60,486 nucleotides of DNA from a virus (lineage: Duplodnaviria > Caudoviricetes): the IMG/VR virus record IMGVR_UViG_3300037846_000086, positions 1 through 60,486 of that record. One strand, written 5' to 3'. Both the position numbers and the translations under genes were made by a program. The notes beneath the pieces were generated by a model. It was given only the letters and a program-made list of their open reading frames with translations, was not told the DNA's origin and made no database searches. Positions 1 through 60,486 of this stretch are shown piece after piece. Position 1 is the first letter of the stretch. Each line of letters starts with the position of its first letter.

Positions 1-35
1 CGCAAGCTCCATGATGATCGAAAGCGTGGTGCATC

Positions 36-1394
36 GTGACGGTCACTAAGCCATCGGCCGACGTCGTGGCGATGAAGCAAGGCAAGCGGCATCGCGCCAC
101 GTTCGCCCGGTCGAAGTGCCCTCGCTGTGGAAGGCCGATCGAAATTGGCCAGATGCTTGAGCGCGTCTATCCTGTTGGTGCGACTGTCTGGGCGCATGAA
201 GGATGCGTACCTGCCGAGCCTGCGGCCTATTCTCCCGAAGCCCTTGAGAGATTCCCTAGCTTGAGTCGCGAGGAAGGTAACGGCGAACTGCCAGCCCGGG
301 ACGACGCGGCTGATTGTGCGGCCGTTGTTTCTCAGGCCGTCGAGTTTGTGACGCAACCGGAAAAGCCTGCCGAAGTTGGCCCTGCCGATCCGGAAGCCGT
401 CGCTCGGTTGGTCATGGAAAAGATGGGTGTGGACATCGCTCAAGCCGCGGCCATCGCCGCGCAGCGCGTAGCCGAGACGCTGACGGACTCAGTCGGTAAG
501 GCGATCCTCGGGGACGTGCTAGAAGCTGTCAACGCGAAGTGCCGGCAACTGGCCGTGACACTGGCGGAGCACGTTGATACGCGGCTCGACAAGTTAATGG
601 TGCCGAAGGTTGTGTTGCTCAAGAGCGAGACGACCGAGCGCGTGATCGATGGCGTGACGCATGCCGCATTCCCGCGCGTGCTTCAGCTTGCGGCGGCCCG
701 TTGCAATATCTTTTTGCCAGGTCCGAGCGGCTGCGGAAAAACGCACCTAAGCCGGCAAGTTGCCGACGCCCTTGGCCTGGAGTTCGGCATCATCAGCTTT
801 TCGGAGGGCGTGAGCGAGACCAAGATCGTCGGCCGCGTGCTGCCGAACCTGTCTACCGGGCAGAGTGTTTATGAGCCAAGCGAATTCGTAACGCGATTCG
901 AGCAAGGCGGTGTGATGCTGCTGGACGAAATTGACTCGGCCGACGCGAACGTACTGCTCAAGATCAACTCGGCTATCGGCAACGGATACCTGGCCCTCGA
1001 CCGCCAAGAGAATCCGATCGCCAGCCGTCACGCTGATTTCGTCTGCATCGCGGCTGGCAACACGTTCGGCCACGGCGCCGACATGGAGTACACGGGCCGC
1101 ACGCGGCTGGACATGGCGACGCTTGACCGCTTCCGGATCGGAACGGTGCCCATGGATTACGATCCGGAGCTGGAGAAAACCCTTTGCCCTGACGCCGATC
1201 TGCGCAAGGTTTTGCAAGGCTGGCGGGCGAAGATTCGCGAGCACGGCATCCGCGGCCGGATTCTATCCAGCCGCTTCCTGCAAGATGCCTACCGCATGAC
1301 GCAGGTAGCAAGCTGGACGCTCCGCGAGATCGAGGAAGCGTATTTTGCAGGCTGGAAGCGAGACGAAAAGCTGAAGGTGCTCGGCCGCAGTTGA
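36..1394 (+). CDS. MoxR/CbbQ/CobS-like AAA+ ATPase with N-terminal Zn-ribbon-like region
   Basis: Walker A GPSGCGKT, Walker B LLDEID, AAGNT sensor and LDMATLDRF arginine finger; N-terminal CPRC...HEGC. Confidence 0.85.
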   Translation: MTVTKPSADVVAMKQGKRHRATFARSKCPRCGRPIEIGQMLERVYPVGATVWAHEGCVPAEPAAYSPEALERFPSLSREEGNGELPARDDAADCAAVVSQAVEFVTQPEKPAEVGPADPEAVARLVMEKMGVDIAQAAAIAAQRVAETLTDSVGKAILGDVLEAVNAKCRQLAVTLAEHVDTRLDKLMVPKVVLLKSETTERVIDGVTHAAFPRVLQLAAARCNIFLPGPSGCGKTHLSRQVADALGLEFGIISFSEGVSETKIVGRVLPNLSTGQSVYEPSEFVTRFEQGGVMLLDEIDSADANVLLKINSAIGNGYLALDRQENPIASRHADFVCIAAGNTFGHGADMEYTGRTRLDMATLDRFRIGTVPMDYDPELEKTLCPDADLRKVLQGWRAKIREHGIRGRILSSRFLQDAYRMTQVASWTLREIEEAYFAGWKRDEKLKVLGRS

Positions 1395-1420
1395 CGGCCG
1401 GAATGTCGTGGCGATATATT
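1391..1420 (+). promoter_or_regulatory. sigma70-like promoter with operator-like palindrome TGTCG-TGG-CGATA (1404-1416)
   Basis: TTGACG-18nt-TATATT; same motif occurs at 45659, 53200 and 54864. Confidence 0.6.
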
Positions 1421-1429
1421 GAGTGAATC

Positions 1430-1738
1430 ATGGGACGTGGAAAGCGCAAGGAGAGGCCGTTGGCCGAGGCAATGACCTGCTGTGCTTTCGTTGGTGGAAT
1501 TGCTGACGGCAAGAAAGAGCGCGTGCGCGATTGGATGAACTCTGCAATGGTCGTCTCACTTAAGCGCGGTCCTTCTCCGCGAGCAATGTACTTTTCGAAA
1601 TATCGGCGGCGACCGGGCACATCCGTATTTGAGTTGGAACGAGAGGAACCGGCCGAGTTCGTCTACATTACCGAACTTGTGGACGAGCAACCAAATCCTG
1701 AAGAAGCATCCTTTCCCGTCTCTGTATGCGACACGTAA
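1430..1738 (+). CDS. hypothetical protein
   Basis: ATG just downstream of the promoter; fills the gap between two + strand genes. Confidence 0.55.
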   Translation: MGRGKRKERPLAEAMTCCAFVGGIADGKKERVRDWMNSAMVVSLKRGPSPRAMYFSKYRRRPGTSVFELEREEPAEFVYITELVDEQPNPEEASFPVSVCDT

Positions 1739-2619
1739 CTTTGCCGAAATCCGAACGCCGTCCACCGGCCGAGCTACTCGTCTTCGACGACGTGCTCGAC
1801 GCCTCGACGCACGGCCTAGCGGCTACTGTCGGGGACAAGCGGAACCCGAACGCTGTCCTGCCGGAGTTGGCTGCCGGCTTCCAGGGGCGGCGATTTAGCG
1901 GGCTACATGCCGCCGCCGAAGCTGCCCACAAGCCGTGGCCTGAAGGACTGGCCATCATTGAAGACATGCTACAGCGACTCGACGACGCTGACCTGCCGCA
2001 GCCGGTCAGCCGACGGCGCAAGCGAGTGCATAGCGAAGATGACGGTGACGAGGTTTGCGTCGACCGTTACCTTCGCGGCCGGGATGATCTGTGGGAAGCT
2101 CGGCACAAGCGAGTCCAGCGGGCACCGGCCGTCGTGACGATCGCAACGAACCTATCGGCGAACTGCGGCGTCGATCACAAGAGTATCCTCTGGCGTGGCG
2201 CCGCGGCCGTGTGCTTGGCAACGCTGCTGGAGCGAGCCAACTACTCGGCCGACCTGTGGGCCGTGATTCATGGCCGCAACGGCATGGCAGCCGGCCGCGA
2301 TGGCGCCCCGTGCTCGTGGGTGACGGCGATCAACGTCAAGCAAGCCGGCCAAACGATCGATCTGGGCACGATCACGGCGGCCGTCTCGGGCTGGTTCTTT
2401 CGGACGGTTGGATTTATGACGGCCAACGCGGCGGCCGGCTGTCATCCGTGCTACTCGCTCGGCCAAGCCGGCAAGATCGGACAATTCTTGCCCGAGTTCA
2501 TTCGGACCGATGAGCCGATCATCATCGACGAAGTTTGGGATTACAACGCCGCGGTGGAGCTTGTGCGTGAATCGCTACTGGCACTGCATCTGCGGACCGA
2601 AGAGCAACTACAAGCGTGA
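1726..2619 (+). CDS. putative VWA-like (CobT-type) partner of the AAA+ ATPase
   Basis: Adjacent to the MoxR-type ATPase; beta-strand followed by degenerate MIDAS-like VTIATNLSANCG. Confidence 0.5.
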   Translation: MRHVTLPKSERRPPAELLVFDDVLDASTHGLAATVGDKRNPNAVLPELAAGFQGRRFSGLHAAAEAAHKPWPEGLAIIEDMLQRLDDADLPQPVSRRRKRVHSEDDGDEVCVDRYLRGRDDLWEARHKRVQRAPAVVTIATNLSANCGVDHKSILWRGAAAVCLATLLERANYSADLWAVIHGRNGMAAGRDGAPCSWVTAINVKQAGQTIDLGTITAAVSGWFFRTVGFMTANAAAGCHPCYSLGQAGKIGQFLPEFIRTDEPIIIDEVWDYNAAVELVRESLLALHLRTEEQLQA

Positions 2620-2646
2620 ACTAAATTACTCACAAGCGAGGGAGCC

Positions 2647-3993
2647 ATGACCGTACTGAGCGACAACGCCAGGATTCTGCAATTCGAAGCCGAGAACGTC
2701 CAAGGGCTGAAGGTGGTCAAGCTGTCGCCCGATCGGAACTCGGTCGTCGTCAGCGGCCCCAACGGCTGCGGAAAAAGTAGCGTGCTTGATTCCCTGGAAA
2801 TGGCGATGCTCGGCGCGAAGCACTTTTCAAAGCGGCCGATCCGCGACGGCGAGACGCACGCTCACGTTAAGATCGACATCGGCGACCTGGCCACCGAGCT
2901 ACAAGTCGAGCGGACGTTCACGCCGAACGGAAGTTACCTGACCGTCAAGACGGCTGACGGCCGGCCGGTGAAGTCGCCGCAGGATATTCTGAATTCGCTG
3001 TTCTCCGGCATTGCGTTCGACCCGCTCGAATTCATGTCCCTCAAGCCCGAACGGCAAGTCGAAGAGTTGAAGCATGTCGCCGGCCTCGACTTCAAAGACC
3101 TCGACGTTGCCCGAGACAAAGCCTACGGCGACCGCACGCTCATCAACCGGCAGGTGACGCAGGCGGAATGGGAGCTGAAGCAAATCGACCCGGCTTTCGA
3201 GGACGCGCCGGTCGAAGAGGTCAAGGCCGGCGAGCTGGTGGCCGAGCTGACGACGCGGCAGGATGTCAACGCGGCGAATGCCGAGCAGCGGACTGCGTTG
3301 CATGATCTGGAGCTGGCCGAGCAAGAGGCAGCCGACTTGGTCGCCACGGTCGTCGAGGAAGTGGCCGAGCTGCGGCGTCGGCTGGAAGAATCGGAAAATC
3401 GGCTGGCCGTGGCCCGGGCCGACCTGAAAGATTCCTGCGACAAGGCCAAGGCGCAGCTCGCCATCGTTGAGGCCCTTGAAGACGCCGACGCTGAAGAGAT
3501 CAAGCACGATCTAGCCGAAGTTGACGATCAGAATCGAAAGTACCGCCACAACGAACGCCGACGCCTGCAAGAGTCGCGGATCGCCGACCTGAAAGAACAG
3601 TCCCTGGCGCTGACGGCGCAGCTCGACGGCATCGAAGCCGAGCGGCTGGCTCGGATCGCCGCGGCGCCGTTGCCGCTGCCGGGGCTCGGCTTCGGCGATG
3701 ACGGCGTGACCTTCGACGGTATCCCGCTGGAGCAAGTCAACACGGCTTCGATAATCGAGATCAGTGTCGAGATGGGGCTGGCGATGCACCCGAAGCTGCG
3801 CGTGCTGCTCATCCGCCGCGGCAACGATCTGGACGACGAGACCTTCCCGGTGATCGCTCGGCTGGCCGCGAAGCACGATGCCCAATTCTGGATTGAGCGT
3901 ATTCGGCCGGACGGCCAAGCGGCCATCGTCATCCGTGAAGGCGAAGTGGCCGAGGTTGTGGCGGCCGTGGAAGGCGATGAGAACCCGTACTGA
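2647..3993 (+). CDS. SMC/RecN-like coiled-coil ATPase
   Basis: N-terminal Walker A GPNGCGKSS, long central coiled coil, C-terminal head half; RBS GAGGGAG. Confidence 0.8.
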   Translation: MTVLSDNARILQFEAENVQGLKVVKLSPDRNSVVVSGPNGCGKSSVLDSLEMAMLGAKHFSKRPIRDGETHAHVKIDIGDLATELQVERTFTPNGSYLTVKTADGRPVKSPQDILNSLFSGIAFDPLEFMSLKPERQVEELKHVAGLDFKDLDVARDKAYGDRTLINRQVTQAEWELKQIDPAFEDAPVEEVKAGELVAELTTRQDVNAANAEQRTALHDLELAEQEAADLVATVVEEVAELRRRLEESENRLAVARADLKDSCDKAKAQLAIVEALEDADAEEIKHDLAEVDDQNRKYRHNERRRLQESRIADLKEQSLALTAQLDGIEAERLARIAAAPLPLPGLGFGDDGVTFDGIPLEQVNTASIIEISVEMGLAMHPKLRVLLIRRGNDLDDETFPVIARLAAKHDAQFWIERIRPDGQAAIVIREGEVAEVVAAVEGDENPY

Positions 3994-4307
3994 TGGACTT
4001 ACTCACCGACCGGCAGCAGGCCATCTTCAATTTTATTGTCGGCTTCGTGCGAGCCCATGGTTACTCGCCGAGCTATCGAGACATCATGCGGGAGTTTGGA
4101 TTCGTTTCTACACAGGGCGTCGAGTGTCACCTTGTTTCCCTGGAAGTAAAGGGGGTTATTTCCAGGCCAGTAAAGGGAACCGGGAATGCCCGATCGATCG
4201 TCGTGAATCTATCGTTCCTGGAAAACTGCCCATGCTGCGGACAGAAGCTACCGCCATGCCGCGACACCGCAAAGACTGCCTCCAGCGGAAGCCCTATGGC
4301 AAGCTGA
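3993..4307 (+). CDS. LexA-type DNA-binding domain protein (no peptidase domain)
   Basis: LTDRQQAIFNFI...GYSPSYRDIMREFGF.S...V..HL..LE.KG.I matches the LexA N-terminal wHTH; TGATG coupling to the upstream gene. Confidence 0.85.
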   Translation: MDLLTDRQQAIFNFIVGFVRAHGYSPSYRDIMREFGFVSTQGVECHLVSLEVKGVISRPVKGTGNARSIVVNLSFLENCPCCGQKLPPCRDTAKTASSGSPMAS

Positions 4308-4693
4308 GTGAGCAAGACATCCTCGACATGCTGACGGACGGACGGCTATTCGTGGACGTTGAAACGGGCCAGGTGTCGGTTGCCAGCGGCCGGTTCCTGA
4401 TCCCGTTTCCGTGCAAGGGCCGCTATCTGTTCGTTCGCGTCCACGCCAACGGCTGCCGGCGTGGGATTGCGGTTCATAAGCTGGTTTGGATGAAGGTCCA
4501 CGGCTGCGTTGTGCCGGAAGGATGCGATGTGCATCATAAAGACAGGCGGCGACAGAATAATCACTACAAGAATCTGGAGGTCGAAGAGATGGGGCCGCAC
4601 CGCTCGTCTGCGGCATTGACGGGAGCCGCGGAGCGATACGGCTATCCGATCGGCTGGGACATCGAAGAGGAATTCGACCTGGCGGACTTTTGA
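4256..4693 (+). CDS. HNH endonuclease
   Basis: VHKLVW...DVHHKDRRRQNNHYKNLE motif; start codon uncertain (4232 or 4256). Confidence 0.8.
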   Translation: MPRHRKDCLQRKPYGKLSEQDILDMLTDGRLFVDVETGQVSVASGRFLIPFPCKGRYLFVRVHANGCRRGIAVHKLVWMKVHGCVVPEGCDVHHKDRRRQNNHYKNLEVEEMGPHRSSAALTGAAERYGYPIGWDIEEEFDLADF

Positions 4694-4709
4694 GCAAGGA
4701 GGCTCGACC

Positions 4710-4898
4710 ATGGAAGACGGCTTAGGGGATCTGCTATACCTGGTCGCCGGCACGCTGGTGAAGGCCGGCGCCTGGGCCGCGTATCGCATCTGGAAATACT
4801 GGTGGCTGGACCCGGACGTTGAACTTGCGGCCGCCGACGAGATGGCTTATACTATATATCGCGAGGACACATTAACAGGCAAATCCAATGGTCACTAA
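4710..4898 (+). CDS. small membrane-associated hypothetical protein
   Basis: RBS AGGAGG; hydrophobic N-terminal helix. Confidence 0.55.
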   Translation: MEDGLGDLLYLVAGTLVKAGAWAAYRIWKYWWLDPDVELAAADEMAYTIYREDTLTGKSNGH

Positions 4899-5229
4899 GA
4901 CACGAAAACCCAAGTACCCTCACCGCTTCCGGGCGTTCAATTTCAAAGGCACCGATGCCGACTTCAAGGCCATCCTCCGGCTGAAGACAAAAATCAACTG
5001 CATCTCCCTGGCCGACGGCGTCCGGCAGGCGTTGGCCCTGGCGTCACGCGGCCGCGGCAAGTTGCACTTCGAGCGCGAGCAGGACCGTGTGCTGACGCAT
5101 TCTATCATCTTGCGGTTCCGCCCCGGCGACTTGATTCTGCTCGCCGCCCTGCAAGACCGACTGAGGCGCGACGGCGAGGTGGTGAGTAAGACGGACGTTA
5201 TTCGCTACGCCATACGTGCGATTGATTGA
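4888..5229 (+). CDS. putative tandem ribbon-helix-helix DNA-binding protein
   Basis: Basic; two strand-helix-helix-like units ending SLADGVRQAL and SKTDVIRYAI. Confidence 0.45.
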   Translation: MVTKTRKPKYPHRFRAFNFKGTDADFKAILRLKTKINCISLADGVRQALALASRGRGKLHFEREQDRVLTHSIILRFRPGDLILLAALQDRLRRDGEVVSKTDVIRYAIRAID

Positions 5230-5244
5230 TAAGGCGCCTGTCGT

Positions 5245-5286
5245 GGCCGGCCGGTTCGGACATGACGCCGAGCCGGCCGGTTTTTT
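5245..5286 (+). terminator. rho-independent terminator
   Basis: CCGGCCGGTTCGG/CCGAGCCGGCCGG stem followed by T6. Confidence 0.8.
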
Positions 5287-5311
5287 GCGCGGCTGCGATG
5301 TCCCGCCGGCG

Positions 5312-5341
5312 TTGACGGCCTGCATCTTCTCCCTGTACCGT
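5312..5341 (+). promoter_or_regulatory. candidate sigma70 promoter giving a leaderless mRNA for the ParB-MTase
   Basis: TTGACG-18nt-TACCGT with ATG at 5349. Confidence 0.4.
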
Positions 5342-5348
5342 GCTCTAC

Positions 5349-6680
5349 ATGGCCAAGCGATCCGCAAAGAAGGACGAGCCGCCGGCCGGCTTGCAGGTCC
5401 AGCGCAAACGCTGCGACGCATTGATGCTCGACCCGGCCAACGTCCGCCGGCATCCGGAGCGGAACCTGGAAGCGATCAAGGGCTCGCTGGCCATGTTCGG
5501 CCAGCAGCGGCCGATCCTCATTCGCGAGAATGGCGTCGTCCTGGCCGGCAACGGGACGTTAGAAGCCGCTCGGGCTCTGGGCTGGCAAGAGATCGACGTT
5601 GTCGTCACGACGCTGGAAGGTGCCAAGGCGATGGCCTATGCGATTGCGGACAACAAGACCACCGACCTGAGTGAGTTTGGATTCGCCGACTTGGCCGAGC
5701 AGCTCCGCGAGATCGAAGCCGAGAACCACGATCTGGCCATGGCCACCGGCTTTGCCGATTTCGAGCTGGACCCATTGCTCAAGGCCGAGTGGTCTCCGCC
5801 TGGCGAGAATGGTCAGCCGAGCGTAACCGAAGATGAGCCGCCGGAACCGCCGGCCGAGCCGATCACGAAGCCCGGCGACCTGATCATCATGGGTGACCAC
5901 AGGCTGCTCTGCGGTGACTCGACTAAGGCTGAAGACGTGGCGCTGGTAATGAACGGCGAGCGGGCCGGGCTGATGAACACCGACCCGCCGTACGGTGTGG
6001 CATACGACAATGCAGATCGGACCGAAAGGAACGGCCAAGGCGTGGCCTTTGTTCGATCAAAAAAGGCAGCAGTTGAAAACGATGCCATTCAAGGTAACGA
6101 CTTGCAGGCATTTCTCGAATCCGTATTTCGTTTGGCAGTTGAAGCATCGCTCACGAAAAATGCGGCCTGGTATCTGTGGCATGCTAACCTTACGGAAGGG
6201 TTCTTTTCCGCCGCCGCCGCCGCCGTAAATGTTGTGCTGCATCGAAGTATTATCTGGGTTAAGCCGCATTTTCTAATCGGCCGTGGGCAGTACCATTGGA
6301 AGCACGAACCATGCTTTATGGGTTGGGTCGAAGGCCATCAACCACCCGATTACGGGCTCGGCAACGGCGAGCGTACGCAAACGACAGTCTGGGAAATCGG
6401 CTCGGTCACGAACGCCGAACGGAAGGAATTCAACCACGCCACGCCGAAACCGGTGGCGCTCTTTGCCATTCCCATCGTCAAGCACTTGAAGCCGGGCGAG
6501 CTTTGCTATGAGCCATTTGCGGGCAGTGGGCCGCAGTTCATCGCAGCCGAGCAGCTCGGGCGTCGCTGTGCAGGTTTGGAACTGGAGCCCAGGTTCTGCG
6601 ACGTCATCGCCACCCGCTGGGAAAACCTAACCGGCCGCAAGGCCGAGCGAATCCCAGCCGCCGAAGCCGATCCTTACTAA
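5349..6680 (+). CDS. ParB-like domain fused to N4-cytosine/N6-adenine DNA methyltransferase (beta class)
   Basis: N-terminal NVRRH...SLAMFGQQRPI...AGNGT...ADNK; catalytic DPPY precedes HATPKP and EPFAGSG SAM-binding motif. Confidence 0.9.
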   Translation: MAKRSAKKDEPPAGLQVQRKRCDALMLDPANVRRHPERNLEAIKGSLAMFGQQRPILIRENGVVLAGNGTLEAARALGWQEIDVVVTTLEGAKAMAYAIADNKTTDLSEFGFADLAEQLREIEAENHDLAMATGFADFELDPLLKAEWSPPGENGQPSVTEDEPPEPPAEPITKPGDLIIMGDHRLLCGDSTKAEDVALVMNGERAGLMNTDPPYGVAYDNADRTERNGQGVAFVRSKKAAVENDAIQGNDLQAFLESVFRLAVEASLTKNAAWYLWHANLTEGFFSAAAAAVNVVLHRSIIWVKPHFLIGRGQYHWKHEPCFMGWVEGHQPPDYGLGNGERTQTTVWEIGSVTNAERKEFNHATPKPVALFAIPIVKHLKPGELCYEPFAGSGPQFIAAEQLGRRCAGLELEPRFCDVIATRWENLTGRKAERIPAAEADPY

Positions 6681-6704
6681 CTCACTTCCCCCAGGTCCAT
6701 TGCC

Positions 6705-7343
6705 ATGTCCAAAACCATTGCTCTTCTCTCCGGCGGCCTCGACTCCACCGTCCTACTCTACCACCTGAAGGCCCTAGGCGACGACGTCTCGGCTCTGGGC
6801 TTCCACTACGGCCAGCGGCACCACCGGGAGCTGATCGCAGCCCACGGAATTGCCGCTGCCGCCGCGATACCCTACCAAATGATCGACATCCGGGGCGTGA
6901 ACGTCCTGCTGCGAGGCTCCAGTCAGAGTGACCATCATGTCCCGGTCCCCGATGGTAGGCAGAGCCCCGAGACGCTGGCTGTAACCGCCGTCCCAAACCT
7001 GCCGATGATCCTGCTGGCCTGTGCTGGGGCGGCTGCGATCAGCCAGAGGGCCGACATGGTTGCCTGGTGTGAGTATCCCGGCGAGCAGCCTACTTTCAAT
7101 AGCGACCTGGCTGAGGCCTTTTGCTCAAACGGATTCCCGGCAGTCGAGGTTGTTCAGCCTTTTCGGCCTATGACCAAGGCCCAGATCGTCAAGCGTGGCC
7201 TCGAGCTGGGCGTTCCGTTCGCCTCGACGTGGAGCTGCTACCGGGGCCTGACGGTCCACTGCGGGCGCTGCCCGGCCTGCATCGCCCGCCGAGAGGCCTT
7301 TGCCGAGGCCGGCGTTACCGACCCGACGATCTACGTGGTCTGA
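6705..7343 (+). CDS. queC: QueC-like (7-cyano-7-deazaguanine synthase family), divergent
   Basis: SGGLDS PP-loop, YGQRH, TWSCY-x6-CGRCPAC Zn site; lacks PxRN and YPDC motifs. Confidence 0.85.
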   Translation: MSKTIALLSGGLDSTVLLYHLKALGDDVSALGFHYGQRHHRELIAAHGIAAAAAIPYQMIDIRGVNVLLRGSSQSDHHVPVPDGRQSPETLAVTAVPNLPMILLACAGAAAISQRADMVAWCEYPGEQPTFNSDLAEAFCSNGFPAVEVVQPFRPMTKAQIVKRGLELGVPFASTWSCYRGLTVHCGRCPACIARREAFAEAGVTDPTIYVV

Positions 7344-7383
7344 GCCGCACGCGGCCACGGATGGCCCCAATGGAGCCTCTGTC

Positions 7384-7743
7384 ATGGATGGAGCAGAGAT
7401 CGAGACCACCCACTGCCATAGTGGCATGCTGACGATCGAGCTGGAGTTCCCTGGTCTGTACCGTCCGACGCTGCCTGTCCGCCGGCAAGCCTTCGATCAG
7501 ATTCGTATCGTCTACGCCCCGCAGGACCGCATAGCCACGCCCGAGACAGTCAGGCGGTTCGTTGACGCCTGCGAGGCCAGCAGGGCCCCAGGCGAACGAC
7601 TGGTGGCCCAGATCGCAGATGCCTTCCAGGCCCAGGTCGAGCCGCATTGGGTCGAGGTCGAGGGTAAGTTCAGCCGAGCGGGCGGTGTTGGCATGACGGT
7701 GCGGGCGTTCCGGCCGTGGGAGGAAAGCGGCGAACGGTACTGA
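7384..7743 (+). CDS. QueF-like T-fold protein lacking the catalytic Cys
   Basis: IRIVYAP...E...EPHWVEVEGKFSRAGGV aligns by eye to QueF IxIxYxP...HE...PxYIEVxGKFTPRGGI; directly follows queC. Confidence 0.65.
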   Translation: MDGAEIETTHCHSGMLTIELEFPGLYRPTLPVRRQAFDQIRIVYAPQDRIATPETVRRFVDACEASRAPGERLVAQIADAFQAQVEPHWVEVEGKFSRAGGVGMTVRAFRPWEESGERY

Positions 7744-7894
7744 CGCGTTGAAATTGTCCGATGAATCGCGATACAGAATCAGCAAGTGGTTTGGCGGTAA
7801 GTAATTGCGCTGGCTACAACTGAGGCGCGCTACAGAATTGAATCGCGGATCGTGGAAGTGACAGCAGCCGATACCGAGCCAGGGAGGGCGAAGC

Positions 7895-8014
7895 GTGGAA
7901 AAACGACAGCGGAGCGAGCTGGTCCTGACGCTGACGCACTTGGCCATTCTGATCGCCATGGCTGCGGCGGTTGGGGTGCTGGCCGACGTCTACGGCTGGC
8001 TGTTCTGGCGGTGA
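7895..8014 (+). CDS. 39-aa single-TM peptide
   Basis: RBS AGGGAGG and GTG start; MEKRQRSELVLTLTHLAILIAMAAAVGVLADVYGWLFWR. Confidence 0.5.
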   Translation: MEKRQRSELVLTLTHLAILIAMAAAVGVLADVYGWLFWR

Positions 8015-8043
8015 TTGCAATCTATCGCAGAGGCGTCTACGAT
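8015..8043 (+). promoter_or_regulatory. sigma70-like promoter upstream of terS leader
   Basis: TTGCAA-17nt-TACGAT. Confidence 0.6.
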
Positions 8044-8049
8044 AAACGC

Positions 8050-8229
8050 GTTCGCTGCTGCCGCGTGGACCCGATAAGGGATAGGTCGTGTCGGGATTGA
8101 GATGCCTTCCAAGCAAGGGCTGCCTCTGCGATGCCACCACCGAAGGACATGCAAGCTTTGCGGGTCAGCCTGGTGAGCGCCGCAAAGACCCCAGCAGCCG
8201 GTATCAAGCCCGGCCAGCAGCGAACTTTT
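8050..8229 (+). ncRNA. candidate structured ncRNA or leader RNA
   Basis: 11-bp closing stem 8050-8060/8215-8225 followed by T4; internal hairpins; begins at the predicted TSS. Confidence 0.45.
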
Positions 8230-8321
8230 GAAGTCATGGGTTCCGAGCAGCGAGCGCCTTGCGTCACGCTTCGCTGGGCGCCGCTGGCTCGGAAGACGGC
8301 TCAAGGAATAGCAAGCGAATC

Positions 8322-8966
8322 ATGGACGAACGGCCGGAACAACCGATCGAAGAAACCGCCCCGCCCGAGCAGCCACAACCTCGGCCACCGCGCAAGCGTG
8401 GCTGGCGGAAAAACAGAAGCAAGGGACAGATAGAAGCCGACATGGTCATTCTGGCGGAAATGTACTGCCAGGGGTACAAGCAATCCGAGATCGGCGAAGT
8501 GCTGGGCATCTCCCAGCAGCATGTATGCGAGGACATCAAGAAGCTGCGCGAGGCGTGGCGTGATTCGGGGATTCGCAACTTCGACCTAGCCAAAGAGGAA
8601 GAGCTTCGGAAGCTCGACGCCATGGAACGCGAGGCGTGGGACGCGTTTCGTCGCAGCCGGCGGCCGATGACGACGCGGAGCCAGGAAGAGACCAAGAAAC
8701 CTGGGGGCGGAGATGGCGACCGAAAGCTGAAGATCGAGCAGCGAGAGACGGTCGGCGATCCGCGGTACATGCTGATCGTTCTCGACTGCATCGACAAGCG
8801 GTGTAAGCTGCTGGCCCTCTACCCACCGCAAAAGATTGCCCCTACGGACCCGACCGGGATGGAACCGTACCTGGCGGCCGGGCGACAGATGTCGGATGAT
8901 GAGCTGCGCGTGATGGCGGCGATGGATCGGCACATACAAGCCCTACAAGTTCCAAGCGAGAATTGA
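8322..8966 (+). CDS. terminase small subunit (putative)
   Basis: HTH (YKQSEIGEVLGISQQHVCEDIKKLREAW) plus helical oligomerisation region; lies upstream of terL. Confidence 0.65.
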   Translation: MDERPEQPIEETAPPEQPQPRPPRKRGWRKNRSKGQIEADMVILAEMYCQGYKQSEIGEVLGISQQHVCEDIKKLREAWRDSGIRNFDLAKEEELRKLDAMEREAWDAFRRSRRPMTTRSQEETKKPGGGDGDRKLKIEQRETVGDPRYMLIVLDCIDKRCKLLALYPPQKIAPTDPTGMEPYLAAGRQMSDDELRVMAAMDRHIQALQVPSEN

Positions 8967-8974
8967 GGTAAGCG

Positions 8975-9151
8975 ATGGAAAGCGTAAGTGAGTGGCGGGA
9001 CTACGTTCGGACGAAAGAGCAGATCAACGCTGACCTGCGCGAACAGGCGTTGCTTGAGTCTGCCGCGTTCTCTGATGCGCGCGACATTGCCGACGTGTTC
9101 CGGGATGGCCGTTGCCACCTGATTGGAAACGATGGGCATGTCATCCTTTGA
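8975..9151 (+). CDS. 58-aa hypothetical protein
   Basis: RBS GAGG and ATG; fills the terS-terL gap. Confidence 0.45.
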   Translation: MESVSEWRDYVRTKEQINADLREQALLESAAFSDARDIADVFRDGRCHLIGNDGHVIL

Positions 9152-11822
9152 TTCCCCGCCCCCGATCGTTGCGCCGGCTGATGCGAAAGCCATCCACCTC
9201 ATCCGCTCGGCCATGGCTGCTCGGCAAATCCAGGCCGAGCGGCATCTGATCGATTTTGTACGTCAGGCGTGGCCGATCGTCGAGCCGAATACCGAGTTCG
9301 TCGAAGGCAAGCACATTAACTTAATTTGTGAACATTTAGAGGCACTGTATTTAGGTCAGATTCGTAACCTTTTAATCAACATTCCACCTCGTTGCTCAAA
9401 GAGCTTGCTGACGTGCGTGTTCTTTTTCTGCTGGGTCTGGATTCACAAGCCGTGGACCCGCTGGATGTTTGCCAGCTATGCCCAGCAGCTCAGTACGCGG
9501 GACAGCCTCAAGTGCCGGTCAATCATCACGAGCCAGTGGTATCAAGAGCAGTGGGGCGCTAAGTTCCAGCTCCGCGACGATGCGAACCTAAAGACCCGCT
9601 TCGACAATACGAGGACGGGCTTTCGCCTGGCAACCAGCGTCGAAGGAATGGGCACCGGAGAGGGTGGTACGTATCAAATTATCGATGACCCGCACAACGT
9701 CGTCGAAGGGGAAAGCGAACTGCACCGCGAAGCTGTGCTGCGCTACCTCAGTCAGTCGATGATTACGCGCAGCAACGATCCGGGCCACGCCCGGAGATGC
9801 TTGGTCATGCAACGGCTGCACCACAAGGACGCGTCGGCGTGGGCGATCGAACAGGGGTGGGAGCACCTGATGCTGCCCATGGAATACGAGCCGGAGCGGC
9901 GGTGCCAGACGTCGATCGGCTGCGACTGGCGGACACAGCCCGGTGAACTGCTCTGTCCAGGGCGGATCGGTCCGAAGGAACTGGCGGAGCTGAAGCTGGC
10001 CCTTCGCGAGTACGGCACGGCCGGCCAGCTCCAGCAACGTCCGAGCCCCAAGGGCGGATCGATCTTCAAGCGGGAGTGGTTCCGCGTGTTCCGCGTAGCT
10101 CGGCTGCCAGGCGAAGCCAAGTTGCCATCCGGCTGTTCGAAGCTGCTGAGCTTCTGTTTCGAGTTGCTCCAGCCGGACGGCTCGGTCAAGCGGATCATGG
10201 CTTATGACTGCTGGTGGTTCCAGACGTGCGATACGGCGACGAGCACGGAGCAAGAGGCGGACTATACCGTCGTCTTGACTGGGGCCGTCACGCCGGACAA
10301 CGAGCTGCTGATCTGGGAAGTGAACCGCGAGCACTTACTCGTCCCGCTTCAGTACGGCTACTTGATCGCTCAGCGCGAACGATACGACTGCCTCGACTTC
10401 CAGGCCGTCGAAGCGGCGTCGAGCGGTATTGGGTTGATCCAAACGGCTAAGATGAAAGGCACCCCATTCCGCGTACTCAAAACCAAGGGCGTCTCCAAGG
10501 TGCGGCGGGCAACGGCGATTTCTATCATGTACGAAAATGGGAACGTCTACCACCGCGGGGCGGCGCCATGGCTGACGGACTTTGAGGATGAGATATTGCA
10601 GTTTCCGCGGGGGGTACACGACGATCAATGCCTTATCGCCGGCACGATGATCGAAACGGAGTACGGCCCGAGGGCAATCGAAGCGATTCGGATCGGCGAC
10701 CTGGTCTGGACCCGGCGAGGGCTCCGCCGGGTGTCGGCGGCCGGCATGACGAGCCCGTCGGCCGAGACAATGAGGCTGACGGCCGCTGATGGCCGATCGC
10801 TCCAAGGAACCGCTGGGCATCCGGTCTGGGTCGATGGGAGTGGGTTCACGCCCCTTGACGCCGTGACTTATGGCGGTATTCTGTCGATATGGGATGGAAA
10901 AAGAACCCGTCGATCAGGAAAGAGTACGTCGTATTTCGCGGCGTTACGTTCCGCCGTTACCCCGATTCTCCGCGACGGCATCTCCGCGTTTACTTCTGGC
11001 CTCCTTTGGTTGAAAAGCAGCGCGGCGTCGAAAGCTTGCACCGGGAGGTCTGGAAGTTTCACCGAGGGCCGATCCCCAAAGGATACGAGGTTCATCACAA
11101 AGACGAAGACCCGCTCAATAATTCGATCGACAATCTCGAATGCCTCTCGATCGGAGAGCACCGGCGACTTCACGCCATGTCTGGTGCGTTTCGATCCGAG
11201 AAGCAGCTCCAGCACCTTGATGAAATTCGGCACTTGGCTGCTGAGTGGCATAGTTCCGAAGAAGGCAGGGCTTGGCACAGTGAGCACGCCAAAAAACATC
11301 AGAGGAAAAAGCAATTGGTCGAATTCGTTTGCGAGCACTGCGGCAAGTCTCAACGCAAGCTCTTGCCCGTGCTTAACAGCAGGAATCCGAAGTATTGCAA
11401 TCCAGCCTGCGGCTCGGCAGCGCGTCGCAAATCTGGCATCGACAATGAAACAAGGGCCTGTGTCGAATGTGGGTCGGACTTCGTTACGAACAAGTACAGC
11501 AAGCAAAAGGTGTGCTCGCACGTCTGCGCTGGCCATCGTGCGGCTAGAGCGAGTGTCGCATCGCGAGCCCGTCTACAATCTGACCGTTGAAGGCGAGCAC
11601 GAATACTTCGCCAACGGTATTCTGGTTCATAATTGCGACGCGGTTTCCTACGCCGGAATTTTAATTACCGAAATGGCCATGCACTCGCCCGGCGTGAAGT
11701 CGATGTCCGATGAGGAATGGGAAGCGGCTGGCAAGTCGCTGGCAGATGAGAGCGAATCGGAATGGGACTTCGGCGACGATGCGCCCGGTCCGGAGCCGGC
11801 CGGAGATTGGGCTGCCTATTGA
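9123..11822 (+). CDS. terL: terminase large subunit containing an intein
   Basis: NIPPRCSKS Walker A, IIDDPH Walker B, MQRLH, QQRP, DTA and HDDQ|CDAVSYA nuclease motifs; true start probably ATG 9132 or 9138. Confidence 0.93.
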   Translation: METMGMSSFDSPPPIVAPADAKAIHLIRSAMAARQIQAERHLIDFVRQAWPIVEPNTEFVEGKHINLICEHLEALYLGQIRNLLINIPPRCSKSLLTCVFFFCWVWIHKPWTRWMFASYAQQLSTRDSLKCRSIITSQWYQEQWGAKFQLRDDANLKTRFDNTRTGFRLATSVEGMGTGEGGTYQIIDDPHNVVEGESELHREAVLRYLSQSMITRSNDPGHARRCLVMQRLHHKDASAWAIEQGWEHLMLPMEYEPERRCQTSIGCDWRTQPGELLCPGRIGPKELAELKLALREYGTAGQLQQRPSPKGGSIFKREWFRVFRVARLPGEAKLPSGCSKLLSFCFELLQPDGSVKRIMAYDCWWFQTCDTATSTEQEADYTVVLTGAVTPDNELLIWEVNREHLLVPLQYGYLIAQRERYDCLDFQAVEAASSGIGLIQTAKMKGTPFRVLKTKGVSKVRRATAISIMYENGNVYHRGAAPWLTDFEDEILQFPRGVHDDQCLIAGTMIETEYGPRAIEAIRIGDLVWTRRGLRRVSAAGMTSPSAETMRLTAADGRSLQGTAGHPVWVDGSGFTPLDAVTYGGILSIWDGKRTRRSGKSTSYFAALRSAVTPILRDGISAFTSGLLWLKSSAASKACTGRSGSFTEGRSPKDTRFITKTKTRSIIRSTISNASRSESTGDFTPCLVRFDPRSSSSTLMKFGTWLLSGIVPKKAGLGTVSTPKNIRGKSNWSNSFASTAASLNASSCPCLTAGIRSIAIQPAARQRVANLASTMKQGPVSNVGRTSLRTSTASKRCARTSALAIVRLERVSHREPVYNLTVEGEHEYFANGILVHNCDAVSYAGILITEMAMHSPGVKSMSDEEWEAAGKSLADESESEWDFGDDAPGPEPAGDWAAY
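10855..10882 (+). promoter_or_regulatory. internal promoter within the intein driving the nested HNH (leaderless)
   Basis: TTGACG-16nt-TATTCT, with ATG 6 nt after the -10 box. Confidence 0.55.
10889..11590 (+). CDS. HNH homing endonuclease with Zn fingers, nested out of frame in the intein
   Basis: LHREVW...EVHHKDEDPLNNSIDNLECLS..EH; CEHC/YCNPAC/CVEC/CSHVC; frame +2 relative to terL. Confidence 0.9.
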   Translation: MGWKKNPSIRKEYVVFRGVTFRRYPDSPRRHLRVYFWPPLVEKQRGVESLHREVWKFHRGPIPKGYEVHHKDEDPLNNSIDNLECLSIGEHRRLHAMSGAFRSEKQLQHLDEIRHLAAEWHSSEEGRAWHSEHAKKHQRKKQLVEFVCEHCGKSQRKLLPVLNSRNPKYCNPACGSAARRKSGIDNETRACVECGSDFVTNKYSKQKVCSHVCAGHRAARASVASRARLQSDR

Positions 11823-11855
11823 CCTCGCAACCGGTGTATCGTGGCAAATCCAGCA

Positions 11856-11945
11856 GGCTGCCGGGGTGCGTGCGATCCTTTAAGGGTGAGCCCTGCGGTT
11901 GCACATATCGCTGGGCCCGGCCACGGGAGCCGGCAGCCACTTTTT
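11856..11945 (+). ncRNA. candidate structured RNA element after terL
   Basis: 9-bp closing stem GGCTGCCGG/CCGGCAGCC with internal helices, followed by T5. Confidence 0.35.
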
Positions 11946-11960
11946 AAAGGAAACCAGACG

Positions 11961-12233
11961 ATGCAAGAATCCGAACACGCTGTTATGTTCCGTGCCCTGG
12001 AGCGCGAGCGGCACCGGCTGGCCCTGGCTGGGCAGTGGAACACCAACACCGGCGCAATCATCAACTGGAAGATGCAAGGGCTGTGGTTCCGCATGTCGCC
12101 CGATGAGCGTGCGGCTTCGGAGGTTGAACTGGAGCATCTGTGGGACGACGTGCCCGGCGGCAGCCCGGGTGCTCCGGTCGATGAGAATGGCGGCTGGTTG
12201 GTTCCCAGTCCATTGGCGGCAAGCTTACTATAG
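11961..12233 (+). CDS. hypothetical protein
   Basis: RBS AAAGGA and ATG. Confidence 0.55.
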   Translation: MQESEHAVMFRALERERHRLALAGQWNTNTGAIINWKMQGLWFRMSPDERAASEVELEHLWDDVPGGSPGAPVDENGGWLVPSPLAASLL

Positions 12234-12326
12234 TGCCATCGTCAGCAAGTGGAACGCGTCCGCCCTCCGTCGGCCGTTGTTCTGGATCACCTTGCTGGCG
12301 ATGGCCTTTTAGGCCGAGGTCCGACA

Positions 12327-12512
12327 ATGCCGAAAGTAAAGCCCCAAAAGCCACGCATTACGATCCGCGGCACGCGGCGCCGGGTGGTCGTGACCTTCGA
12401 TCGCTTGTCGCCGGCTGCTCACGAAATGATTGCCGCCCGTGTCACGAACATGGCGGAACTGCTGATGGATAACGGCTGGAAAGCCAGCGGCAAGATTCCG
12501 GTGGCGAGGTAG
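12327..12512 (+). CDS. small basic hypothetical protein
   Basis: RBS GAGG and ATG. Confidence 0.5.
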   Translation: MPKVKPQKPRITIRGTRRRVVVTFDRLSPAAHEMIAARVTNMAELLMDNGWKASGKIPVAR

Positions 12513-12726
12513 AAAATAGCCCCGATCGGAGCCAGTTCAGCCGATCGGACTTACCTGGACGTCGGGGCAGTTCACGGTCCGGATGCTGCTACCGCTTCGC
12601 CGGGACGGTCAGGGGCGAGCACACGGCTCGGCTTTGTCTTAGTCCCTCGCCGGCATAGACCGCGCCTTCGAGAGCAGGCTATCTTGCAGCTTGCTTGCGG
12701 CTACAAGGTAAGACGCTCTATCGCGA

Positions 12727-12957
12727 TTATACGCGCCGCGGCGCCGAATCAAACCACGCTTGATCGTTCCGCTCCACGAACTGCATGATGGCGCATGAGT
12801 CCGCGTGCTGTTCGCCGAACCCGCACTTGCACGAGCAGGCCGGCTTCTGCCGCCAGTCGAGCGGTGGTGGCATGCTCAAGCGTCCGTCGGCTTCCAGGGC
12901 GGCATCAGCGGCGGCTTGGCCAGGGGCGTTGTAGAACTCGCCGAAGGGGCTGGGCAT
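12727..12957 (-). CDS. small hypothetical protein with CSCKC-x5-H-x3-C motif
   Basis: Minus-strand RBS GGAGAG and ATG; no overlapping + strand gene. Confidence 0.5.
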   Translation of the reverse strand: MPSPFGEFYNAPGQAAADAALEADGRLSMPPPLDWRQKPACSCKCGFGEQHADSCAIMQFVERNDQAWFDSAPRRV

Positions 12958-12979
12958 GCAGCTCTCCAGAAAGAACCTG

Positions 12980-13390
12980 AGCCGGCAAGCTTTCGCCGGC
13001 CGGCTCAGTGGTAGCCATACAACCTGCCTCTGGCCGCGAGCCGAAGCCCGCGTCAGGCAGCCAAGCCTGAGCAACAGGGATGGCAGGGGCAACCCCCGGT
13101 AGCGAACCGGACGACGGCGTTTACGTGCTCAACGTCTTTCGGCATCAGAGAGGTTTACCGTCAGGCTGCCATAAGGCCGGGGCGAATGGGGTACACCAAC
13201 TCCCAGGCCAAGCAGGGCCGCCGAAGCGGTCCAGCGGCGCCGAATATACGCCAGCAACACACGCCTCGTAAGAGCCGCCGGACATCGCAACTTACCGGCT
13301 TTCCCTTGACGCCGAGCCCACGGCAGGGAACACTCTTGGATAGCAGACACCCCAGGGATGGGGACACCCCGCACCGCTCGGACGCAAAAA
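12980..13390 (+). ncRNA. candidate large structured RNA upstream of the portal gene
   Basis: Dense run of short hairpins, including GNRA-capped GGG-GCAA-CCC and CTC-GTAA-GAG. Confidence 0.4.
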
Positions 13391-13392
13391 TC

Positions 13393-16300
13393 GTGGCGCC
13401 AACCGCGTCTACTGATTCCTTTCCGGCTCCCTTCGAGGAGCATACGGCCGGCTTCCAGTTCGACGAGGACTTGGCCGGCAGTACGGGGGAAATCCGTTCC
13501 GACTCGCTGAACTTCGACAGCTTCAACGAGCTGGGGAACATTCTCGGCGAGCTGATGACCAGCGGCCGGGTCAGCCGCAACCAGGGCGGAATCTCCGTTA
13601 TTCAGCAGGTCGGTGCTCTGGCCTCGACCTGGATTCACGTCTGCATCCAGTGTCGCCGCGAGGGCATTGTCGCTACGCCGCTCCGCCTGTGGCAGAACAA
13701 GGCCGACGGCACGGCCGGCGAGGAGGTCACCAACCCCGAGCACCCCTACCTTCACGTACTCGAAAACCCGAACCCGATGGACACGCGGGCGGAGTTTTGG
13801 GACCAGACGGTCAACTTCTACGACCTGACCGGCAACGCCCTTTGGCTAAAGGTCCGCGGCCAGAACAACCGCAAGGTACAAGAGTTGTGGGTGCTGCCGT
13901 CGCAATTCATCGTGCCAGTGCATACGAAGGCCAAGCTGCTGTACGGCTACGCCATGCAGACGGCCTATGGCGACGAGGTCATTATCCCGGCCGAGGACAT
14001 CGTTCATTTCAAGGCGGCTAACCCCCGCGACCGCTTCTGGGGGCTCGGCACGCTGGCGGCCGCGGCTGACTCGATGAAGGCCTTCGATATGGTCAAGGCC
14101 TCGCGGCTGGCGGCGTTCAATAACGACATCCTGGCCAGCCTCTACTTCCAATGCAAGGATTCGCTGACGCGGCCGCAGTGGATTCGCCTGATGGGGTTGT
14201 TGCGCGAGCGCTACGCCGGCTACACGAAGGCCGGGCGGCCGTTGCTGCTGGAGAATGGGCTCGATGTCAAGCGGGTCAATCCAACGCCGAAGGAGATGGA
14301 GTTCCGCGGCTCGGCCGAAGATTTACGGGACGAGATTTGCGCCATCTTCCGCGTGCCGCCGCTGTTGGCGATGGTCGTCAAGAATGCGAACAACAGCAAC
14401 ACAGCCAGCCAGGAACGTGTTTGGGAGAAGTACACGGTTGCACCGCTGTGCGTTCGCTTCCAAGAGCGGATCAACAAAGACCTGACGCCCGAGTTCGGCC
14501 CCAACCTGGAAGCCGAGTTCGAGAGCCCGGTCCAGCAGGACAAGGTCGAGCAGTCGAAGATCGATGCCCAGGACATCATCAGCGGCAAGTCAACGGCCAA
14601 CGAAATCCGGGCCCGCGATGGGCTGGACACGGTGCCCTACGGCGACGGGCCGCCGTGGTGGTACCAGCTTCGCGCCCAGATGCTCAACTCGCAGGCCAAG
14701 ATTGAGCAAGCCAAAGTCGATCAACTCAAGCTCCAGCAGCAACAAGTCGTCGAGGTTCAAGACCCGACAGACGGAAATGGCGAGCAGACGCCTGGCGGCC
14801 CCGATGCCAATGTATCCGGCGGCGAGGACGCCAACGCCGACACGGCCTGGTCCGATGCCCAAGACGCCCGATCGGTCCCACGAAACACTGCATCCCGAAA
14901 CGCTGTGCGGGCGGAAGGGCCGGCACTCGAAATAACCGTCGAGTGCCGGCCGCCGTCTGCTGCCAGGGCCTTGTTGATCCGCACGGTGAGCAACGACTAC
15001 GCCGAGCTGGAAGACGAGACGGTCCCAACGCTACGCCGGTACTTCGTAGCGCAGAAGCGGCGCATCCTGGCCAATTTGGAAACGGCCTTCGGCGGCTTGA
15101 TTCCGCCGGGCTCTGATGCCGAAGTGGACGGCACGCGACTGAGCCTGTTCGAACGACGCAAGGCCTACTTTGTCACGGCCGGCGGAGTCATCTATGCCCG
15201 GCTGTTTCCCGACGGCGAGACGCTGCGCGAAGTCGGCAACGAGGAAGTGGCTCGACTCGGTTCGTTCGTCGCGGTGCCTGACTGCCGCTACCACGACGGC
15301 GAGTGGGCCGAGATCGTCGTTCGCACGCTGGATGCCAAACACGAGGATCAGCTTGACGACTGGCTGCGAGCGGCTGACGCCTTGGCCGAGTCGATGCTGC
15401 CAAAGCTCCGCAAGGCCATGCAGAAGGGCGGCGGCATGCAGTACAGCGCACTGGGCACGAGCAAGACGTTCGACCTCAACGATCCGCTGGCCGAAGAGTG
15501 GCTACGCGGCAAGGACCGCGACTACTGGAACGACACAGTTGGCGCCACGACGAAAAAGCTGCTGAGCGAAAAGCTGGCCAAGGTGATGGAGGAAGGGCCG
15601 AGTTGGAAAAAGCTGACGGCTGCGGTCAATGAAGTGATGGACGGCCGGATCAAAAGCTCGGCCATGACCATTGCTCGTACAGAGACACTGGGCGCATATT
15701 CGAGTGCCGCCGACATCGTGCGAACTGATCTTGGCGTCAACGAGAAAGAATGGCTATCGACGCTTGACGCTCGCACGCGAACGACGCATGCGATGGCGCA
15801 TGGGCAGAAGGTGGCGCAAAACGGGCTCTTTCATGTTGGCGACTCCAATCTACGATACCCTGGCGACCCGGCCGGCAGTGCGCGAGAGATTGTAAATTGC
15901 CGCTGCACTGCCGTTTCAATCATGGAATCCGTCGGCAGTCTTGGCCCGGCGCCCGGCCCTGGCCCGCAACCAGCGATCACGGAAAAGCCGAAGAAGAAGC
16001 CGGCGACAAAGAAGCCGAAGAAAGAACCAAAGCCCGCTAAGGAACCAAAACAGAAGCCATCCGAGCCGGAGCAGCCAAAGGGATTCGAGATTACTTACTC
16101 TGGGAACACGTCAGAGTCTTTCAGGGGTGAAGTTGCGTCGGCGGCAGACTCGATACCAAAATCGGTGCGAGATCGTGTTGAGGGCAAGTATGGCGCCAGG
16201 ATCGTAACGAACGAGCTACTTACCAATCACTTCACCGATCTGAAAGGCGTATGCCCGAACGGATGGCCACCTGGCTCGACATGGGATGAGGCCGAAGGCT

Positions 16301-16734
16301 TGTTCCAACATAGATCGAAAACGATCTTCTGTTCCGAGTTTACGCAGGCTAGTGGTCTCAGGAGCAAGAGCTATCGCGTCTCGGGTGTCATCAGGCACGA
16401 GTACGGGCATGCCTTTGACACGTCAGGAACCATGGACGTCAGTTTCATAAGCGGCGGAAGCTTTTCTAGCCGCCAGGCGTTTAAGGATGCTTATTCGGCG
16501 GACCTGAACGCACTGAAATCCCTGGCACTAGAAGGCGATGCCGTGGCCAAGGATGCCGTCAAGCACCTGGATTATTACCTTCAGCAGGGTTATGCTGGAC
16601 GCGATGAGGCTTTCGCCGAAGGGTTTGCAATTACCAACGGAGGGGGCGGAGGCAGTATCGAAGAGACAAGGCACTTCCGAAGGTTCTTTCCTACGGTGCT
16701 CAGTACGATTGAAGGGATTGTCAAGGCGCTATAA
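13393..16734 (+). CDS. HK97-family portal fused to MuF (SPP1 gp7-like) minor head domain and a C-terminal zincin metallopeptidase
   Basis: Portal motifs LTGNALW, DIVHFK, GLGTL, EICAIFRVPP, TANEIRA; MuF IARTET...KEWLST.DARTR.TH...YPGDP...NCRC; HEYGH...DEAFAE; GTG start preferred over ATG 13186. Confidence 0.9.
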   Translation: MAPTASTDSFPAPFEEHTAGFQFDEDLAGSTGEIRSDSLNFDSFNELGNILGELMTSGRVSRNQGGISVIQQVGALASTWIHVCIQCRREGIVATPLRLWQNKADGTAGEEVTNPEHPYLHVLENPNPMDTRAEFWDQTVNFYDLTGNALWLKVRGQNNRKVQELWVLPSQFIVPVHTKAKLLYGYAMQTAYGDEVIIPAEDIVHFKAANPRDRFWGLGTLAAAADSMKAFDMVKASRLAAFNNDILASLYFQCKDSLTRPQWIRLMGLLRERYAGYTKAGRPLLLENGLDVKRVNPTPKEMEFRGSAEDLRDEICAIFRVPPLLAMVVKNANNSNTASQERVWEKYTVAPLCVRFQERINKDLTPEFGPNLEAEFESPVQQDKVEQSKIDAQDIISGKSTANEIRARDGLDTVPYGDGPPWWYQLRAQMLNSQAKIEQAKVDQLKLQQQQVVEVQDPTDGNGEQTPGGPDANVSGGEDANADTAWSDAQDARSVPRNTASRNAVRAEGPALEITVECRPPSAARALLIRTVSNDYAELEDETVPTLRRYFVAQKRRILANLETAFGGLIPPGSDAEVDGTRLSLFERRKAYFVTAGGVIYARLFPDGETLREVGNEEVARLGSFVAVPDCRYHDGEWAEIVVRTLDAKHEDQLDDWLRAADALAESMLPKLRKAMQKGGGMQYSALGTSKTFDLNDPLAEEWLRGKDRDYWNDTVGATTKKLLSEKLAKVMEEGPSWKKLTAAVNEVMDGRIKSSAMTIARTETLGAYSSAADIVRTDLGVNEKEWLSTLDARTRTTHAMAHGQKVAQNGLFHVGDSNLRYPGDPAGSAREIVNCRCTAVSIMESVGSLGPAPGPGPQPAITEKPKKKPATKKPKKEPKPAKEPKQKPSEPEQPKGFEITYSGNTSESFRGEVASAADSIPKSVRDRVEGKYGARIVTNELLTNHFTDLKGVCPNGWPPGSTWDEAEGLFQHRSKTIFCSEFTQASGLRSKSYRVSGVIRHEYGHAFDTSGTMDVSFISGGSFSSRQAFKDAYSADLNALKSLALEGDAVAKDAVKHLDYYLQQGYAGRDEAFAEGFAITNGGGGGSIEETRHFRRFFPTVLSTIEGIVKAL

Positions 16735-16973
16735 TGCGAGTCTCAGTTCAAAAGAACGATACCGGCGGAACCGTTCTCTATGCGAGGGCGGTCGGTGACG
16801 GGATGGTCGGCGACTCGCGAATTCTCGTCCCTGGCAGTGACGATCAAGATCAGGCGCCGATTTTTGGGGTCGCAGCCGATGTGTGGCGTGAACTCAGTGT
16901 CGGTGGTTATGACGTAACCGAGCGAGCTGACGGTGACTCGGTTGTCAGTCCCATCGACGTGTTCGGTGGCTAG
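16734..16973 (+). CDS. small protein, candidate immunity partner of the MuF toxin domain
   Basis: TAATG coupling to the toxin-domain stop codon. Confidence 0.45.
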   Translation: MRVSVQKNDTGGTVLYARAVGDGMVGDSRILVPGSDDQDQAPIFGVAADVWRELSVGGYDVTERADGDSVVSPIDVFGG

Positions 16974-17087
16974 CTAGAATCTCCGATTGCCTAAGTACCC
17001 TAGACGGCGGAGCTTCGATCCAGTTATCTATTAGGGCTGTGGCAAGATGCCCGGCCATGTGGCTTGGATTGACCAAGGAGGGTCATT

Positions 17088-18974
17088 ATGGCAACCGCCG
17101 CCCCGCAATCGCCAGAATCGCCGACCTCCCATCGGCTGATCGTTCCCTACAATCGAGCCATCCCCTCGACCGTGCTGCCCAAGAAAGACTTGGAAGCCAT
17201 CGCTGGCGAAGCCTGCCAGCAGCGCGAGACCATGCGGATGGCCGTGCTCAACACGACGATCCGCGAGGCCACACTGAACGACAAAGAGCGCGCGCCGATC
17301 ATCGCCGTCATTAACACGGCGGACATCGACCGCTACCAGTCGATCGTGGACCCGACCGGTGGCGACTTCGACAACTACCTTGAAAACCCGATCGTCCTCT
17401 GGCAACATGGCCTGGACTTCTCCGGGAGCTGGCCGGTTGGCCGTACGCTTCAGCTCGACAAGGGCACCAAGGAAGTCGAGGCCCACGTCGAGTTCGATAT
17501 GGAAGGCTCACTGGGGGCCGAGCTGGACCGGCTCTATCGTCAGAAGTGGCTGCGAGGTTTTTCGGTCGGCTTCATCCCGATCAGCTACGAAATCGAGCTG
17601 CTCGACGGCGTGCATATTCTCCGCTACACGGCCTGGGAACTGGCGGAGCTGTCGGCCGTGGCCGTGCCGGGCAATGCCAAGGCCCTGGCTCGGGCGATGC
17701 AGGGCGGCGAGGTCATGCTATCGACGGCCGATCTGAAGTCGTACCTCGAGCGCACGATGGACAAACTCGACGTGCAGGTTGACAAGCCGGCTCCGGCCAA
17801 GCCTCGCAACGGCAAGCCGGCGGCCGTCGGCAAGCTTCGCGAAGCCCTGGCGGCTGCCAAGCCGGGCGTGGCCGAGAATCGCGGGCTCACGCTGGCGATG
17901 AGCGATCTGACGCCCAGTGAGCTGGACGATTTGTGCGATTACCTGAATGGCGACATGAGCTTACCCGGTGACGACACCGGCCGAGCCGCTCCGCCGGCCA
18001 CGGCGACTACCGACCCTAAGAGCCCGAGCGATGACGAGGCCGACGAGGAAGTCGGCGGTGGTCCTGCGAACAAGCCCGGTGCCCAGAAGAAACCGGTTCC
18101 GGCCAACACGCGAGCCCAATTCCCGATCGAGTGGAACGCCGCCTGGCGGCTGGCCGACGAGATGGCCGCGGCCGGCGGCAACTTCGAAGTCATGCGAGCC
18201 ATGGCGGCCCATACTCAGCTTTCGCAAGAGGGCTCCGTTCGGTTTATGCTGGTCCATCATCATTGCGACGGTCGTTTGAGCTGGCGCGGGCTGGCCGAGG
18301 CCATGGCGCGGCTACTATGCGAACCGATCAACTTGGACGCGGCTGAGAAAGACGCGATCTATCGGCACTTGGCCGAGCACTACGAACAGCTCGGCATTGC
18401 CGCTCCGGACCCCGGCGCCAAGACGCCCGACGCCGCCTACGAGCTGGCCGTCGAAGGCCGGATTGCCTTGGTCGACGCTGCTGACTATGCCTGGTTGTAT
18501 GACGACGCCGAAGAGGTCGAAGGCCGCAAGGCGCCGCGGTTCGCCCGCTGCGATGAGCCAGCCACGCTCCGCGTCGGACATTTCCCGCCGGTCGGACGCT
18601 GCACCGATCCGAGGATGTGGGGCAAGCGATCGGTTGGCCGGCCGCCACGCGACGAGTCGCTGCTGGAGGACTTGGCAACCACGCAACGAGCATTGAAGGA
18701 GCTGCTCGAATCCCGCAAGGGAGCCGAGTTCAGCACGAAAAACAAAGCGAAGGTTCGCGACATGGCCAAGCAGATGGAAGGCCACGCCGACGAGCTGCAT
18801 TCGCGAGCGAGCAGTATGAAAGAGATGGCTGGCAGCATGCGAGGCATGATCGAAGACCAGAAGGACGACACCAGTAAGGGCGCCAGCGGCCACGAAAATC
18901 GTGGCGACCGCGGCCCGGCAGGTTCCGCCGCTTCCTCTTCGCAAGTTGGCACAGGATTTAAGCGGCCGTTGTGA
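17088..18974 (+). CDS. HK97-family prohead protease with long C-terminal extension
   Basis: NPIVLWQH, GFSVGF and ELSAVAVPGN catalytic motifs; RBS AAGGAGG. Confidence 0.9.
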   Translation: MATAAPQSPESPTSHRLIVPYNRAIPSTVLPKKDLEAIAGEACQQRETMRMAVLNTTIREATLNDKERAPIIAVINTADIDRYQSIVDPTGGDFDNYLENPIVLWQHGLDFSGSWPVGRTLQLDKGTKEVEAHVEFDMEGSLGAELDRLYRQKWLRGFSVGFIPISYEIELLDGVHILRYTAWELAELSAVAVPGNAKALARAMQGGEVMLSTADLKSYLERTMDKLDVQVDKPAPAKPRNGKPAAVGKLREALAAAKPGVAENRGLTLAMSDLTPSELDDLCDYLNGDMSLPGDDTGRAAPPATATTDPKSPSDDEADEEVGGGPANKPGAQKKPVPANTRAQFPIEWNAAWRLADEMAAAGGNFEVMRAMAAHTQLSQEGSVRFMLVHHHCDGRLSWRGLAEAMARLLCEPINLDAAEKDAIYRHLAEHYEQLGIAAPDPGAKTPDAAYELAVEGRIALVDAADYAWLYDDAEEVEGRKAPRFARCDEPATLRVGHFPPVGRCTDPRMWGKRSVGRPPRDESLLEDLATTQRALKELLESRKGAEFSTKNKAKVRDMAKQMEGHADELHSRASSMKEMAGSMRGMIEDQKDDTSKGASGHENRGDRGPAGSAASSSQVGTGFKRPL

Positions 18975-19035
18975 GCCGCAAGCCTGTGCCGCGATAAGAG
19001 GTTGTATTTCCGAAACCTGAACTAAGGAGCCAAGG

Positions 19036-20352
19036 ATGGCTACCGCATACGAATGGCCTACCGCGGGCCAACAAAACCGCGGCGCCGCTGGCGGAACGCC
19101 GCCGGCCGTGATTCCTCCGAAGACAACGGCCGACGAGAAGGAACGTAATCTGGCGGCCACCGATCCGGCCGCGTTGCAAGAGAGCCTCCGCGCCATCGTC
19201 GGCGACGTCATCGCCGCGCAGATGCGCGAGCACATGACCAAACTCTACGCCGAGGCCGGCATCGATAAGGTCGATCGATCGTACTTGCATTTCCCGGAAG
19301 CCAAGCGGACGTACTCGGGCCAAGACCTGACAGACCGCCGCGGCTGGGAAATCCCCGAGATTCGCCAGCACCGCTTGCACCTGCTCGGCGGCTGGTTCCG
19401 GACCGCGCTGTTTTCGCAGGGCGGCATCTCGGCGTCGGCGTTGAATTTGAACGTCGGCAGCGAGTTGAGCGAGGGGATGGTGCGCGCGTTGTCCACGACG
19501 GACACCGAGGGCGGCTACCTGATCCCGCCGGGATTCATTCCCGAGATCACTCGGGACATCCCGAAGCTCAGTATGCTCTACAAGTATGTTCGGAACATTC
19601 CGGTTCCCGGCAACACGGGCGTTATGCCGAAGGTCGGCACCAACGCGCGAGTCTTCTGGGGTACGGAAGGCCAGAACATCCAGCAAGGCGACCCGGCCTT
19701 TGGGCAGACTCGCTACTCGGTCAACCGCATGAATGCCCTGGTCATGCTGTCGCGAGAAATCGCGCAGGACAGCAACCCGGACATCGTGACGACCGTGGTG
19801 GAGCTGTTCCAGGAGGCCATCATCCGCGAGCGCGACAAAGTGATCGCCATCGGATCTGGCGACGGCCAGCCGGAAGGCTTGTACTCGGCGACCGGGATCA
19901 TCGACCGCACGAGCACGATTACGTCCATCAGCTACACGAACCTCGTCAAGCTCAAGGAAAGCGTCGATCAACGCTACCAGGGGCTGCCGACGTTCCGCTG
20001 GTGGTTCAACCAGAACGTCAAGGCCGCGGTGATGAACGTCCTCGACCAGCGCGGCTTGCCGATTTTCCAATCGGCCACGATGACCGAGCCTGGCCTATTG
20101 CTCGGCGTGCCGTATTCGGTCGAGCACTCCTTCCCCGACAACTACATCGGGATCGGGGCGTTGCAATACTACATCTGGTTCGACCGCCGCACGATGGGCG
20201 TCGAGCGGACGACCGAAGGCGGCGACGCCTTCATCAATCACCAGATGTGGATCAAGTTCTTCGAGCGCGTGGATGGGAAGGTGGCTCTGCCGCCGACCGT
20301 GCCGATGGCGCACTCGAAGGGACTCGTGGGAGTGGTGGACCTCGGAACCTGA
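19036..20352 (+). CDS. major capsid protein, HK97 fold
   Basis: GGYLIP, SREIAQDS, GSGDGQPEGL, LLGVPY, ERVDG motifs. Confidence 0.93.
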   Translation: MATAYEWPTAGQQNRGAAGGTPPAVIPPKTTADEKERNLAATDPAALQESLRAIVGDVIAAQMREHMTKLYAEAGIDKVDRSYLHFPEAKRTYSGQDLTDRRGWEIPEIRQHRLHLLGGWFRTALFSQGGISASALNLNVGSELSEGMVRALSTTDTEGGYLIPPGFIPEITRDIPKLSMLYKYVRNIPVPGNTGVMPKVGTNARVFWGTEGQNIQQGDPAFGQTRYSVNRMNALVMLSREIAQDSNPDIVTTVVELFQEAIIRERDKVIAIGSGDGQPEGLYSATGIIDRTSTITSISYTNLVKLKESVDQRYQGLPTFRWWFNQNVKAAVMNVLDQRGLPIFQSATMTEPGLLLGVPYSVEHSFPDNYIGIGALQYYIWFDRRTMGVERTTEGGDAFINHQMWIKFFERVDGKVALPPTVPMAHSKGLVGVVDLGT

Positions 20353-20445
20353 TCCCTGCTAAGCTTCGGCCGTGGGCGTCAAGGAAACGAGACGCGCTGA
20401 GCAGGGATGACTCGGTTGGCCAAGAATGGCCGCTGCGGAACGAAA

Positions 20446-20484
20446 GGGGCGGCGTGGACGGGAAGCCGCGCCGCCCTGTTTTTT
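20446..20484 (+). terminator. rho-independent terminator after capsid gene
   Basis: GGGCGGCGTGG/CCGCGCCGCCC stem followed by TGTTTTTT. Confidence 0.75.
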
Positions 20485-20496
20485 GGAGGGTTGCGA

Positions 20497-20901
20497 ATGA
20501 TCGGACTGAAATACCTGATCGGCATGCGCGGCGGCGTGGCGCCACCGCAGCGCGACCTGGGCTATACGAAGTGCGCCGTGCTCAAAGATCATTTCATCCA
20601 GCATGCCGAGTGGCAGCAGCACGTCAAAGCCGGCACGAATATCGAACTGCCGCGCGTCGTGGCCCTCGACATGCAGAAGGAGGGAGTTGTGGCCATCAAT
20701 GATCCGTTTCAACGACCGACGATGCTTCCCAATCGAGCCGGGCGCCCCGGTGTCTATGGCGCAGGAGGAACGAATGTCACTCCACCAACCGCACCCGCCG
20801 GAGCCGCGGGTGGCCCTGGACATAGTGACGCCGACGCGCAACCGCTTCCGGGAGCTGGTGGAGCAAGCCCGAAGGCTGGCCCTCCAACTGTCCGATCTTG
20901 A
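20497..20901 (+). CDS. hypothetical protein (possible capsid-associated protein)
   Basis: RBS GGAGG; C-terminus overlaps the next gene by ~128 nt. Confidence 0.5.
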   Translation: MIGLKYLIGMRGGVAPPQRDLGYTKCAVLKDHFIQHAEWQQHVKAGTNIELPRVVALDMQKEGVVAINDPFQRPTMLPNRAGRPGVYGAGGTNVTPPTAPAGAAGGPGHSDADAQPLPGAGGASPKAGPPTVRS

Positions 20902-21610
20902 CCGCTGGATCATCGTAGACGATGCCAGCGGCGTGGATTTCAATATTCACGATCTGGTATCGGTGCTCGGCAGCGCGAAGCAACTCACCTTCACGGCCCT
21001 GAGCTACGACCGCCGTGGTTGGGTCGGGACCGTGAACATGGCTAGGCATGCCGGCTGCTCGCTGGCTCGGCGTGGTTCGTGGATTGTCGAACTCGACGAC
21101 CACGACTGGCTGCATCCCGGCGCGCTGGAGCGCATCCGCACGGCCATCCTGGAAGGGGCCAGTTGTATTTATGGCGACGTGCAGCTCACGAGCGCACGTG
21201 GCCCTGGTGAAATCTTCCGGAAGCCGGACTACCGCCCTTGGCTACTGCGGGATGAGATGTGCCCGACGGCCGGCGTGCGGGCCTACCCGGCCGGCCTGTA
21301 CCATCTCGTGGGCGGCTACCGCTGGGACGGCGAGGTCAAGGTCCACGGCTGCGAATTTCCGGCCGGCGACTACGGGCTGTTTATGCGGATGGAGGAAGTG
21401 CTCGACGGCACCGGCTTCAAACGCGTCCCGGAAGTGCTCTGCGATCAGCCGAAGGTTCCGGATGGCATCAGCATGCGGAACGTGGACGCTCAGGAGAAAA
21501 TGGCCCGGGCTCTGCGGCGCGAGGCGCACGCCGGCACATTGCTGGGTATGAAGGTCACGAGTTGGGAGCTTGAGCCGGTTGCTGTTTCCGAGGACACCGC
21601 TGCGCACTAG
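20774..21610 (+). CDS. glycosyltransferase family 2-like
   Basis: IVTPTRNR, IIVDDAS, ELDDHD (DxD), GGYR, GDYGLFMR; RBS AGGAGGA. Confidence 0.8.
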   Translation: MSLHQPHPPEPRVALDIVTPTRNRFRELVEQARRLALQLSDLDRWIIVDDASGVDFNIHDLVSVLGSAKQLTFTALSYDRRGWVGTVNMARHAGCSLARRGSWIVELDDHDWLHPGALERIRTAILEGASCIYGDVQLTSARGPGEIFRKPDYRPWLLRDEMCPTAGVRAYPAGLYHLVGGYRWDGEVKVHGCEFPAGDYGLFMRMEEVLDGTGFKRVPEVLCDQPKVPDGISMRNVDAQEKMARALRREAHAGTLLGMKVTSWELEPVAVSEDTAAH

Positions 21611-21684
21611 CCTACCTGGACAGTGCCATGTTAAGTTATCTGGTCGGTGAACTTCAGCGCGAGCAGCATGCCAGGGACGGCGAA

Positions 21685-22809
21685 ATGAACAACGATCACA
21701 ACCAGCCGCGAGTTCACTGGGTTACGTCCTATGTAGGGATTGGCAGCTCGTACGGCTATCACGTGCATGACTCCAAAGCCCGCGAAGCGTTCGTAGCGGC
21801 CGGTGGCGAACTGGACGACGATTCGCCTGTGGCCTTTCACGTCACACCGCCGCACCAATTCAAGCCGGTACAAGGCAAGCTCAACGTCGCCTACTGTGCC
21901 TGGGAGAGCGAACAACTCCCAGCGTTGTTCGGGGCCAAGCTGCGCGACGTAGACCTACTGCTCGTGCCGGCTCAATTTCTCAAGGCCCCATTCGAAGCCA
22001 TGCTGCCAGGCGTGCCGGTCGAGGTCGTGCCGCTCGGCGTCGATAGTGAGACCTTCAGCTACGTCAACCGGATGGAGTCTTGCCGGCGGCCGAACTTCCG
22101 GCCGCGTCCACGAGGGACGCCGTTCCGGTTCCTGTACGTCGGCGCTGCCAGCGATCGCAAGTTCAACCCGCAACTACTGGAGACAATCGGCAAGGCCTTC
22201 GGGACAAGCGGACGCATCCAGGAAGCGGCGACCGTCGGAGACCGCGAGCTGACGGCCTTCGACCGCTACGCGGCTGCCGGCTGCGAGATTTACATGAAGG
22301 TCACACAGCAGGGTAGCCAGAAGTACATCGCCGATCAGCATATGATCTGGGACGAGCGGCGGCTGCCGACGCCGGAACTCGTCAAGCTGTACCACAAGGC
22401 GCATGCGTTCATTTTCCCGACGCTCGGCGAGGGGTTCGGGCTCTCCCTGGCCGAATCGCTGGCTACCGGGCTGCCGGCGATCTACACGCCGGCCACGGCC
22501 TGTCTCGACCTGTTGCCGCTGGAGCTTGACGCCGGCTATCCGCTGAAATTCGAGCGGCACCCGCAACACTGGCGCTGGCCGAGCGTGGATGGTGAAGGGA
22601 CCGAGATGGCCGTCGAGGTCGAGGCCCCGGTTGTGACACCGCAGTCGCTCGTTGAGCGGATGCTGGACGTGATGGAAGACTACCCGCTGGCCGTGAACCG
22701 AGCGACCAAAGCGGCCCGCTATGTATCCACCCAATTCACCTGGCGGAAGTGCGGCCAACGGCTGGTCAGCATTATCGCTAACTTGCCCCAGAAGGTAGGT
22801 GCCTTGTGA
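21685..22809 (+). CDS. glycosyltransferase family 4 (GT-B)
   Basis: VPLGVD, FRFLYVG...RK, FPTLGEGFGLSLAESLATGLPAI (E-x7-E). Confidence 0.88.
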   Translation: MNNDHNQPRVHWVTSYVGIGSSYGYHVHDSKAREAFVAAGGELDDDSPVAFHVTPPHQFKPVQGKLNVAYCAWESEQLPALFGAKLRDVDLLLVPAQFLKAPFEAMLPGVPVEVVPLGVDSETFSYVNRMESCRRPNFRPRPRGTPFRFLYVGAASDRKFNPQLLETIGKAFGTSGRIQEAATVGDRELTAFDRYAAAGCEIYMKVTQQGSQKYIADQHMIWDERRLPTPELVKLYHKAHAFIFPTLGEGFGLSLAESLATGLPAIYTPATACLDLLPLELDAGYPLKFERHPQHWRWPSVDGEGTEMAVEVEAPVVTPQSLVERMLDVMEDYPLAVNRATKAARYVSTQFTWRKCGQRLVSIIANLPQKVGAL

Positions 22810-23345
22810 GCCAACGAACCGCCGGCCGCCGGCCATCCACGAGCCAAGCCCCGATTGCCCTGCCAGGTGGCGAAGTGGCCGACGTCCCCGAGGATCTGGA
22901 TGAGGCTATTTTGGAAGAAACCAACGCTCGGCTCCAGTCGATCGACGCTACCAGTCGCGAAACCGCCGCAGACTGCCTGGCAGCCGTCGAAGCCGAACTG
23001 GGGACCAAAGCTGCTGGGCTGGAGATCGTGCCCGTGACGGCCCTGGGCGGAGCGCACAGGGTGCGAAAAGCCGAGCCATCGAACGCGGCTGACGAGCAGG
23101 AACCGGGTTCCGCCAAACCACCGGCAGCCCCGCCCGTCAGTCCGCCGATGGGCCAGCTCGAGGAAGCCGGCGAAAAGGAACTGGCCTGGCTCCGCGAGCA
23201 ACTCAGTCTGGCGGGCGGTCAGATTGCCGAGACGCTGGGCCGGCTGCCGCCGCAGGCGTTGCACAACCCGAACCCGATCTTTTTCCATCTGCGGATGCCG
23301 CCGGCCGTGGCCCGGCTACTGCTGGAAGTAATGGCCAAGGTGTAG
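22806..23345 (+). CDS. hypothetical protein
   Basis: GTGA coupling with the upstream gene. Confidence 0.55.
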   Translation: MSQRTAGRRPSTSQAPIALPGGEVADVPEDLDEAILEETNARLQSIDATSRETAADCLAAVEAELGTKAAGLEIVPVTALGGAHRVRKAEPSNAADEQEPGSAKPPAAPPVSPPMGQLEEAGEKELAWLREQLSLAGGQIAETLGRLPPQALHNPNPIFFHLRMPPAVARLLLEVMAKV

Positions 23346-23366
23346 TTACTGTGGGTGGTCTGATTT

Positions 23367-23391
23367 AATTGCTGCACCGGGTGCAGCAATT
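23367..23391. repeat. perfect 12-bp inverted repeat with 1-nt spacer
   Basis: AATTGCTGCACC-G-GGTGCAGCAATT, followed by CTATCGCT tandem units. Confidence 0.85.
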
Positions 23392-23449
23392 TCTATCTAT
23401 CGCTCTATCGCTCTATCACGACGATACATACAGTTCCAAGGACGGAACA

Positions 23450-24103
23450 ATGGGCGTGCTTGACCCGACGCAACTCGATCCTTTGAAGCGCTACCTGTTC
23501 GGCGTGAATGGCCCGAGCATCAGCACGTATGACGACCTGCTCAAGGACCTGATCGCCAGCGTAAACGATGCCGCCGCCGGGATTATGAACGGCCGGCAGT
23601 TCGGCAACGCGGCTTATACCGAGTTCTACAACGGCAATGGCACCGACGAGTTGCAGCTCAATCAGTGGCCGATCACGTCGCTCGACGGCGTATGGGTCGA
23701 TCAGTACCGCGTCTTTGCTGATGGTTCTGCGCTCGACCTCGTAAACGACGTCACGTTCGACGCGGAAGCCGGTATTCTCTACTTCATCACGGGCATGTGG
23801 GGCTGGGCCTATGGCCAGCCGTCCGGCTTGCCGATGACCGCCGGCCTGAACCGGCAGGTAATCAAGGTGGCCTACCACGCCGGAATCGCGGCGCCGTTCG
23901 ACGCGCAGGAAGCGGCTCGCTTTTGCGTGGCGGATATGTTCACGCGGTCCGCGCAGCTTGCCGGCGGCCAGAGCCAAAACGAACTCATCACGGAAACGAT
24001 CTACGGCGGACGCAGCGAGCAGTACAAGAGCGAGCTTGATCCCATGTGGGGCATTCCGTCCAAGGCCGTGGCGTGCTTCATGCGATACAGAACCCCAAAC
24101 TAA
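23450..24103 (+). CDS. head-tail connector (gp6/gp15-like)
   Basis: LKRYL...YDDLLKDLI...TEFYNG...LQLNQWPITS...IKVAYHAG...MRYR pattern. Confidence 0.75.
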   Translation: MGVLDPTQLDPLKRYLFGVNGPSISTYDDLLKDLIASVNDAAAGIMNGRQFGNAAYTEFYNGNGTDELQLNQWPITSLDGVWVDQYRVFADGSALDLVNDVTFDAEAGILYFITGMWGWAYGQPSGLPMTAGLNRQVIKVAYHAGIAAPFDAQEAARFCVADMFTRSAQLAGGQSQNELITETIYGGRSEQYKSELDPMWGIPSKAVACFMRYRTPN

Positions 24104-24115
24104 AGGCGATCAATT

Positions 24116-24424
24116 ATGGAAACGGAAGACGTGATTCTGTGGGCACTGCTGCTGTCGCTGCTTGGCTCATTGGCCGCGAACTTTTTTCAATACCGCCTCC
24201 ATACGAAAGCGACCAAGCCGGATAGCAGCGAACTCGTCGAGCTGAAGGCCGAGCTGACCGAGACGCAAGAGCACTGGGATGCTTGCAAGGCCGACGTCGT
24301 TCGGCTGCAAGCTTCGCTCGACGTAGCGAACGAATCGGTCTCCAGGGCCAACGAGACGGCCGTATCGCTACAAGCCAAGATCGACGCGAAGAAACCGAAG
24401 GCCGCAACCAAGAAAAGGAGCTGA
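24116..24424 (+). CDS. membrane-anchored coiled-coil protein (spanin-like?)
   Basis: N-terminal TM helix followed by coiled coil. Confidence 0.5.
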   Translation: METEDVILWALLLSLLGSLAANFFQYRLHTKATKPDSSELVELKAELTETQEHWDACKADVVRLQASLDVANESVSRANETAVSLQAKIDAKKPKAATKKRS

Positions 24425-24427
24425 GCC

Positions 24428-24649
24428 ATGTTCGCACTTCTGGCACCCATTCTCGGGTTGGATATAAGCGGGTTGAACATCGGTCCGCTTGTGATCGCGC
24501 TCGTCATCATCGGTGGCATCCTTGCCATTGGCTATATCGCCATGAAGGCCTTCGGGTGGGCGCCGCCAGGGTGGGCCGTCCAGATGTTTTGGGTGATCGT
24601 CGTCGTGTTCGTTGCCGTTGCTGCGATCAGGCTTTTGATGAGCATGTAG
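24428..24649 (+). CDS. small two-TM membrane protein (holin-like?)
   Basis: Two hydrophobic helices joined by GWAPPGW; RBS AGGAG. Confidence 0.55.
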   Translation: MFALLAPILGLDISGLNIGPLVIALVIIGGILAIGYIAMKAFGWAPPGWAVQMFWVIVVVFVAVAAIRLLMSM

Positions 24650-24672
24650 GCGTGGGGCGGGGCACTGCGACA

Positions 24673-24843
24673 ATGCTTGACGATTCAGACGATGCCGAAG
24701 GCCACGCAAGCCTGATCGCCAACTTGCGGGAAGAAAACAAACGCCTGCGCCAAGTGCTGGCCGAGCGTGACAAGACCATCGAACGCTTACGAACGCAGAT
24801 TGCGGTTCTGCATCATCGCGAGTTCAACCGACGGCGGAGATAG
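24673..24843 (+). CDS. small coiled-coil protein
   Basis: LREENKRLRQVLAERDKTIERLRTQI. Confidence 0.45.
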   Translation: MLDDSDDAEGHASLIANLREENKRLRQVLAERDKTIERLRTQIAVLHHREFNRRRR

Positions 24844-24857
24844 AGGAGACGTTGCAC

Positions 24858-25760
24858 ATGCCAGTCCGACCACGCAGTATCCAACTTTTGTTCGTCGAAG
24901 ACTCTCCGGTCGATCAGAAGTTCTTTTCCGAACTTTTCGCTCGCTCGCCGATCGTTCAGACGAAGATCGACATCGCCGTGAGCCTCAAGGAAGCCGAGCA
25001 GATGCTGGGCGGTGCCGCGAAATACGACGGCGTTCTACTCGATCTGAATCTACCCGATTCGGAGGGGATCGGAACCGTTTCGGCCGTAGTTGCCCTCTGT
25101 GCATTGCATGCGGAGAAACACGGCATGAAGAAATGCCCGGTCATTGTGCTAACCGCCGAAGATGAGCACAAGCGATCGATCGAGGCCGCCGAAGCGGGGG
25201 CCGTTGGCTTCATCTCGAAGGGCACGCTGGCCGGACAGGACGTCATCATCAAGGTTTTCGAGACGCTCGATTGCGGAAATGACGCGGCCAGGGCAATCGA
25301 AACGATTGTTGAAGATTCGCAGATTTTCGATCGTCGATCAATGACGGCGGAGATCGTCAAGACTGGCCGCGAGCTGGAAACGCTGCTGCGTCGCGAGCTG
25401 GACGAGAAATCCGCCTGGCTGATGCAGGTCTTCAATGTGGTTGCCATGGCATTACTGATCGTAGATGAAGACCAAACCGTACGGCTCGCCAACCCCGCCG
25501 CCCACACGATGTTCGAGTATGCTGCCGGCGAATTGATCGGCGTCTCGGTGCATGATCTTGTTGCCGACGAATTATCTGGATCGCACCCTGCCAAAGTCAG
25601 TTCGTGGTTCGACCGGCCTTCTTTTCGACCGATGGGCAGGCTGCTAAAGGGCAAACGCAAAAGCGGCCGCACCTTTCCGTTGACGGCCCAACTCTCGCCG
25701 ATCACGACGGCGCGGACGGTTGCCCTGGCTCAGCTTAGCTACGTGATGGAGCCCGGCTGA
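24858..25760 (+). CDS. response-regulator receiver plus PAS domain protein
   Basis: LLFVEDS, VLLDLNLPDSEG, PVIVLTA, GFISK; PAS IVDED..VRLANPAA..MFEY...ELIG...GKRKSGRTFP. Confidence 0.88.
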   Translation: MPVRPRSIQLLFVEDSPVDQKFFSELFARSPIVQTKIDIAVSLKEAEQMLGGAAKYDGVLLDLNLPDSEGIGTVSAVVALCALHAEKHGMKKCPVIVLTAEDEHKRSIEAAEAGAVGFISKGTLAGQDVIIKVFETLDCGNDAARAIETIVEDSQIFDRRSMTAEIVKTGRELETLLRRELDEKSAWLMQVFNVVAMALLIVDEDQTVRLANPAAHTMFEYAAGELIGVSVHDLVADELSGSHPAKVSSWFDRPSFRPMGRLLKGKRKSGRTFPLTAQLSPITTARTVALAQLSYVMEPG

Positions 25761-26275
25761 TGGAATACTCAATTCTAATTATCGGTGGACTGGTTAACCT
25801 GTTGACGCTTGTAACTGCGTTTGGCGGCGGCGTTTGGTATCTCGTCAGGCTCCGGGATAAAACAAGGGAAGCTTCCAGGCTGATCGATGAGAGGCTCAAT
25901 AAGAACGAAGCGGAGCGGCAGAAGCTTCGTGACGACATCAACATGGTCCTGGAAATCCTGGTTGATACCGGGCATGCGCCGGCGTTAGCCAAGGGCTGGC
26001 TGGTGCGAAAGAGCCCGGTCAAGTTGACGGCAGAAGGGCGCGAAGCCTTAGCGCCTTTCATCCAGCAACTTCGTGACTTCTACCGGAGCTGCGGGATTGC
26101 GATGAGCGACGTTGATCTCTTTCGGGAGGTCTATAAGCGTTTCGGCAGGGAAATCAAGGAGAAGGTTTGCGACCCCCAGAACGAGCCTACGCTGAGCGGG
26201 ATGGCGCTGGCGATGACCCTTATGCGAGAGCAAGAGCCTCACGAGCCATCTCCGCCGGATGAACCAACGCCGTGA
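25760..26275 (+). CDS. membrane-anchored hypothetical protein
   Basis: TGATG coupling; N-terminal TM helix plus coiled coil. Confidence 0.6.
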   Translation: MEYSILIIGGLVNLLTLVTAFGGGVWYLVRLRDKTREASRLIDERLNKNEAERQKLRDDINMVLEILVDTGHAPALAKGWLVRKSPVKLTAEGREALAPFIQQLRDFYRSCGIAMSDVDLFREVYKRFGREIKEKVCDPQNEPTLSGMALAMTLMREQEPHEPSPPDEPTP

Positions 26276-26277
26276 CG

Positions 26278-26306
26278 TTGCTTGCCGAGCCGGAAACTAG
26301 TAGTAT
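26278..26306 (+). promoter_or_regulatory. sigma70-like promoter
   Basis: TTGCTT-17nt-TAGTAT. Confidence 0.45.
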
Positions 26307-26336
26307 TTTCTCACAACACCACGGAAGGAAATCCCT

Positions 26337-26801
26337 ATGGCTGACGACCCCACCACAAAGCAACTCGTTGACGGACTGATCGATCAGATCGATGCCCTGC
26401 GCCAACAGGCGACAGCCGCAAACGCGACGCTCGGGCAGGACATGCAGAACCTGGGAAACCTCCAGGGCACGGCGGCTCCGCTTGACGCAGCGGTGCAGAA
26501 GGCCCAGCAGGACCTCGACGCGGCGACGGCCAACGTGGCGGCCGTGCAGACCCAAGGGACCGCTTCGGTACAGGCCGCGCAGTCGGCAGCCGACGCGGCG
26601 AACAAGGCCGCGCAGGACGCGGTGACGGCCGCCCAAACGACTCTGCAAACGGCGCAGCAAGCCGCCGCTCAAACGGATGCCTCCCTGGCGTCGGCTCAAT
26701 CGCAGGTGACTGCGGACCAACAAGTCGTGGCGGCAATCGAGGCCCAGATTCCGCCGATTCAGCAGAAAATTCAAGACGCGGTGGCGTCGCTCGATACATA
26801 A
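26337..26801 (+). CDS. Ala/Gln-rich coiled-coil protein
   Basis: RBS AAGGA; heptad-like A/Q/T composition. Confidence 0.7.
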   Translation: MADDPTTKQLVDGLIDQIDALRQQATAANATLGQDMQNLGNLQGTAAPLDAAVQKAQQDLDAATANVAAVQTQGTASVQAAQSAADAANKAAQDAVTAAQTTLQTAQQAAAQTDASLASAQSQVTADQQVVAAIEAQIPPIQQKIQDAVASLDT

Positions 26802-26827
26802 GGCAAGTGATGGCCAACCAAATACCA

Positions 26828-27409
26828 CTACGAAACGTGGCGCCAGGTAATGCCGTGAAGCACGGCTCTTATCGTAGTTCGTGCTACGCCTACCTGCTCA
26901 GCAATCGCGACCTGCGTTTCTCCAGCGGCTCTAAGGGCTCGTATCTGAAGGACTTTTTCGGTCGTGAGAACCGCTTTCCCATGAGTTTCTCCGCGCGGCA
27001 TTCGTTCAGGATGCTTGCTCGGAAACGAATCGACTCCGCGAGGAATGGCTTCTGGTCGTTTCAATTGCCAGCGGTTTTCGTCTGTCGCCGCGCGTCGGTT
27101 CTTTTGAATGCAATCGTGGATGTTGTCCATCGATGTTCCGAGGAACAGATGCCACGGATTGCGGCACGGCGGATTGTCGCAGGAATGCAGGACAAAAAGG
27201 CCTTCTGGAATGAGGCCGTGACAAAGCGTCCATGCAACTCGATGGGCCATGAATACCTTGATAAAAAAGCGAACTGTGCCATACCCATCGGTGTTTGTAT
27301 TTCGCGTCCACGGCCAGCATTGGTCGGGATCATCGCCGGAAACGCGGCCCCAGAATCGCGATGTTTGTTTCGCCGAAAGAGTCAGAAGGATAGAATCCTT
27401 TGTAGACAT
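26828..27409 (-). CDS. free-standing HNH homing endonuclease (antisense to the late operon)
   Basis: CWPW...GYG...AHRVAW...VLHSCDNPPCRNPWHLFLGT..DN; C-terminal HTH; RBS GGAGG. Confidence 0.92.
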   Translation of the reverse strand: MSTKDSILLTLSAKQTSRFWGRVSGDDPDQCWPWTRNTNTDGYGTVRFFIKVFMAHRVAWTLCHGLIPEGLFVLHSCDNPPCRNPWHLFLGTSMDNIHDCIQKNRRAATDENRWQLKRPEAIPRGVDSFPSKHPERMPRGETHGKAVLTTEKVLQIRALRAAGETQVAIAEQVGVARTTIRAVLHGITWRHVS

Positions 27410-27476
27410 GACGCACCTCCAAACAGGTCGTTATGGTTAGAGTCGCGTGGTGGTGATACGCCGCGCGGCTCGCTTT

Positions 27477-27505
27477 ACTTTAGAGAGTTGGTGTCCCATT
27501 AGCAA
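27477..27505 (-). promoter_or_regulatory. promoter for the antisense HNH
   Basis: Minus strand TTGCTA-17nt-TAAAGT. Confidence 0.55.
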
Positions 27506-28499
27506 TCAGCAGCAAACGCTCACGCTCTCCGCACTTCCAACACTTGGGACGTGCGATCTGAAAATCGGTGATACGCTACTGAACGGCATCATTCCGGCCA
27601 ACATCACGGGGGCCGGCGTGTCGGCATTACTGGCGGCAGCTTCGGTGATCTTCGCCGCTGGCGTGTCGGAGGTCTACGCTTCGCTGGTCGATACGTTCAC
27701 GTTCGGCAGCCCGGTCGGCAATTACGACTGGCCGCTTATCGCCGTCTCGGCGAACACACTGACGGCACCGGACAACACGATCGGTGTTGCGACCACGACA
27801 CCATATTCGGCAGTGGCTCAAGCCTCGTATCACCTCAATCCTAGCAGCGCGACAACTGGACACTACACGGTGCGCGGCGACCCGACGGCGCAGGACGGCG
27901 CGATCACAGACATCTCCATTTCCGGTGGTGTTGATCCGACGGCTGTTCAGGCGGTCTATGACGCAGCCTTCGGTGCCGGCGTTGCTACGGTGACGAGCTT
28001 GGATGGCACGACGCCTGATCTTTGGCTCGTGGTGTTCAATGGTATCAGTGGTGAGCGAGCATTCCCCGGAGTCGGGCCGCGACAAACATCGAACTTCACC
28101 GATAGCTTTCCAAGCGTCGATACGGTCGTTAATGGCTCATTCATCGCTCAGATCGATACTATCACTCTCGATTCGCTCGTGATTAGCGGTACTTGGCACA
28201 TCAGCACTCAAACCGGCATCACCTACAACGACACCGGGGCGGGCGTGCAGACAGCCATCGAAACCTACCTCTCGATCTCGGGCGGCACCATTGGCAATCC
28301 ATCTGCCGGCGTGTGGACATACCAGTACGGCACGGCCGGCGATCAGACGGCCAAGACAGCTTTGCTCGCCGCGAACACGGCTGGCGACACACTGGCCAAG
28401 GCCGTTACCGTCACACCGGCCATTACGCAGCACGGCTCCAGCGGCGGAGGCGGTGGACTTGCTGGGTCGCCCCTTCATTCGCCATTGATCGCAGCGTAG
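27498..28499 (+). CDS. virion structural protein (T/G/S-rich beta-sandwich repeats); start codon unresolved
   Basis: Composition and repeated QTLTL/QIDTITL units; only ATT 27498 or GTG 27447-27453 are available as starts. Confidence 0.65.
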   Translation: MSNQQQTLTLSALPTLGTCDLKIGDTLLNGIIPANITGAGVSALLAAASVIFAAGVSEVYASLVDTFTFGSPVGNYDWPLIAVSANTLTAPDNTIGVATTTPYSAVAQASYHLNPSSATTGHYTVRGDPTAQDGAITDISISGGVDPTAVQAVYDAAFGAGVATVTSLDGTTPDLWLVVFNGISGERAFPGVGPRQTSNFTDSFPSVDTVVNGSFIAQIDTITLDSLVISGTWHISTQTGITYNDTGAGVQTAIETYLSISGGTIGNPSAGVWTYQYGTAGDQTAKTALLAANTAGDTLAKAVTVTPAITQHGSSGGGGGLAGSPLHSPLIAA

Positions 28500-28508
28500 G
28501 AGATTTCG

Positions 28509-29924
28509 ATGTCCCTCAAGCCTGGCGATACGCTCGCCCTACAATTCACAACCACCGACCCGACGACCGGCGGCGCGGCATCCGCCACCGGGACGCCGAC
28601 GGCCAAGCTGGTTCGGAACGGGGTCGATGATGGCGCCGTAACGCTGACCGTGGACATCACGAACGCGCCGGTCTACAAGGTATCTGGCACGATCCCGAGC
28701 GGCTACGCTGCCGGCGACGTGTTGCAAGTGCGCGTTACGGCGACCGTCGGGGGAGTGACAAACTCGGGCTATCCTGGCGGTTCGATCGTCCTGGATTCCA
28801 AGCGCGTGGGCGAGTTGCACGATCCGACCGTGGCGCAGATCCAAAGCGGCTTGGCCCTCGAATCAGACCTGACCACGGCCTTGACTGATCTTGGCACGCT
28901 CTTGGGGCGAGTTACCGGAGCCGTCGCCTTGGCCACAGACATGGCCACCACGTTGACCGATCTCGGGACGCTGTTGACGCGCGTCACGGCCGCCCGGGCC
29001 GGCTACTGGGACAACCTGAACGTCGGTGGCCCCGTCATGTCGCACGCCGACGGCCTAGCCCTCAACCAATCGGCGTCGAAGCACCTGATTCTGACGACGG
29101 TGCAGCAGTACGCGCCAGGCGAAGCCTATACGGTGGAACTGCGGACCTTCGACGCCGTTAGTGGCGCGGCCGTGAACGCCGACAGCACGCCGACCATCAC
29201 GCCCATGGGTGCCATCAGCGGGAACCTGTCGGCCAATCTGGGAGCCGTCACGAACGCGGCCACGGGTGTCTATCGCGCTACCTACACGCCGGGCGCAACG
29301 CCGACCTTGGAGCAGATCCGCTTCGACGGTTCGGCCACGATCGCGACGATGACCTTCACACTGTCCTGCTATGCGCAGACTGTGGACGAACCGACGGCCA
29401 CCTTCACGACCACCGACAAAAACAACTTGACGGCCATCGTCAATAAACTTCCGAGCGCCGCCTTCCTGGCCGGCACGAGTGCCAGCGGCGGCGCCGTCGA
29501 TGCCGTCAAGGCCAAGACGGACCTGATCGCCACGAACGGTGGCGACAGCCCGGCTGCCGCCACGGCTCAAACGACAATCAGTACGAATCTCAACGCCACG
29601 GTCGGCAGCCGCAGCACGTTCGCCGGCGGCGCCGTCCTCAGCGTGACGAACCCCGTGACGGTCGGCACGAATAACGACAAGGCCGGCTACGGCCTGGCAG
29701 CCAACGGCCTGGATGTGGTCAGCACAGTCGAGCCGAGCGGTTCGGCAAACGGCTGGAACTTCCGGCACAAGATCCTGGCCTTGTTCGGCCGGAAGTACAA
29801 CAAAAACATCGTGCCGAAGAGCGGCAACGGCGATTGGGTCACGATGCAGCGCGACGGCACCACGCCTATGGCCACGCAAGCCATGACGGACGACGGCACC
29901 ACGCAAACCCTTAACGGAGCGTGA
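28509..29924 (+). CDS. virion structural or fibre-like protein with Ig-like domains
   Basis: RBS AGGAG; two similar beta domains; internal repeat TT(A/T)LTDLGTLL.RVT. Confidence 0.7.
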   Translation: MSLKPGDTLALQFTTTDPTTGGAASATGTPTAKLVRNGVDDGAVTLTVDITNAPVYKVSGTIPSGYAAGDVLQVRVTATVGGVTNSGYPGGSIVLDSKRVGELHDPTVAQIQSGLALESDLTTALTDLGTLLGRVTGAVALATDMATTLTDLGTLLTRVTAARAGYWDNLNVGGPVMSHADGLALNQSASKHLILTTVQQYAPGEAYTVELRTFDAVSGAAVNADSTPTITPMGAISGNLSANLGAVTNAATGVYRATYTPGATPTLEQIRFDGSATIATMTFTLSCYAQTVDEPTATFTTTDKNNLTAIVNKLPSAAFLAGTSASGGAVDAVKAKTDLIATNGGDSPAAATAQTTISTNLNATVGSRSTFAGGAVLSVTNPVTVGTNNDKAGYGLAANGLDVVSTVEPSGSANGWNFRHKILALFGRKYNKNIVPKSGNGDWVTMQRDGTTPMATQAMTDDGTTQTLNGA

Positions 29925-29927
29925 TAA

Positions 29928-30530
29928 GTGCAGCTCTTCGACGTCCTCAGTCCGTTCGAGCCGTTCGACTCGCTCGGCGGTCCGCCGGCTCCACCACCCA
30001 CCGGCCAACCGCCGCCGGACGTCGGCGACTTGTCGGCAATCGAGACCGGCCCTTGTGCGCTGAACTACAAGGGGCTCGACGTTGGCCATACCATGGAGGG
30101 CGTCGTCTTTTCGATCGCTCCCGACCTACGGGCCAGGATGGTTGATGAGACCGGCGACTACGAAGTGGACCTGATCGCTCAGGGCGACTCGGCCGAAGTG
30201 AAAGCCACGCTGGCAGAAAAGACGCTCCAGACGGTGCAGCAGGTCTACCAGTTCGGATCGCTCGCGACGTCGACGCTGTGGGGCGTCGGCCGTCGGCCAG
30301 GCACCAAAGGCTCGGCAATGTCCGGCGTGCTGATCTTGCACCCGATCGACTCCGGCGTAAGCACGGCCAGCGACGTGACTTTTTTCAAAGCCGTAGTTGG
30401 AGCCACGAATGAAGTGCAGTTCGGTACGATTACGGCCGACAGGGTTTTTCAGGCCACGTTCCGGATGCTGATCGACACGACGCGCGGCGATGGGCAGCTC
30501 ATCGGCACGCTTGGCCTGGCGCGAGGATGA
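29928..30530 (+). CDS. tail-tube paralogue with Pro-rich N-terminal extension
   Basis: Collinear and highly similar to 32391-32927 (shared EVQFGTITADRVFQATF, DGQLIGTLG). Confidence 0.75.
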   Translation: MQLFDVLSPFEPFDSLGGPPAPPPTGQPPPDVGDLSAIETGPCALNYKGLDVGHTMEGVVFSIAPDLRARMVDETGDYEVDLIAQGDSAEVKATLAEKTLQTVQQVYQFGSLATSTLWGVGRRPGTKGSAMSGVLILHPIDSGVSTASDVTFFKAVVGATNEVQFGTITADRVFQATFRMLIDTTRGDGQLIGTLGLARG

Positions 30531-30533
30531 TCC

Positions 30534-30908
30534 ATGGCCTACTTGCGACGATTGATCCATCGAGCGGCCGTCTGGCGCTGCCCGATCGTGCGCGGCGGTC
30601 TCGGCCAGGACACGCCAGGCGCGCCGGCCGTCGTGACCGGCTATGAGGCATTGCCGTGCCTGCTGCTACAAGATCAGACCGACCGGATTCAGCGAGCCTT
30701 CGGTCCGGACCTCGACGCTGACTCAATCGTTGAATTTGCGGCCGGCGTCGAGCTGCGGCCGCGGATTGGATTGAGCGACGGGCAGAATGATATTCTCGTT
30801 GTGACCGACGAGCGCGGCGTCGTCAGCCGCTGGATGGTCAAGGCCACTAAAGACCCCGGCAGCGCTCGGAAGATGACCTGGGCGGCCGTCAAGCTGGTAA
30901 CGGGGTGA
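30534..30908 (+). CDS. head-closure (gp16-like) protein
   Basis: Size, beta-rich pattern, and position before the gp10-like gene. Confidence 0.55.
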   Translation: MAYLRRLIHRAAVWRCPIVRGGLGQDTPGAPAVVTGYEALPCLLLQDQTDRIQRAFGPDLDADSIVEFAAGVELRPRIGLSDGQNDILVVTDERGVVSRWMVKATKDPGSARKMTWAAVKLVTG

Positions 30909-30911
30909 GGC

Positions 30912-31505
30912 ATGGCGAGCGCGAGTAAGCCGGTGACGCTGGAGCTGAAGCAAGAATCGTACTTGCGCGCAATGAGCTACCTACGCGCCATGAGTAAGGC
31001 CGGCACGCAAGTCGTGGCTCGCGAGTTGAACCTGCTGGCGATGAGCTGGCGGGACACGATCCAACGGCACGCCCCCGTTGATACGAGCCTTTTCAAAAAG
31101 ACGCTGGCCATTGATCGGGCGCTGCCCGATAGTATCCGAATCCAGGCTCAGGTTGGATCGAACGTACGGGCCGCGGACGGCTTCCCGTACCCGGCTGCGC
31201 TCGAGTTTGGCACGCTACACGGCCGTGGCGTATGGGCGGCCGTGGCTCGCTGGACGGAAGGCGAACCGCCGGTCGTTCGCTGGTACGCCAAGGATCGTGA
31301 CCTGGCGGAGCTTGAGGCCAGGAAGGATACAGCCAAGGGCAAGCGGCTGGAAGCCGTCCACAAGCTCATCACGGCCGCTTACAGCGATAGCAGCCAAGAA
31401 TTTATGCCGCCGTTCCGTGGCTCGTGGGACTACCTGATGGCCAACGGCGGCATGAATCGCCTGCGCTATCAACTGGCCGAGCTGCTGCGCACGGGAAAGG
31501 TGTAG
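30912..31505 (+). CDS. HK97 gp10-like neck/tail completion protein
   Basis: APVDTS.FKKTL...VGSNV...YPAALEFGT...PPFR. Confidence 0.75.
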   Translation: MASASKPVTLELKQESYLRAMSYLRAMSKAGTQVVARELNLLAMSWRDTIQRHAPVDTSLFKKTLAIDRALPDSIRIQAQVGSNVRAADGFPYPAALEFGTLHGRGVWAAVARWTEGEPPVVRWYAKDRDLAELEARKDTAKGKRLEAVHKLITAAYSDSSQEFMPPFRGSWDYLMANGGMNRLRYQLAELLRTGKV

Positions 31506-31506
31506 A

Positions 31507-31824
31507 ATGCCGAACGCCATGGAGCTGGAGATCGTAATGGTGCAAGTGCGGCTGGCCCGTTGGGAGACGGAATTCTTCCACCAGCTCGAATCGCTTTCGA
31601 TCCGCGTCGGTAAGCCGCTGGCGACGATGGCCGTTCGCGATCATCCGGAAGTTCCTCGCGGGAGCTGCCTGTTCTACTTCGACCCCAAGACGTTCGGCCG
31701 GGTAAACTGCCTGTATAACGTCCACGACTTCGAGCAGGTCCACGCGTTGGTAAACCAGAAGAGCAACTGCCGGCTCGTCGATTTCGAGCCGATCCCCGGC
31801 CGTAGCCAGCAGGTGAACCTGTGA
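31507..31824 (+). CDS. hypothetical protein
   Basis: Tightly packed between neighbouring genes. Confidence 0.55.
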   Translation: MPNAMELEIVMVQVRLARWETEFFHQLESLSIRVGKPLATMAVRDHPEVPRGSCLFYFDPKTFGRVNCLYNVHDFEQVHALVNQKSNCRLVDFEPIPGRSQQVNL

Positions 31825-32309
31825 CCGTAGCCACAATCAACGAGCCCTATGCCGCCCTGCTGGCCGTCGTGACGCAGCAGTCGAGCCTATTGGCCTTGCT
31901 CGGCAAGAAAGCCGATGGCGTGACGCCGGCCTATGGCTTCGAGTACCCGGCGGACAAAGGTAGCTTCCCATGCCTGACGTGGGCTTCGTACCTCTACGGC
32001 TCGCACGCTACGCTGCTGACGGACTTCGTCGGCTATCATAAGGACCGGCTGCAATTCGACCTGTTCGGCGGCGATCCGGAGGTCATGCGGACGCTCTGCG
32101 ACCTTGTTGACCAGACTGCCGATTACGTGGACGCGAACGCAGGCTGTCTTGACACTGAGCACTTTAGATGCCAAGCTTTTCGACGGCAGCCGGGCTCCGC
32201 CTGGCGACGGATCGACTGGACCGGAACGCAAACGGCGCAAGGTGTCCAGCTCTTGCAATTCAGCAGTGATTGGGACTTTTGGTACGTGAGGAAGCAAGAC
32301 GTTTCCTAG
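31821..32309 (+). CDS. tail terminator protein (putative)
   Basis: FPCLTW...LQFDLF pattern; position before tail tube. Confidence 0.6.
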   Translation: MTVATINEPYAALLAVVTQQSSLLALLGKKADGVTPAYGFEYPADKGSFPCLTWASYLYGSHATLLTDFVGYHKDRLQFDLFGGDPEVMRTLCDLVDQTADYVDANAGCLDTEHFRCQAFRRQPGSAWRRIDWTGTQTAQGVQLLQFSSDWDFWYVRKQDVS

Positions 32310-32390
32310 CGCTCGTCGGATGCCGACCTTTCCGCCCGCACAGCGGTTCGTTTGCATTCTCACCACGTTTCCGCCAAGGAGGGTAGGAAA

Positions 32391-32927
32391 ATGGGTTCTC
32401 AAGTTGCTGGTGATCTGTCCCTGATCGAATCGGGGCCCTGCAAAGTCACGTACAAGACGGTCCCTTGCGGCCACACGATGGACGGCGTGACGTTCACTGT
32501 CTCGCCCGACCTTCGCGAGCGCAAGGTAGACGAATTCGGCACGTACGTTGTCGATCTTATCCACCAGGGCGACACAGTCGAGGCCAAGACCACGTTCGCC
32601 GAAAAGTCCCTGGCTGTCATCCAGTCGGTGTACCAATTCGGTTACGAGGTCAGCGACACGCTCTGGGGCATCGGCCGCACGCCGGGTCAGAAGGGCAGCG
32701 ACAAGGCCGGCCCGCTGCTGCTGCATCCACTGGATGGCAACGGCACGGCGGACGACGTGACCTTCTACAAGGCCGTGGTTCGAACCAATGGCGAAGTGCA
32801 GTTTGGCACGATCACGGCTGATCGTGTGTTCCAAGCCACGTTCGGCATGCTCATCGACCCGACGCAAAACGATGGCCAGCTCATCGGGACGCTGGGCGTT
32901 CCGCACGCTGGCAACGTGAGCACGTAA
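32391..32927 (+). CDS. major tail tube protein
   Basis: Canonical position before the chaperone; G.T.DGV.F motif; RBS. Confidence 0.75.
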   Translation: MGSQVAGDLSLIESGPCKVTYKTVPCGHTMDGVTFTVSPDLRERKVDEFGTYVVDLIHQGDTVEAKTTFAEKSLAVIQSVYQFGYEVSDTLWGIGRTPGQKGSDKAGPLLLHPLDGNGTADDVTFYKAVVRTNGEVQFGTITADRVFQATFGMLIDPTQNDGQLIGTLGVPHAGNVST

Positions 32928-32967
32928 GTTGATTTTTCATCCCAAAACAGGTGGCACAGGTCGCCAT

Positions 32968-32999
32968 TGGAAATTGTAAAAAGATTTTTACAATTTCCA
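32968..32999. repeat. perfect 15-bp AT-rich inverted repeat with 2-nt spacer
   Basis: TGGAAATTGTAAAAA-GA-TTTTTACAATTTCCA. Confidence 0.9.
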
Positions 33000-33018
33000 C
33001 TTCCCGGAGGTTTTCAGT

Positions 33019-33618
33019 ATGACGGCAGCCAGCACGGCAACGCAGAACGTCCCTGTTCCTGGGGACGTGGCGCTGCCCAAGAGCTTCGAGTTTACGACGT
33101 CGGAGGGCCGCAAAGTCAAGGTGCGCAGTTTGAAGACGGCCGGCTTATTGCGGCTGGTGACATTGCTGCGCGAGATCGGTATCAAGCCGATCCCGATGGG
33201 CCTGCCGATCGACGCTTTCCTGAGCGACGATCAGCGGCGGCAATTGGCACTGGCCGAAAGCAACGGCACGAAAGCGCAACTGCTGTCCGATTTCCTCAGC
33301 AACCTTGACGCCGACAGTCGGGCACTGATGGATCGGCAGAACGCCGAGCGGTTCTCCGCCGTGGCGCACTGGCTGCTGAGTTCCGACAAGCTGGCGCCGG
33401 CGCTGCTAGCGGCCGTGACCAATCTGTCGGAAGCCGAAGTGCTGGACGCGCTCACGCCCGCCGAGACGTTCAAGGTTTTGGAGCAGGCCATCGACTTGGT
33501 CGATGTGCCGGCGCTCGTGCAAGCGGCACTCGGTTTTTTTTCACGGATTGGGGGCCTTACGGCCGAGTGGGCCAAGCAGTCCAAAGGAACCGTACCCGAA
33601 CCGGCCGCCGCGGCCTGA
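33019..33618 (+). CDS. tail assembly chaperone (gpG-like)
   Basis: Follows tail tube; RBS GGAGG; contains a slippery run. Confidence 0.75.
   Translation: MTAASTATQNVPVPGDVALPKSFEFTTSEGRKVKVRSLKTAGLLRLVTLLREIGIKPIPMGLPIDAFLSDDQRRQLALAESNGTKAQLLSDFLSNLDADSRALMDRQNAERFSAVAHWLLSSDKLAPALLAAVTNLSEAEVLDALTPAETFKVLEQAIDLVDVPALVQAALGFFSRIGGLTAEWAKQSKGTVPEPAAAA
33534..33540 (+). other. programmed -1 ribosomal frameshift site T-TTT-TTT
   Basis: In-frame GGT TTT TTT; the -1 frame is open from 33540 to 34049. Confidence 0.75.
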
Positions 33619-34049
33619 ACGCTGCCCCGACGCCGCAATCGCCGTTCCACTCGATCGGTATCGAACTCGTGACGGCCATTGCCGGGGAGTTCCCGTGGTC
33701 TCACGAATCGATCATGGAGCTGGAGGCCACAGCCGCACTCTACTACGCCCTTGTGGCCAAGCGCCGCAAATGGGAGCGCATCGAGGACATGCGGCAAGCG
33801 GCCACGTTCCCGCATCAAGACGAACGCGGTGCGCGGGCACTTATCCAGCAGATCAACTTTATGACCAGCGGCCCCGGCCGGATGGTCAAATGGGAGGACA
33901 CGCTTTCGCTCAAGGCTCGCGAAGCGGCCGCGAATGCCGAGGACGAGCTTGACGAGACGTACCGCCGCTTGCAGGAGATGGGTATACTTCTCAACGTAGA
34001 CGGCACGCGGCCCGTGGCAGCCCTACTGAGGAAACAAGAAAAGAAGTAA
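33540..34049 (+). CDS. frameshifted C-terminal extension of the tail chaperone (gpT-like)
   Basis: -1 frame relative to 33019; lacks a strong independent start. Confidence 0.7.
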   Translation, partial: FTDWGPYGRVGQAVQRNRTRTGRRGLNAAPTPQSPFHSIGIELVTAIAGEFPWSHESIMELEATAALYYALVAKRRKWERIEDMRQAATFPHQDERGARALIQQINFMTSGPGRMVKWEDTLSLKAREAAANAEDELDETYRRLQEMGILLNVDGTRPVAALLRKQEKK

Positions 34050-34051
34050 CT

Positions 34052-34480
34052 ATGTCCTCCGGCGTGACGCTTCTGTTTCCGACAACCGGCAGCCCCACGC
34101 ATAGCGTCAATCTGCCGTTTCCGGCGCACGGCCAGCAGATCGCCCCGAGCGACAATCAGTTTCAGTACACGGCCGGCAGTGGCGATCTGTTCACGGTCAA
34201 GCTTGGCCGCACGCGCTACCAGATCGACCGAGTCTTCGAAGCTTTGGACGAGGCGACCGTGGGAGCGATCTACGCTTTCTACACGGCGGTCGGCTATGCC
34301 AAGAATCGCGTCTTGTACTGCTACCAAGACAGCGTCAGCGGAAACGACATTCGCGTTCCCTGCTGGATTATCGAACAGCCCAAGCAAGTCAAGCGACACA
34401 AGAACAACCGAGATATGCAGATCAAATTTGAACAGTACACGCATCCGGACTATGCCGACGACCTGGCCGCGACGGTCTAA
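34052..34480 (+). CDS. distal-tail (Dit/gpM-like) protein, paralogue 1
   Basis: Beta-rich; similar to the N-terminus of the next gene (LPFPAH, GSGD, FEALDEA, NRD). Confidence 0.55.
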   Translation: MSSGVTLLFPTTGSPTHSVNLPFPAHGQQIAPSDNQFQYTAGSGDLFTVKLGRTRYQIDRVFEALDEATVGAIYAFYTAVGYAKNRVLYCYQDSVSGNDIRVPCWIIEQPKQVKRHKNNRDMQIKFEQYTHPDYADDLAATV

Positions 34481-34492
34481 CGAGGGCGAGTA

Positions 34493-36304
34493 ATGTTTGT
34501 CACACTGACGGCCGGCGACTTGAGCGTGGAGCTGCCCTACCCGGCTCATGAGTCGGAAGTCGTCATCTATCCCGACCAGACGTTACATCGCGTTGGGTCT
34601 GGCGACTTCTACACGATGGCGCATGGCGGCAAGTGGTACGAGATTACGCGGACGTTCGAGTCGCTCGACGAGGCCCTTGTTCAACAGCTCTTCGCTTTCT
34701 GGCAAGCGATCAACGGCGCCGCAACGCAGATCGTCTACAGCTATGTTGATGGCCAGACGCGGCGCACGGTCAACGTCAATTCCATCATCATGCGAGCGCC
34801 GACGGAAATGAAGCTGATGCGCAATTTGCGCGACGTGCAAATTGTCTTTGGGCAAGCCCTCTCTCCGGACAACGTAACAGATGCCGCGGGCGGCGAAACG
34901 GACGTACTCGGCGGCGGACACGGTGGCGGCGGGTCGATCGGCTCGGGAAGCGGTGCGGAAGGCCCTCCGGTGCTCACAAGCCAGACTGTGTTTGCCAACA
35001 ATGTAGGCGACACGATCGGCTACGGCCCGACCTATGACGGCTTGCCGCTTGTGAGTTGGGAGTTCGATCCTGGCGCGTTGCCGCCCGGCTTGTCACTCAT
35101 CGGTTCGGCCGGCTCTCAATCACTGACCGGGACGCTGACGACGCCGGGCTCGTTTCCGATTCAAATCGCCGGCTCGAACTCACTCGGCTCCGCCGTCAAT
35201 ACGCTGACCTTCAGCGTCAGCGGCCCGGGCGGCAATGCCACGGCTCCGCACTGGACGAGCAGTAACACCTTGAACGTTGGCGTTGATGTTCCGTTTAGCT
35301 ACACCATGACCGCCTCGGGTGATACTCCGATCACGTTCAGTTTCATCGGTGCCCCGCCGGCTGGCTTGTCGATCAGCGGCGCCACACTCTCCGGCAGCTA
35401 TCCGGCAGCCGGCACGTACACGGTCAACCTGCGTGCCACGAACGATGCCGGCTCGGCCGACATGACGCTTACGATCACGGCCGTTGCCGGCTACTTCACG
35501 TCGCCGCTGACCGTGCTCGGCATCGCCGGCGACGAGTGTCGCTATGAAGTCGGCTTCAGCCCCACAGGCAGCTTTATCCTGACGGCCACCGGTTTGCCGG
35601 CCGGCTTGACGCTGACAGGGCTGCAAATCAGTGGCTTAGCGCCAGTACCGGGAGTGTATTCGATCGGCTTGCAGGTCGTGGACGACACGGGCACGCACAC
35701 GGACACGCTGACCTTGCGTGTGCCCAGCAGTGTGCTCAACCTGCCCTCCGTGGCCATGAATCGCAATCTCGGCTCCGGGCACGACTGGGCGAATCCTAAT
35801 TTCATCAAAGCGGCAGATGCGCAATTCGCGGCCTCGACGATCCCTGGGCACGGGAGCGACGTCACGAGTACGCTGATCGGCTTAGGCTTCAACACAACGC
35901 CCTTGCCAGGCGGCGCCACGGTGGTCGGCTACAAGCTGCACTTCAAAGGAACGCAGTCGTTTTCGCCCGTGAGCACCACGCTGTCGGTGGACGTTTACGA
36001 CAACACGCCGACCGTCATAGGAACGGGAGACTTCTGGCAAGGAGTGGCATTCTCGGGAGACCAGCAAGCTTTCGGCACGTCGAACGGCTGGAAGTCATCT
36101 TGCTTCTACTTTTTCAACGGCATTCCGGCTGGTGAAGACTATGCACTCGGCGCTCGTGGTAGCTTGTCAACATCGGTCGGCGGCTACGATCCGACGAACG
36201 CCTCTTACGGGATCGGGATCAATATCCGCAACACGTCGGCCCTCAACCCCGCGACCATAACCTTTTCCGTGGACGCGATGGCGCTGGAAATCTTCTACTT
36301 CTAA
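34493..36304 (+). CDS. distal-tail-like domain fused to Ig-like repeats and a C-terminal putative receptor-binding domain
   Basis: N-terminal paralogy to 34052; LPPGLSL/PPAGLSI/LPAGLTL...G.Y putative Ig repeats. Confidence 0.7.
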   Translation: MFVTLTAGDLSVELPYPAHESEVVIYPDQTLHRVGSGDFYTMAHGGKWYEITRTFESLDEALVQQLFAFWQAINGAATQIVYSYVDGQTRRTVNVNSIIMRAPTEMKLMRNLRDVQIVFGQALSPDNVTDAAGGETDVLGGGHGGGGSIGSGSGAEGPPVLTSQTVFANNVGDTIGYGPTYDGLPLVSWEFDPGALPPGLSLIGSAGSQSLTGTLTTPGSFPIQIAGSNSLGSAVNTLTFSVSGPGGNATAPHWTSSNTLNVGVDVPFSYTMTASGDTPITFSFIGAPPAGLSISGATLSGSYPAAGTYTVNLRATNDAGSADMTLTITAVAGYFTSPLTVLGIAGDECRYEVGFSPTGSFILTATGLPAGLTLTGLQISGLAPVPGVYSIGLQVVDDTGTHTDTLTLRVPSSVLNLPSVAMNRNLGSGHDWANPNFIKAADAQFAASTIPGHGSDVTSTLIGLGFNTTPLPGGATVVGYKLHFKGTQSFSPVSTTLSVDVYDNTPTVIGTGDFWQGVAFSGDQQAFGTSNGWKSSCFYFFNGIPAGEDYALGARGSLSTSVGGYDPTNASYGIGINIRNTSALNPATITFSVDAMALEIFYF

Positions 36305-36316
36305 ATCGAGGCCAAG

Positions 36317-39300
36317 ATGGCGATTACCTTTGAAGCTCTGGCCGGCGTACTGAGCCTGAACGTCAATCAGTGGACGAGCGGCTTTCAGAAGGCAGGCACG
36401 GATGCGTCGCGGTTCAAGGCTGCCGCGAGCCAAGCATTCAACACGCTCTCAGTCGGGGCCCGCAACGTCGGCCTGGCGCTGGGCGGTATCGGGACGGCCA
36501 TGGCCGCGGCGGCGGCAATCACGGTCAAGGAAGCCTCGACCTTCGAACAGACGATGGCTCGCCTGAAGGCGACTGTTTGGGCCACACTCAAGGACACCGA
36601 AGCCGTCAACGCCGCCATGGTAAAGCTGACAAATCAGACCAGCGAACTGGCCAAGGTTACGCAGTACAACCCTCAGCAGATCGCTCAGGGCATGATCGCC
36701 CTGAAGCTGGCCGGCCTGGACGTGACGCAAGTAATGGGTGCGCTCTCTCCGGCGCTAAACCTGGCTGCTGCATCTCAAACCGACGTCATGCAGACGGCCG
36801 CGATGCTCGGCAGTGCGATCAACGGTCTGGGCCTTCCCGTTCAGGATATTACCAGGCTCGTTGACGTACTCGCCAAGGCCAGTGTGACGAGCAACACCGA
36901 CATCATGGAACTAGGTGTGGCGTTTCGATACGTCGGCTCGCTCGGGCACGCTGCCGGCATCTCGCTGGAAACGATGACGGCCGAACTGATGTCCTTGGCT
37001 CAAGGGGGCCGCGCTGGCATGCTCGGCGGCACTGCCTTGCGGCAGATTTTCGCCGCCCTGTACGGCGACTCGAAGAATTCCGAGAAAGTGTTTCGCGAGT
37101 TGGGGATCAGTATTCGCGACGTTGGCAATGTCGTCAAGCCGCTCGATGTGTTGATTGACGAGTTCAATGCGAAGTCACAGGCTTTAGGCTCGACCTTCGA
37201 TGTGGTCGGCGCTTCGCTCAAAGCCTTCGGCGACCGCGGCGGCCCGGCCTTCGCCGACATGCTACTTCGCGGCGGCCAGGCGATCAGGGACTTTAAGGTC
37301 AGCATGAAAGACGCTGGCGACACCGCCGCGACCATGGCGAATATCCAGCTCGCCACCACGCAAAGCGCTTTCACGCTGCTCAAAAGCTCGGTCCAGCTAT
37401 TGAGTATCGAAATCGGAAATAAGCTCAACCCGGTCTTGAAGGCCGCGGCACTGTCCCTGATGGATTGGGTCAATGCCAACATCGCGGCTATTTCCAGCGG
37501 CGTCGGGGAGTGGTGGAAGGGATTCGTAGCCACGATCAAAGACTACGGCGCCGCGTTTAGTCGAGCGTTTCAGATCGTGCGGCCGGCAATCGATTGGTTC
37601 CGGGGCGCTTTAATTTCCGTCCGCGACACGGCAAGTAACTTGTTCGACCGATTGCCGCTGTGGGCTCAGGATGTTGTACAAGTCGGGCTGGCGCTGTCGG
37701 CAATTGGGTTTGGACTGAAGAGCATCGGCGGTCAATTGCCAATCATCGGTACGGCCTTCATGGCCTTCGGTGCCCTCATCAATCCGCTGGGAATTATCGG
37801 CGGGTTGTTTACGGTTCTCGTGTCAGCGATCGCAGCCATCGCCACTCCGACCGGCGCCGCCGTTGTGGCGCTCGGCCTACTTGCTGCGCCAATCGCGCTG
37901 GCAATCGCCAACAGCCAAGAGCTGCGAGAGAAGCTGGTCGAAGTGCTTGCCGACATCCGCGACGGCGCCATCGCTTTAGCCAACGGTGCGCTAAAAATCC
38001 TGGCTGAGTGGTGGGCGAAGAATAAGGACGAGATCGTCCGCACCGGAGAGCTGGCCGCAAAGTCATTTGCCGATATGGCCGAAGCCGCGAAGCCGCTGGC
38101 GGCGTTCTTGGCCAGTGCGCTGGGCGTGGCCTTGAAGGACATGCTCAACAGCTTGGCCGAGATTCTGAAGATCGGCAACGACCTGACGGCCTGGCTGCGC
38201 GAAGACTCTGTTTCCGCCGGCAACGAATTTCAGAAGATGCTTTTGAGCTTGATTCGACTGCTCGCCAAAGTTATCGAAATGACGCCCGGACTAGGGCTCG
38301 TGTTCAAGCCCATGACCGACCAGATGCGAGCTTTCGCCGACGAGCAAGAGCGAATCTTGGAGTTGGACGCCAAAGGCCGTAGTACGAAGGGACTGATGGC
38401 GACAGAGTCCGATCAGGTCGCGGCAGCCAAGAAAAAAGAACAAGGACTACTGGCTACCGATCAAGCTGAAGCTGATCGGCAGCGCAAAATTCGTGGCGAT
38501 GCCGTTGTCGCGGAGCAAGCGAGACTCGACGCTCTCCGAGCTGCTGCCGGCGCCAAGGCAACTCCGTCCGTGCCTGTGATTGCGACGACCGCTGGCCCTC
38601 TTCAGCAGCCCGCCGGGCTGCATACCATATCGGACCAAGCAAGTGCTGGGGGCGTGCCCGCCACGGCGGCGTCCGGAGGCGGCGCAAGCGGAGCCGGAAG
38701 TTCGGCCGGTGGCGCTGTTGCTGGCTCCAGCGCAGGCGGTAGCGAAAAAGAAAAGAAAACCGTAGCGCCGCTCGACGAGGCTGAGCTTGTCAAGCGCTAT
38801 GGGGCCAAGCTCGGTAATACGAACCGCGAGCAAGCCCTGGCCATGTTCGGCGGCCTTCACGAAGGGGTCACGGGTGCGCTCAATAAGGACAAAGATACTG
38901 GCGCCATCGACACCACGCAAGCCATGACCGTGGTGGAGAACTACCGCAAAATCCTCTCCAAGATTCCCGGCTACTCGGCCGAGGCGTTCGAAGCCGTCTC
39001 AATCCAGCTCATCGGCTCACTGCGGAAGCTGAACGGCGTGGCCGAGCCCGAGATTCAAAAGATGCTGCTTACCGGCATCGAACAGGCTGCCGACCAAGGG
39101 GAGAAAGTTTTCCAGGACAAGGCTGCCCTGCTGGCGCAGCAGGCCGAGCAGTGGCGGCAGAAGAGCGCCGCAGGGATCGCGGCCAAGATCGACGAGCTGG
39201 CCAAGTATGGCGACGCCGTGCTCGCTGAAGCCAGGAAGGCCGGGGCCTCGACTACCGAGCTGGCCGAGCTGAACAATTACGAGATGAAAGCCAACGAGGC

Positions 39301-40267
39301 CATGCAGCAAATCGGCAAACTGCATGGCGAGGAACGAGACGCAGCCATCAAAGACTTGCAGGACACCGTGGCGGCCTACGAGAAGGCCTATAACCGGATC
39401 GTCCGGAAGGTCGATGAATCCGGCAAGGCGATCGCCGCGGCCGGCGGAGCGGCCGCTGGCGTGGCCGAGCGGGCTGCTGGAGAGCGTGCGGCCCGGCAAG
39501 CTCGCATGGCCGGCGGAGATGCTGGCCTTGCAGCCGCCCCTCAAGCTGGCGGACAGGGTGTCCAAGGTGGCGGGCCGGCTGGTGCACAGCAGCCAGGCCA
39601 AGCTGCGGCTGTCGGCGCCGCTCCCGCTGGGCCTAACCTTGTGGGAGCCAGCCCGGAAGCCAGGCGAGCCAGGATGGCCGCTCAGAAAGCCGCGGACGCC
39701 GCCCAGCCGGGGCTTGTCGATCAGGTCACGAATATGGCCAACGAAATGAGTTCCATAATGACTGGGGCCGTCAGTGGCGCATTCTCGGCAGCGGCTCCAG
39801 GGATGGAGGCTGTGGCCCAGGTCATGGAAAGCGGTTCACCGCTTCAGAAGCTCAGCACGCAGATTACCGCCTTGAGTGCTCACTTGAGCATGCTGCGACT
39901 CAACGCGCAGTTTGGAGCCAACCCCGACGACATCCGGACGATGCAAACGCAGCTCGGCGGGCTGGAGCGCCGCCGCAGCTTGATGCTTGAGGCGGAACGC
40001 AAGGGCCGTACGATGGCGGACAAAGACCGCCAAGCAAATTACCAGCGGATGAAACAAGAAGAACTGAATCAAGCTCGCGACGAACGGCGAGAGACCGGCT
40101 ACGATCTAGCCGGCGCCGTGGCCGTGTCTGGACTTCGCAGCCCGACTATCATCAATATCAACGGTATTCACGACATTCGGACGGCCGTTGACCATCTGGA
40201 GCTGGAGCTAAAGCGGCGAGGGTGGAACCGCGGCACCAAGCGCACGCTCGAAGCTCGCTTCCAGTAA
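36317..40267 (+). CDS. tape measure protein (TP901-like core)
   Basis: 1316 aa, Ala-rich helical; T.Y...QIAQGM..L..AG, DVLAKAS..SNTDI.ELG.AF.YVG, GTALR. Confidence 0.92.
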   Translation: MAITFEALAGVLSLNVNQWTSGFQKAGTDASRFKAAASQAFNTLSVGARNVGLALGGIGTAMAAAAAITVKEASTFEQTMARLKATVWATLKDTEAVNAAMVKLTNQTSELAKVTQYNPQQIAQGMIALKLAGLDVTQVMGALSPALNLAAASQTDVMQTAAMLGSAINGLGLPVQDITRLVDVLAKASVTSNTDIMELGVAFRYVGSLGHAAGISLETMTAELMSLAQGGRAGMLGGTALRQIFAALYGDSKNSEKVFRELGISIRDVGNVVKPLDVLIDEFNAKSQALGSTFDVVGASLKAFGDRGGPAFADMLLRGGQAIRDFKVSMKDAGDTAATMANIQLATTQSAFTLLKSSVQLLSIEIGNKLNPVLKAAALSLMDWVNANIAAISSGVGEWWKGFVATIKDYGAAFSRAFQIVRPAIDWFRGALISVRDTASNLFDRLPLWAQDVVQVGLALSAIGFGLKSIGGQLPIIGTAFMAFGALINPLGIIGGLFTVLVSAIAAIATPTGAAVVALGLLAAPIALAIANSQELREKLVEVLADIRDGAIALANGALKILAEWWAKNKDEIVRTGELAAKSFADMAEAAKPLAAFLASALGVALKDMLNSLAEILKIGNDLTAWLREDSVSAGNEFQKMLLSLIRLLAKVIEMTPGLGLVFKPMTDQMRAFADEQERILELDAKGRSTKGLMATESDQVAAAKKKEQGLLATDQAEADRQRKIRGDAVVAEQARLDALRAAAGAKATPSVPVIATTAGPLQQPAGLHTISDQASAGGVPATAASGGGASGAGSSAGGAVAGSSAGGSEKEKKTVAPLDEAELVKRYGAKLGNTNREQALAMFGGLHEGVTGALNKDKDTGAIDTTQAMTVVENYRKILSKIPGYSAEAFEAVSIQLIGSLRKLNGVAEPEIQKMLLTGIEQAADQGEKVFQDKAALLAQQAEQWRQKSAAGIAAKIDELAKYGDAVLAEARKAGASTTELAELNNYEMKANEAMQQIGKLHGEERDAAIKDLQDTVAAYEKAYNRIVRKVDESGKAIAAAGGAAAGVAERAAGERAARQARMAGGDAGLAAAPQAGGQGVQGGGPAGAQQPGQAAAVGAAPAGPNLVGASPEARRARMAAQKAADAAQPGLVDQVTNMANEMSSIMTGAVSGAFSAAAPGMEAVAQVMESGSPLQKLSTQITALSAHLSMLRLNAQFGANPDDIRTMQTQLGGLERRRSLMLEAERKGRTMADKDRQANYQRMKQEELNQARDERRETGYDLAGAVAVSGLRSPTIININGIHDIRTAVDHLELELKRRGWNRGTKRTLEARFQ

Positions 40268-40291
40268 CCGATTCTGCCAAGGAGGGTCGGC

Positions 40292-42616
40292 GTGCGGACG
40301 TACACGGACAATTTCAATACGCAGCTACTCGCCGGCCATAGCAAGCCCTACCTCGTGCTCGAAATCGAATGGGGCTCTCCGCCGAGCTTCGGCGCGTTCC
40401 ACGGCACGCAGATCGGCACGTACTTCTATCTCGATCGCGAGCAAGATTCCTTTGAGACGCTAGATAGCGATCGCTTCCCCGATCCGATCGCCAACAAAGT
40501 CGCGGCGGCGCTCGTCGTCGATTGGGGCGTGCAAACGCTGACGCTCAAGGAAGATCAGGTCAGTGCTATCGACTCGATCACCATTAAGATCGAGGATCGC
40601 AATGGCCAGCTTACAACGTTCCTCGGCGGCCAGCTTGAGCAGCAAAACAAGACCGTCAAAATCTGGCGCATGTTCGACGATCCGAGCGTGCTGTGGTCAC
40701 GCGACAAGGCCCTCATGTTCGAGGGTATTACGAAGCCGCACACGTACAACGAGGCCGACAACACCATCACCTTCCAAGTGGATGATCCGAGCCGCCAGGT
40801 CATCGGGACGCTGCAATGCCTGGCCACGCAGGATGTGTTTCCGCTTATTCAGAGTGAGTATCAAGATCGCAACGTCCCGACGGTTTGGGGAATTGCCAAC
40901 CGCGTCGAAGGCGTCTTGATCCAGCAGCCTTGGCAAACGCGCACGATTGGATCGGTGCGAGCGTTCGGGGCTACGGGTCAGATCGTTGACATCCAAGACC
41001 ATCCACGCGATTTGAAGATCCCTATCGGCGCCGGAAACGCCAGTCAGCCGATCGTCGTCTACATGGGCAGCGATGACGCCACGCGAACGGTGACGGTTAA
41101 GTTCCATCAGTCGTCCACACCGGCCACGTCGCCGAGTTGGATTGAGTTCGTGGCCACGCCGGACTTCCAGGTGGCCACGGCGACGATCGGTTCCGTAGTG
41201 CCGATCGGTGGTTCCAAAGAGGCGATCATTCCTTACGGCAACGTCGGCAGTCCGCACTCGCTGGACCTTGATTCGGTCGTGGCCGTCAACAGTTACTGCC
41301 AGGTACATCAGGGCAGCGTGTGGCAAGATGCCACAATCAAAAGCATCGCCAAAGACACGGGCATCCTGTCGTATCGCGTGACGTTCAATGAGCTGGCTAT
41401 CGGCCAGGCGTTGGCCGCTGGACAAGGAATCGTCTTCACCGACCTGACCAGTGACAACTCGACATTCGAAGCCGGCACGTTCATTACGCCGCGGAGCGGG
41501 AGCTATATCTATGCCGTCAATTCGCTGCCAAGCAAGCAAGTCTTCAAGGTCGAAGGCTGGGGGTTTGTCAGCGATCCGAGCGGCGCCGGCGCCGAGGATT
41601 TTATCATCATCGGCGACCAATCATTCACACTGATCGAGGATGGCAGCTTGGGCGTCGTCAAGGTCACGAGCACGGCCTGGACCGTGAACCTCAACGACCA
41701 TACGTGGAATCTCGGCACGGGTGCTATCAATGACCTCGGCCGCAACATTACGACGGTCACATTCAAAGGGCCGCCGCGATTCTACTCCTTGCCGCTGACG
41801 AGCAATCGTATCTGGGTCACACTGCAAGGCGTCGAAGATCGCGGCGATTCAACGGGTGCCCCGATCGACTCGCCGCCGCTCGTCATCTTGGAGTACCTAA
41901 CGAACCCGCACCTTTGCAATCTCGTGACGGGTCTAGTCAACGTCGCGTCGTTCCACGCGGCCGCCACGGCGACGACGCATATCAACGCCTGGCGAACGCT
42001 GGAGATGGCCACGGTCTACGCCGGCTTTGCGCAGATCGAAGCTCGCGACGGCTTAGAGCTGTTGCAAGACATCGCGCGGCAGGTTCACTGCGTACTGTTT
42101 TTCGATCAAGGCAAGGTGTCGATTCTGCCGCTGACGAACTACATCCAAAACTGGGTGGCGACGTTCGATGAGACCTGCATCGAATCGCGCTCGCTCACGA
42201 TTGCCGAAACGGACGCCTACGAAGCCAAGACACGGTTGACCGCCAACTGGACGTATGAGTTTGACGACAAGAAGCCGAAGCGGAAGGTAGTGGCGCTGAA
42301 TCAAAACGCCTTGGACATCTTGGGACTGAATCAAGGCGAGATCGACCTGGACTTGTATAGCGATCGCGTGCAGGTGCAAAACGAGCTGGCGTTCAAGCTC
42401 ATGCGGCTAAGTCGGATTTTCCGCGAGGTCTCGTTTACGGCCTTTCATAAGGCCCTCGTGCTCCAGCCAGGCGACTGGATTCAATTGGGCTACACCGAAA
42501 TCGATACGCGCGTCATCATCCCGGCCGGGACGCGCTGCGAAGTCCTCGAAGTCAGCGATCAGCCGCCAAGCGGGCGCGTCAAGGTCAAGTGCCGGTACGT
42601 CCAGTTCCAGTATTAG
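40292..42616 (+). CDS. tail tip / hub protein
   Basis: Follows TMP; PTVWG, PPLVILEYL, LQDIA, LQPGD.I motifs; RBS AAGGAGG. Confidence 0.7.
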   Translation: MRTYTDNFNTQLLAGHSKPYLVLEIEWGSPPSFGAFHGTQIGTYFYLDREQDSFETLDSDRFPDPIANKVAAALVVDWGVQTLTLKEDQVSAIDSITIKIEDRNGQLTTFLGGQLEQQNKTVKIWRMFDDPSVLWSRDKALMFEGITKPHTYNEADNTITFQVDDPSRQVIGTLQCLATQDVFPLIQSEYQDRNVPTVWGIANRVEGVLIQQPWQTRTIGSVRAFGATGQIVDIQDHPRDLKIPIGAGNASQPIVVYMGSDDATRTVTVKFHQSSTPATSPSWIEFVATPDFQVATATIGSVVPIGGSKEAIIPYGNVGSPHSLDLDSVVAVNSYCQVHQGSVWQDATIKSIAKDTGILSYRVTFNELAIGQALAAGQGIVFTDLTSDNSTFEAGTFITPRSGSYIYAVNSLPSKQVFKVEGWGFVSDPSGAGAEDFIIIGDQSFTLIEDGSLGVVKVTSTAWTVNLNDHTWNLGTGAINDLGRNITTVTFKGPPRFYSLPLTSNRIWVTLQGVEDRGDSTGAPIDSPPLVILEYLTNPHLCNLVTGLVNVASFHAAATATTHINAWRTLEMATVYAGFAQIEARDGLELLQDIARQVHCVLFFDQGKVSILPLTNYIQNWVATFDETCIESRSLTIAETDAYEAKTRLTANWTYEFDDKKPKRKVVALNQNALDILGLNQGEIDLDLYSDRVQVQNELAFKLMRLSRIFREVSFTAFHKALVLQPGDWIQLGYTEIDTRVIIPAGTRCEVLEVSDQPPSGRVKVKCRYVQFQY

Positions 42617-42620
42617 ACCT

Positions 42621-45600
42621 ATGGGAATCGTCGCCGCCTTAAACGCCGCACTGCAATCGCGGCGCAAAGAGCTTGCCAGCAAACTACAGCACTTCGCCAA
42701 AGCCGCCACGACGGCCGCCAAGGGGCTTGTCGGTTATGCCTACGCCTACGGCTATGTCTCGCGGCCGCCAGAAAGCTACGGCTACACGTACGGCTACAAT
42801 CCGCCACCCGTGACTCCCCCGGACTATGGCTATGGCTACGAAAGCTACGGATATGAGTACGGGTACGCCTACGGCTATTCGTATGGCTACTGCTACCAGC
42901 AATACGGAATTGTTCGGCGAGCGTTGCGCTTGCTTCGCGTGCAATGGGCCTCGTGGCGACTCGGCAAGCCGATAGGAAGCGGCCTGTGGGATCATGCCTA
43001 CGTCTTGAACCTCGACCGACGGCCGGATCGGCTGACCAAGATCGACGCCCAACTCCGCCGCTTCGGCATCAACTATACGCGCATCGCCGGCGTGGACGGC
43101 ACCGACCCGGCCGTGGCCGAAGATCATCGCACCGACGAGCGGATCAATCGCAAACAACTGCCGGGGGTAGGAATCTTTGGCTGCCTGCTCGGGCACATTC
43201 GCATCCTCGAAGCCGCCAAGGCGGCTGGACATCGCCGCGTGCTCATCTTCGAGGACGATGCTGTCCTCCATCGCGATTTCGCCCGGCAGCTCGACCGCGT
43301 GCGAAAGCTGCCGGCGTGGAAGATGATCTACCTCGGGGCTATCCAGATCAATTGGGACCGTGTGCAACTCGACGGCGATCGCTACCTGGCCGAGCACACG
43401 CACGGCCTGCACGCTTATCTACTCGACACGAGCTGCCTGAGCGAGTTGCTGGAGACGATGCGCAGCCGGCAGTGGACTCCGGACGACGCCGCCATTGCCA
43501 GCGTACAAAAGACGCACCGCGGCCAAGTGTTCGTGATGTGGCCTAACCTGGCCGTTCAGCGGATGGACTACAGCGACAATCGCAGCGATGCGCAAAATGC
43601 CGTCGTCACGAAAGCCGCCCGCTGGGACTCTTCGCTCTACCTGTTCGACAACCTTTCGCCGGCTTGGCCGGCCAGATCGTTCTCGCTCAACAGCATCGTC
43701 GACCAGGTCTACGTCCTGAACCTCGACCGCCGGCGAGATCGCTGGGAGGCGATGGAGGCCAAGCTGGCCGAAGTCGGCTTGCAAGCTGTGCGCTGGCGAG
43801 CTATCGACGGCCAAAGCGACCAGATCAAGCGGCAATTCGCGGCCGACAAGCAAGTGGACCGGAAGCGCTGCGAGCAGTCGAGTGGCTACGCCTGCTTGCT
43901 ATCGCACGCCGAGATCATCTTGGATGCCAAGAAACGCGGCTTGCGTCGGATTCTCATCCTGGAAGATGACGCGCTTTTCCATAAAGACTTCCGAGCGTTG
44001 ATCGGGCCGGCCATGGCGCGGCTGCCGGATGATTGGAAGCTCATCTACCTCGGCGCAACGCAACTCGATTGGTCGAGCATCTTACTCGGTCCGGACGAGT
44101 TCTACCTTGCAACCAACACATTAGGCACGTTTGCTTACATGCTGGACTGCTCGGCTTTTGACGATGCACTGCGAGCCATCGACGCCAAAAAAGACGCTGT
44201 TGATTATGCGATGGCTCGGGGCGTCCAGACGAAGTGGCGCGGTAAGTGCTTTGTCCTGAATCCGAATCTCGTCATCGCTGACTTGAAAGACTCGGACATT
44301 CGTAGCGACGGCGCGAACCGCTGGCTGGCCGAGCACTTGAAATGGGATCGAGCGCAGTATAGCGACGCCACGACCACAACCGTTACATTTGGAATTACGG
44401 CTTTCAATCGGCCGCAGTACCTTGAGCGGCTAGTGGCCTCGATCTTACGATTCTATCCCCAGGCCACGATCATCGTGGCCGATAACGGCAAGCTAAAGGC
44501 GAAGCTGCCGCCTGGAGTCCAAGTGTTGCCGTTGCCTTTCGATTGCGGCGTTTCAGCCGCACGCAACGCCCTCTATCGATCCTTCCGCACGAAGTACCTG
44601 CTGATCTTGGAAGAGGACTTCATCTTTACGGCCGAGACGCGCGTCGAGCGATTCGTTGACGTACTCGACAGCGATCTGGCCGTGGGCCTCGTCGGGGGAG
44701 CTTTAGACCTCGACGGCGCGAAGCACGACTACTCAATTACCATCTCGCAATTCGGCAGCGAAGTACGCTTGTCGAAGGCGAGCACGGCCTGGCGCACGAC
44801 GCACTCCGGCACGACGTACCGGACCTGCGATATGGTTTTCATGTTCTGCCTCGTGCGGCGCGAGCTGACACAGGACTTGCTTTGGGACGAGCGGCTCGTG
44901 ATTGGCGGCGAGCACCTGGCCTATTTCCAAGAGATGCAGAAAATGGGCCGCTGGCGAACGGCATACACACCTTGCGTGAGCTGTGTTCACGACCGCGGCG
45001 GCCGGACGCGTCAGTACAACGAATTCCGCGGCCGAGCCGCCAGCTACGTCGAGCGATGGAGAAACTTGTACCGACTGGCCGGGCCTTTTCGCGAGCCAGG
45101 AACCTCCATCCCGTTGCCGATGCACGAAAAGCCTAACCTGATTATCTTCGGCGTAGGGCATTCAGGCACGAGTGTCGTCGTCAAGATGGCCTTTCAACTC
45201 GGCTGGCTGAAGGGCGATGCCGATGAGAAGTACGGCGAGAGCGTGCGGCTGCGCGAGTTCAATCAGACGGCGATTATTCGGAGCCAGAAGTTCGACACCA
45301 AGGCGGCCAGCGATTTGATCGCTGCGCTGCCGCGGCCGTGGGCACTCAAAGACCCGCGTTTCGTCGAGCTGTTCAAGGACTGGCTGCCGATCTGGCTGGC
45401 ATTGGAGCCGCTACCGCTGCTGTTGTTCTTGTCGCGCAACGAGACCGATTTGGCCGTCAGCTACGCCCGCCGTGGTGAACTCGTGGCCGGTCGGCCAGGC
45501 GCCCGCGGCCGAGAACTGGGCGACCTCGTGCGGCTGGCCGAACAGTCGTATCAAACCTGGCCCGGCCCGAAGCTGCGGCTAACCTACGAACAGCTTGAGC

Positions 45601-45644
45601 AAGCGTTGCCGCTGTTCAAGGCCGGCGCTCACGGGCATGGTTGA
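42621..45644 (+). CDS. multidomain protein: Tyr-Gly repeat, GT25, GT25, GT2, sulfotransferase-like
   Basis: Two copies of YVLNLDRR.DR...CLL.H...I.EDDA...W..IYLG; ITAFNRP...IIVADNG...GVSAARN...LEEDF; GVGHSGTS...WALKDPRF. Confidence 0.85.
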   Translation: MGIVAALNAALQSRRKELASKLQHFAKAATTAAKGLVGYAYAYGYVSRPPESYGYTYGYNPPPVTPPDYGYGYESYGYEYGYAYGYSYGYCYQQYGIVRRALRLLRVQWASWRLGKPIGSGLWDHAYVLNLDRRPDRLTKIDAQLRRFGINYTRIAGVDGTDPAVAEDHRTDERINRKQLPGVGIFGCLLGHIRILEAAKAAGHRRVLIFEDDAVLHRDFARQLDRVRKLPAWKMIYLGAIQINWDRVQLDGDRYLAEHTHGLHAYLLDTSCLSELLETMRSRQWTPDDAAIASVQKTHRGQVFVMWPNLAVQRMDYSDNRSDAQNAVVTKAARWDSSLYLFDNLSPAWPARSFSLNSIVDQVYVLNLDRRRDRWEAMEAKLAEVGLQAVRWRAIDGQSDQIKRQFAADKQVDRKRCEQSSGYACLLSHAEIILDAKKRGLRRILILEDDALFHKDFRALIGPAMARLPDDWKLIYLGATQLDWSSILLGPDEFYLATNTLGTFAYMLDCSAFDDALRAIDAKKDAVDYAMARGVQTKWRGKCFVLNPNLVIADLKDSDIRSDGANRWLAEHLKWDRAQYSDATTTTVTFGITAFNRPQYLERLVASILRFYPQATIIVADNGKLKAKLPPGVQVLPLPFDCGVSAARNALYRSFRTKYLLILEEDFIFTAETRVERFVDVLDSDLAVGLVGGALDLDGAKHDYSITISQFGSEVRLSKASTAWRTTHSGTTYRTCDMVFMFCLVRRELTQDLLWDERLVIGGEHLAYFQEMQKMGRWRTAYTPCVSCVHDRGGRTRQYNEFRGRAASYVERWRNLYRLAGPFREPGTSIPLPMHEKPNLIIFGVGHSGTSVVVKMAFQLGWLKGDADEKYGESVRLREFNQTAIIRSQKFDTKAASDLIAALPRPWALKDPRFVELFKDWLPIWLALEPLPLLLFLSRNETDLAVSYARRGELVAGRPGARGRELGDLVRLAEQSYQTWPGPKLRLTYEQLEQALPLFKAGAHGHG
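42732..42908 (+). repeat. low-complexity Tyr-Gly-Tyr-X coding repeat
   Basis: GYAYAYGY...YGYTYGY...YGYGYESYGYEYGYAYGYSYGYCY. Confidence 0.9.
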
Positions 45645-45648
45645 CCTG

Positions 45649-45677
45649 TTGACAAGGCTATCGCCGCGATATATAGT
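45649..45677 (+). promoter_or_regulatory. sigma70 promoter with perfect operator TATCG-CCG-CGATA (45659-45671)
   Basis: TTGACA-17nt-TATAGT, then RBS GGAGG. Confidence 0.8.
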
Positions 45678-45695
45678 CGCGGGCCGGAGGAACAA

Positions 45696-46436
45696 ATGAC
45701 AAAGCTCATCCTACGCGTTGACGATTGCGGCTGGACGCCAGACAAGGCCGACGATCGGAACCTGGAATACTTCCTGAGCTGGCGGGCAGCCCTGGCACTC
45801 CCGGTTGATGCGCACGTGACCTATGGGTTTATCCCGGTCACGCTCGGCTTCCGTGAGCTGGGGCGGCTGGAAGATGAACTTGGCCCCAACGAACGGCTGG
45901 CCGTCCACGGCTGGGACCATGCCGATGGCGCTGTAGTGACGGCGAAGCAAATGCGGTACGGGCTTAGGCTTTTGTACACGCTCACGCTCGACCGCCTTGT
46001 AGACTATGCCCCGGCCTATATTCCGCCATTCAATCGTTACGATCATCAGACGATAAGGGATTGGAGAGAGCAGACGTATAGCAGCTTCAGAGGCAGTCTA
46101 AATTGCCACTCCGTTTTCTTCGGCGGCTTCACAGATAGCGCCGTCGGGCTGAACCTGAGCAGCGATCCGATCATGGCCGTACCCGGGCTGCTGCATCTGC
46201 CGGCCGAAAAGGAACTCTACGGCCGAGCTGCGGAACTATTGGACCGTCTACCGCGATGGCTGGAGAAAGATCATCCGGATTCGGCACCGGCCGTCGTGAC
46301 GCTCCACGCGACGTGGGACTGCAACGATTTTCTCTCACTGGCCGAACTCGGCAAGCTGCTAGCGCCGCTACTCGTGTCGCCGGATGATGCGTTGCAGTAC
46401 CTTGTGCATCGCGGTCGCGTGGGAGGGAGAGTCTAG
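45696..46436 (+). CDS. polysaccharide deacetylase-like (CE4/NodB fold)
   Basis: LRVDD, HGWDH, YIPPFN, VTLH motifs. Confidence 0.75.
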   Translation: MTKLILRVDDCGWTPDKADDRNLEYFLSWRAALALPVDAHVTYGFIPVTLGFRELGRLEDELGPNERLAVHGWDHADGAVVTAKQMRYGLRLLYTLTLDRLVDYAPAYIPPFNRYDHQTIRDWREQTYSSFRGSLNCHSVFFGGFTDSAVGLNLSSDPIMAVPGLLHLPAEKELYGRAAELLDRLPRWLEKDHPDSAPAVVTLHATWDCNDFLSLAELGKLLAPLLVSPDDALQYLVHRGRVGGRV

Positions 46437-47059
46437 TGCTGATCGACACAGGCAAGGCCGGCTACGACTCGGTCCGCGAATTCGAGCAGCGCGTTGCGCC
46501 AGCACTGGCCGGCGATCCGATTCTCGGGCCGCGAGACCTCGAACCTTATCCCTCGACCGAACCGGCCGTGCAATGGCTGAGTCAACTTGCCAGCGGTCGT
46601 GTCTTGGAAATCGGCTGTGGCTTCGGCCGAATGTCCATCGCGTTGCCGTGGATGTCCAGCTATTTGGGCATCGATCCAGTGGCTGCGAAAATCCGGCGTG
46701 CCAGGTGGGATTACCAGAAAGATGAGCCGTGGGTCCGGTTCGAGTGTGTCAATCCGCGAGAGTGGCACCTTGACCTGAAGTTCGATTCGATCATCACGGT
46801 TACCGTGCTCCAGCACTTGACGCGGCCCGATACGATCAAGACGCTGGAGCTGGCCCGCGAGCACTTGGCAGCCAACGGGCGAATCCTCTGTTACGAGGGC
46901 TGCCTGCTGCCCGTGACCTCGGGGCGTTGCGAGCAGATGTATGCCGGACCGCTCCAAGCCGAGCACATGATCCCAAAGCCGTTGGACGAAATTGCGGAAG
47001 CGGCTGGGATTACGTGGTCTGGCGGCGGCTGCCGGATCAGTTTCACACCGAAGGCTTGA
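46436..47059 (+). CDS. class I SAM-dependent methyltransferase
   Basis: VLEIGCGFGR, LGID, FDSIITVTVLQH. Confidence 0.85.
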   Translation: MLIDTGKAGYDSVREFEQRVAPALAGDPILGPRDLEPYPSTEPAVQWLSQLASGRVLEIGCGFGRMSIALPWMSSYLGIDPVAAKIRRARWDYQKDEPWVRFECVNPREWHLDLKFDSIITVTVLQHLTRPDTIKTLELAREHLAANGRILCYEGCLLPVTSGRCEQMYAGPLQAEHMIPKPLDEIAEAAGITWSGGGCRISFTPKA

Positions 47060-47068
47060 GGGATCATT

Positions 47069-47452
47069 ATGCAATGGCTGGCCGCTACGGATGAAGAACA
47101 ATTGGCGCTATTGCCTTTTTTTTCGAGATCGCGGCGACGTGTAAATCAGCTTCCTGATAAAGTGCTCGTGATGAGGTCGCTAAATGGAATTATTGTGCGA
47201 TCGGCGATGCAATACATCGAGCCACATAAGTGGGAACTGTGGGGAATTCAACGGCATCCAGAAGATGGACTTCCAAGAGAGATCATCGAGTCATGGTCTA
47301 CCGTTCTCGAATGGATTCGTCCGCTGATAGGTGACCGTGCGGCCATTGAAGTCTACCCACGGGATTGCCAAATAATTAACACAGCACCGATTCGCTGGTT
47401 CTGGGTTATTCCAGGCGAGTCACTGCCTTCGCATTTCGATCTCCATCTTTAG
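47069..47452 (+). CDS. hypothetical protein (lower GC)
   Basis: Fills the gap; RBS GAGG. Confidence 0.55.
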   Translation: MQWLAATDEEQLALLPFFSRSRRRVNQLPDKVLVMRSLNGIIVRSAMQYIEPHKWELWGIQRHPEDGLPREIIESWSTVLEWIRPLIGDRAAIEVYPRDCQIINTAPIRWFWVIPGESLPSHFDLHL

Positions 47453-47457
47453 GTTTC

Positions 47458-48150
47458 ATGGCGATGCCGAAAACGACCAAGGACATCCTGACTCGCGAGC
47501 ACCTGAAGGCGGCTCACTTCCTGGCTTATAGCTGGGTGCTGGAGCGGCTCGCGGACCGACTACTGAAGAATCATTCACTCGTCATCGGCGAAGACGGCAC
47601 GTTGAAGCCGGAAGCCCTCGACTTCGGCTGTCGCCATTCGTGGCTGCCGGCGCTGATGGTGCTTGCCGGCTGGCGGGTTATCGGTTTCGATCGTGACGAG
47701 ACATCCCACGACGCGCAGCGCAGTCATGCCGACGAGATCGGCGAATTCAAAAATAAAATCACAACGCTGTCCTCAGATAAAGTCGAAGCGTTGTTAGATA
47801 TTGGAGTTCGGCGAGAGTTCGACGCCGTAACGGCCGTGTTTGCGATTCAGCACAATGAAGTCGAAGCGCAGAAGGCCATCGTTCGATGGCTGGCGGAAAT
47901 TTTACGGCCCGGTGGCTCACTGCTCGTCGTGTCCAGCTACACGGCCGGCGAGACCTTCCACCAAACGAATCGCGACGATCCGCAGTGGGTGCTGAGCATG
48001 GATGGCCATCAAGACTTGATCGACGCCAGCCGCCTTGAACTGGAATTTCCGATACGTTTCATGCGCTACGATCACGGGACGATAAATGGAAACTTTTGCG
48101 GCGAGCGAGACGCTTGCGCTATCTGCTACGAGCTGAGGAAACCCGTATGA
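47458..48150 (+). CDS. class I SAM-dependent methyltransferase
   Basis: LDFGC, VIGFD, FDAV...AIQH, LRPGG. Confidence 0.8.
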   Translation: MAMPKTTKDILTREHLKAAHFLAYSWVLERLADRLLKNHSLVIGEDGTLKPEALDFGCRHSWLPALMVLAGWRVIGFDRDETSHDAQRSHADEIGEFKNKITTLSSDKVEALLDIGVRREFDAVTAVFAIQHNEVEAQKAIVRWLAEILRPGGSLLVVSSYTAGETFHQTNRDDPQWVLSMDGHQDLIDASRLELEFPIRFMRYDHGTINGNFCGERDACAICYELRKPV

Positions 48151-48701
48151 ACCTCCGGCCGATCTATGGCGGCAACAGCGATCCGGCCGCGCCGTTGCTG
48201 CTCGTGTTGCACGGCGAAGCCATGACCGGCGCCGGGATGCAGAAGTGGTCGGGGCTCGACGCCGTGGCCTCGGCGCTCGGCTGGCGAGCGTGCTACCCGC
48301 AAGCCCCGTTCCGAACGTGGCGATATAAGCGGTGGCAGGAAGAGCAAGCGGCCCTCAATGCCCTCGGTCGAGTTGGCGCCTGGGTCGGATTCAGCGAGGG
48401 GGCATATTTTGTGAATGCCGCTGGCGGAGACGTGCGCGTCAGCTATGCCGGCACGACGCATCCGACTGACCAACTCCAGCCGTCGGGCCGCGTGCTGCTG
48501 ATCGGAGGGGCCAAGGATCAGCTCGTCACGCCGTCGATGGTGGACGCGGCGGCTACGGCTTACACGGCCGCCGGCTGGCTCGTGGCGCGGCTGACGGCCG
48601 GGCAGGGCGATCCTCCGGCTGGCTGGCCGCTGTTCCTGTCCAAACGTGGCCACTTTTACGATACTGCGGCCAACGCGACCATCCAGGCGTTCCTGGAGTA
48701 G
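48147..48701 (+). CDS. alpha/beta hydrolase (esterase)
   Basis: LVLHG, GFSEG nucleophile elbow, G.KD.LV, GH. Confidence 0.75.
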   Translation: MNLRPIYGGNSDPAAPLLLVLHGEAMTGAGMQKWSGLDAVASALGWRACYPQAPFRTWRYKRWQEEQAALNALGRVGAWVGFSEGAYFVNAAGGDVRVSYAGTTHPTDQLQPSGRVLLIGGAKDQLVTPSMVDAAATAYTAAGWLVARLTAGQGDPPAGWPLFLSKRGHFYDTAANATIQAFLE

Positions 48702-48714
48702 AAAGGGGGTAGTC

Positions 48715-49779
48715 GTGCGAATCGTTTCCGTGTGCCGTACGTTTCCAACTCAGAGGCGCGGCGGAATGCCGTTTGTTTGTGCCGACCGCGCCGAAGGATT
48801 GGCCAAGCTCGGGCATGAGGTCCATGTGCTGACGACCGGGCCGACGGCCGGACACGAGCCAATCGAAGAACTCAACGGCGTCCAGGTCCACCACCTGCCT
48901 TGCGAGCCGATGGTCTACTCGCAGAAGTTTTCCGAGCTGCTGCGCGAAGCGTGCAAGGCTCTGCGGCCGGCCATCCTGCATCTTGACAGCATCGACCCGG
49001 CGCCTGGCCAGAATCCGCCCTGGTGGCACGACCGGCCCGGCGGGGCCAAGGCAACGGCCGTGACAATCCACGGCGCTAGCTGGGGCGGCTTCCTGACGAC
49101 TTGGAATCAGCGGCGGTTGGGGCTGTTGGGTTCCTGCGCGGACTACAATGAGCAGAAGTTCCTGCGCGAGGCGTCCATTCTGTCTTTTGCCGACCGCGTG
49201 CTGACGATGAACCTGCACGAGCAACGGCTGATGGAGGATCACTACGGCCTATATGGCAAGGTCCGGCTGGTGCGCAATCCGATCCCCGATTACTTCTTCA
49301 CCGAACCGCTCCAGCCGTTGCCCGCGAAGCCGACCATGCTGTTCACGGCCGTCTCGGGCCAGGGACCGCGGCGGCTGGAGTCCGCCAGAGCGGCCGCCAA
49401 GGCTGCCGGCGTCGATCTACTGGAAGTCAGCGGCATTCCGCGCAGTGACATGCCCTACGCCTATGACGCAGCCACGGCGCTCGTGCTGCCGACGACGTAC
49501 GCGCAAGGGTACGACATGACGATCTATGAGGCCCTGGTCCGCGGCCGGGGCGTGATTATCAGCGCAACGGGAGCCTACCTATTCGAGACCAGGCACGGCG
49601 AATTGAGCGATTGCCCTGGCGTGCGCCTCGTGCGGCTCGGCGACCATGACGAGTTGGTTGAGGCCATGCGGAACCCGCCGAAGATGACTGATGCTGGCGC
49701 GGCCGACGCTCGCTGGGCGATGAATGAGCATCGGGTAGGAAAGCACGTCGATAACTGGCTAGAGGCCGTGATCGGATGA
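48715..49779 (+). CDS. glycosyltransferase family 4
   Basis: GGM...LAKLGHEVHVLT, NPI, VLPT...GYDMTIYEAL..G..VI. Confidence 0.85.
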   Translation: MRIVSVCRTFPTQRRGGMPFVCADRAEGLAKLGHEVHVLTTGPTAGHEPIEELNGVQVHHLPCEPMVYSQKFSELLREACKALRPAILHLDSIDPAPGQNPPWWHDRPGGAKATAVTIHGASWGGFLTTWNQRRLGLLGSCADYNEQKFLREASILSFADRVLTMNLHEQRLMEDHYGLYGKVRLVRNPIPDYFFTEPLQPLPAKPTMLFTAVSGQGPRRLESARAAAKAAGVDLLEVSGIPRSDMPYAYDAATALVLPTTYAQGYDMTIYEALVRGRGVIISATGAYLFETRHGELSDCPGVRLVRLGDHDELVEAMRNPPKMTDAGAADARWAMNEHRVGKHVDNWLEAVIG

Positions 49780-50462
49780 AGAAACTGAATGATGACGCCT
49801 TGCTTGTCCTCACGAAAAACGCGCTACCAAACTTGTGGTGTGCGCCGCTCGATCCCGACTGGCGTTCGCTCGACTTCGATCCCCATGGATGGTTCAGCGA
49901 AGACAACGAACGGACGCTGACCAAGCTGCTGGCCGAGGGGAAGATCGGGCGGGCGATTGAAATCGGGAGCTGGATCGGCAAGAGCACGCGGTTCCTGGCC
50001 GAGCACTGCCGCGAGCTGGTCATTGCGATCGACACCTGGAAAGGTTCGCGTGAGCACCACCGCGCAGGCCGCGACGACATTAAGCATCTGCTCGGCAAGC
50101 TGCTGCCGCAATTCCTGGCGAACTGCCAGGGCTTCGAAAATATCTGTCCGATCCGGTCGACGTCGTCGGCGGCCGCCAGCCTGAAGCTGCCGAAGGTTGG
50201 ACTCATCTACATTGACGGCGACCACTCCTACGAAAGCGTCTGGCACGACGTCTATGACTATTTCGAGTTTGTCGAGCCGGGCGGCATCATCTGCGGCGAC
50301 GACTGGCTGCTGTCCAGCGTCCGCGACGCCGTGCGCGACGTGGCCGATAACTGCGCGTGTCACGTCGAGATGGAAGGAAACTTCTGGTGGCTGGAGCAAG
50401 GCGACCCGGATGACTTCCGGCGCGAATTGAAGGCTAGTAAACTGGAGCCAGTTCCGGCCTGA
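49776..50462 (+). CDS. class I SAM methyltransferase (Methyltransf_24-like)
   Basis: IEIGSWIGKST, IDTWKGS, IYIDGDHSYESV..D, GGIICGDD. Confidence 0.88.
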   Translation: MKKLNDDALLVLTKNALPNLWCAPLDPDWRSLDFDPHGWFSEDNERTLTKLLAEGKIGRAIEIGSWIGKSTRFLAEHCRELVIAIDTWKGSREHHRAGRDDIKHLLGKLLPQFLANCQGFENICPIRSTSSAAASLKLPKVGLIYIDGDHSYESVWHDVYDYFEFVEPGGIICGDDWLLSSVRDAVRDVADNCACHVEMEGNFWWLEQGDPDDFRRELKASKLEPVPA

Positions 50463-50464
50463 TT

Positions 50465-51283
50465 ATGAAAACCGTCGGCGTCACAATTTGTTTGAACGAA
50501 ATCGAGTACCTGGAACTCAACGTGCGCCAGCACTACGATTTCGTGGATCGCTGGATTATCGTTGAAGGCGCCGACGTACTCTATCCGCGCGAGCGCGTGA
50601 CCGGCGACGGTCTTTCGACGGATGGCACGAGCGAGCTGCTGATGCGGCTGGTGGCTAAGCTGCCGAAGCTGGAATATGTGCCCTACGGCTGGGCGGTCAA
50701 TAAGTGCGAGCTGCGGAACGTCTATGCAGCCAGGATCATGGATCAATCGGCCGTTATTGTTTTCGATGCCGACGAATTTCTGACGCACGAATCCCTTCGG
50801 ATGTTGAAGTGCGGCTTGAACGAGCCAGGTGTGAGGCCGGGGGCCATTCGGCTGCCGCATGTCCACTTTTGGAAACAGCCGGACCAGATCATCGTGGGCG
50901 GATACTACGACGTGCCGCACGACCGGGCCTACGTATGGCCGGCGATGTCACGCTACCTCGACAACCACAACCATCCTTGCTGGCTGGCGTCCGGCGGCTG
51001 GCGGCAGATCAACGATAGCAGCCTGAAGTTTGAGCGAGCCCTTGAGTGCCGAGAGGGCAGCTACAGCCACGATCTGCCGGCATGGCTACATTTTGGGTTC
51101 GCAAAGCGTCCGGAAAATATCGCCGACAAAAACGCCTACTACCTCGCCCGCGGCGAAGCGTCCACGCGGCCCGGCACGACGCGAGATCGTGCGGCCTGGT
51201 TCGCCGAGCAAGTGCCCGACGGTTGCAAGGTGCTGCCGTGGGGCGGGAAGCTTCCGGAGATTATGCGATGCGCGTCGGACTGA
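50465..51283 (+). CDS. glycosyltransferase family 2-like
   Basis: LNE...FVDRWIIVEG...STDGT...RN...FDADEF...LHFG. Confidence 0.8.
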   Translation: MKTVGVTICLNEIEYLELNVRQHYDFVDRWIIVEGADVLYPRERVTGDGLSTDGTSELLMRLVAKLPKLEYVPYGWAVNKCELRNVYAARIMDQSAVIVFDADEFLTHESLRMLKCGLNEPGVRPGAIRLPHVHFWKQPDQIIVGGYYDVPHDRAYVWPAMSRYLDNHNHPCWLASGGWRQINDSSLKFERALECREGSYSHDLPAWLHFGFAKRPENIADKNAYYLARGEASTRPGTTRDRAAWFAEQVPDGCKVLPWGGKLPEIMRCASD

Positions 51284-52326
51284 TCGGCTGGTGTTGCCGT
51301 ACAGGACTCGGCAACCAGAATTGTGACCTGTTCCGTACCGGCCGCTTCGATCGCTGGCTCATTCCGCGGCATCCGATCCTCGGCGTCGATAAGTCGATGT
51401 TGCTGCCAGGCGACAACGTCAGCTTTTGTGACGTGAAGTATGCCGGTGAGCAAGTTGAAGGATTCTTGCCCGGCCTGGATGCACTCACATTCGTCGAACG
51501 GCCGTACCTGTCCGCGTCCGCTTCGCTGCTTTCGCGGTGCCTGCGATTAGGCATCAAGACTTGCTGCGTTCCCAACATGGAATGGTTGCCAAAGCCGACC
51601 GATGAAGGCCAGGAATGGGTCCGCTTGGTCGATGCTATGTTCGCGCCGACACGCTGGACGCTGCGCAAGCTGCAAGAGATGGCGGCTCGATACGGAGACC
51701 GCTTGGCGTGGTCCAGAAAAATCGTCGGCGGCCGCTGGGGCGTGGACCTCGGCCAGTTTTCTTACGAGAACCGACCCGTCTGCCGCCGGTTCGTTTTCGC
51801 CAACGGCTGGGGAGGAGTTCAGGGCCGCAAGGGAGCCGAAGCCGTCTATCACGCCGCCAGCCGCGTCCCCGAGGCCATCGTGAAGTTCTTTTCGCAGACC
51901 GGCCGCGTGCCGCCGCTGTACCACAAGCCGCCGAACGTGCAATTGATGATCGTCAACTTCGACTATCGATCTTGCCTCTATCAGTCCGAGGCCGGCGACG
52001 TGCTGTTGGCCCCAAGTAAATGGGAAGGGCTCGGGCTGCCGCTCTATGAGGCTCAGGCGTGCGGCATGCCGGTTATCACGACGGACGGCGAGCCGATGAA
52101 TGAAGCCGGGCCGGAGGCGTTGCTCATTCGCGCCAAGCCGGCAGCGTTCGAAGTCGATGGCCATCATGTCAACGCCTACGACGTGGACGCTGAACACCTG
52201 GCCGAACTCATGCGCGGATTGCTTGGCCAGCCCATCGGCGAGCGGAGCCATGCCGCGGCTTGGCACGTCGAACAGCACCACAACCTGGCCGATGTCGCCG
52301 AAGAGTTGTTAGCGGCCTTGCGTTGA
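51268..52326 (+). CDS. glycosyltransferase family 4
   Basis: WGVD, RKG, PSKWEGLGLPLYEAQACGMPVITTD. Confidence 0.88.
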   Translation: MRVGLIGWCCRTGLGNQNCDLFRTGRFDRWLIPRHPILGVDKSMLLPGDNVSFCDVKYAGEQVEGFLPGLDALTFVERPYLSASASLLSRCLRLGIKTCCVPNMEWLPKPTDEGQEWVRLVDAMFAPTRWTLRKLQEMAARYGDRLAWSRKIVGGRWGVDLGQFSYENRPVCRRFVFANGWGGVQGRKGAEAVYHAASRVPEAIVKFFSQTGRVPPLYHKPPNVQLMIVNFDYRSCLYQSEAGDVLLAPSKWEGLGLPLYEAQACGMPVITTDGEPMNEAGPEALLIRAKPAAFEVDGHHVNAYDVDAEHLAELMRGLLGQPIGERSHAAAWHVEQHHNLADVAEELLAALR

Positions 52327-52351
52327 CAGCCACTAACTATCGCCGTAATAT
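52323..52351 (+). promoter_or_regulatory. sigma70-like promoter with degenerate operator TATCG-CCG-TAATA (52338-52350)
   Basis: TTGACA-17nt-TAATAT. Confidence 0.6.
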
Positions 52352-52357
52352 ATCACC

Positions 52358-52404
52358 AGCCGCCCCGGCAAACTTCCCTCGCTCGGCCGGGGCGGCTTTT
52401 CTTT
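52358..52404 (+). terminator. rho-independent terminator
   Basis: 12-bp stem AGCCGCCCCGGC/GCCGGGGCGGCT followed by TTTCTTT. Confidence 0.8.
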
Positions 52405-52420
52405 GTAGGATGCTGCCGCG

Positions 52421-53134
52421 ATGGATCGTAATACGGCCGAACGGAACGGCAAATTCCCGAACAGCGAAGAGCGGCTACTGACGCAATTGCTCGTGCATGC
52501 CGAGCGTGGCGAGTGGTTGCAGATTCGCGACCTGTTGCGCCGCCGCGAAGTGCGGCTGCTCGTCAACGTTGCCATCCTCGCCAGTACGGACGAGTGGGAG
52601 CGGATGCACCACCTGCTGCGGCTGCATGAGCGGGCACTGATCGTCAAATACGAGGGGCCGGATCGGCTGGCCGTGGCGCAGCTCGGCTTGAGCCAGCGCA
52701 CAGTCAACGCCTTGGAGGAAGTCGAGATTCTGACGGCCGCTGATCTGATCCGCTTTTCTCCGTGGCAGCTCCGCGGCAAGGTCGAACTTTGTGGCGATGC
52801 GACAATAGCGGAGATCGTCGATGCGCTGGCGGCATTCGATCTACGACTGGCTGGCGAGCCACAAGGCTCACTGCCTGATGATTCGCTCATTGCGCAGCCG
52901 GTCGCACAGGGGCGCCGGAAGTCGGTCGTAAAGCACGGAGAAAGGCGAGCCGTACTAATGGACCTGATCGCTACCGGCCGACGCTTGCGGCGGAGCGAAA
53001 TGGCCGACGCAGCTCGCATCAGCGACAAGCACGTGGACGTCTACATTCAGGGCTTTATGACGGCCGGACTATTGGAGCGCGTTGGGCATGGCGCCTACCA
53101 GAAGCCGGCAGCCGTCGGCAACGGCTCGTCGTAA
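52421..53134 (+). CDS. RNA polymerase alpha-CTD-like domain plus C-terminal winged HTH
   Basis: LGLSQRTVNALEEVEILTAADL...CGDATIAEIVDAL resembles alpha-CTD LELSVRS.NCL...I....DL...GKKSL.EI. Confidence 0.75.
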   Translation: MDRNTAERNGKFPNSEERLLTQLLVHAERGEWLQIRDLLRRREVRLLVNVAILASTDEWERMHHLLRLHERALIVKYEGPDRLAVAQLGLSQRTVNALEEVEILTAADLIRFSPWQLRGKVELCGDATIAEIVDALAAFDLRLAGEPQGSLPDDSLIAQPVAQGRRKSVVKHGERRAVLMDLIATGRRLRRSEMADAARISDKHVDVYIQGFMTAGLLERVGHGAYQKPAAVGNGSS

Positions 53135-53187
53135 AGTCAACAGCCGCAAGCGGTAGAAAAAAGTTCGGAAATCTTTCGATTTTGCTC

Positions 53188-53216
53188 TTGCGTCCGATCT
53201 ATCGCGGCGATATACT
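53188..53216 (+). promoter_or_regulatory. sigma70 promoter with perfect operator TATCG-CGG-CGATA (53200-53212)
   Basis: TTGCGT-17nt-TATACT. Confidence 0.75.
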
Positions 53217-53263
53217 GCAAGGGTTGACGCGGACACGAGACAAACGAAACAAGGAGCCGAACG

Positions 53264-53578
53264 ATGAGCCTGGAAACGATGACCGAAGAAACGAGACTGG
53301 CCCTGCAAGCGTGTGCCGAGAAGGACGGCATCAGCCCCGAGCTATTCCTGGCGGCCCTCAAGATCGAAAGCAACGGCCCGACGCGGGTGGTAACAAAAGT
53401 CAGCGGCGGACACGTGGCCTATGCTTGCCCGCCGAGCCAAGCCGCTGAGAAGGGGATCGTGCCGGACTTCTTCCTGATCCGCAACGACGGCTGGAGCCTC
53501 GGCTACCGAGCCAAGGATCGCAAGGCCGCTCTCAAGCTGTGGGACGGCGAGTGGGTCTACGAAGGGAAGTTCACCTAA
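53264..53578 (+). CDS. hypothetical early protein
   Basis: RBS AAGGAG. Confidence 0.65.
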   Translation: MSLETMTEETRLALQACAEKDGISPELFLAALKIESNGPTRVVTKVSGGHVAYACPPSQAAEKGIVPDFFLIRNDGWSLGYRAKDRKAALKLWDGEWVYEGKFT

Positions 53579-53649
53579 CAAGGCCGCTGACGGCCGCCGG
53601 CAATCGTGCCGGCGGATTTTCGAAACTCTCAACCACAAGGAATCAAGCT

Positions 53650-53871
53650 GTGACGACCACAAAGAACTTCGCCGCCACCAACCGAATCGACAGCCTGTTG
53701 AGCGTCGGCATCTGCCCGACAGTAACGGACGCCAGCAAGACGCTCTACACGCTCAACGCCTGGGGCCTGGGAAACGTCAGCTTGACGGTTCGCGGCCACG
53801 ACGTTGATTTCAAGATGGACCGGGAAGAATTCGATGCTCGCTTGGCCGATGGCCGGATCATCGTGCTGTAA
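53650..53871 (+). CDS. hypothetical early protein
   Basis: RBS AAGGA and GTG. Confidence 0.55.
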   Translation: MTTTKNFAATNRIDSLLSVGICPTVTDASKTLYTLNAWGLGNVSLTVRGHDVDFKMDREEFDARLADGRIIVL

Positions 53872-53946
53872 CGATCTTTCGCGGAGCCCTTACGGGGGCC
53901 GAGCCGATCGACCGTTACTTGCCCCTCAACTGCAAAGGATCGAACC

Positions 53947-54273
53947 ATGTCGAAGCACAACGGAAAACACCTCATCCAAGCCCCGGCCCTCGTCGCCTGG
54001 TCCGAGCTGAGTCCAGCCGCCAGGACGGCACTGGCCGCCCTCCCTTCGCCGCCTTCGTTGGACGTCGTCGCCAGCGGCGCCAAGGTCTTTAAGGCCGACG
54101 GCTCGGGCTGGTGGAATCAACCGGCCGCCAGCGTGAAGGACGTCGTGGTCGAGCGCATCGAGCTGCACCGTAATCGCATCAACCAGCAGCTTGACGCCGC
54201 GGTGGCCGTGGCGCAGAGGCTCGACGGCTTTTCGCCGGCCGAGCGGCAACACATCCTGGAGATGGCCAACTGA
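53947..54273 (+). CDS. hypothetical early protein
   Basis: RBS AAAGGA. Confidence 0.6.
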   Translation: MSKHNGKHLIQAPALVAWSELSPAARTALAALPSPPSLDVVASGAKVFKADGSGWWNQPAASVKDVVVERIELHRNRINQQLDAAVAVAQRLDGFSPAERQHILEMAN

Positions 54274-54506
54274 TGAGACCAAACCCCGATAACTTGTCAT
54301 CCGGAGACGTCGTGCAGCTCTCGCCGGAATGCAGTAGCACACTTTTCGCCGGCTGCATGATGACCATCACGGAAGTGAAGCACTGGGGAGCACAAGGGTA
54401 TATCCAGTGCCCCGGCCGAGACGGCAAGCCCGGCGGCGCGGCTTACTACCGTGCGCAATGGGAAGAGATGGAACTTGTAGGCAAGGCTGTCTGGATGACC
54501 GGCTGA
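54273..54506 (+). CDS. small SH3-like hypothetical protein
   Basis: TGATG coupling; GDVVQLSP...FAGC...V..WGAQGY. Confidence 0.65.
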   Translation: MRPNPDNLSSGDVVQLSPECSSTLFAGCMMTITEVKHWGAQGYIQCPGRDGKPGGAAYYRAQWEEMELVGKAVWMTG

Positions 54507-54551
54507 CGAGTCCGCGGCGGCGGACGAAACGGCCGGCAGGGGCCGTACCGG
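54499..54551 (+). ncRNA. hammerhead ribozyme, type I
   Basis: CCGG-CTGACGA-GTCCGC(GGCG)GCGGAC-GAAA-CGGCC(GGCAGG)GGCCG-TA-CCGG: complete core with three stems. Confidence 0.88.
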
Positions 54552-54619
54552 ATGCGAACGAAGGATGCTAAAATCAGCGAAGCCGGAATACCCTCATCAC
54601 CCTGCACGGAGCCGCAGCG

Positions 54620-54844
54620 ATGTCCGAGACGCTTCGCGAACTAAACACCCGCTTCACCTTCAAGCCGCACGACAAGCTGCTACTCGACGGTGTGCGGCTC
54701 GTCGAGGCTATTTCCTATCCTGTACCCGGTGCCGTCCCGACGCTGGTGGTCCGGCTGACTCCTGGCGATCCGACAACGCTGGCCGAAGTGCCGGCGCACC
54801 GGCTGGCTCACTTGCCGGCGAGGAGGCCGGCTAAGACGGCCTAA
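54620..54844 (+). CDS. hypothetical protein
   Basis: RBS GGAG and ATG. Confidence 0.55.
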   Translation: MSETLRELNTRFTFKPHDKLLLDGVRLVEAISYPVPGAVPTLVVRLTPGDPTTLAEVPAHRLAHLPARRPAKTA

Positions 54845-54851
54845 TTTGTAG

Positions 54852-54880
54852 TTGCATTCCGCATATCGTCGCGATATACT
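54852..54880 (+). promoter_or_regulatory. sigma70 promoter with perfect operator TATCG-TCG-CGATA (54864-54876)
   Basis: TTGCAT-17nt-TATACT; ATG 9 nt downstream. Confidence 0.75.
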
Positions 54881-54889
54881 GGCCACGTT

Positions 54890-55360
54890 ATGAACGCCAC
54901 CCTCAGCCGCTCCGCAACGATCGCACTCTTGGCCCTACTGAACGGCCCGCGTGCCAGGGAACTGTATGCCAGGTGGCGAGCCGACGATTTGAGCGAAGAC
55001 GAATGGGACGAGGCGGAGCGGATCGCTGAAGCGGTGCGCGCCGATGACGCCAGTGGGCGCCGACCGGAGTCGGCAGGAGCGATGCCAAGCTACTCGGAGC
55101 TGATGGACGAGTCGCCTGCTCAGCCGGCCGCCGAGCCCGCCAGACGTCCCGCCGAACCAACTCCACGACAGAGCCGCACCTTCCGTACGGCCAAGGGCGT
55201 GCTCGTCGAAACGACACTCACGAACGAAGAGGCACTGGCCATCTGCGCCAAGGGGCGGCAGGACTTCGGCCGCTCGCTGGCGGCGCGACATCATCAGTAC
55301 GGCCGGCTGAGCAACGATCAATGGGCGTGGGTTCACAAGCTGGCCCTGGAAGCTAAATAA
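54890..55360 (+). CDS. hypothetical protein
   Basis: Near-leaderless start; C-terminal F.RSLA......GRLS..QWAW. Confidence 0.65.
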   Translation: MNATLSRSATIALLALLNGPRARELYARWRADDLSEDEWDEAERIAEAVRADDASGRRPESAGAMPSYSELMDESPAQPAAEPARRPAEPTPRQSRTFRTAKGVLVETTLTNEEALAICAKGRQDFGRSLAARHHQYGRLSNDQWAWVHKLALEAK

Positions 55361-55388
55361 GTTCCGTTCCTTGAAAGCGAGGTAAGCT

Positions 55389-55769
55389 ATGGCGACTATC
55401 TATCGGGGCTGCCGCGTCGGCGACATGGCAGTCATAACGGTCAACGGCGAATCGCTGCCGCCACGGACTGACCTTCGCGACATCTCACCAAGCGGCTTCG
55501 CCTGGGGGCACTCCGGAGGCGGAGCTGCTCAACTCGCCCTGGCGATCTTGGCTCACTACTTCCCGGCATGCGCCGGCATAGAGTCGCCGATTAGCGACGA
55601 ACTGGCGACCGGACTCTACACGCGATACAAGCGGGACGTGATTGCCACACTGCCGGGCAATACGTTCGAGATCAGCAGCGACGCCGTGGCCGCTTGGCTG
55701 GCGGCAAACGACCCTTACGTGCAGGCCGTGCTAGCAGAATACGAAAGCCGGGCCGAGTCGCCGTACTAA
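55389..55769 (+). CDS. DUF6166-like protein
   Basis: SPSGFAWGHSGGGAAQLALAILAH motif. Confidence 0.65.
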   Translation: MATIYRGCRVGDMAVITVNGESLPPRTDLRDISPSGFAWGHSGGGAAQLALAILAHYFPACAGIESPISDELATGLYTRYKRDVIATLPGNTFEISSDAVAAWLAANDPYVQAVLAEYESRAESPY

Positions 55770-55772
55770 CCA

Positions 55773-56255
55773 ATGACCAAGACTCAGCAACCGCTTGCAC
55801 CGAAGCCGTGGCCACGCCTCAGCGAGACGTTGACATGCCAGCGGCACATTAACTGCTGCCAGTCTTGCGGACGCGGCCAGCTCGACGGCGAGGTCAGCTT
55901 ATGGCAGGAGTACGATGAGAACGACGAGCCAGAGCCGATCGCCGTGGCGTTGTGCAAGCAATGCTCAGACCGGCTCGTCGAACCGCACCCGAGAATCTAC
56001 GCCAAGGTCGCACGCTTTGCGCCGTTCCCTGGAGCGATGACGATCTGCTTGGCCTGTTCGCATCGCGACGGCGTGCGTTGCCGATCGCCGGACGCCAAAG
56101 CAAACGGCGGTCATGGCATCTGGATCGTTGCCGGCCGTGCCAATCAAATCCACGTCCTCCGCACGCCGCGGAGCGAGTCCGGTTGGATTACTGTTTACGA
56201 AGGGCCGCCGACCGGCTGCTCTGGCTTGTGGGATCAGGGGGAGAATTGGCCGTGA
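55773..56255 (+). CDS. Cys-rich hypothetical protein
   Basis: Several CxxC pairs. Confidence 0.6.
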   Translation: MTKTQQPLAPKPWPRLSETLTCQRHINCCQSCGRGQLDGEVSLWQEYDENDEPEPIAVALCKQCSDRLVEPHPRIYAKVARFAPFPGAMTICLACSHRDGVRCRSPDAKANGGHGIWIVAGRANQIHVLRTPRSESGWITVYEGPPTGCSGLWDQGENWP

Positions 56256-56270
56256 GCCAAGGAGGGCCGC

Positions 56271-56708
56271 ATGCACTATCGTTTTCCGCGGATGATTGCT
56301 CAAGAGCTTGAGTCGCAGAGGCAGCTTGCTGTGAATACCTTCGAGCACTTCTTACTGCCGTGCGGCGAAGTGCCGCAGATCGGCCATGAGGACGAGGCCT
56401 TCGAGCAGTTCGACGCCGACGGCCGGAAGGCTCTCTACATCTCGGCCGAAGGTAGCTATCGTTTCGTACGATATACGGACGACGATACGCCGATCAGCGT
56501 CTTACAGCTCGTCAGCCGCGACGGCCAGATAGCCGTTATCTCGACCGTATTCACGATCCGCCACGAACGCCGCCGAGGCCACGCTCGCCGGCTGCTGGAG
56601 CTGGCCAGGAAGTTCTTCCACCGAGTACGGCACGCCGACCGCGAGCGCCGCACGGCGATGGGCGATGCCTGGACGTGCGGAGTCGAAGGGGAGAGAGTTT
56701 GGCGATGA
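56271..56708 (+). CDS. GNAT-like acetyltransferase
   Basis: ISTVFT...RRRGHARRLL resembles acetyl-CoA binding motif A; RBS AAGGAGG. Confidence 0.6.
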   Translation: MHYRFPRMIAQELESQRQLAVNTFEHFLLPCGEVPQIGHEDEAFEQFDADGRKALYISAEGSYRFVRYTDDDTPISVLQLVSRDGQIAVISTVFTIRHERRRGHARRLLELARKFFHRVRHADRERRTAMGDAWTCGVEGERVWR

Positions 56709-56995
56709 GCTTCCACACGATCGAAGGGCAATCCGCACTCGTGGCTTATGGGCCGCATAGCGATGGCGTATTCGTTGCCGTCCGCGGCCGCGAGCTTGAA
56801 AAATCGGTCGAGGCCGATCCGAGCCCCGATCACTACTGGGTGAGCTGCGATCCTGGCTTGTACGTCTGGGAAGGCGATTACACCTACGAGACAGGCGGCT
56901 GGGCTGGCACGGAGCCAGTCGAGCCCGATGAATGGTGGAACGGCGAGCTGCGGCGTGCGCTGCCGGTTGATCTAGAGCGGTTCGGGATTATCTAG
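56705..56995 (+). CDS. hypothetical protein
   Basis: ATGA coupling; PGLYVWEG motif. Confidence 0.6.
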   Translation: MSFHTIEGQSALVAYGPHSDGVFVAVRGRELEKSVEADPSPDHYWVSCDPGLYVWEGDYTYETGGWAGTEPVEPDEWWNGELRRALPVDLERFGII

Positions 56996-57004
56996 GAGCA
57001 ATCC

Positions 57005-57274
57005 GTGATTAAGTATATTGGCACGGCACAAAGCGGCCGCTCGGTAATTGCCGTCGGCTTGAGCCGTGAGAATATCGAGCTGCTGTTGGCCGGTCGTGAG
57101 ATTGCCATCGACGTCGACGACATGGCGGCCGAGTCGCATCGGCTGCCGCCGGCGGGCGGATGGTTTCGCATCTTCGCGGCCGAGACGGACGACGAGTTGA
57201 TGGAAAAAGTTGCGTCGATCACGCGAGGCGCAAGCACGGCCAAGCCATACGATTCGACAAAGGATCAACCGTGA
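57005..57274 (+). CDS. hypothetical protein
   Basis: RBS AGGAG; GLSRENIELL..G..I motif. Confidence 0.6.
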   Translation: MIKYIGTAQSGRSVIAVGLSRENIELLLAGREIAIDVDDMAAESHRLPPAGGWFRIFAAETDDELMEKVASITRGASTAKPYDSTKDQP

Positions 57275-57987
57275 ACGTCAATTGCCTAATACCATACTTC
57301 GGGAGTGCCCGTATCATCGCTCCGCACGTTGGCAAGGCCCTGGAAGGTTGCAACTGGATCGGCGTCGGCATGGTCGGCGGATTCGCGGAAGTCGCCTGCA
57401 TGCGAGCCCGCACGCTCGTCATCAACGATCTGCACCGATGGGTTATCAACTTGGCTCGCGTGGCCGCAGACCGCCAGGCCGGGCCGATGCTCTATCGCCG
57501 ACTGCGCCGCGTGCTGTTCCACCCCGAATCACTGGCGGCTTCGCAGCAGTGGTGCAAAGCCAAGGGCGAACTGTCGGCCGGCGAGTTCGACGTCGAGGCG
57601 GCTTATCATTATTTCGTTGCTGTCTGGATGGGCCACTCGGCCAGAGCCGGCACGGATGCAGAATTTAACGGCGGTCTGTCGCTACGCTGGAGCGCTACAG
57701 GTGGCGACTCGGCCGTGCGGTTCCGCTCGGCGGCCGCGGGCTTGCTTGAATGGCGGAAGATTCTGGCCGGTGCCACGTTCTCGACGCTGGACATTTTTGA
57801 CTGGCTCGATATGTGCAAAGACAACGCAGGGCATGGGATTTATATCGATCCTCCGTGGTTCGGGCCAGGCGATGCGTACGTTCACAAGTTCACGCTCCAG
57901 CAGCACCGACAGCTTGCCGACCGCGTGGCGACGTTTCACGCGGCCCGTGTCGTCATGCGGTTTTACGACGTGCCTTTAATTAGGTAA
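57271..57987 (+). pseudogene. Dam/D12-class N6-adenine DNA methyltransferase, truncated by the inserted element
   Basis: PYFG, INDL, IYIDPPW; stop codon TAA lies inside the left TIR. Confidence 0.8.
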
Positions 57988-57995
57988 TTATATAC

Positions 57996-58024
57996 TTGAC
58001 TCATCACGCGGTTTCGGGTATGCT
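57996..58024 (+). promoter_or_regulatory. inward promoter overlapping the left TIR
   Basis: TTGACT-17nt-TATGCT. Confidence 0.7.
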
Positions 58025-58103
58025 TAGGTAATTGGCAGCACATTCGCTGCCGGGTTCGCCGAGCCGATCGGCAGTTGGGCCTGACCGCCCAGGGAGATTT
58101 TCA

Positions 58104-58400
58104 ATGAGTAAGTTCACCCCAGGACCATGGCACGTAACCGACAATGGGGAGATAAATTCGGACGGCAACCGCTGGAAAGCCGTCGCAACAGTAGAGGCGA
58201 ATTGGCTCGGAGCTGGCGAAGTCACAATGGCCGAAGCCGACGCCAATGGGCGGTTAATTGCCACAACGCCCGAATTGCTCGACGAATTGCAGTATGCCTT
58301 CGACAACCTGCACAAATGGACTGGCTCGACAGGCCCAGGCTGTGCGGAATGGTGTGAGCGAGTTCGTTCCGTGCTCGTTCGGGCGAAAGGCGGTACATGA
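58104..58400 (+). CDS. passenger hypothetical protein (TPGPW...ANARLIA-type phage protein)
   Basis: MSKFTPGPW...EADANGRLIATTPELL. Confidence 0.7.
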   Translation: MSKFTPGPWHVTDNGEINSDGNRWKAVATVEANWLGAGEVTMAEADANGRLIATTPELLDELQYAFDNLHKWTGSTGPGCAEWCERVRSVLVRAKGGT

Positions 58401-58654
58401 TGGCAGGCAAACGATGCGTCTTTGCGACAGGCAGCCTGTTTGGCGTGATGGACAATCTGACGAAAAACCAACTCATCGACCTGGTTGCCGACCTCGCCCG
58501 CGCTGAACTTGGAGAAGGCACCACCAACGATGTTGTAGTCGATTGGTTGAAGCCAAAGCTTGAAACCATCTGGCGCGTTAGGGGCGACAAAGGTTTCAAC
58601 GTGGCACAGGTCTACAACAAATGCTGTGCGGCCTATGCACGAACTGGTCAGTAA
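58397..58654 (+). CDS. passenger hypothetical protein
   Basis: ATGA coupling. Confidence 0.55.
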   Translation: MMAGKRCVFATGSLFGVMDNLTKNQLIDLVADLARAELGEGTTNDVVVDWLKPKLETIWRVRGDKGFNVAQVYNKCCAAYARTGQ

Positions 58655-58738
58655 CCCCGACTCCCCTGCGCCCGGTGCCGGTCTAGTCAACCGGCCGGAG
58701 CAATCGGCCAGCCGGGCGCAGGCTTTCTTGAGGCGCAG

Positions 58739-58960
58739 ATGACACTCTCTCAACAAAAACTGATTGCACTTATCCGCTCCAGGGGTGGCGACGTTGCATG
58801 GAACGAGATTTCGACATTTCGCTGGAGATCGGTGGAACCGCTGATACGGGCTGGTTTCTTGAGGCGAATTAGCTGCGGTACGTGTCTGGGGTGTGAATTC
58901 GGCAAACGACACGGCGAAGATTGGCATTGTGAAAAACAGCATATTAGGCTTGTGAGCTAA
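58739..58960 (+). CDS. passenger hypothetical protein
   Basis: RBS GAGG; CxxCxxC. Confidence 0.5.
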   Translation: MTLSQQKLIALIRSRGGDVAWNEISTFRWRSVEPLIRAGFLRRISCGTCLGCEFGKRHGEDWHCEKQHIRLVS

Positions 58961-58963
58961 CCC

Positions 58964-59350
58964 ATGACCGACACCCCGAAAACCCTCCAAGAGGCCGTGA
59001 CCTACTTCGCCGATCGCGAGGTCTGCTTTCAGGAAATGCTGGCGGTGAAGTGGCCGGACGGCAAAATCACCTGTCCGACGTGCGGCTGTGAGAAGGTCGG
59101 CGTGGTCGGCTCGCGGCAGTTGTGGGTGTGCCGAGAATGCGGCCGGCAGTTTTCCATTCGCGTTGGCACGATTTTCGAGGATAGCGCCCTGCCGCTGCAT
59201 CACTGGCTGATCGCAATTTGGTGTGTGGCCAACGGCGACGATGTATCGAGCATTGCGCTGGGCAAAGCCCTGAAGGTCACGCAAAAGACGGCATGGCTCT
59301 TGCTTTATCGTATTCGGATAGCTAGGCAGTTGACCCACAAGCGGATGTAA
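58964..59350 (+). CDS. IS1595-type transposase N-terminal Zn-ribbon plus HTH, no DDE domain
   Basis: KWPDG..CPTC...WVCRECGRQFSIRVGTIFEDS.LPL..W...SS..L...L.VTQKTAW.LL.RIR, then stop. Confidence 0.85.
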   Translation: MTDTPKTLQEAVTYFADREVCFQEMLAVKWPDGKITCPTCGCEKVGVVGSRQLWVCRECGRQFSIRVGTIFEDSALPLHHWLIAIWCVANGDDVSSIALGKALKVTQKTAWLLLYRIRIARQLTHKRM

Positions 59351-59374
59351 TGCCGTCCGAAGGAGAAACTGCCC

Positions 59375-59896
59375 ATGATTCTGAAGCCGATTCCATCGCA
59401 TCCCGACTATCTGATTGGCGACGACGGTTCTGTTTGGTCCTGCCGTCGTTCTAAATTGAATCGCACCGGCGAGCGACGGCGACTCAAGCCGCAACGGCAC
59501 AGCGCCGGTTATCTGTGCTTTACTGTTCGCATGGAAGGCGGAAGGCAGACGAGCCTGCTGGTCCATCGTTGCGTACTGGAAGCGTTCGTAGGTCCATGCC
59601 CTCCGGGCCAAGAGTCTCGACACCTGGACGGCGTGCGAACGCACAACAGCCTTGATAACCTCGCGTGGGGAACGCCAGACGAGAATCAGGCTGACCGCGA
59701 ACGACACGGCACTGTTCCTCGCGGCGATAATCACCATTCGTCGAAGCTCACCCAATCTCAAGTGTTGGAAGCCCGAGACCTCAGAGCTTCCGGGATGGCC
59801 TTCAAGGAAATTGCCGAGCGTCTCGGGGCAAACATCGGCACGATTAAATCGGCGGTTCGCGGCAAGTCCTGGAAAGCTTCTATGGGGATCACGTAA
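59375..59896 (+). CDS. HNH endonuclease with NUMOD4-like N-terminus and C-terminal HTH
   Basis: KPIP...YLIGDDG.VWS; VHRCVLEAFVGP...RHLDG....N.LDNL.WGT..EN. Confidence 0.9.
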   Translation: MILKPIPSHPDYLIGDDGSVWSCRRSKLNRTGERRRLKPQRHSAGYLCFTVRMEGGRQTSLLVHRCVLEAFVGPCPPGQESRHLDGVRTHNSLDNLAWGTPDENQADRERHGTVPRGDNHHSSKLTQSQVLEARDLRASGMAFKEIAERLGANIGTIKSAVRGKSWKASMGIT

Positions 59897-60178
59897 ATGC
59901 TCGACGATAACCGTGGGCTGGCAATGGTCCATTTTGAGAAGAGGCCAAATGGGCAGCTCGTTGAGATAATTCGCATGCAGGCGCTCCCGGCCGACTGCTG
60001 GGTGTGCGGCGGGGACGCGACGGGAATGCACCACGGGATTCCCGTTTATGAAGATCAGATTTTGCCCAACGATTGGCCCGGTGATTGGGCAGGCGTTCCG
60101 GCATGTGAGGGGTGCTTTGAGAAACAAAACAGGCTGACAGAGCCTGTAGCTCTCTGGCGATTCAAGAGGATGAAATGA
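59897..60178 (+). CDS. passenger Zn-finger-like protein
   Basis: CWVC...CEGC; start may be 59924. Confidence 0.5.
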   Translation: MLDDNRGLAMVHFEKRPNGQLVEIIRMQALPADCWVCGGDATGMHHGIPVYEDQILPNDWPGDWAGVPACEGCFEKQNRLTEPVALWRFKRMK

Positions 60179-60318
60179 GCACGAAGCGCGAACGGATTGG
60201 CGACTTTCGCGGCCTGCTAAGCAAGCTAGTGCGAGTGCCGAAAGCAGAACTGGCCCGCGAAATCGAGCGGGACGCGGAGCGCAAGGCGAAGAAACGGGCA
60301 GGCAAGCGGAAGAATTAG
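60175..60318 (+). CDS. 47-aa basic peptide at the element's right end
   Basis: ATGA coupling; MSTKRERIGDFRGLLSKLVRVPKAEL... Confidence 0.55.
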   Translation: MSTKRERIGDFRGLLSKLVRVPKAELAREIERDAERKAKKRAGKRKN

Positions 60319-60355
60319 GCATCGTTAGTTATGATGAGTCAAGTATATAGTTACC

Positions 60356-60486
60356 ATTTATATCGATCCTCCATGGTTCGGGCCAGGCGATGCGTACGTT
60401 CACAAGTTCACGCTCCAGCAGCACCGACAGCTTGCCGACCGCGTGGCGACGTTTCACGCGGCCCGTGTCGGCTGGCGGGTTTACGA
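60356..60486 (+). repeat. direct repeat of 57838-57968 (methylase segment)
   Basis: 131 bp aligned with 5 mismatches (4 in the last 16 nt); runs to the window end. Confidence 0.92.

Follow-up and report, generated by a model that had tools for sequence, protein, structure and literature searches.

The window, that is, the whole stretch of DNA analysed here (60,486 nucleotides; IMG/VR virus record IMGVR_UViG_3300037846_000086, Duplodnaviria; Caudoviricetes), contains a phage large terminase gene (terL) with an intein in the nuclease motif of its product. A second ORF, for an HNH endonuclease, lies within the intein on the same strand and in another reading frame. The features of the locus are as follows.

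9123..11822, plus strand: TerL precursor ORF, 899 aa (coordinates include the stop codon), consisting of N-extein, intein and C-extein.
9123..10628, plus strand: TerL N-extein, 502 aa, ending at the nuclease motif H-D-D-Q.
10629..11633, plus strand: class 1 intein, 335 aa in the host frame, with Cys1, T-x-x-H and a terminal H-N followed by Cys+1.
10629..10901, plus strand: N-terminal splicing (Hint) part, intein residues 1–91, predicted as beta strands (pLDDT blocks of 80–96).
10855..10882, plus strand: sigma-70-like promoter match, 9 of 12 consensus positions, a lead only.
10856..10858, plus strand: TGA stop codon of the HNH frame, situated 10 codons before the HNH ATG and blocking read-in from upstream.
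10868..11536, minus strand: antisense open frame, 222 aa, with no Pfam match.
10889..11590, plus strand: nested HNH_3/double zinc-ribbon endonuclease ORF, 233 aa plus stop, ATG start, frame −1 relative to TerL.
10902..11510, plus strand: host-frame linker, intein residues 92–294, stop-free, without a family match and predicted to be unstructured.
11511..11633, plus strand: C-terminal splicing part, intein residues 295–335, with a conserved V-Y and the terminal N (pLDDT 83–94 in the last four blocks).
11634..11822, plus strand: TerL C-extein, beginning with Cys+1 and including the stop codon.

The intein is bordered by HDDQ/C at 10629 and HN/C, with 11633 as its last base, and the host gene is a single continuous 899-aa ORF rather than the two broken ORFs of a split intein. 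Relative to TerL, the HNH ORF is shifted by 2 nt (frame −1, or +2), the open span of its frame begins at 10859, and its stop codon (11588–11590) falls in codons 320–321 of the 335-codon intein, within the conserved C-terminal block. A first-pass annotation of the sequence had proposed a complete class 1 intein in the TerL nuclease motif, an HNH ORF at 10889–11590 in the +2 frame with its stop inside the C-terminal splicing block, and two frames that stay open together for about 700 nt. These proposals were borne out by the ORFs, the borders, the splicing residues (Cys1, T-x-x-H, and H-N before Cys+1) and the profile matches described below. The antisense frame was rejected as a gene; it had no family match and was in register with the HNH codons. 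In our reading it is a by-product, because the HNH ORF avoids the three sense codons that are complementary to stop codons.

A Pfam search of the alternative frames over the intein gave Hint matches only in the host frame, HNH_3 in the −1 frame and none in the antisense frame. Both the TerL and the intein translations matched Hint_2 (30.8 and 32.5 bits, respectively; cut-off, 28.4), and the Hint_2 and Intein_splicing matches were confined to the two ends of the intein, Hint_2 covering residues 1–49. The Terminase_6C match of the TerL ORF was weak (18.7 bits, under the cut-off of 22.6). No endonuclease family and no HNH was detected by Pfam in the host-frame middle of the intein, in agreement with the first-pass reading, indicating that this is not a canonical in-frame HNH intein. 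Among the 16 mapped host ORFs, window included, Cys1 (10629–10631 in the window) and Cys+1 were present in all and the terminal Asn in 15 (L014 has Gln); in block B of the intein alignment, T61 was nearly invariant and H64 invariant. The AlphaFold2 model of the host-frame intein had pLDDT values of 80–96 for residues 1–91, below 50 for residues 92–294 and 83–94 for the last four 10-residue blocks (approximately residues 301–335), and its confident N and C parts consisted entirely of beta strands. TerL is an essential packaging enzyme and isolate phages with the same layout exist; on these grounds, splicing through the linker of about 200 aa is assumed to take place.

The product of the −1 frame matched HNH_3 (PF13392) with 60.7 bits (cut-off, 24.8; E = 1e-16). 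Only HNH_3 and zinc-ribbon models were listed for it at E ≤ 0.1, and Endonuclease_7 gave no match. H69, H70, N82 and H91, which we take to be the catalytic residues on the basis of the general HNH motif, were invariant across 28 aligned sequences, as were the cysteines of the first zinc ribbon. The four Cys pairs noted earlier are present, but not all are of the CxxC type as had been stated; two are CxxC and two are CxxxC. The second zinc ribbon was absent in four nested homologues (L025, L033, L034 and L036). The product was predicted to fold confidently (pLDDT 93.7), and in a search against representative structures I-HmuI (PDB 1u3e) was the best match to its N-terminal 100 residues (Z = 6.9, rmsd 3.0 over 78 residues; next-best Z = 4.4), a Z below 8 being flagged as possibly a mere common arrangement. 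Foldseek with the HNH model gave nothing at E ≤ 0.001 (E = 0.2), and no meaningful match came from searching the PDB by sequence with the HNH product.

A total of 237 HNH homologues of free-standing size were found, the 120 listed ones ranging from 184 to 301 aa (mostly 208–230), against a single HNH-matching protein longer than 408 aa, although the search for longer forms is weak evidence. That protein, P0121 (796 aa), begins with the TerL N-terminal part, runs on through the N-terminal intein part into an HNH without interruption and terminates at the HNH stop; it may reflect a fused reading, a copy carrying a frameshift, or simply an error. Streptomyces and Xanthobacter homologues were among the HNH matches listed.

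The same arrangement was found in other phages. In 33 of the 41 viral loci holding an HNH homologue, the HNH lay within a long ORF that had Hint/intein matches, in a frame other than that of the long ORF; these 33 loci formed 16 clusters at 90% HNH identity. The frame relation was that of the window in 31 of them and the other one in two (L034 and L035). Terminase family matches were obtained for 13 of the 20 host ORFs scanned with Pfam (Terminase_3/3C, GpA_ATPase, Terminase_6N and T7-type RNaseH-like), so that the nested host ORFs span at least four Pfam terminase families. Four isolates also had the nested layout: Tetrasphaera phage TJE1, Clostridium phage phiCDHM19, Acinetobacter phage Highwayman and Rhodobacteraceae phage LS06-2018-MD07. 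In the four isolate records, terL was the only gene annotated across the region and the nuclease gene was missing. The recurrence, the contrasting folds of the two frames and the conserved HNH start support the first-pass view that an endonuclease gene overprints the intein.

Selection differed between the two frames. Over the 233 HNH codons no host-frame stop was observed, against 4.4 expected under synonymous resampling (20,000 trials; P = 0.003) and 3.0 under codon-order shuffling (20,000 trials; P of none, 0.023); other long ORFs of the window had approximately 4–10 stops per 233 codons in their +1 frame. In 31 nested loci the host frame had 0 stops and the third frame 12–35, whereas eight non-nested homologues had 6–14 stops in the frame equivalent to the host frame. 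A stop in the host frame would truncate an essential packaging enzyme, which is why we regard that frame as selected against stops. Differences between HNH homologues were concentrated at position 3 of the HNH codons, identity was higher in the HNH frame than in the host frame of the same DNA in all 12 pairs compared, and the synonymous share of differing sites was 35–55% in the HNH frame against 14–22% in the host frame in 11 of the 12 pairs, with one pair tied. These data support purifying selection on the HNH frame only, with the host frame merely kept stop-free, and both had been predicted in the first-pass annotation.

The first HNH-frame start codon was ATG in 21 of the 22 loci examined (the other had TTG, followed by ATG), and in the four nested isolates it was ATG in two and GTG in two. 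The distance from the upstream in-frame stop to the start was 0–17 codons in the loci examined, the ATG of L003 directly following the stop. No Shine-Dalgarno sequence was consistently present upstream of the HNH start across these loci. In the window, a sigma-70-like −10 element, a weak match to the consensus, ends 6 nt before the HNH ATG, so that transcription from it would start at the ATG, and the −35 match overlaps conserved intein codons. Of 19 loci, two had a similarly placed two-hexamer site when strict rules were applied (0.13 expected) and six when the rules were relaxed (0.55 expected), which is suggestive only. A positional count of TANNNT ahead of the HNH ATG gave a weak signal, no single offset being shared by more than four of 17 loci. 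We infer from these sequences that HNH would be translated separately, possibly from a leaderless mRNA made from an internal promoter. The earlier statement that nuclease expression is decoupled from terminase expression is not supported as it stood: the one piece of evidence is the weak promoter-like site.

Relatives of the N-extein were encoded at 76 viral loci. The intein was present in none of the 56 TerL relatives that aligned across the site, and intein-less relatives read H-D-D-Q-V-D across the insertion point. No close relative of the window TerL (above 48% identity) was found among them, and recent homing of the window copy was thus not demonstrable. The TerLs of L028 and L030 were near-identical up to the site; what set them apart was a mini-intein of about 130 aa in this motif, and closely related HNH genes (sister rows on short branches in the tree) lay just downstream of each terL. 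Split-intein halves flanked HNH relatives in L013, L040, L042, Lactobacillus phage CL2 and Vibrio phage 1.238.A, and the HNH of L044 was in the split state too. The C-terminal terL piece of CL2 is unannotated. Acinetobacter phage BP10 had a free-standing HNH gene upstream of terS. All HNH homologues whose context was examined were in or beside terminase genes, except that of L043, which had no neighbour with a Pfam match. In the HNH tree, L013, L042 and L044 formed one clade (support, 100/98), as did L028, L030 and L031 (100/99), and the split L040 paired with L034, a nested locus with the other frame relation (95/80); the deep branches were unresolved.

We consider it highly probable that the locus holds a composite selfish element in the nuclease motif of the phage large terminase, consisting of a spliced intein and an overprinted homing endonuclease gene. 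The host frame would encode a splicing-competent class 1 intein, with an N part of about 91 aa and a C part of about 41 aa separated by about 200 aa of unstructured filler, and protein splicing would remove the whole 335-aa insert and restore TerL. That splicing would discard the filler, as proposed in the first-pass annotation, is supported by the comparative data. The filler DNA would itself be a homing endonuclease gene of the free-standing type, in the −1 frame with its own ATG at 10889, for a predicted nuclease with an HNH_3 core, two zinc ribbons at the C-terminus and an N-terminal half that may resemble I-HmuI. Selection targets the HNH protein and, on the host frame, excludes stop codons only. 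During co-infection, HNH may cut or nick intein-less terL alleles near H-D-D-Q/V-D, and repair would copy the intein and the nuclease gene together. Splicing activity, the HNH target site and homing are what we infer, and the window copy could have been inactivated recently in a way that is invisible in the sequence.

An apparent frame offset could also arise as an artefact, if two compensating indels in assembly or sequencing made an in-frame HNH intein look out of frame. The frame changes do lie close to both domain borders (approximately 10860–10890 and 11535–11590), where such errors must fall, and P0121 reads from the terminase and the N-terminal intein part directly into HNH. However, the layout was seen again at 33 of the 41 independent viral loci (16 clusters) and in the genomes of four isolates, which bears out the offset as genuine; in addition, the HNH frame is closed by a stop 10 codons before its ATG, HNH begins with a conserved start codon, and free-standing sizes prevail among the HNH-matching proteins, with the reservation given above for the longer forms. 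The probability of an artefact is therefore close to negligible. P0121 also shows that a fused reading can exist, such as a programmed −1 ribosomal frameshift would yield from the TerL N-terminal part, the N-terminal intein part and HNH. The −1 position of HNH in 31 of the 33 nested loci and the lack of a consistent ribosome-binding site before its ATG fit such an event, which we nevertheless hold to be very improbable: the HNH frame is stop-closed 0–17 codons upstream of its start (0 in L003), inspection of the window by eye revealed no slippery heptamer from the stop to the ATG, the conserved start codon is one that a frameshift product does not need, and the frame relation is the other one in L034 and L035.

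Decay after fixation is common among homing endonuclease genes, a point restated in the preprint literature, and the nested HNH might be a decaying relic preserved only by the need for an open TerL frame, as the four homologues without the second zinc ribbon might suggest. Against this, the HNH frame was intact in all 16 clusters, the four putative catalytic residues and the cysteines of the first zinc ribbon were invariant in the 28 sequences, and substitutions were biased to synonymous ones in the HNH frame; moreover, were only the host frame under selection, a second frame would not stay open over about 215 codons, and the third frame has 12–35 stops. We thus find a relic very unlikely. There is similarly little probability, in our judgement, that HNH is an accessory nuclease of the terminase that aids cos cleavage or packaging rather than a selfish homing enzyme. 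Its homologues do lie in or beside terminase genes (near terS in BP10, after terL in L028 and L030), and HNH proteins adjoining terminase genes are discussed as packaging factors in two articles (PMC3592412; PMC11855218). The distribution is sporadic, however, with the element in none of the 56 TerL relatives; intein-plus and intein-minus terL genes occur in near-identical backgrounds, and the protein belongs to HNH_3 with a putatively I-HmuI-like N-terminal half. Moreover, free-standing homing endonuclease genes typically adjoin their target gene.

The preferred reading, a spliced intein with an overprinted homing endonuclease gene, bears on two old questions, how splicing domain and endonuclease were united and how split inteins originated. 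An intermediate with a free-standing endonuclease gene newly lodged in an intein had been predicted, and the out-of-frame layout corresponds to it. Here this layout is accompanied by other states of the one nuclease family, namely free-standing, next to a mini-intein and between split-intein halves. As a tentative and, taken as a whole, rather doubtful extension, the HNH_3/zinc-ribbon lineage and the terminase nuclease-motif intein might form a single evolving system. Present-day phages would then show every stage of a model in which an endonuclease invades an intein and later breaks the gene: HNH beside an intein-less terL, HNH beside a mini-intein terL in a near-identical background, HNH nested out of frame in contiguous inteins of at least four terminase families, and HNH between split halves. 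Where HNH is nested, some 200 codons of an essential gene would be under selection solely for the absence of stops, and the nuclease would be made from a leaderless mRNA that starts at the ATG, from a promoter within the codons of the intein N-domain. Several of these states are present in isolate phages (nested in TJE1, phiCDHM19 and Highwayman; split in CL2 and Vibrio phage 1.238.A; free in BP10), which makes the invasion model testable at the bench. There is also a lesson for annotation, as nuclease genes nested in terL were missed in isolate records.

The usual description of an intein is that of a splicing domain fused with a homing endonuclease in one reading frame. In the canonical in-frame HNH intein, attributed to Dalgaard et al. 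(1997), the HNH domain is reportedly translated in frame with the splicing domains. The dnaX study of Phillips et al., discussed below, reportedly builds on the 1998 work of Gorbalenya, 'Non-canonical inteins'. Dassa et al. (2009; PMC2677866) describe fractured genes in which split inteins are separated by a free-standing homing endonuclease gene. As in the window family, the endonuclease gene lies between the intein halves and overlaps the downstream part, and one of those loci is a terminase; however, the nucleases there are GIY-YIG and Vsr-like, with HNH in that role only predicted, and the window intein is contiguous and would splice in cis since its host frame is continuous. Several relatives of the window HNH (L013, L040, L042, CL2 and Vibrio phage 1.238.A) are in precisely the fractured state. 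The ShiLan-domain insertion of Arsenault et al. (2025; PMC11855218) places an out-of-frame HNH in a mycobacteriophage DNA methylase gene. It shares with the window an HNH in an alternative frame of a stop-free host ORF, and leaderless initiation is proposed there; it has no flanking splicing domains, so its filler stays in the host protein, whereas the window intein would remove it. I-HmuI of Bacillus phage SPO1 (PDB 1u3e) shares the HNH class with the window HNH and has a homing role in a phage, but it is an intron-encoded nicking enzyme carried by a group I intron, with different C-terminal DNA-binding modules and 19% identity.

The first-pass annotation had put forward the out-of-frame endonuclease intein as possibly novel, and this is no longer tenable, as such inteins are already in print. 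Phillips, DeSimone and Gogarten (bioRxiv 10.64898/2026.09.14.751524) describe a cyanobacterial dnaX intein with an out-of-frame LAGLIDADG endonuclease. That intein is like the window in having an overlapping endonuclease ORF under purifying selection, a relaxed host frame and a sporadic distribution, and unlike it in having LAGLIDADG rather than HNH and in residing in a bacterial replication gene rather than a phage terminase. The 2025 preprint of Gosselin et al. reports inteins with an endonuclease gene in a separate reading frame in PhagesDB actinophages and calls the layout rare. The endonuclease gene is on the same strand, in the endonuclease slot of the intein and in 'frame 3', the hosts include TerL, no recognisable structure is predicted for the host-frame segment, and invasion of an intein by a free-standing endonuclease gene is the proposed origin. 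The window is of this kind in all these respects, with an endonuclease ORF between the splicing blocks, on the same strand, and an open host frame. Our literature searches turned up no terminase intein with an endonuclease of the HNH_3 type placed out of frame, although the supplementary tables of Gosselin et al. might list one. The nuclease described in that preprint has an InterPro endonuclease VII signature, with T4 endonuclease VII matched over its residues 1–67, whereas that of the window is HNH_3; and its range is actinophages only, whereas the present one comprises 16 clusters, at least four terminase families and phages of Clostridium, Acinetobacter, Rhodobacteraceae and Tetrasphaera. 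The layout is thus known, and it is the HNH_3 nuclease family and the wide spread over terminases and phages that differ from the printed cases.

The large terminase subunit (TerL) gene of the window is a single ORF that contains an intein, and a second ORF encoding an HNH protein is nested out of frame within the intein.

9123..11822, + strand: TerL (large terminase) ORF, a single ORF of 899 aa
10629..11633, + strand: intein insert of 335 codons, directly after the nuclease motif H-D-D-Q of TerL
10856-10858, + strand: upstream TGA in the HNH frame, shutting this frame ten codons before the ATG
10889 (ATG) to the TGA at 11588-11590, + strand: HNH ORF of 233 aa in the -1 frame, one base out of register

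The insert has Cys as its first residue, contains a T-x-x-H block and ends with H-N, followed by Cys. The first-pass annotation had described a class 1 intein with a separate, out-of-frame HNH gene, and the ORFs, motifs and Pfam matches confirmed this description. A Pfam search across the frames found Hint_2 (32.5 bits, cut-off 28.4) and Intein_splicing confined to both ends of the insert and HNH_3 (E 1e-16, 60.7 bits, cut-off 24.8) in the -1 frame, and no endonuclease family was detected in the middle of the insert in the host frame (the TerL/intein reading frame). The stop codon of the HNH ORF falls within intein codons 320-321, inside the conserved C-terminal block. The sole correction concerned the cysteine pairs, all four of which are present, as two CxxC and two CxxxC. 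An antisense open frame (10868..11536, - strand) matched no family; it shares its codon register with the HNH ORF and was treated as a by-product rather than as a gene.

The window also carries a second HNH_3 gene (3878-4693, + strand; 271 aa; HNH_3 E 4.8e-09 at residues 198-235), which lies just downstream of an AAA_23/SMC_N-like ATPase ORF (2647-3993) and is only distantly related to the nested HNH (45% identity over 57 residues). At 13186-16734 (+ strand), a 1182-aa ORF is a fusion of Phage_portal (residues 151-478) and a Mu F-like domain (795-909); its C-terminus, about 270 residues without a Pfam match, contains an H-E-x-x-H-type motif.

Across the 233 HNH codons of the window, the host frame contains no stop codon. 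When the HNH protein was re-coded with the codon usage of the window, the host frame acquired a mean of 4.4 stops and stayed open in 0.3% of 20,000 trials; when the actual HNH codons were shuffled in order, the mean was 3.0 stops and the frame stayed open in 2.3% of trials. The +1 frame of other long ORFs in the window has about 4-10 stops per 233 codons. Database searches returned 237 homologues of the HNH protein; the 120 listed were 184-301 aa in length (mostly 208-230), with a best identity to the window protein of 51%. Among the 41 viral loci with an HNH homologue, 33 were nested, that is, the HNH ORF (about 180-250 codons) lay in a different frame within a far longer ORF (322-1244 codons, some cut by contig ends). 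These 33 loci formed 16 clusters at 90% HNH identity and 14 at 50%. The frame relation was that of the window in 31 of them and of the other type in two (L034 and L035). In the 31 loci, the host frame had no stops and the remaining frame had 12-35, whereas the frame equivalent to the host frame had 6-14 stops in the eight non-nested loci.

The intein borders of the window were transferred by alignment to 15 representative host ORFs. Counting the window, Cys1 and Cys+1 were present in all 16 mapped inteins (284-347 aa) and the terminal Asn in 15, the exception being L014 with Gln; the insertion point was the common terminase nuclease motif, give or take a residue or two. When 20 host ORFs were scanned with Pfam at E <= 1e-5, Hint or intein models were matched by 18, and a terminase family (Terminase_3/3C, GpA_ATPase, Terminase_6N or a T7-type RNaseH-like domain) by 13. 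At this threshold, the host ORFs of L023 and of phage TJE1 matched terminase models only, and the L041 fragment matched nothing. Nesting was also found in four isolate phages (Tetrasphaera TJE1, Clostridium phiCDHM19, Acinetobacter Highwayman and Rhodobacteraceae LS06-2018-MD07), whose records annotate terL alone over the nested region. Because these isolates presumably package DNA, a functional TerL is presumably made from the nested layout. The recurrence of the double-frame layout across loci indicates that neither error nor chance produced it.

Some host ORFs hold more than one intein. In L006 (521-3790), terL has two: a canonical intein close to the N-terminus, in which Pfam identified an in-frame LAGLIDADG domain, and an intein at the nuclease motif that contains the out-of-frame HNH. 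Long host ORFs were also present in L029, L033 and L036; L029 and L036 additionally showed a second Hint region.

Differences between related loci clustered at the third position of the HNH codons, with counts at positions 1, 2 and 3 of 46, 37 and 78 (L006 versus L011) and 95, 84 and 144 (window versus L003). Translation of the same DNA gave a higher identity in the HNH frame than in the host frame in all 12 pairs compared (e.g., 0.70 versus 0.54, and 0.45 versus 0.27). The synonymous share of differing sites was 35-55% in the HNH frame versus 14-22% in the host frame in 11 pairs; the twelfth, with only 14 differences, was a tie. Over 28 HNH sequences, H69, H70, N82, H91 and the first zinc-ribbon cysteines were invariant. 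AlphaFold2 modeled the HNH-frame product with a mean pLDDT of 93.7, and the host-frame intein confidently at its ends (blocks of 80-96 over residues 1-91, and 83-94 in the last four 10-residue blocks), with residues 92-294 below 50. The top structural match of the HNH model was I-HmuI, a phage homing endonuclease (78 residues, rmsd 3.0), at a Z of 6.9, which is below the safe level of the tool; the next match scored 4.4, and Foldseek alone returned nothing significant with this model. The substitution pattern, invariant residues and predicted folds show that the nuclease is under purifying selection and that the host frame is selected solely against stop codons. The synonymous-site and identity comparisons in the 12 pairs thus bore out the expectation of the first-pass annotation that purifying selection would act on the HNH frame only.

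The nuclease could be produced from its own start or as a frameshift fusion with the upstream intein part. The first start in the HNH frame was ATG in 21 of the 22 loci examined and TTG, followed by ATG two codons on, in the remaining locus, and it lay 0-17 codons after the upstream in-frame stop; in the four isolates it was ATG in two and GTG in two. This conserved start shortly after a stop argues for independent initiation of the HNH protein and against a frameshift fusion. No consistent Shine-Dalgarno sequence was found upstream of the HNH start in the loci examined. The window has a sigma-70-like match (TTGACG, 16 nt, TATTCT; 9 of 12 positions) ending 6 nt before the ATG, and a transcript from this putative site would begin at about the A of the ATG. 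Among 19 loci, strict rules identified two with a similarly placed promoter-like site (0.13 expected) and relaxed rules six (0.55 expected). We regard the site as a lead, not a finding, since conserved intein codons overlap its -35 match and these loci are not independent of one another. A search for longer HNH forms returned P0121, a 796-aa database protein that passes from the N-extein of TerL through the N-terminal part of the intein directly into the HNH domain; it ends at the HNH stop and lacks the C-terminal splicing part. This protein may represent a fused form, a frameshifted copy or an error.

Relatives of the window TerL N-extein were found in 76 viral loci (30-48% identity). None of the 56 that align to the insertion point had extra sequence there, reading H-D-D-Q-V-D or a close variant; the other 20 were excluded because the match ended short of the site. 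Of the eight non-nested viral loci, six were inspected again, and three isolates were inspected as well; L031 and L032 were omitted because their coordinates marked them as near-duplicates. L013, L040, L042, Lactobacillus phage CL2 and Vibrio phage 1.238.A had a fractured terL, in which the N-terminal intein part lies 5' of the HNH and the C-terminal part 3', with the host frame broken. The regions in the two cultured phages were as follows.

Vibrio phage 1.238.A (L126, NC_055735.1), 2384-3374: N4-like phage with terL broken by an HNH of the nested gene's family
CL2 (L044, KR905067.1), region 1670-2714: annotated 'large subunit terminase' (506-1954) ends inside the N-terminal intein part
CL2, 1967-2590: HNH gene, after the annotated terminase
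CL2, about 2613-2714: C-terminal intein part in another frame, unannotated, just before the portal gene

CL2 thus looks like a case of a split-intein terL in a cultured phage. In the Vibrio phage, the N-terminal intein part forms the end of the upstream terL ORF, the record does not annotate the HNH ORF, and the C-terminal intein part and C-extein are on a separate 'hedgehog/hint domain protein' ORF; tblastn gave the C-terminal part only, and the N-terminal part was read by eye at the end of that terL ORF. On the L040 contig, the stretch from the fractured terL to the portal gene additionally contains a second, distinct HNH_3 gene (3679-4215), which carries a NUMOD4 motif.

Free-standing states were found in L028, where an HNH gene lies immediately downstream of a terL with a contiguous mini-intein; in L030, where a closely related HNH lies downstream of an intein-less terL; and in Acinetobacter phage BP10, upstream of terS. 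The context of L043 gave nothing interpretable. The terL genes of L028 (1045-3519) and L030 (1478-3588) are near-identical: over 463 aligned residues the TerL proteins share 93% identity, with almost no differences before the site. What separates them is the mini-intein (about 130 aa) at the nuclease motif, along with a few residues flanking it. L028 and L030 are therefore a natural occupied-site/empty-site pair, and their HNHs were sister rows on short branches of the HNH tree. In this tree, split L040 paired with nested L034, which has the other frame relation (support 95/80), and L013, L042 and CL2 formed one supported clade, with the deep branches unresolved. We read the tree as suggesting more than one transition between states.

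The layout is very probably explained by a composite element made up of an intein and an out-of-frame HNH gene, and we judge the interpretation of the first-pass annotation to be correct. A free-standing HNH homing endonuclease targeting the conserved DNA of the terL nuclease motif would have come to occupy the endonuclease slot of an intein at that site. The insertion would be harmless because splicing would excise the unstructured read-through of about 200 aa, and the nuclease would provide mobility. If the host frame acquired a stop, the phage would either die or need a split intein; contiguous and split outcomes were both found among the relatives. Within this scheme, splicing, the separate translation of the nuclease, its cleavage target and homing are inferences.

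The first-pass annotation had left the novelty of the layout to a literature check, and the architecture proved to be already known from recent descriptions. In the available text of their preprint, Gosselin, Arsenault and Gogarten (bioRxiv 10.1101/2025.01.02.630785) describe actinophage inteins with separate-frame endonucleases. These include one gene that is endonuclease VII-like and lies 'in frame 3 relative to the intein', and TerL is one of the host proteins. The authors propose an origin by invasion of free-standing endonuclease genes and term the architectures rare. The available part of Phillips et al. (bioRxiv 10.64898/2026.09.14.751524) reports a dnaX intein with an out-of-frame LAGLIDADG gene and frame-specific selection, and credits the idea to Gorbalenya 1998. 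The accessible portion of Kelley et al. 2016 (PMC5050341) does not mention the out-of-frame layout. Supplements aside, we found no published report of an HNH_3 nuclease with zinc ribbons in this role, of the breadth of the layout across phage and terminase families, or of a single nuclease family occurring in all four states. According to the available sections of Dassa et al. 2009 (PMC2677866), split inteins flank GIY-YIG and Vsr-like genes, and the same arrangement is predicted to be possible for HNH genes. The methylase gene with an out-of-frame HNH in the available text of Arsenault et al. 2025 (PMC11855218) has no surrounding intein, whereas the HNH of the window lies within one. The out-of-frame inteins in the available text of Gosselin et al. 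carry endonuclease VII-like genes, whereas the intein of the window carries an HNH_3 nuclease with zinc ribbons.
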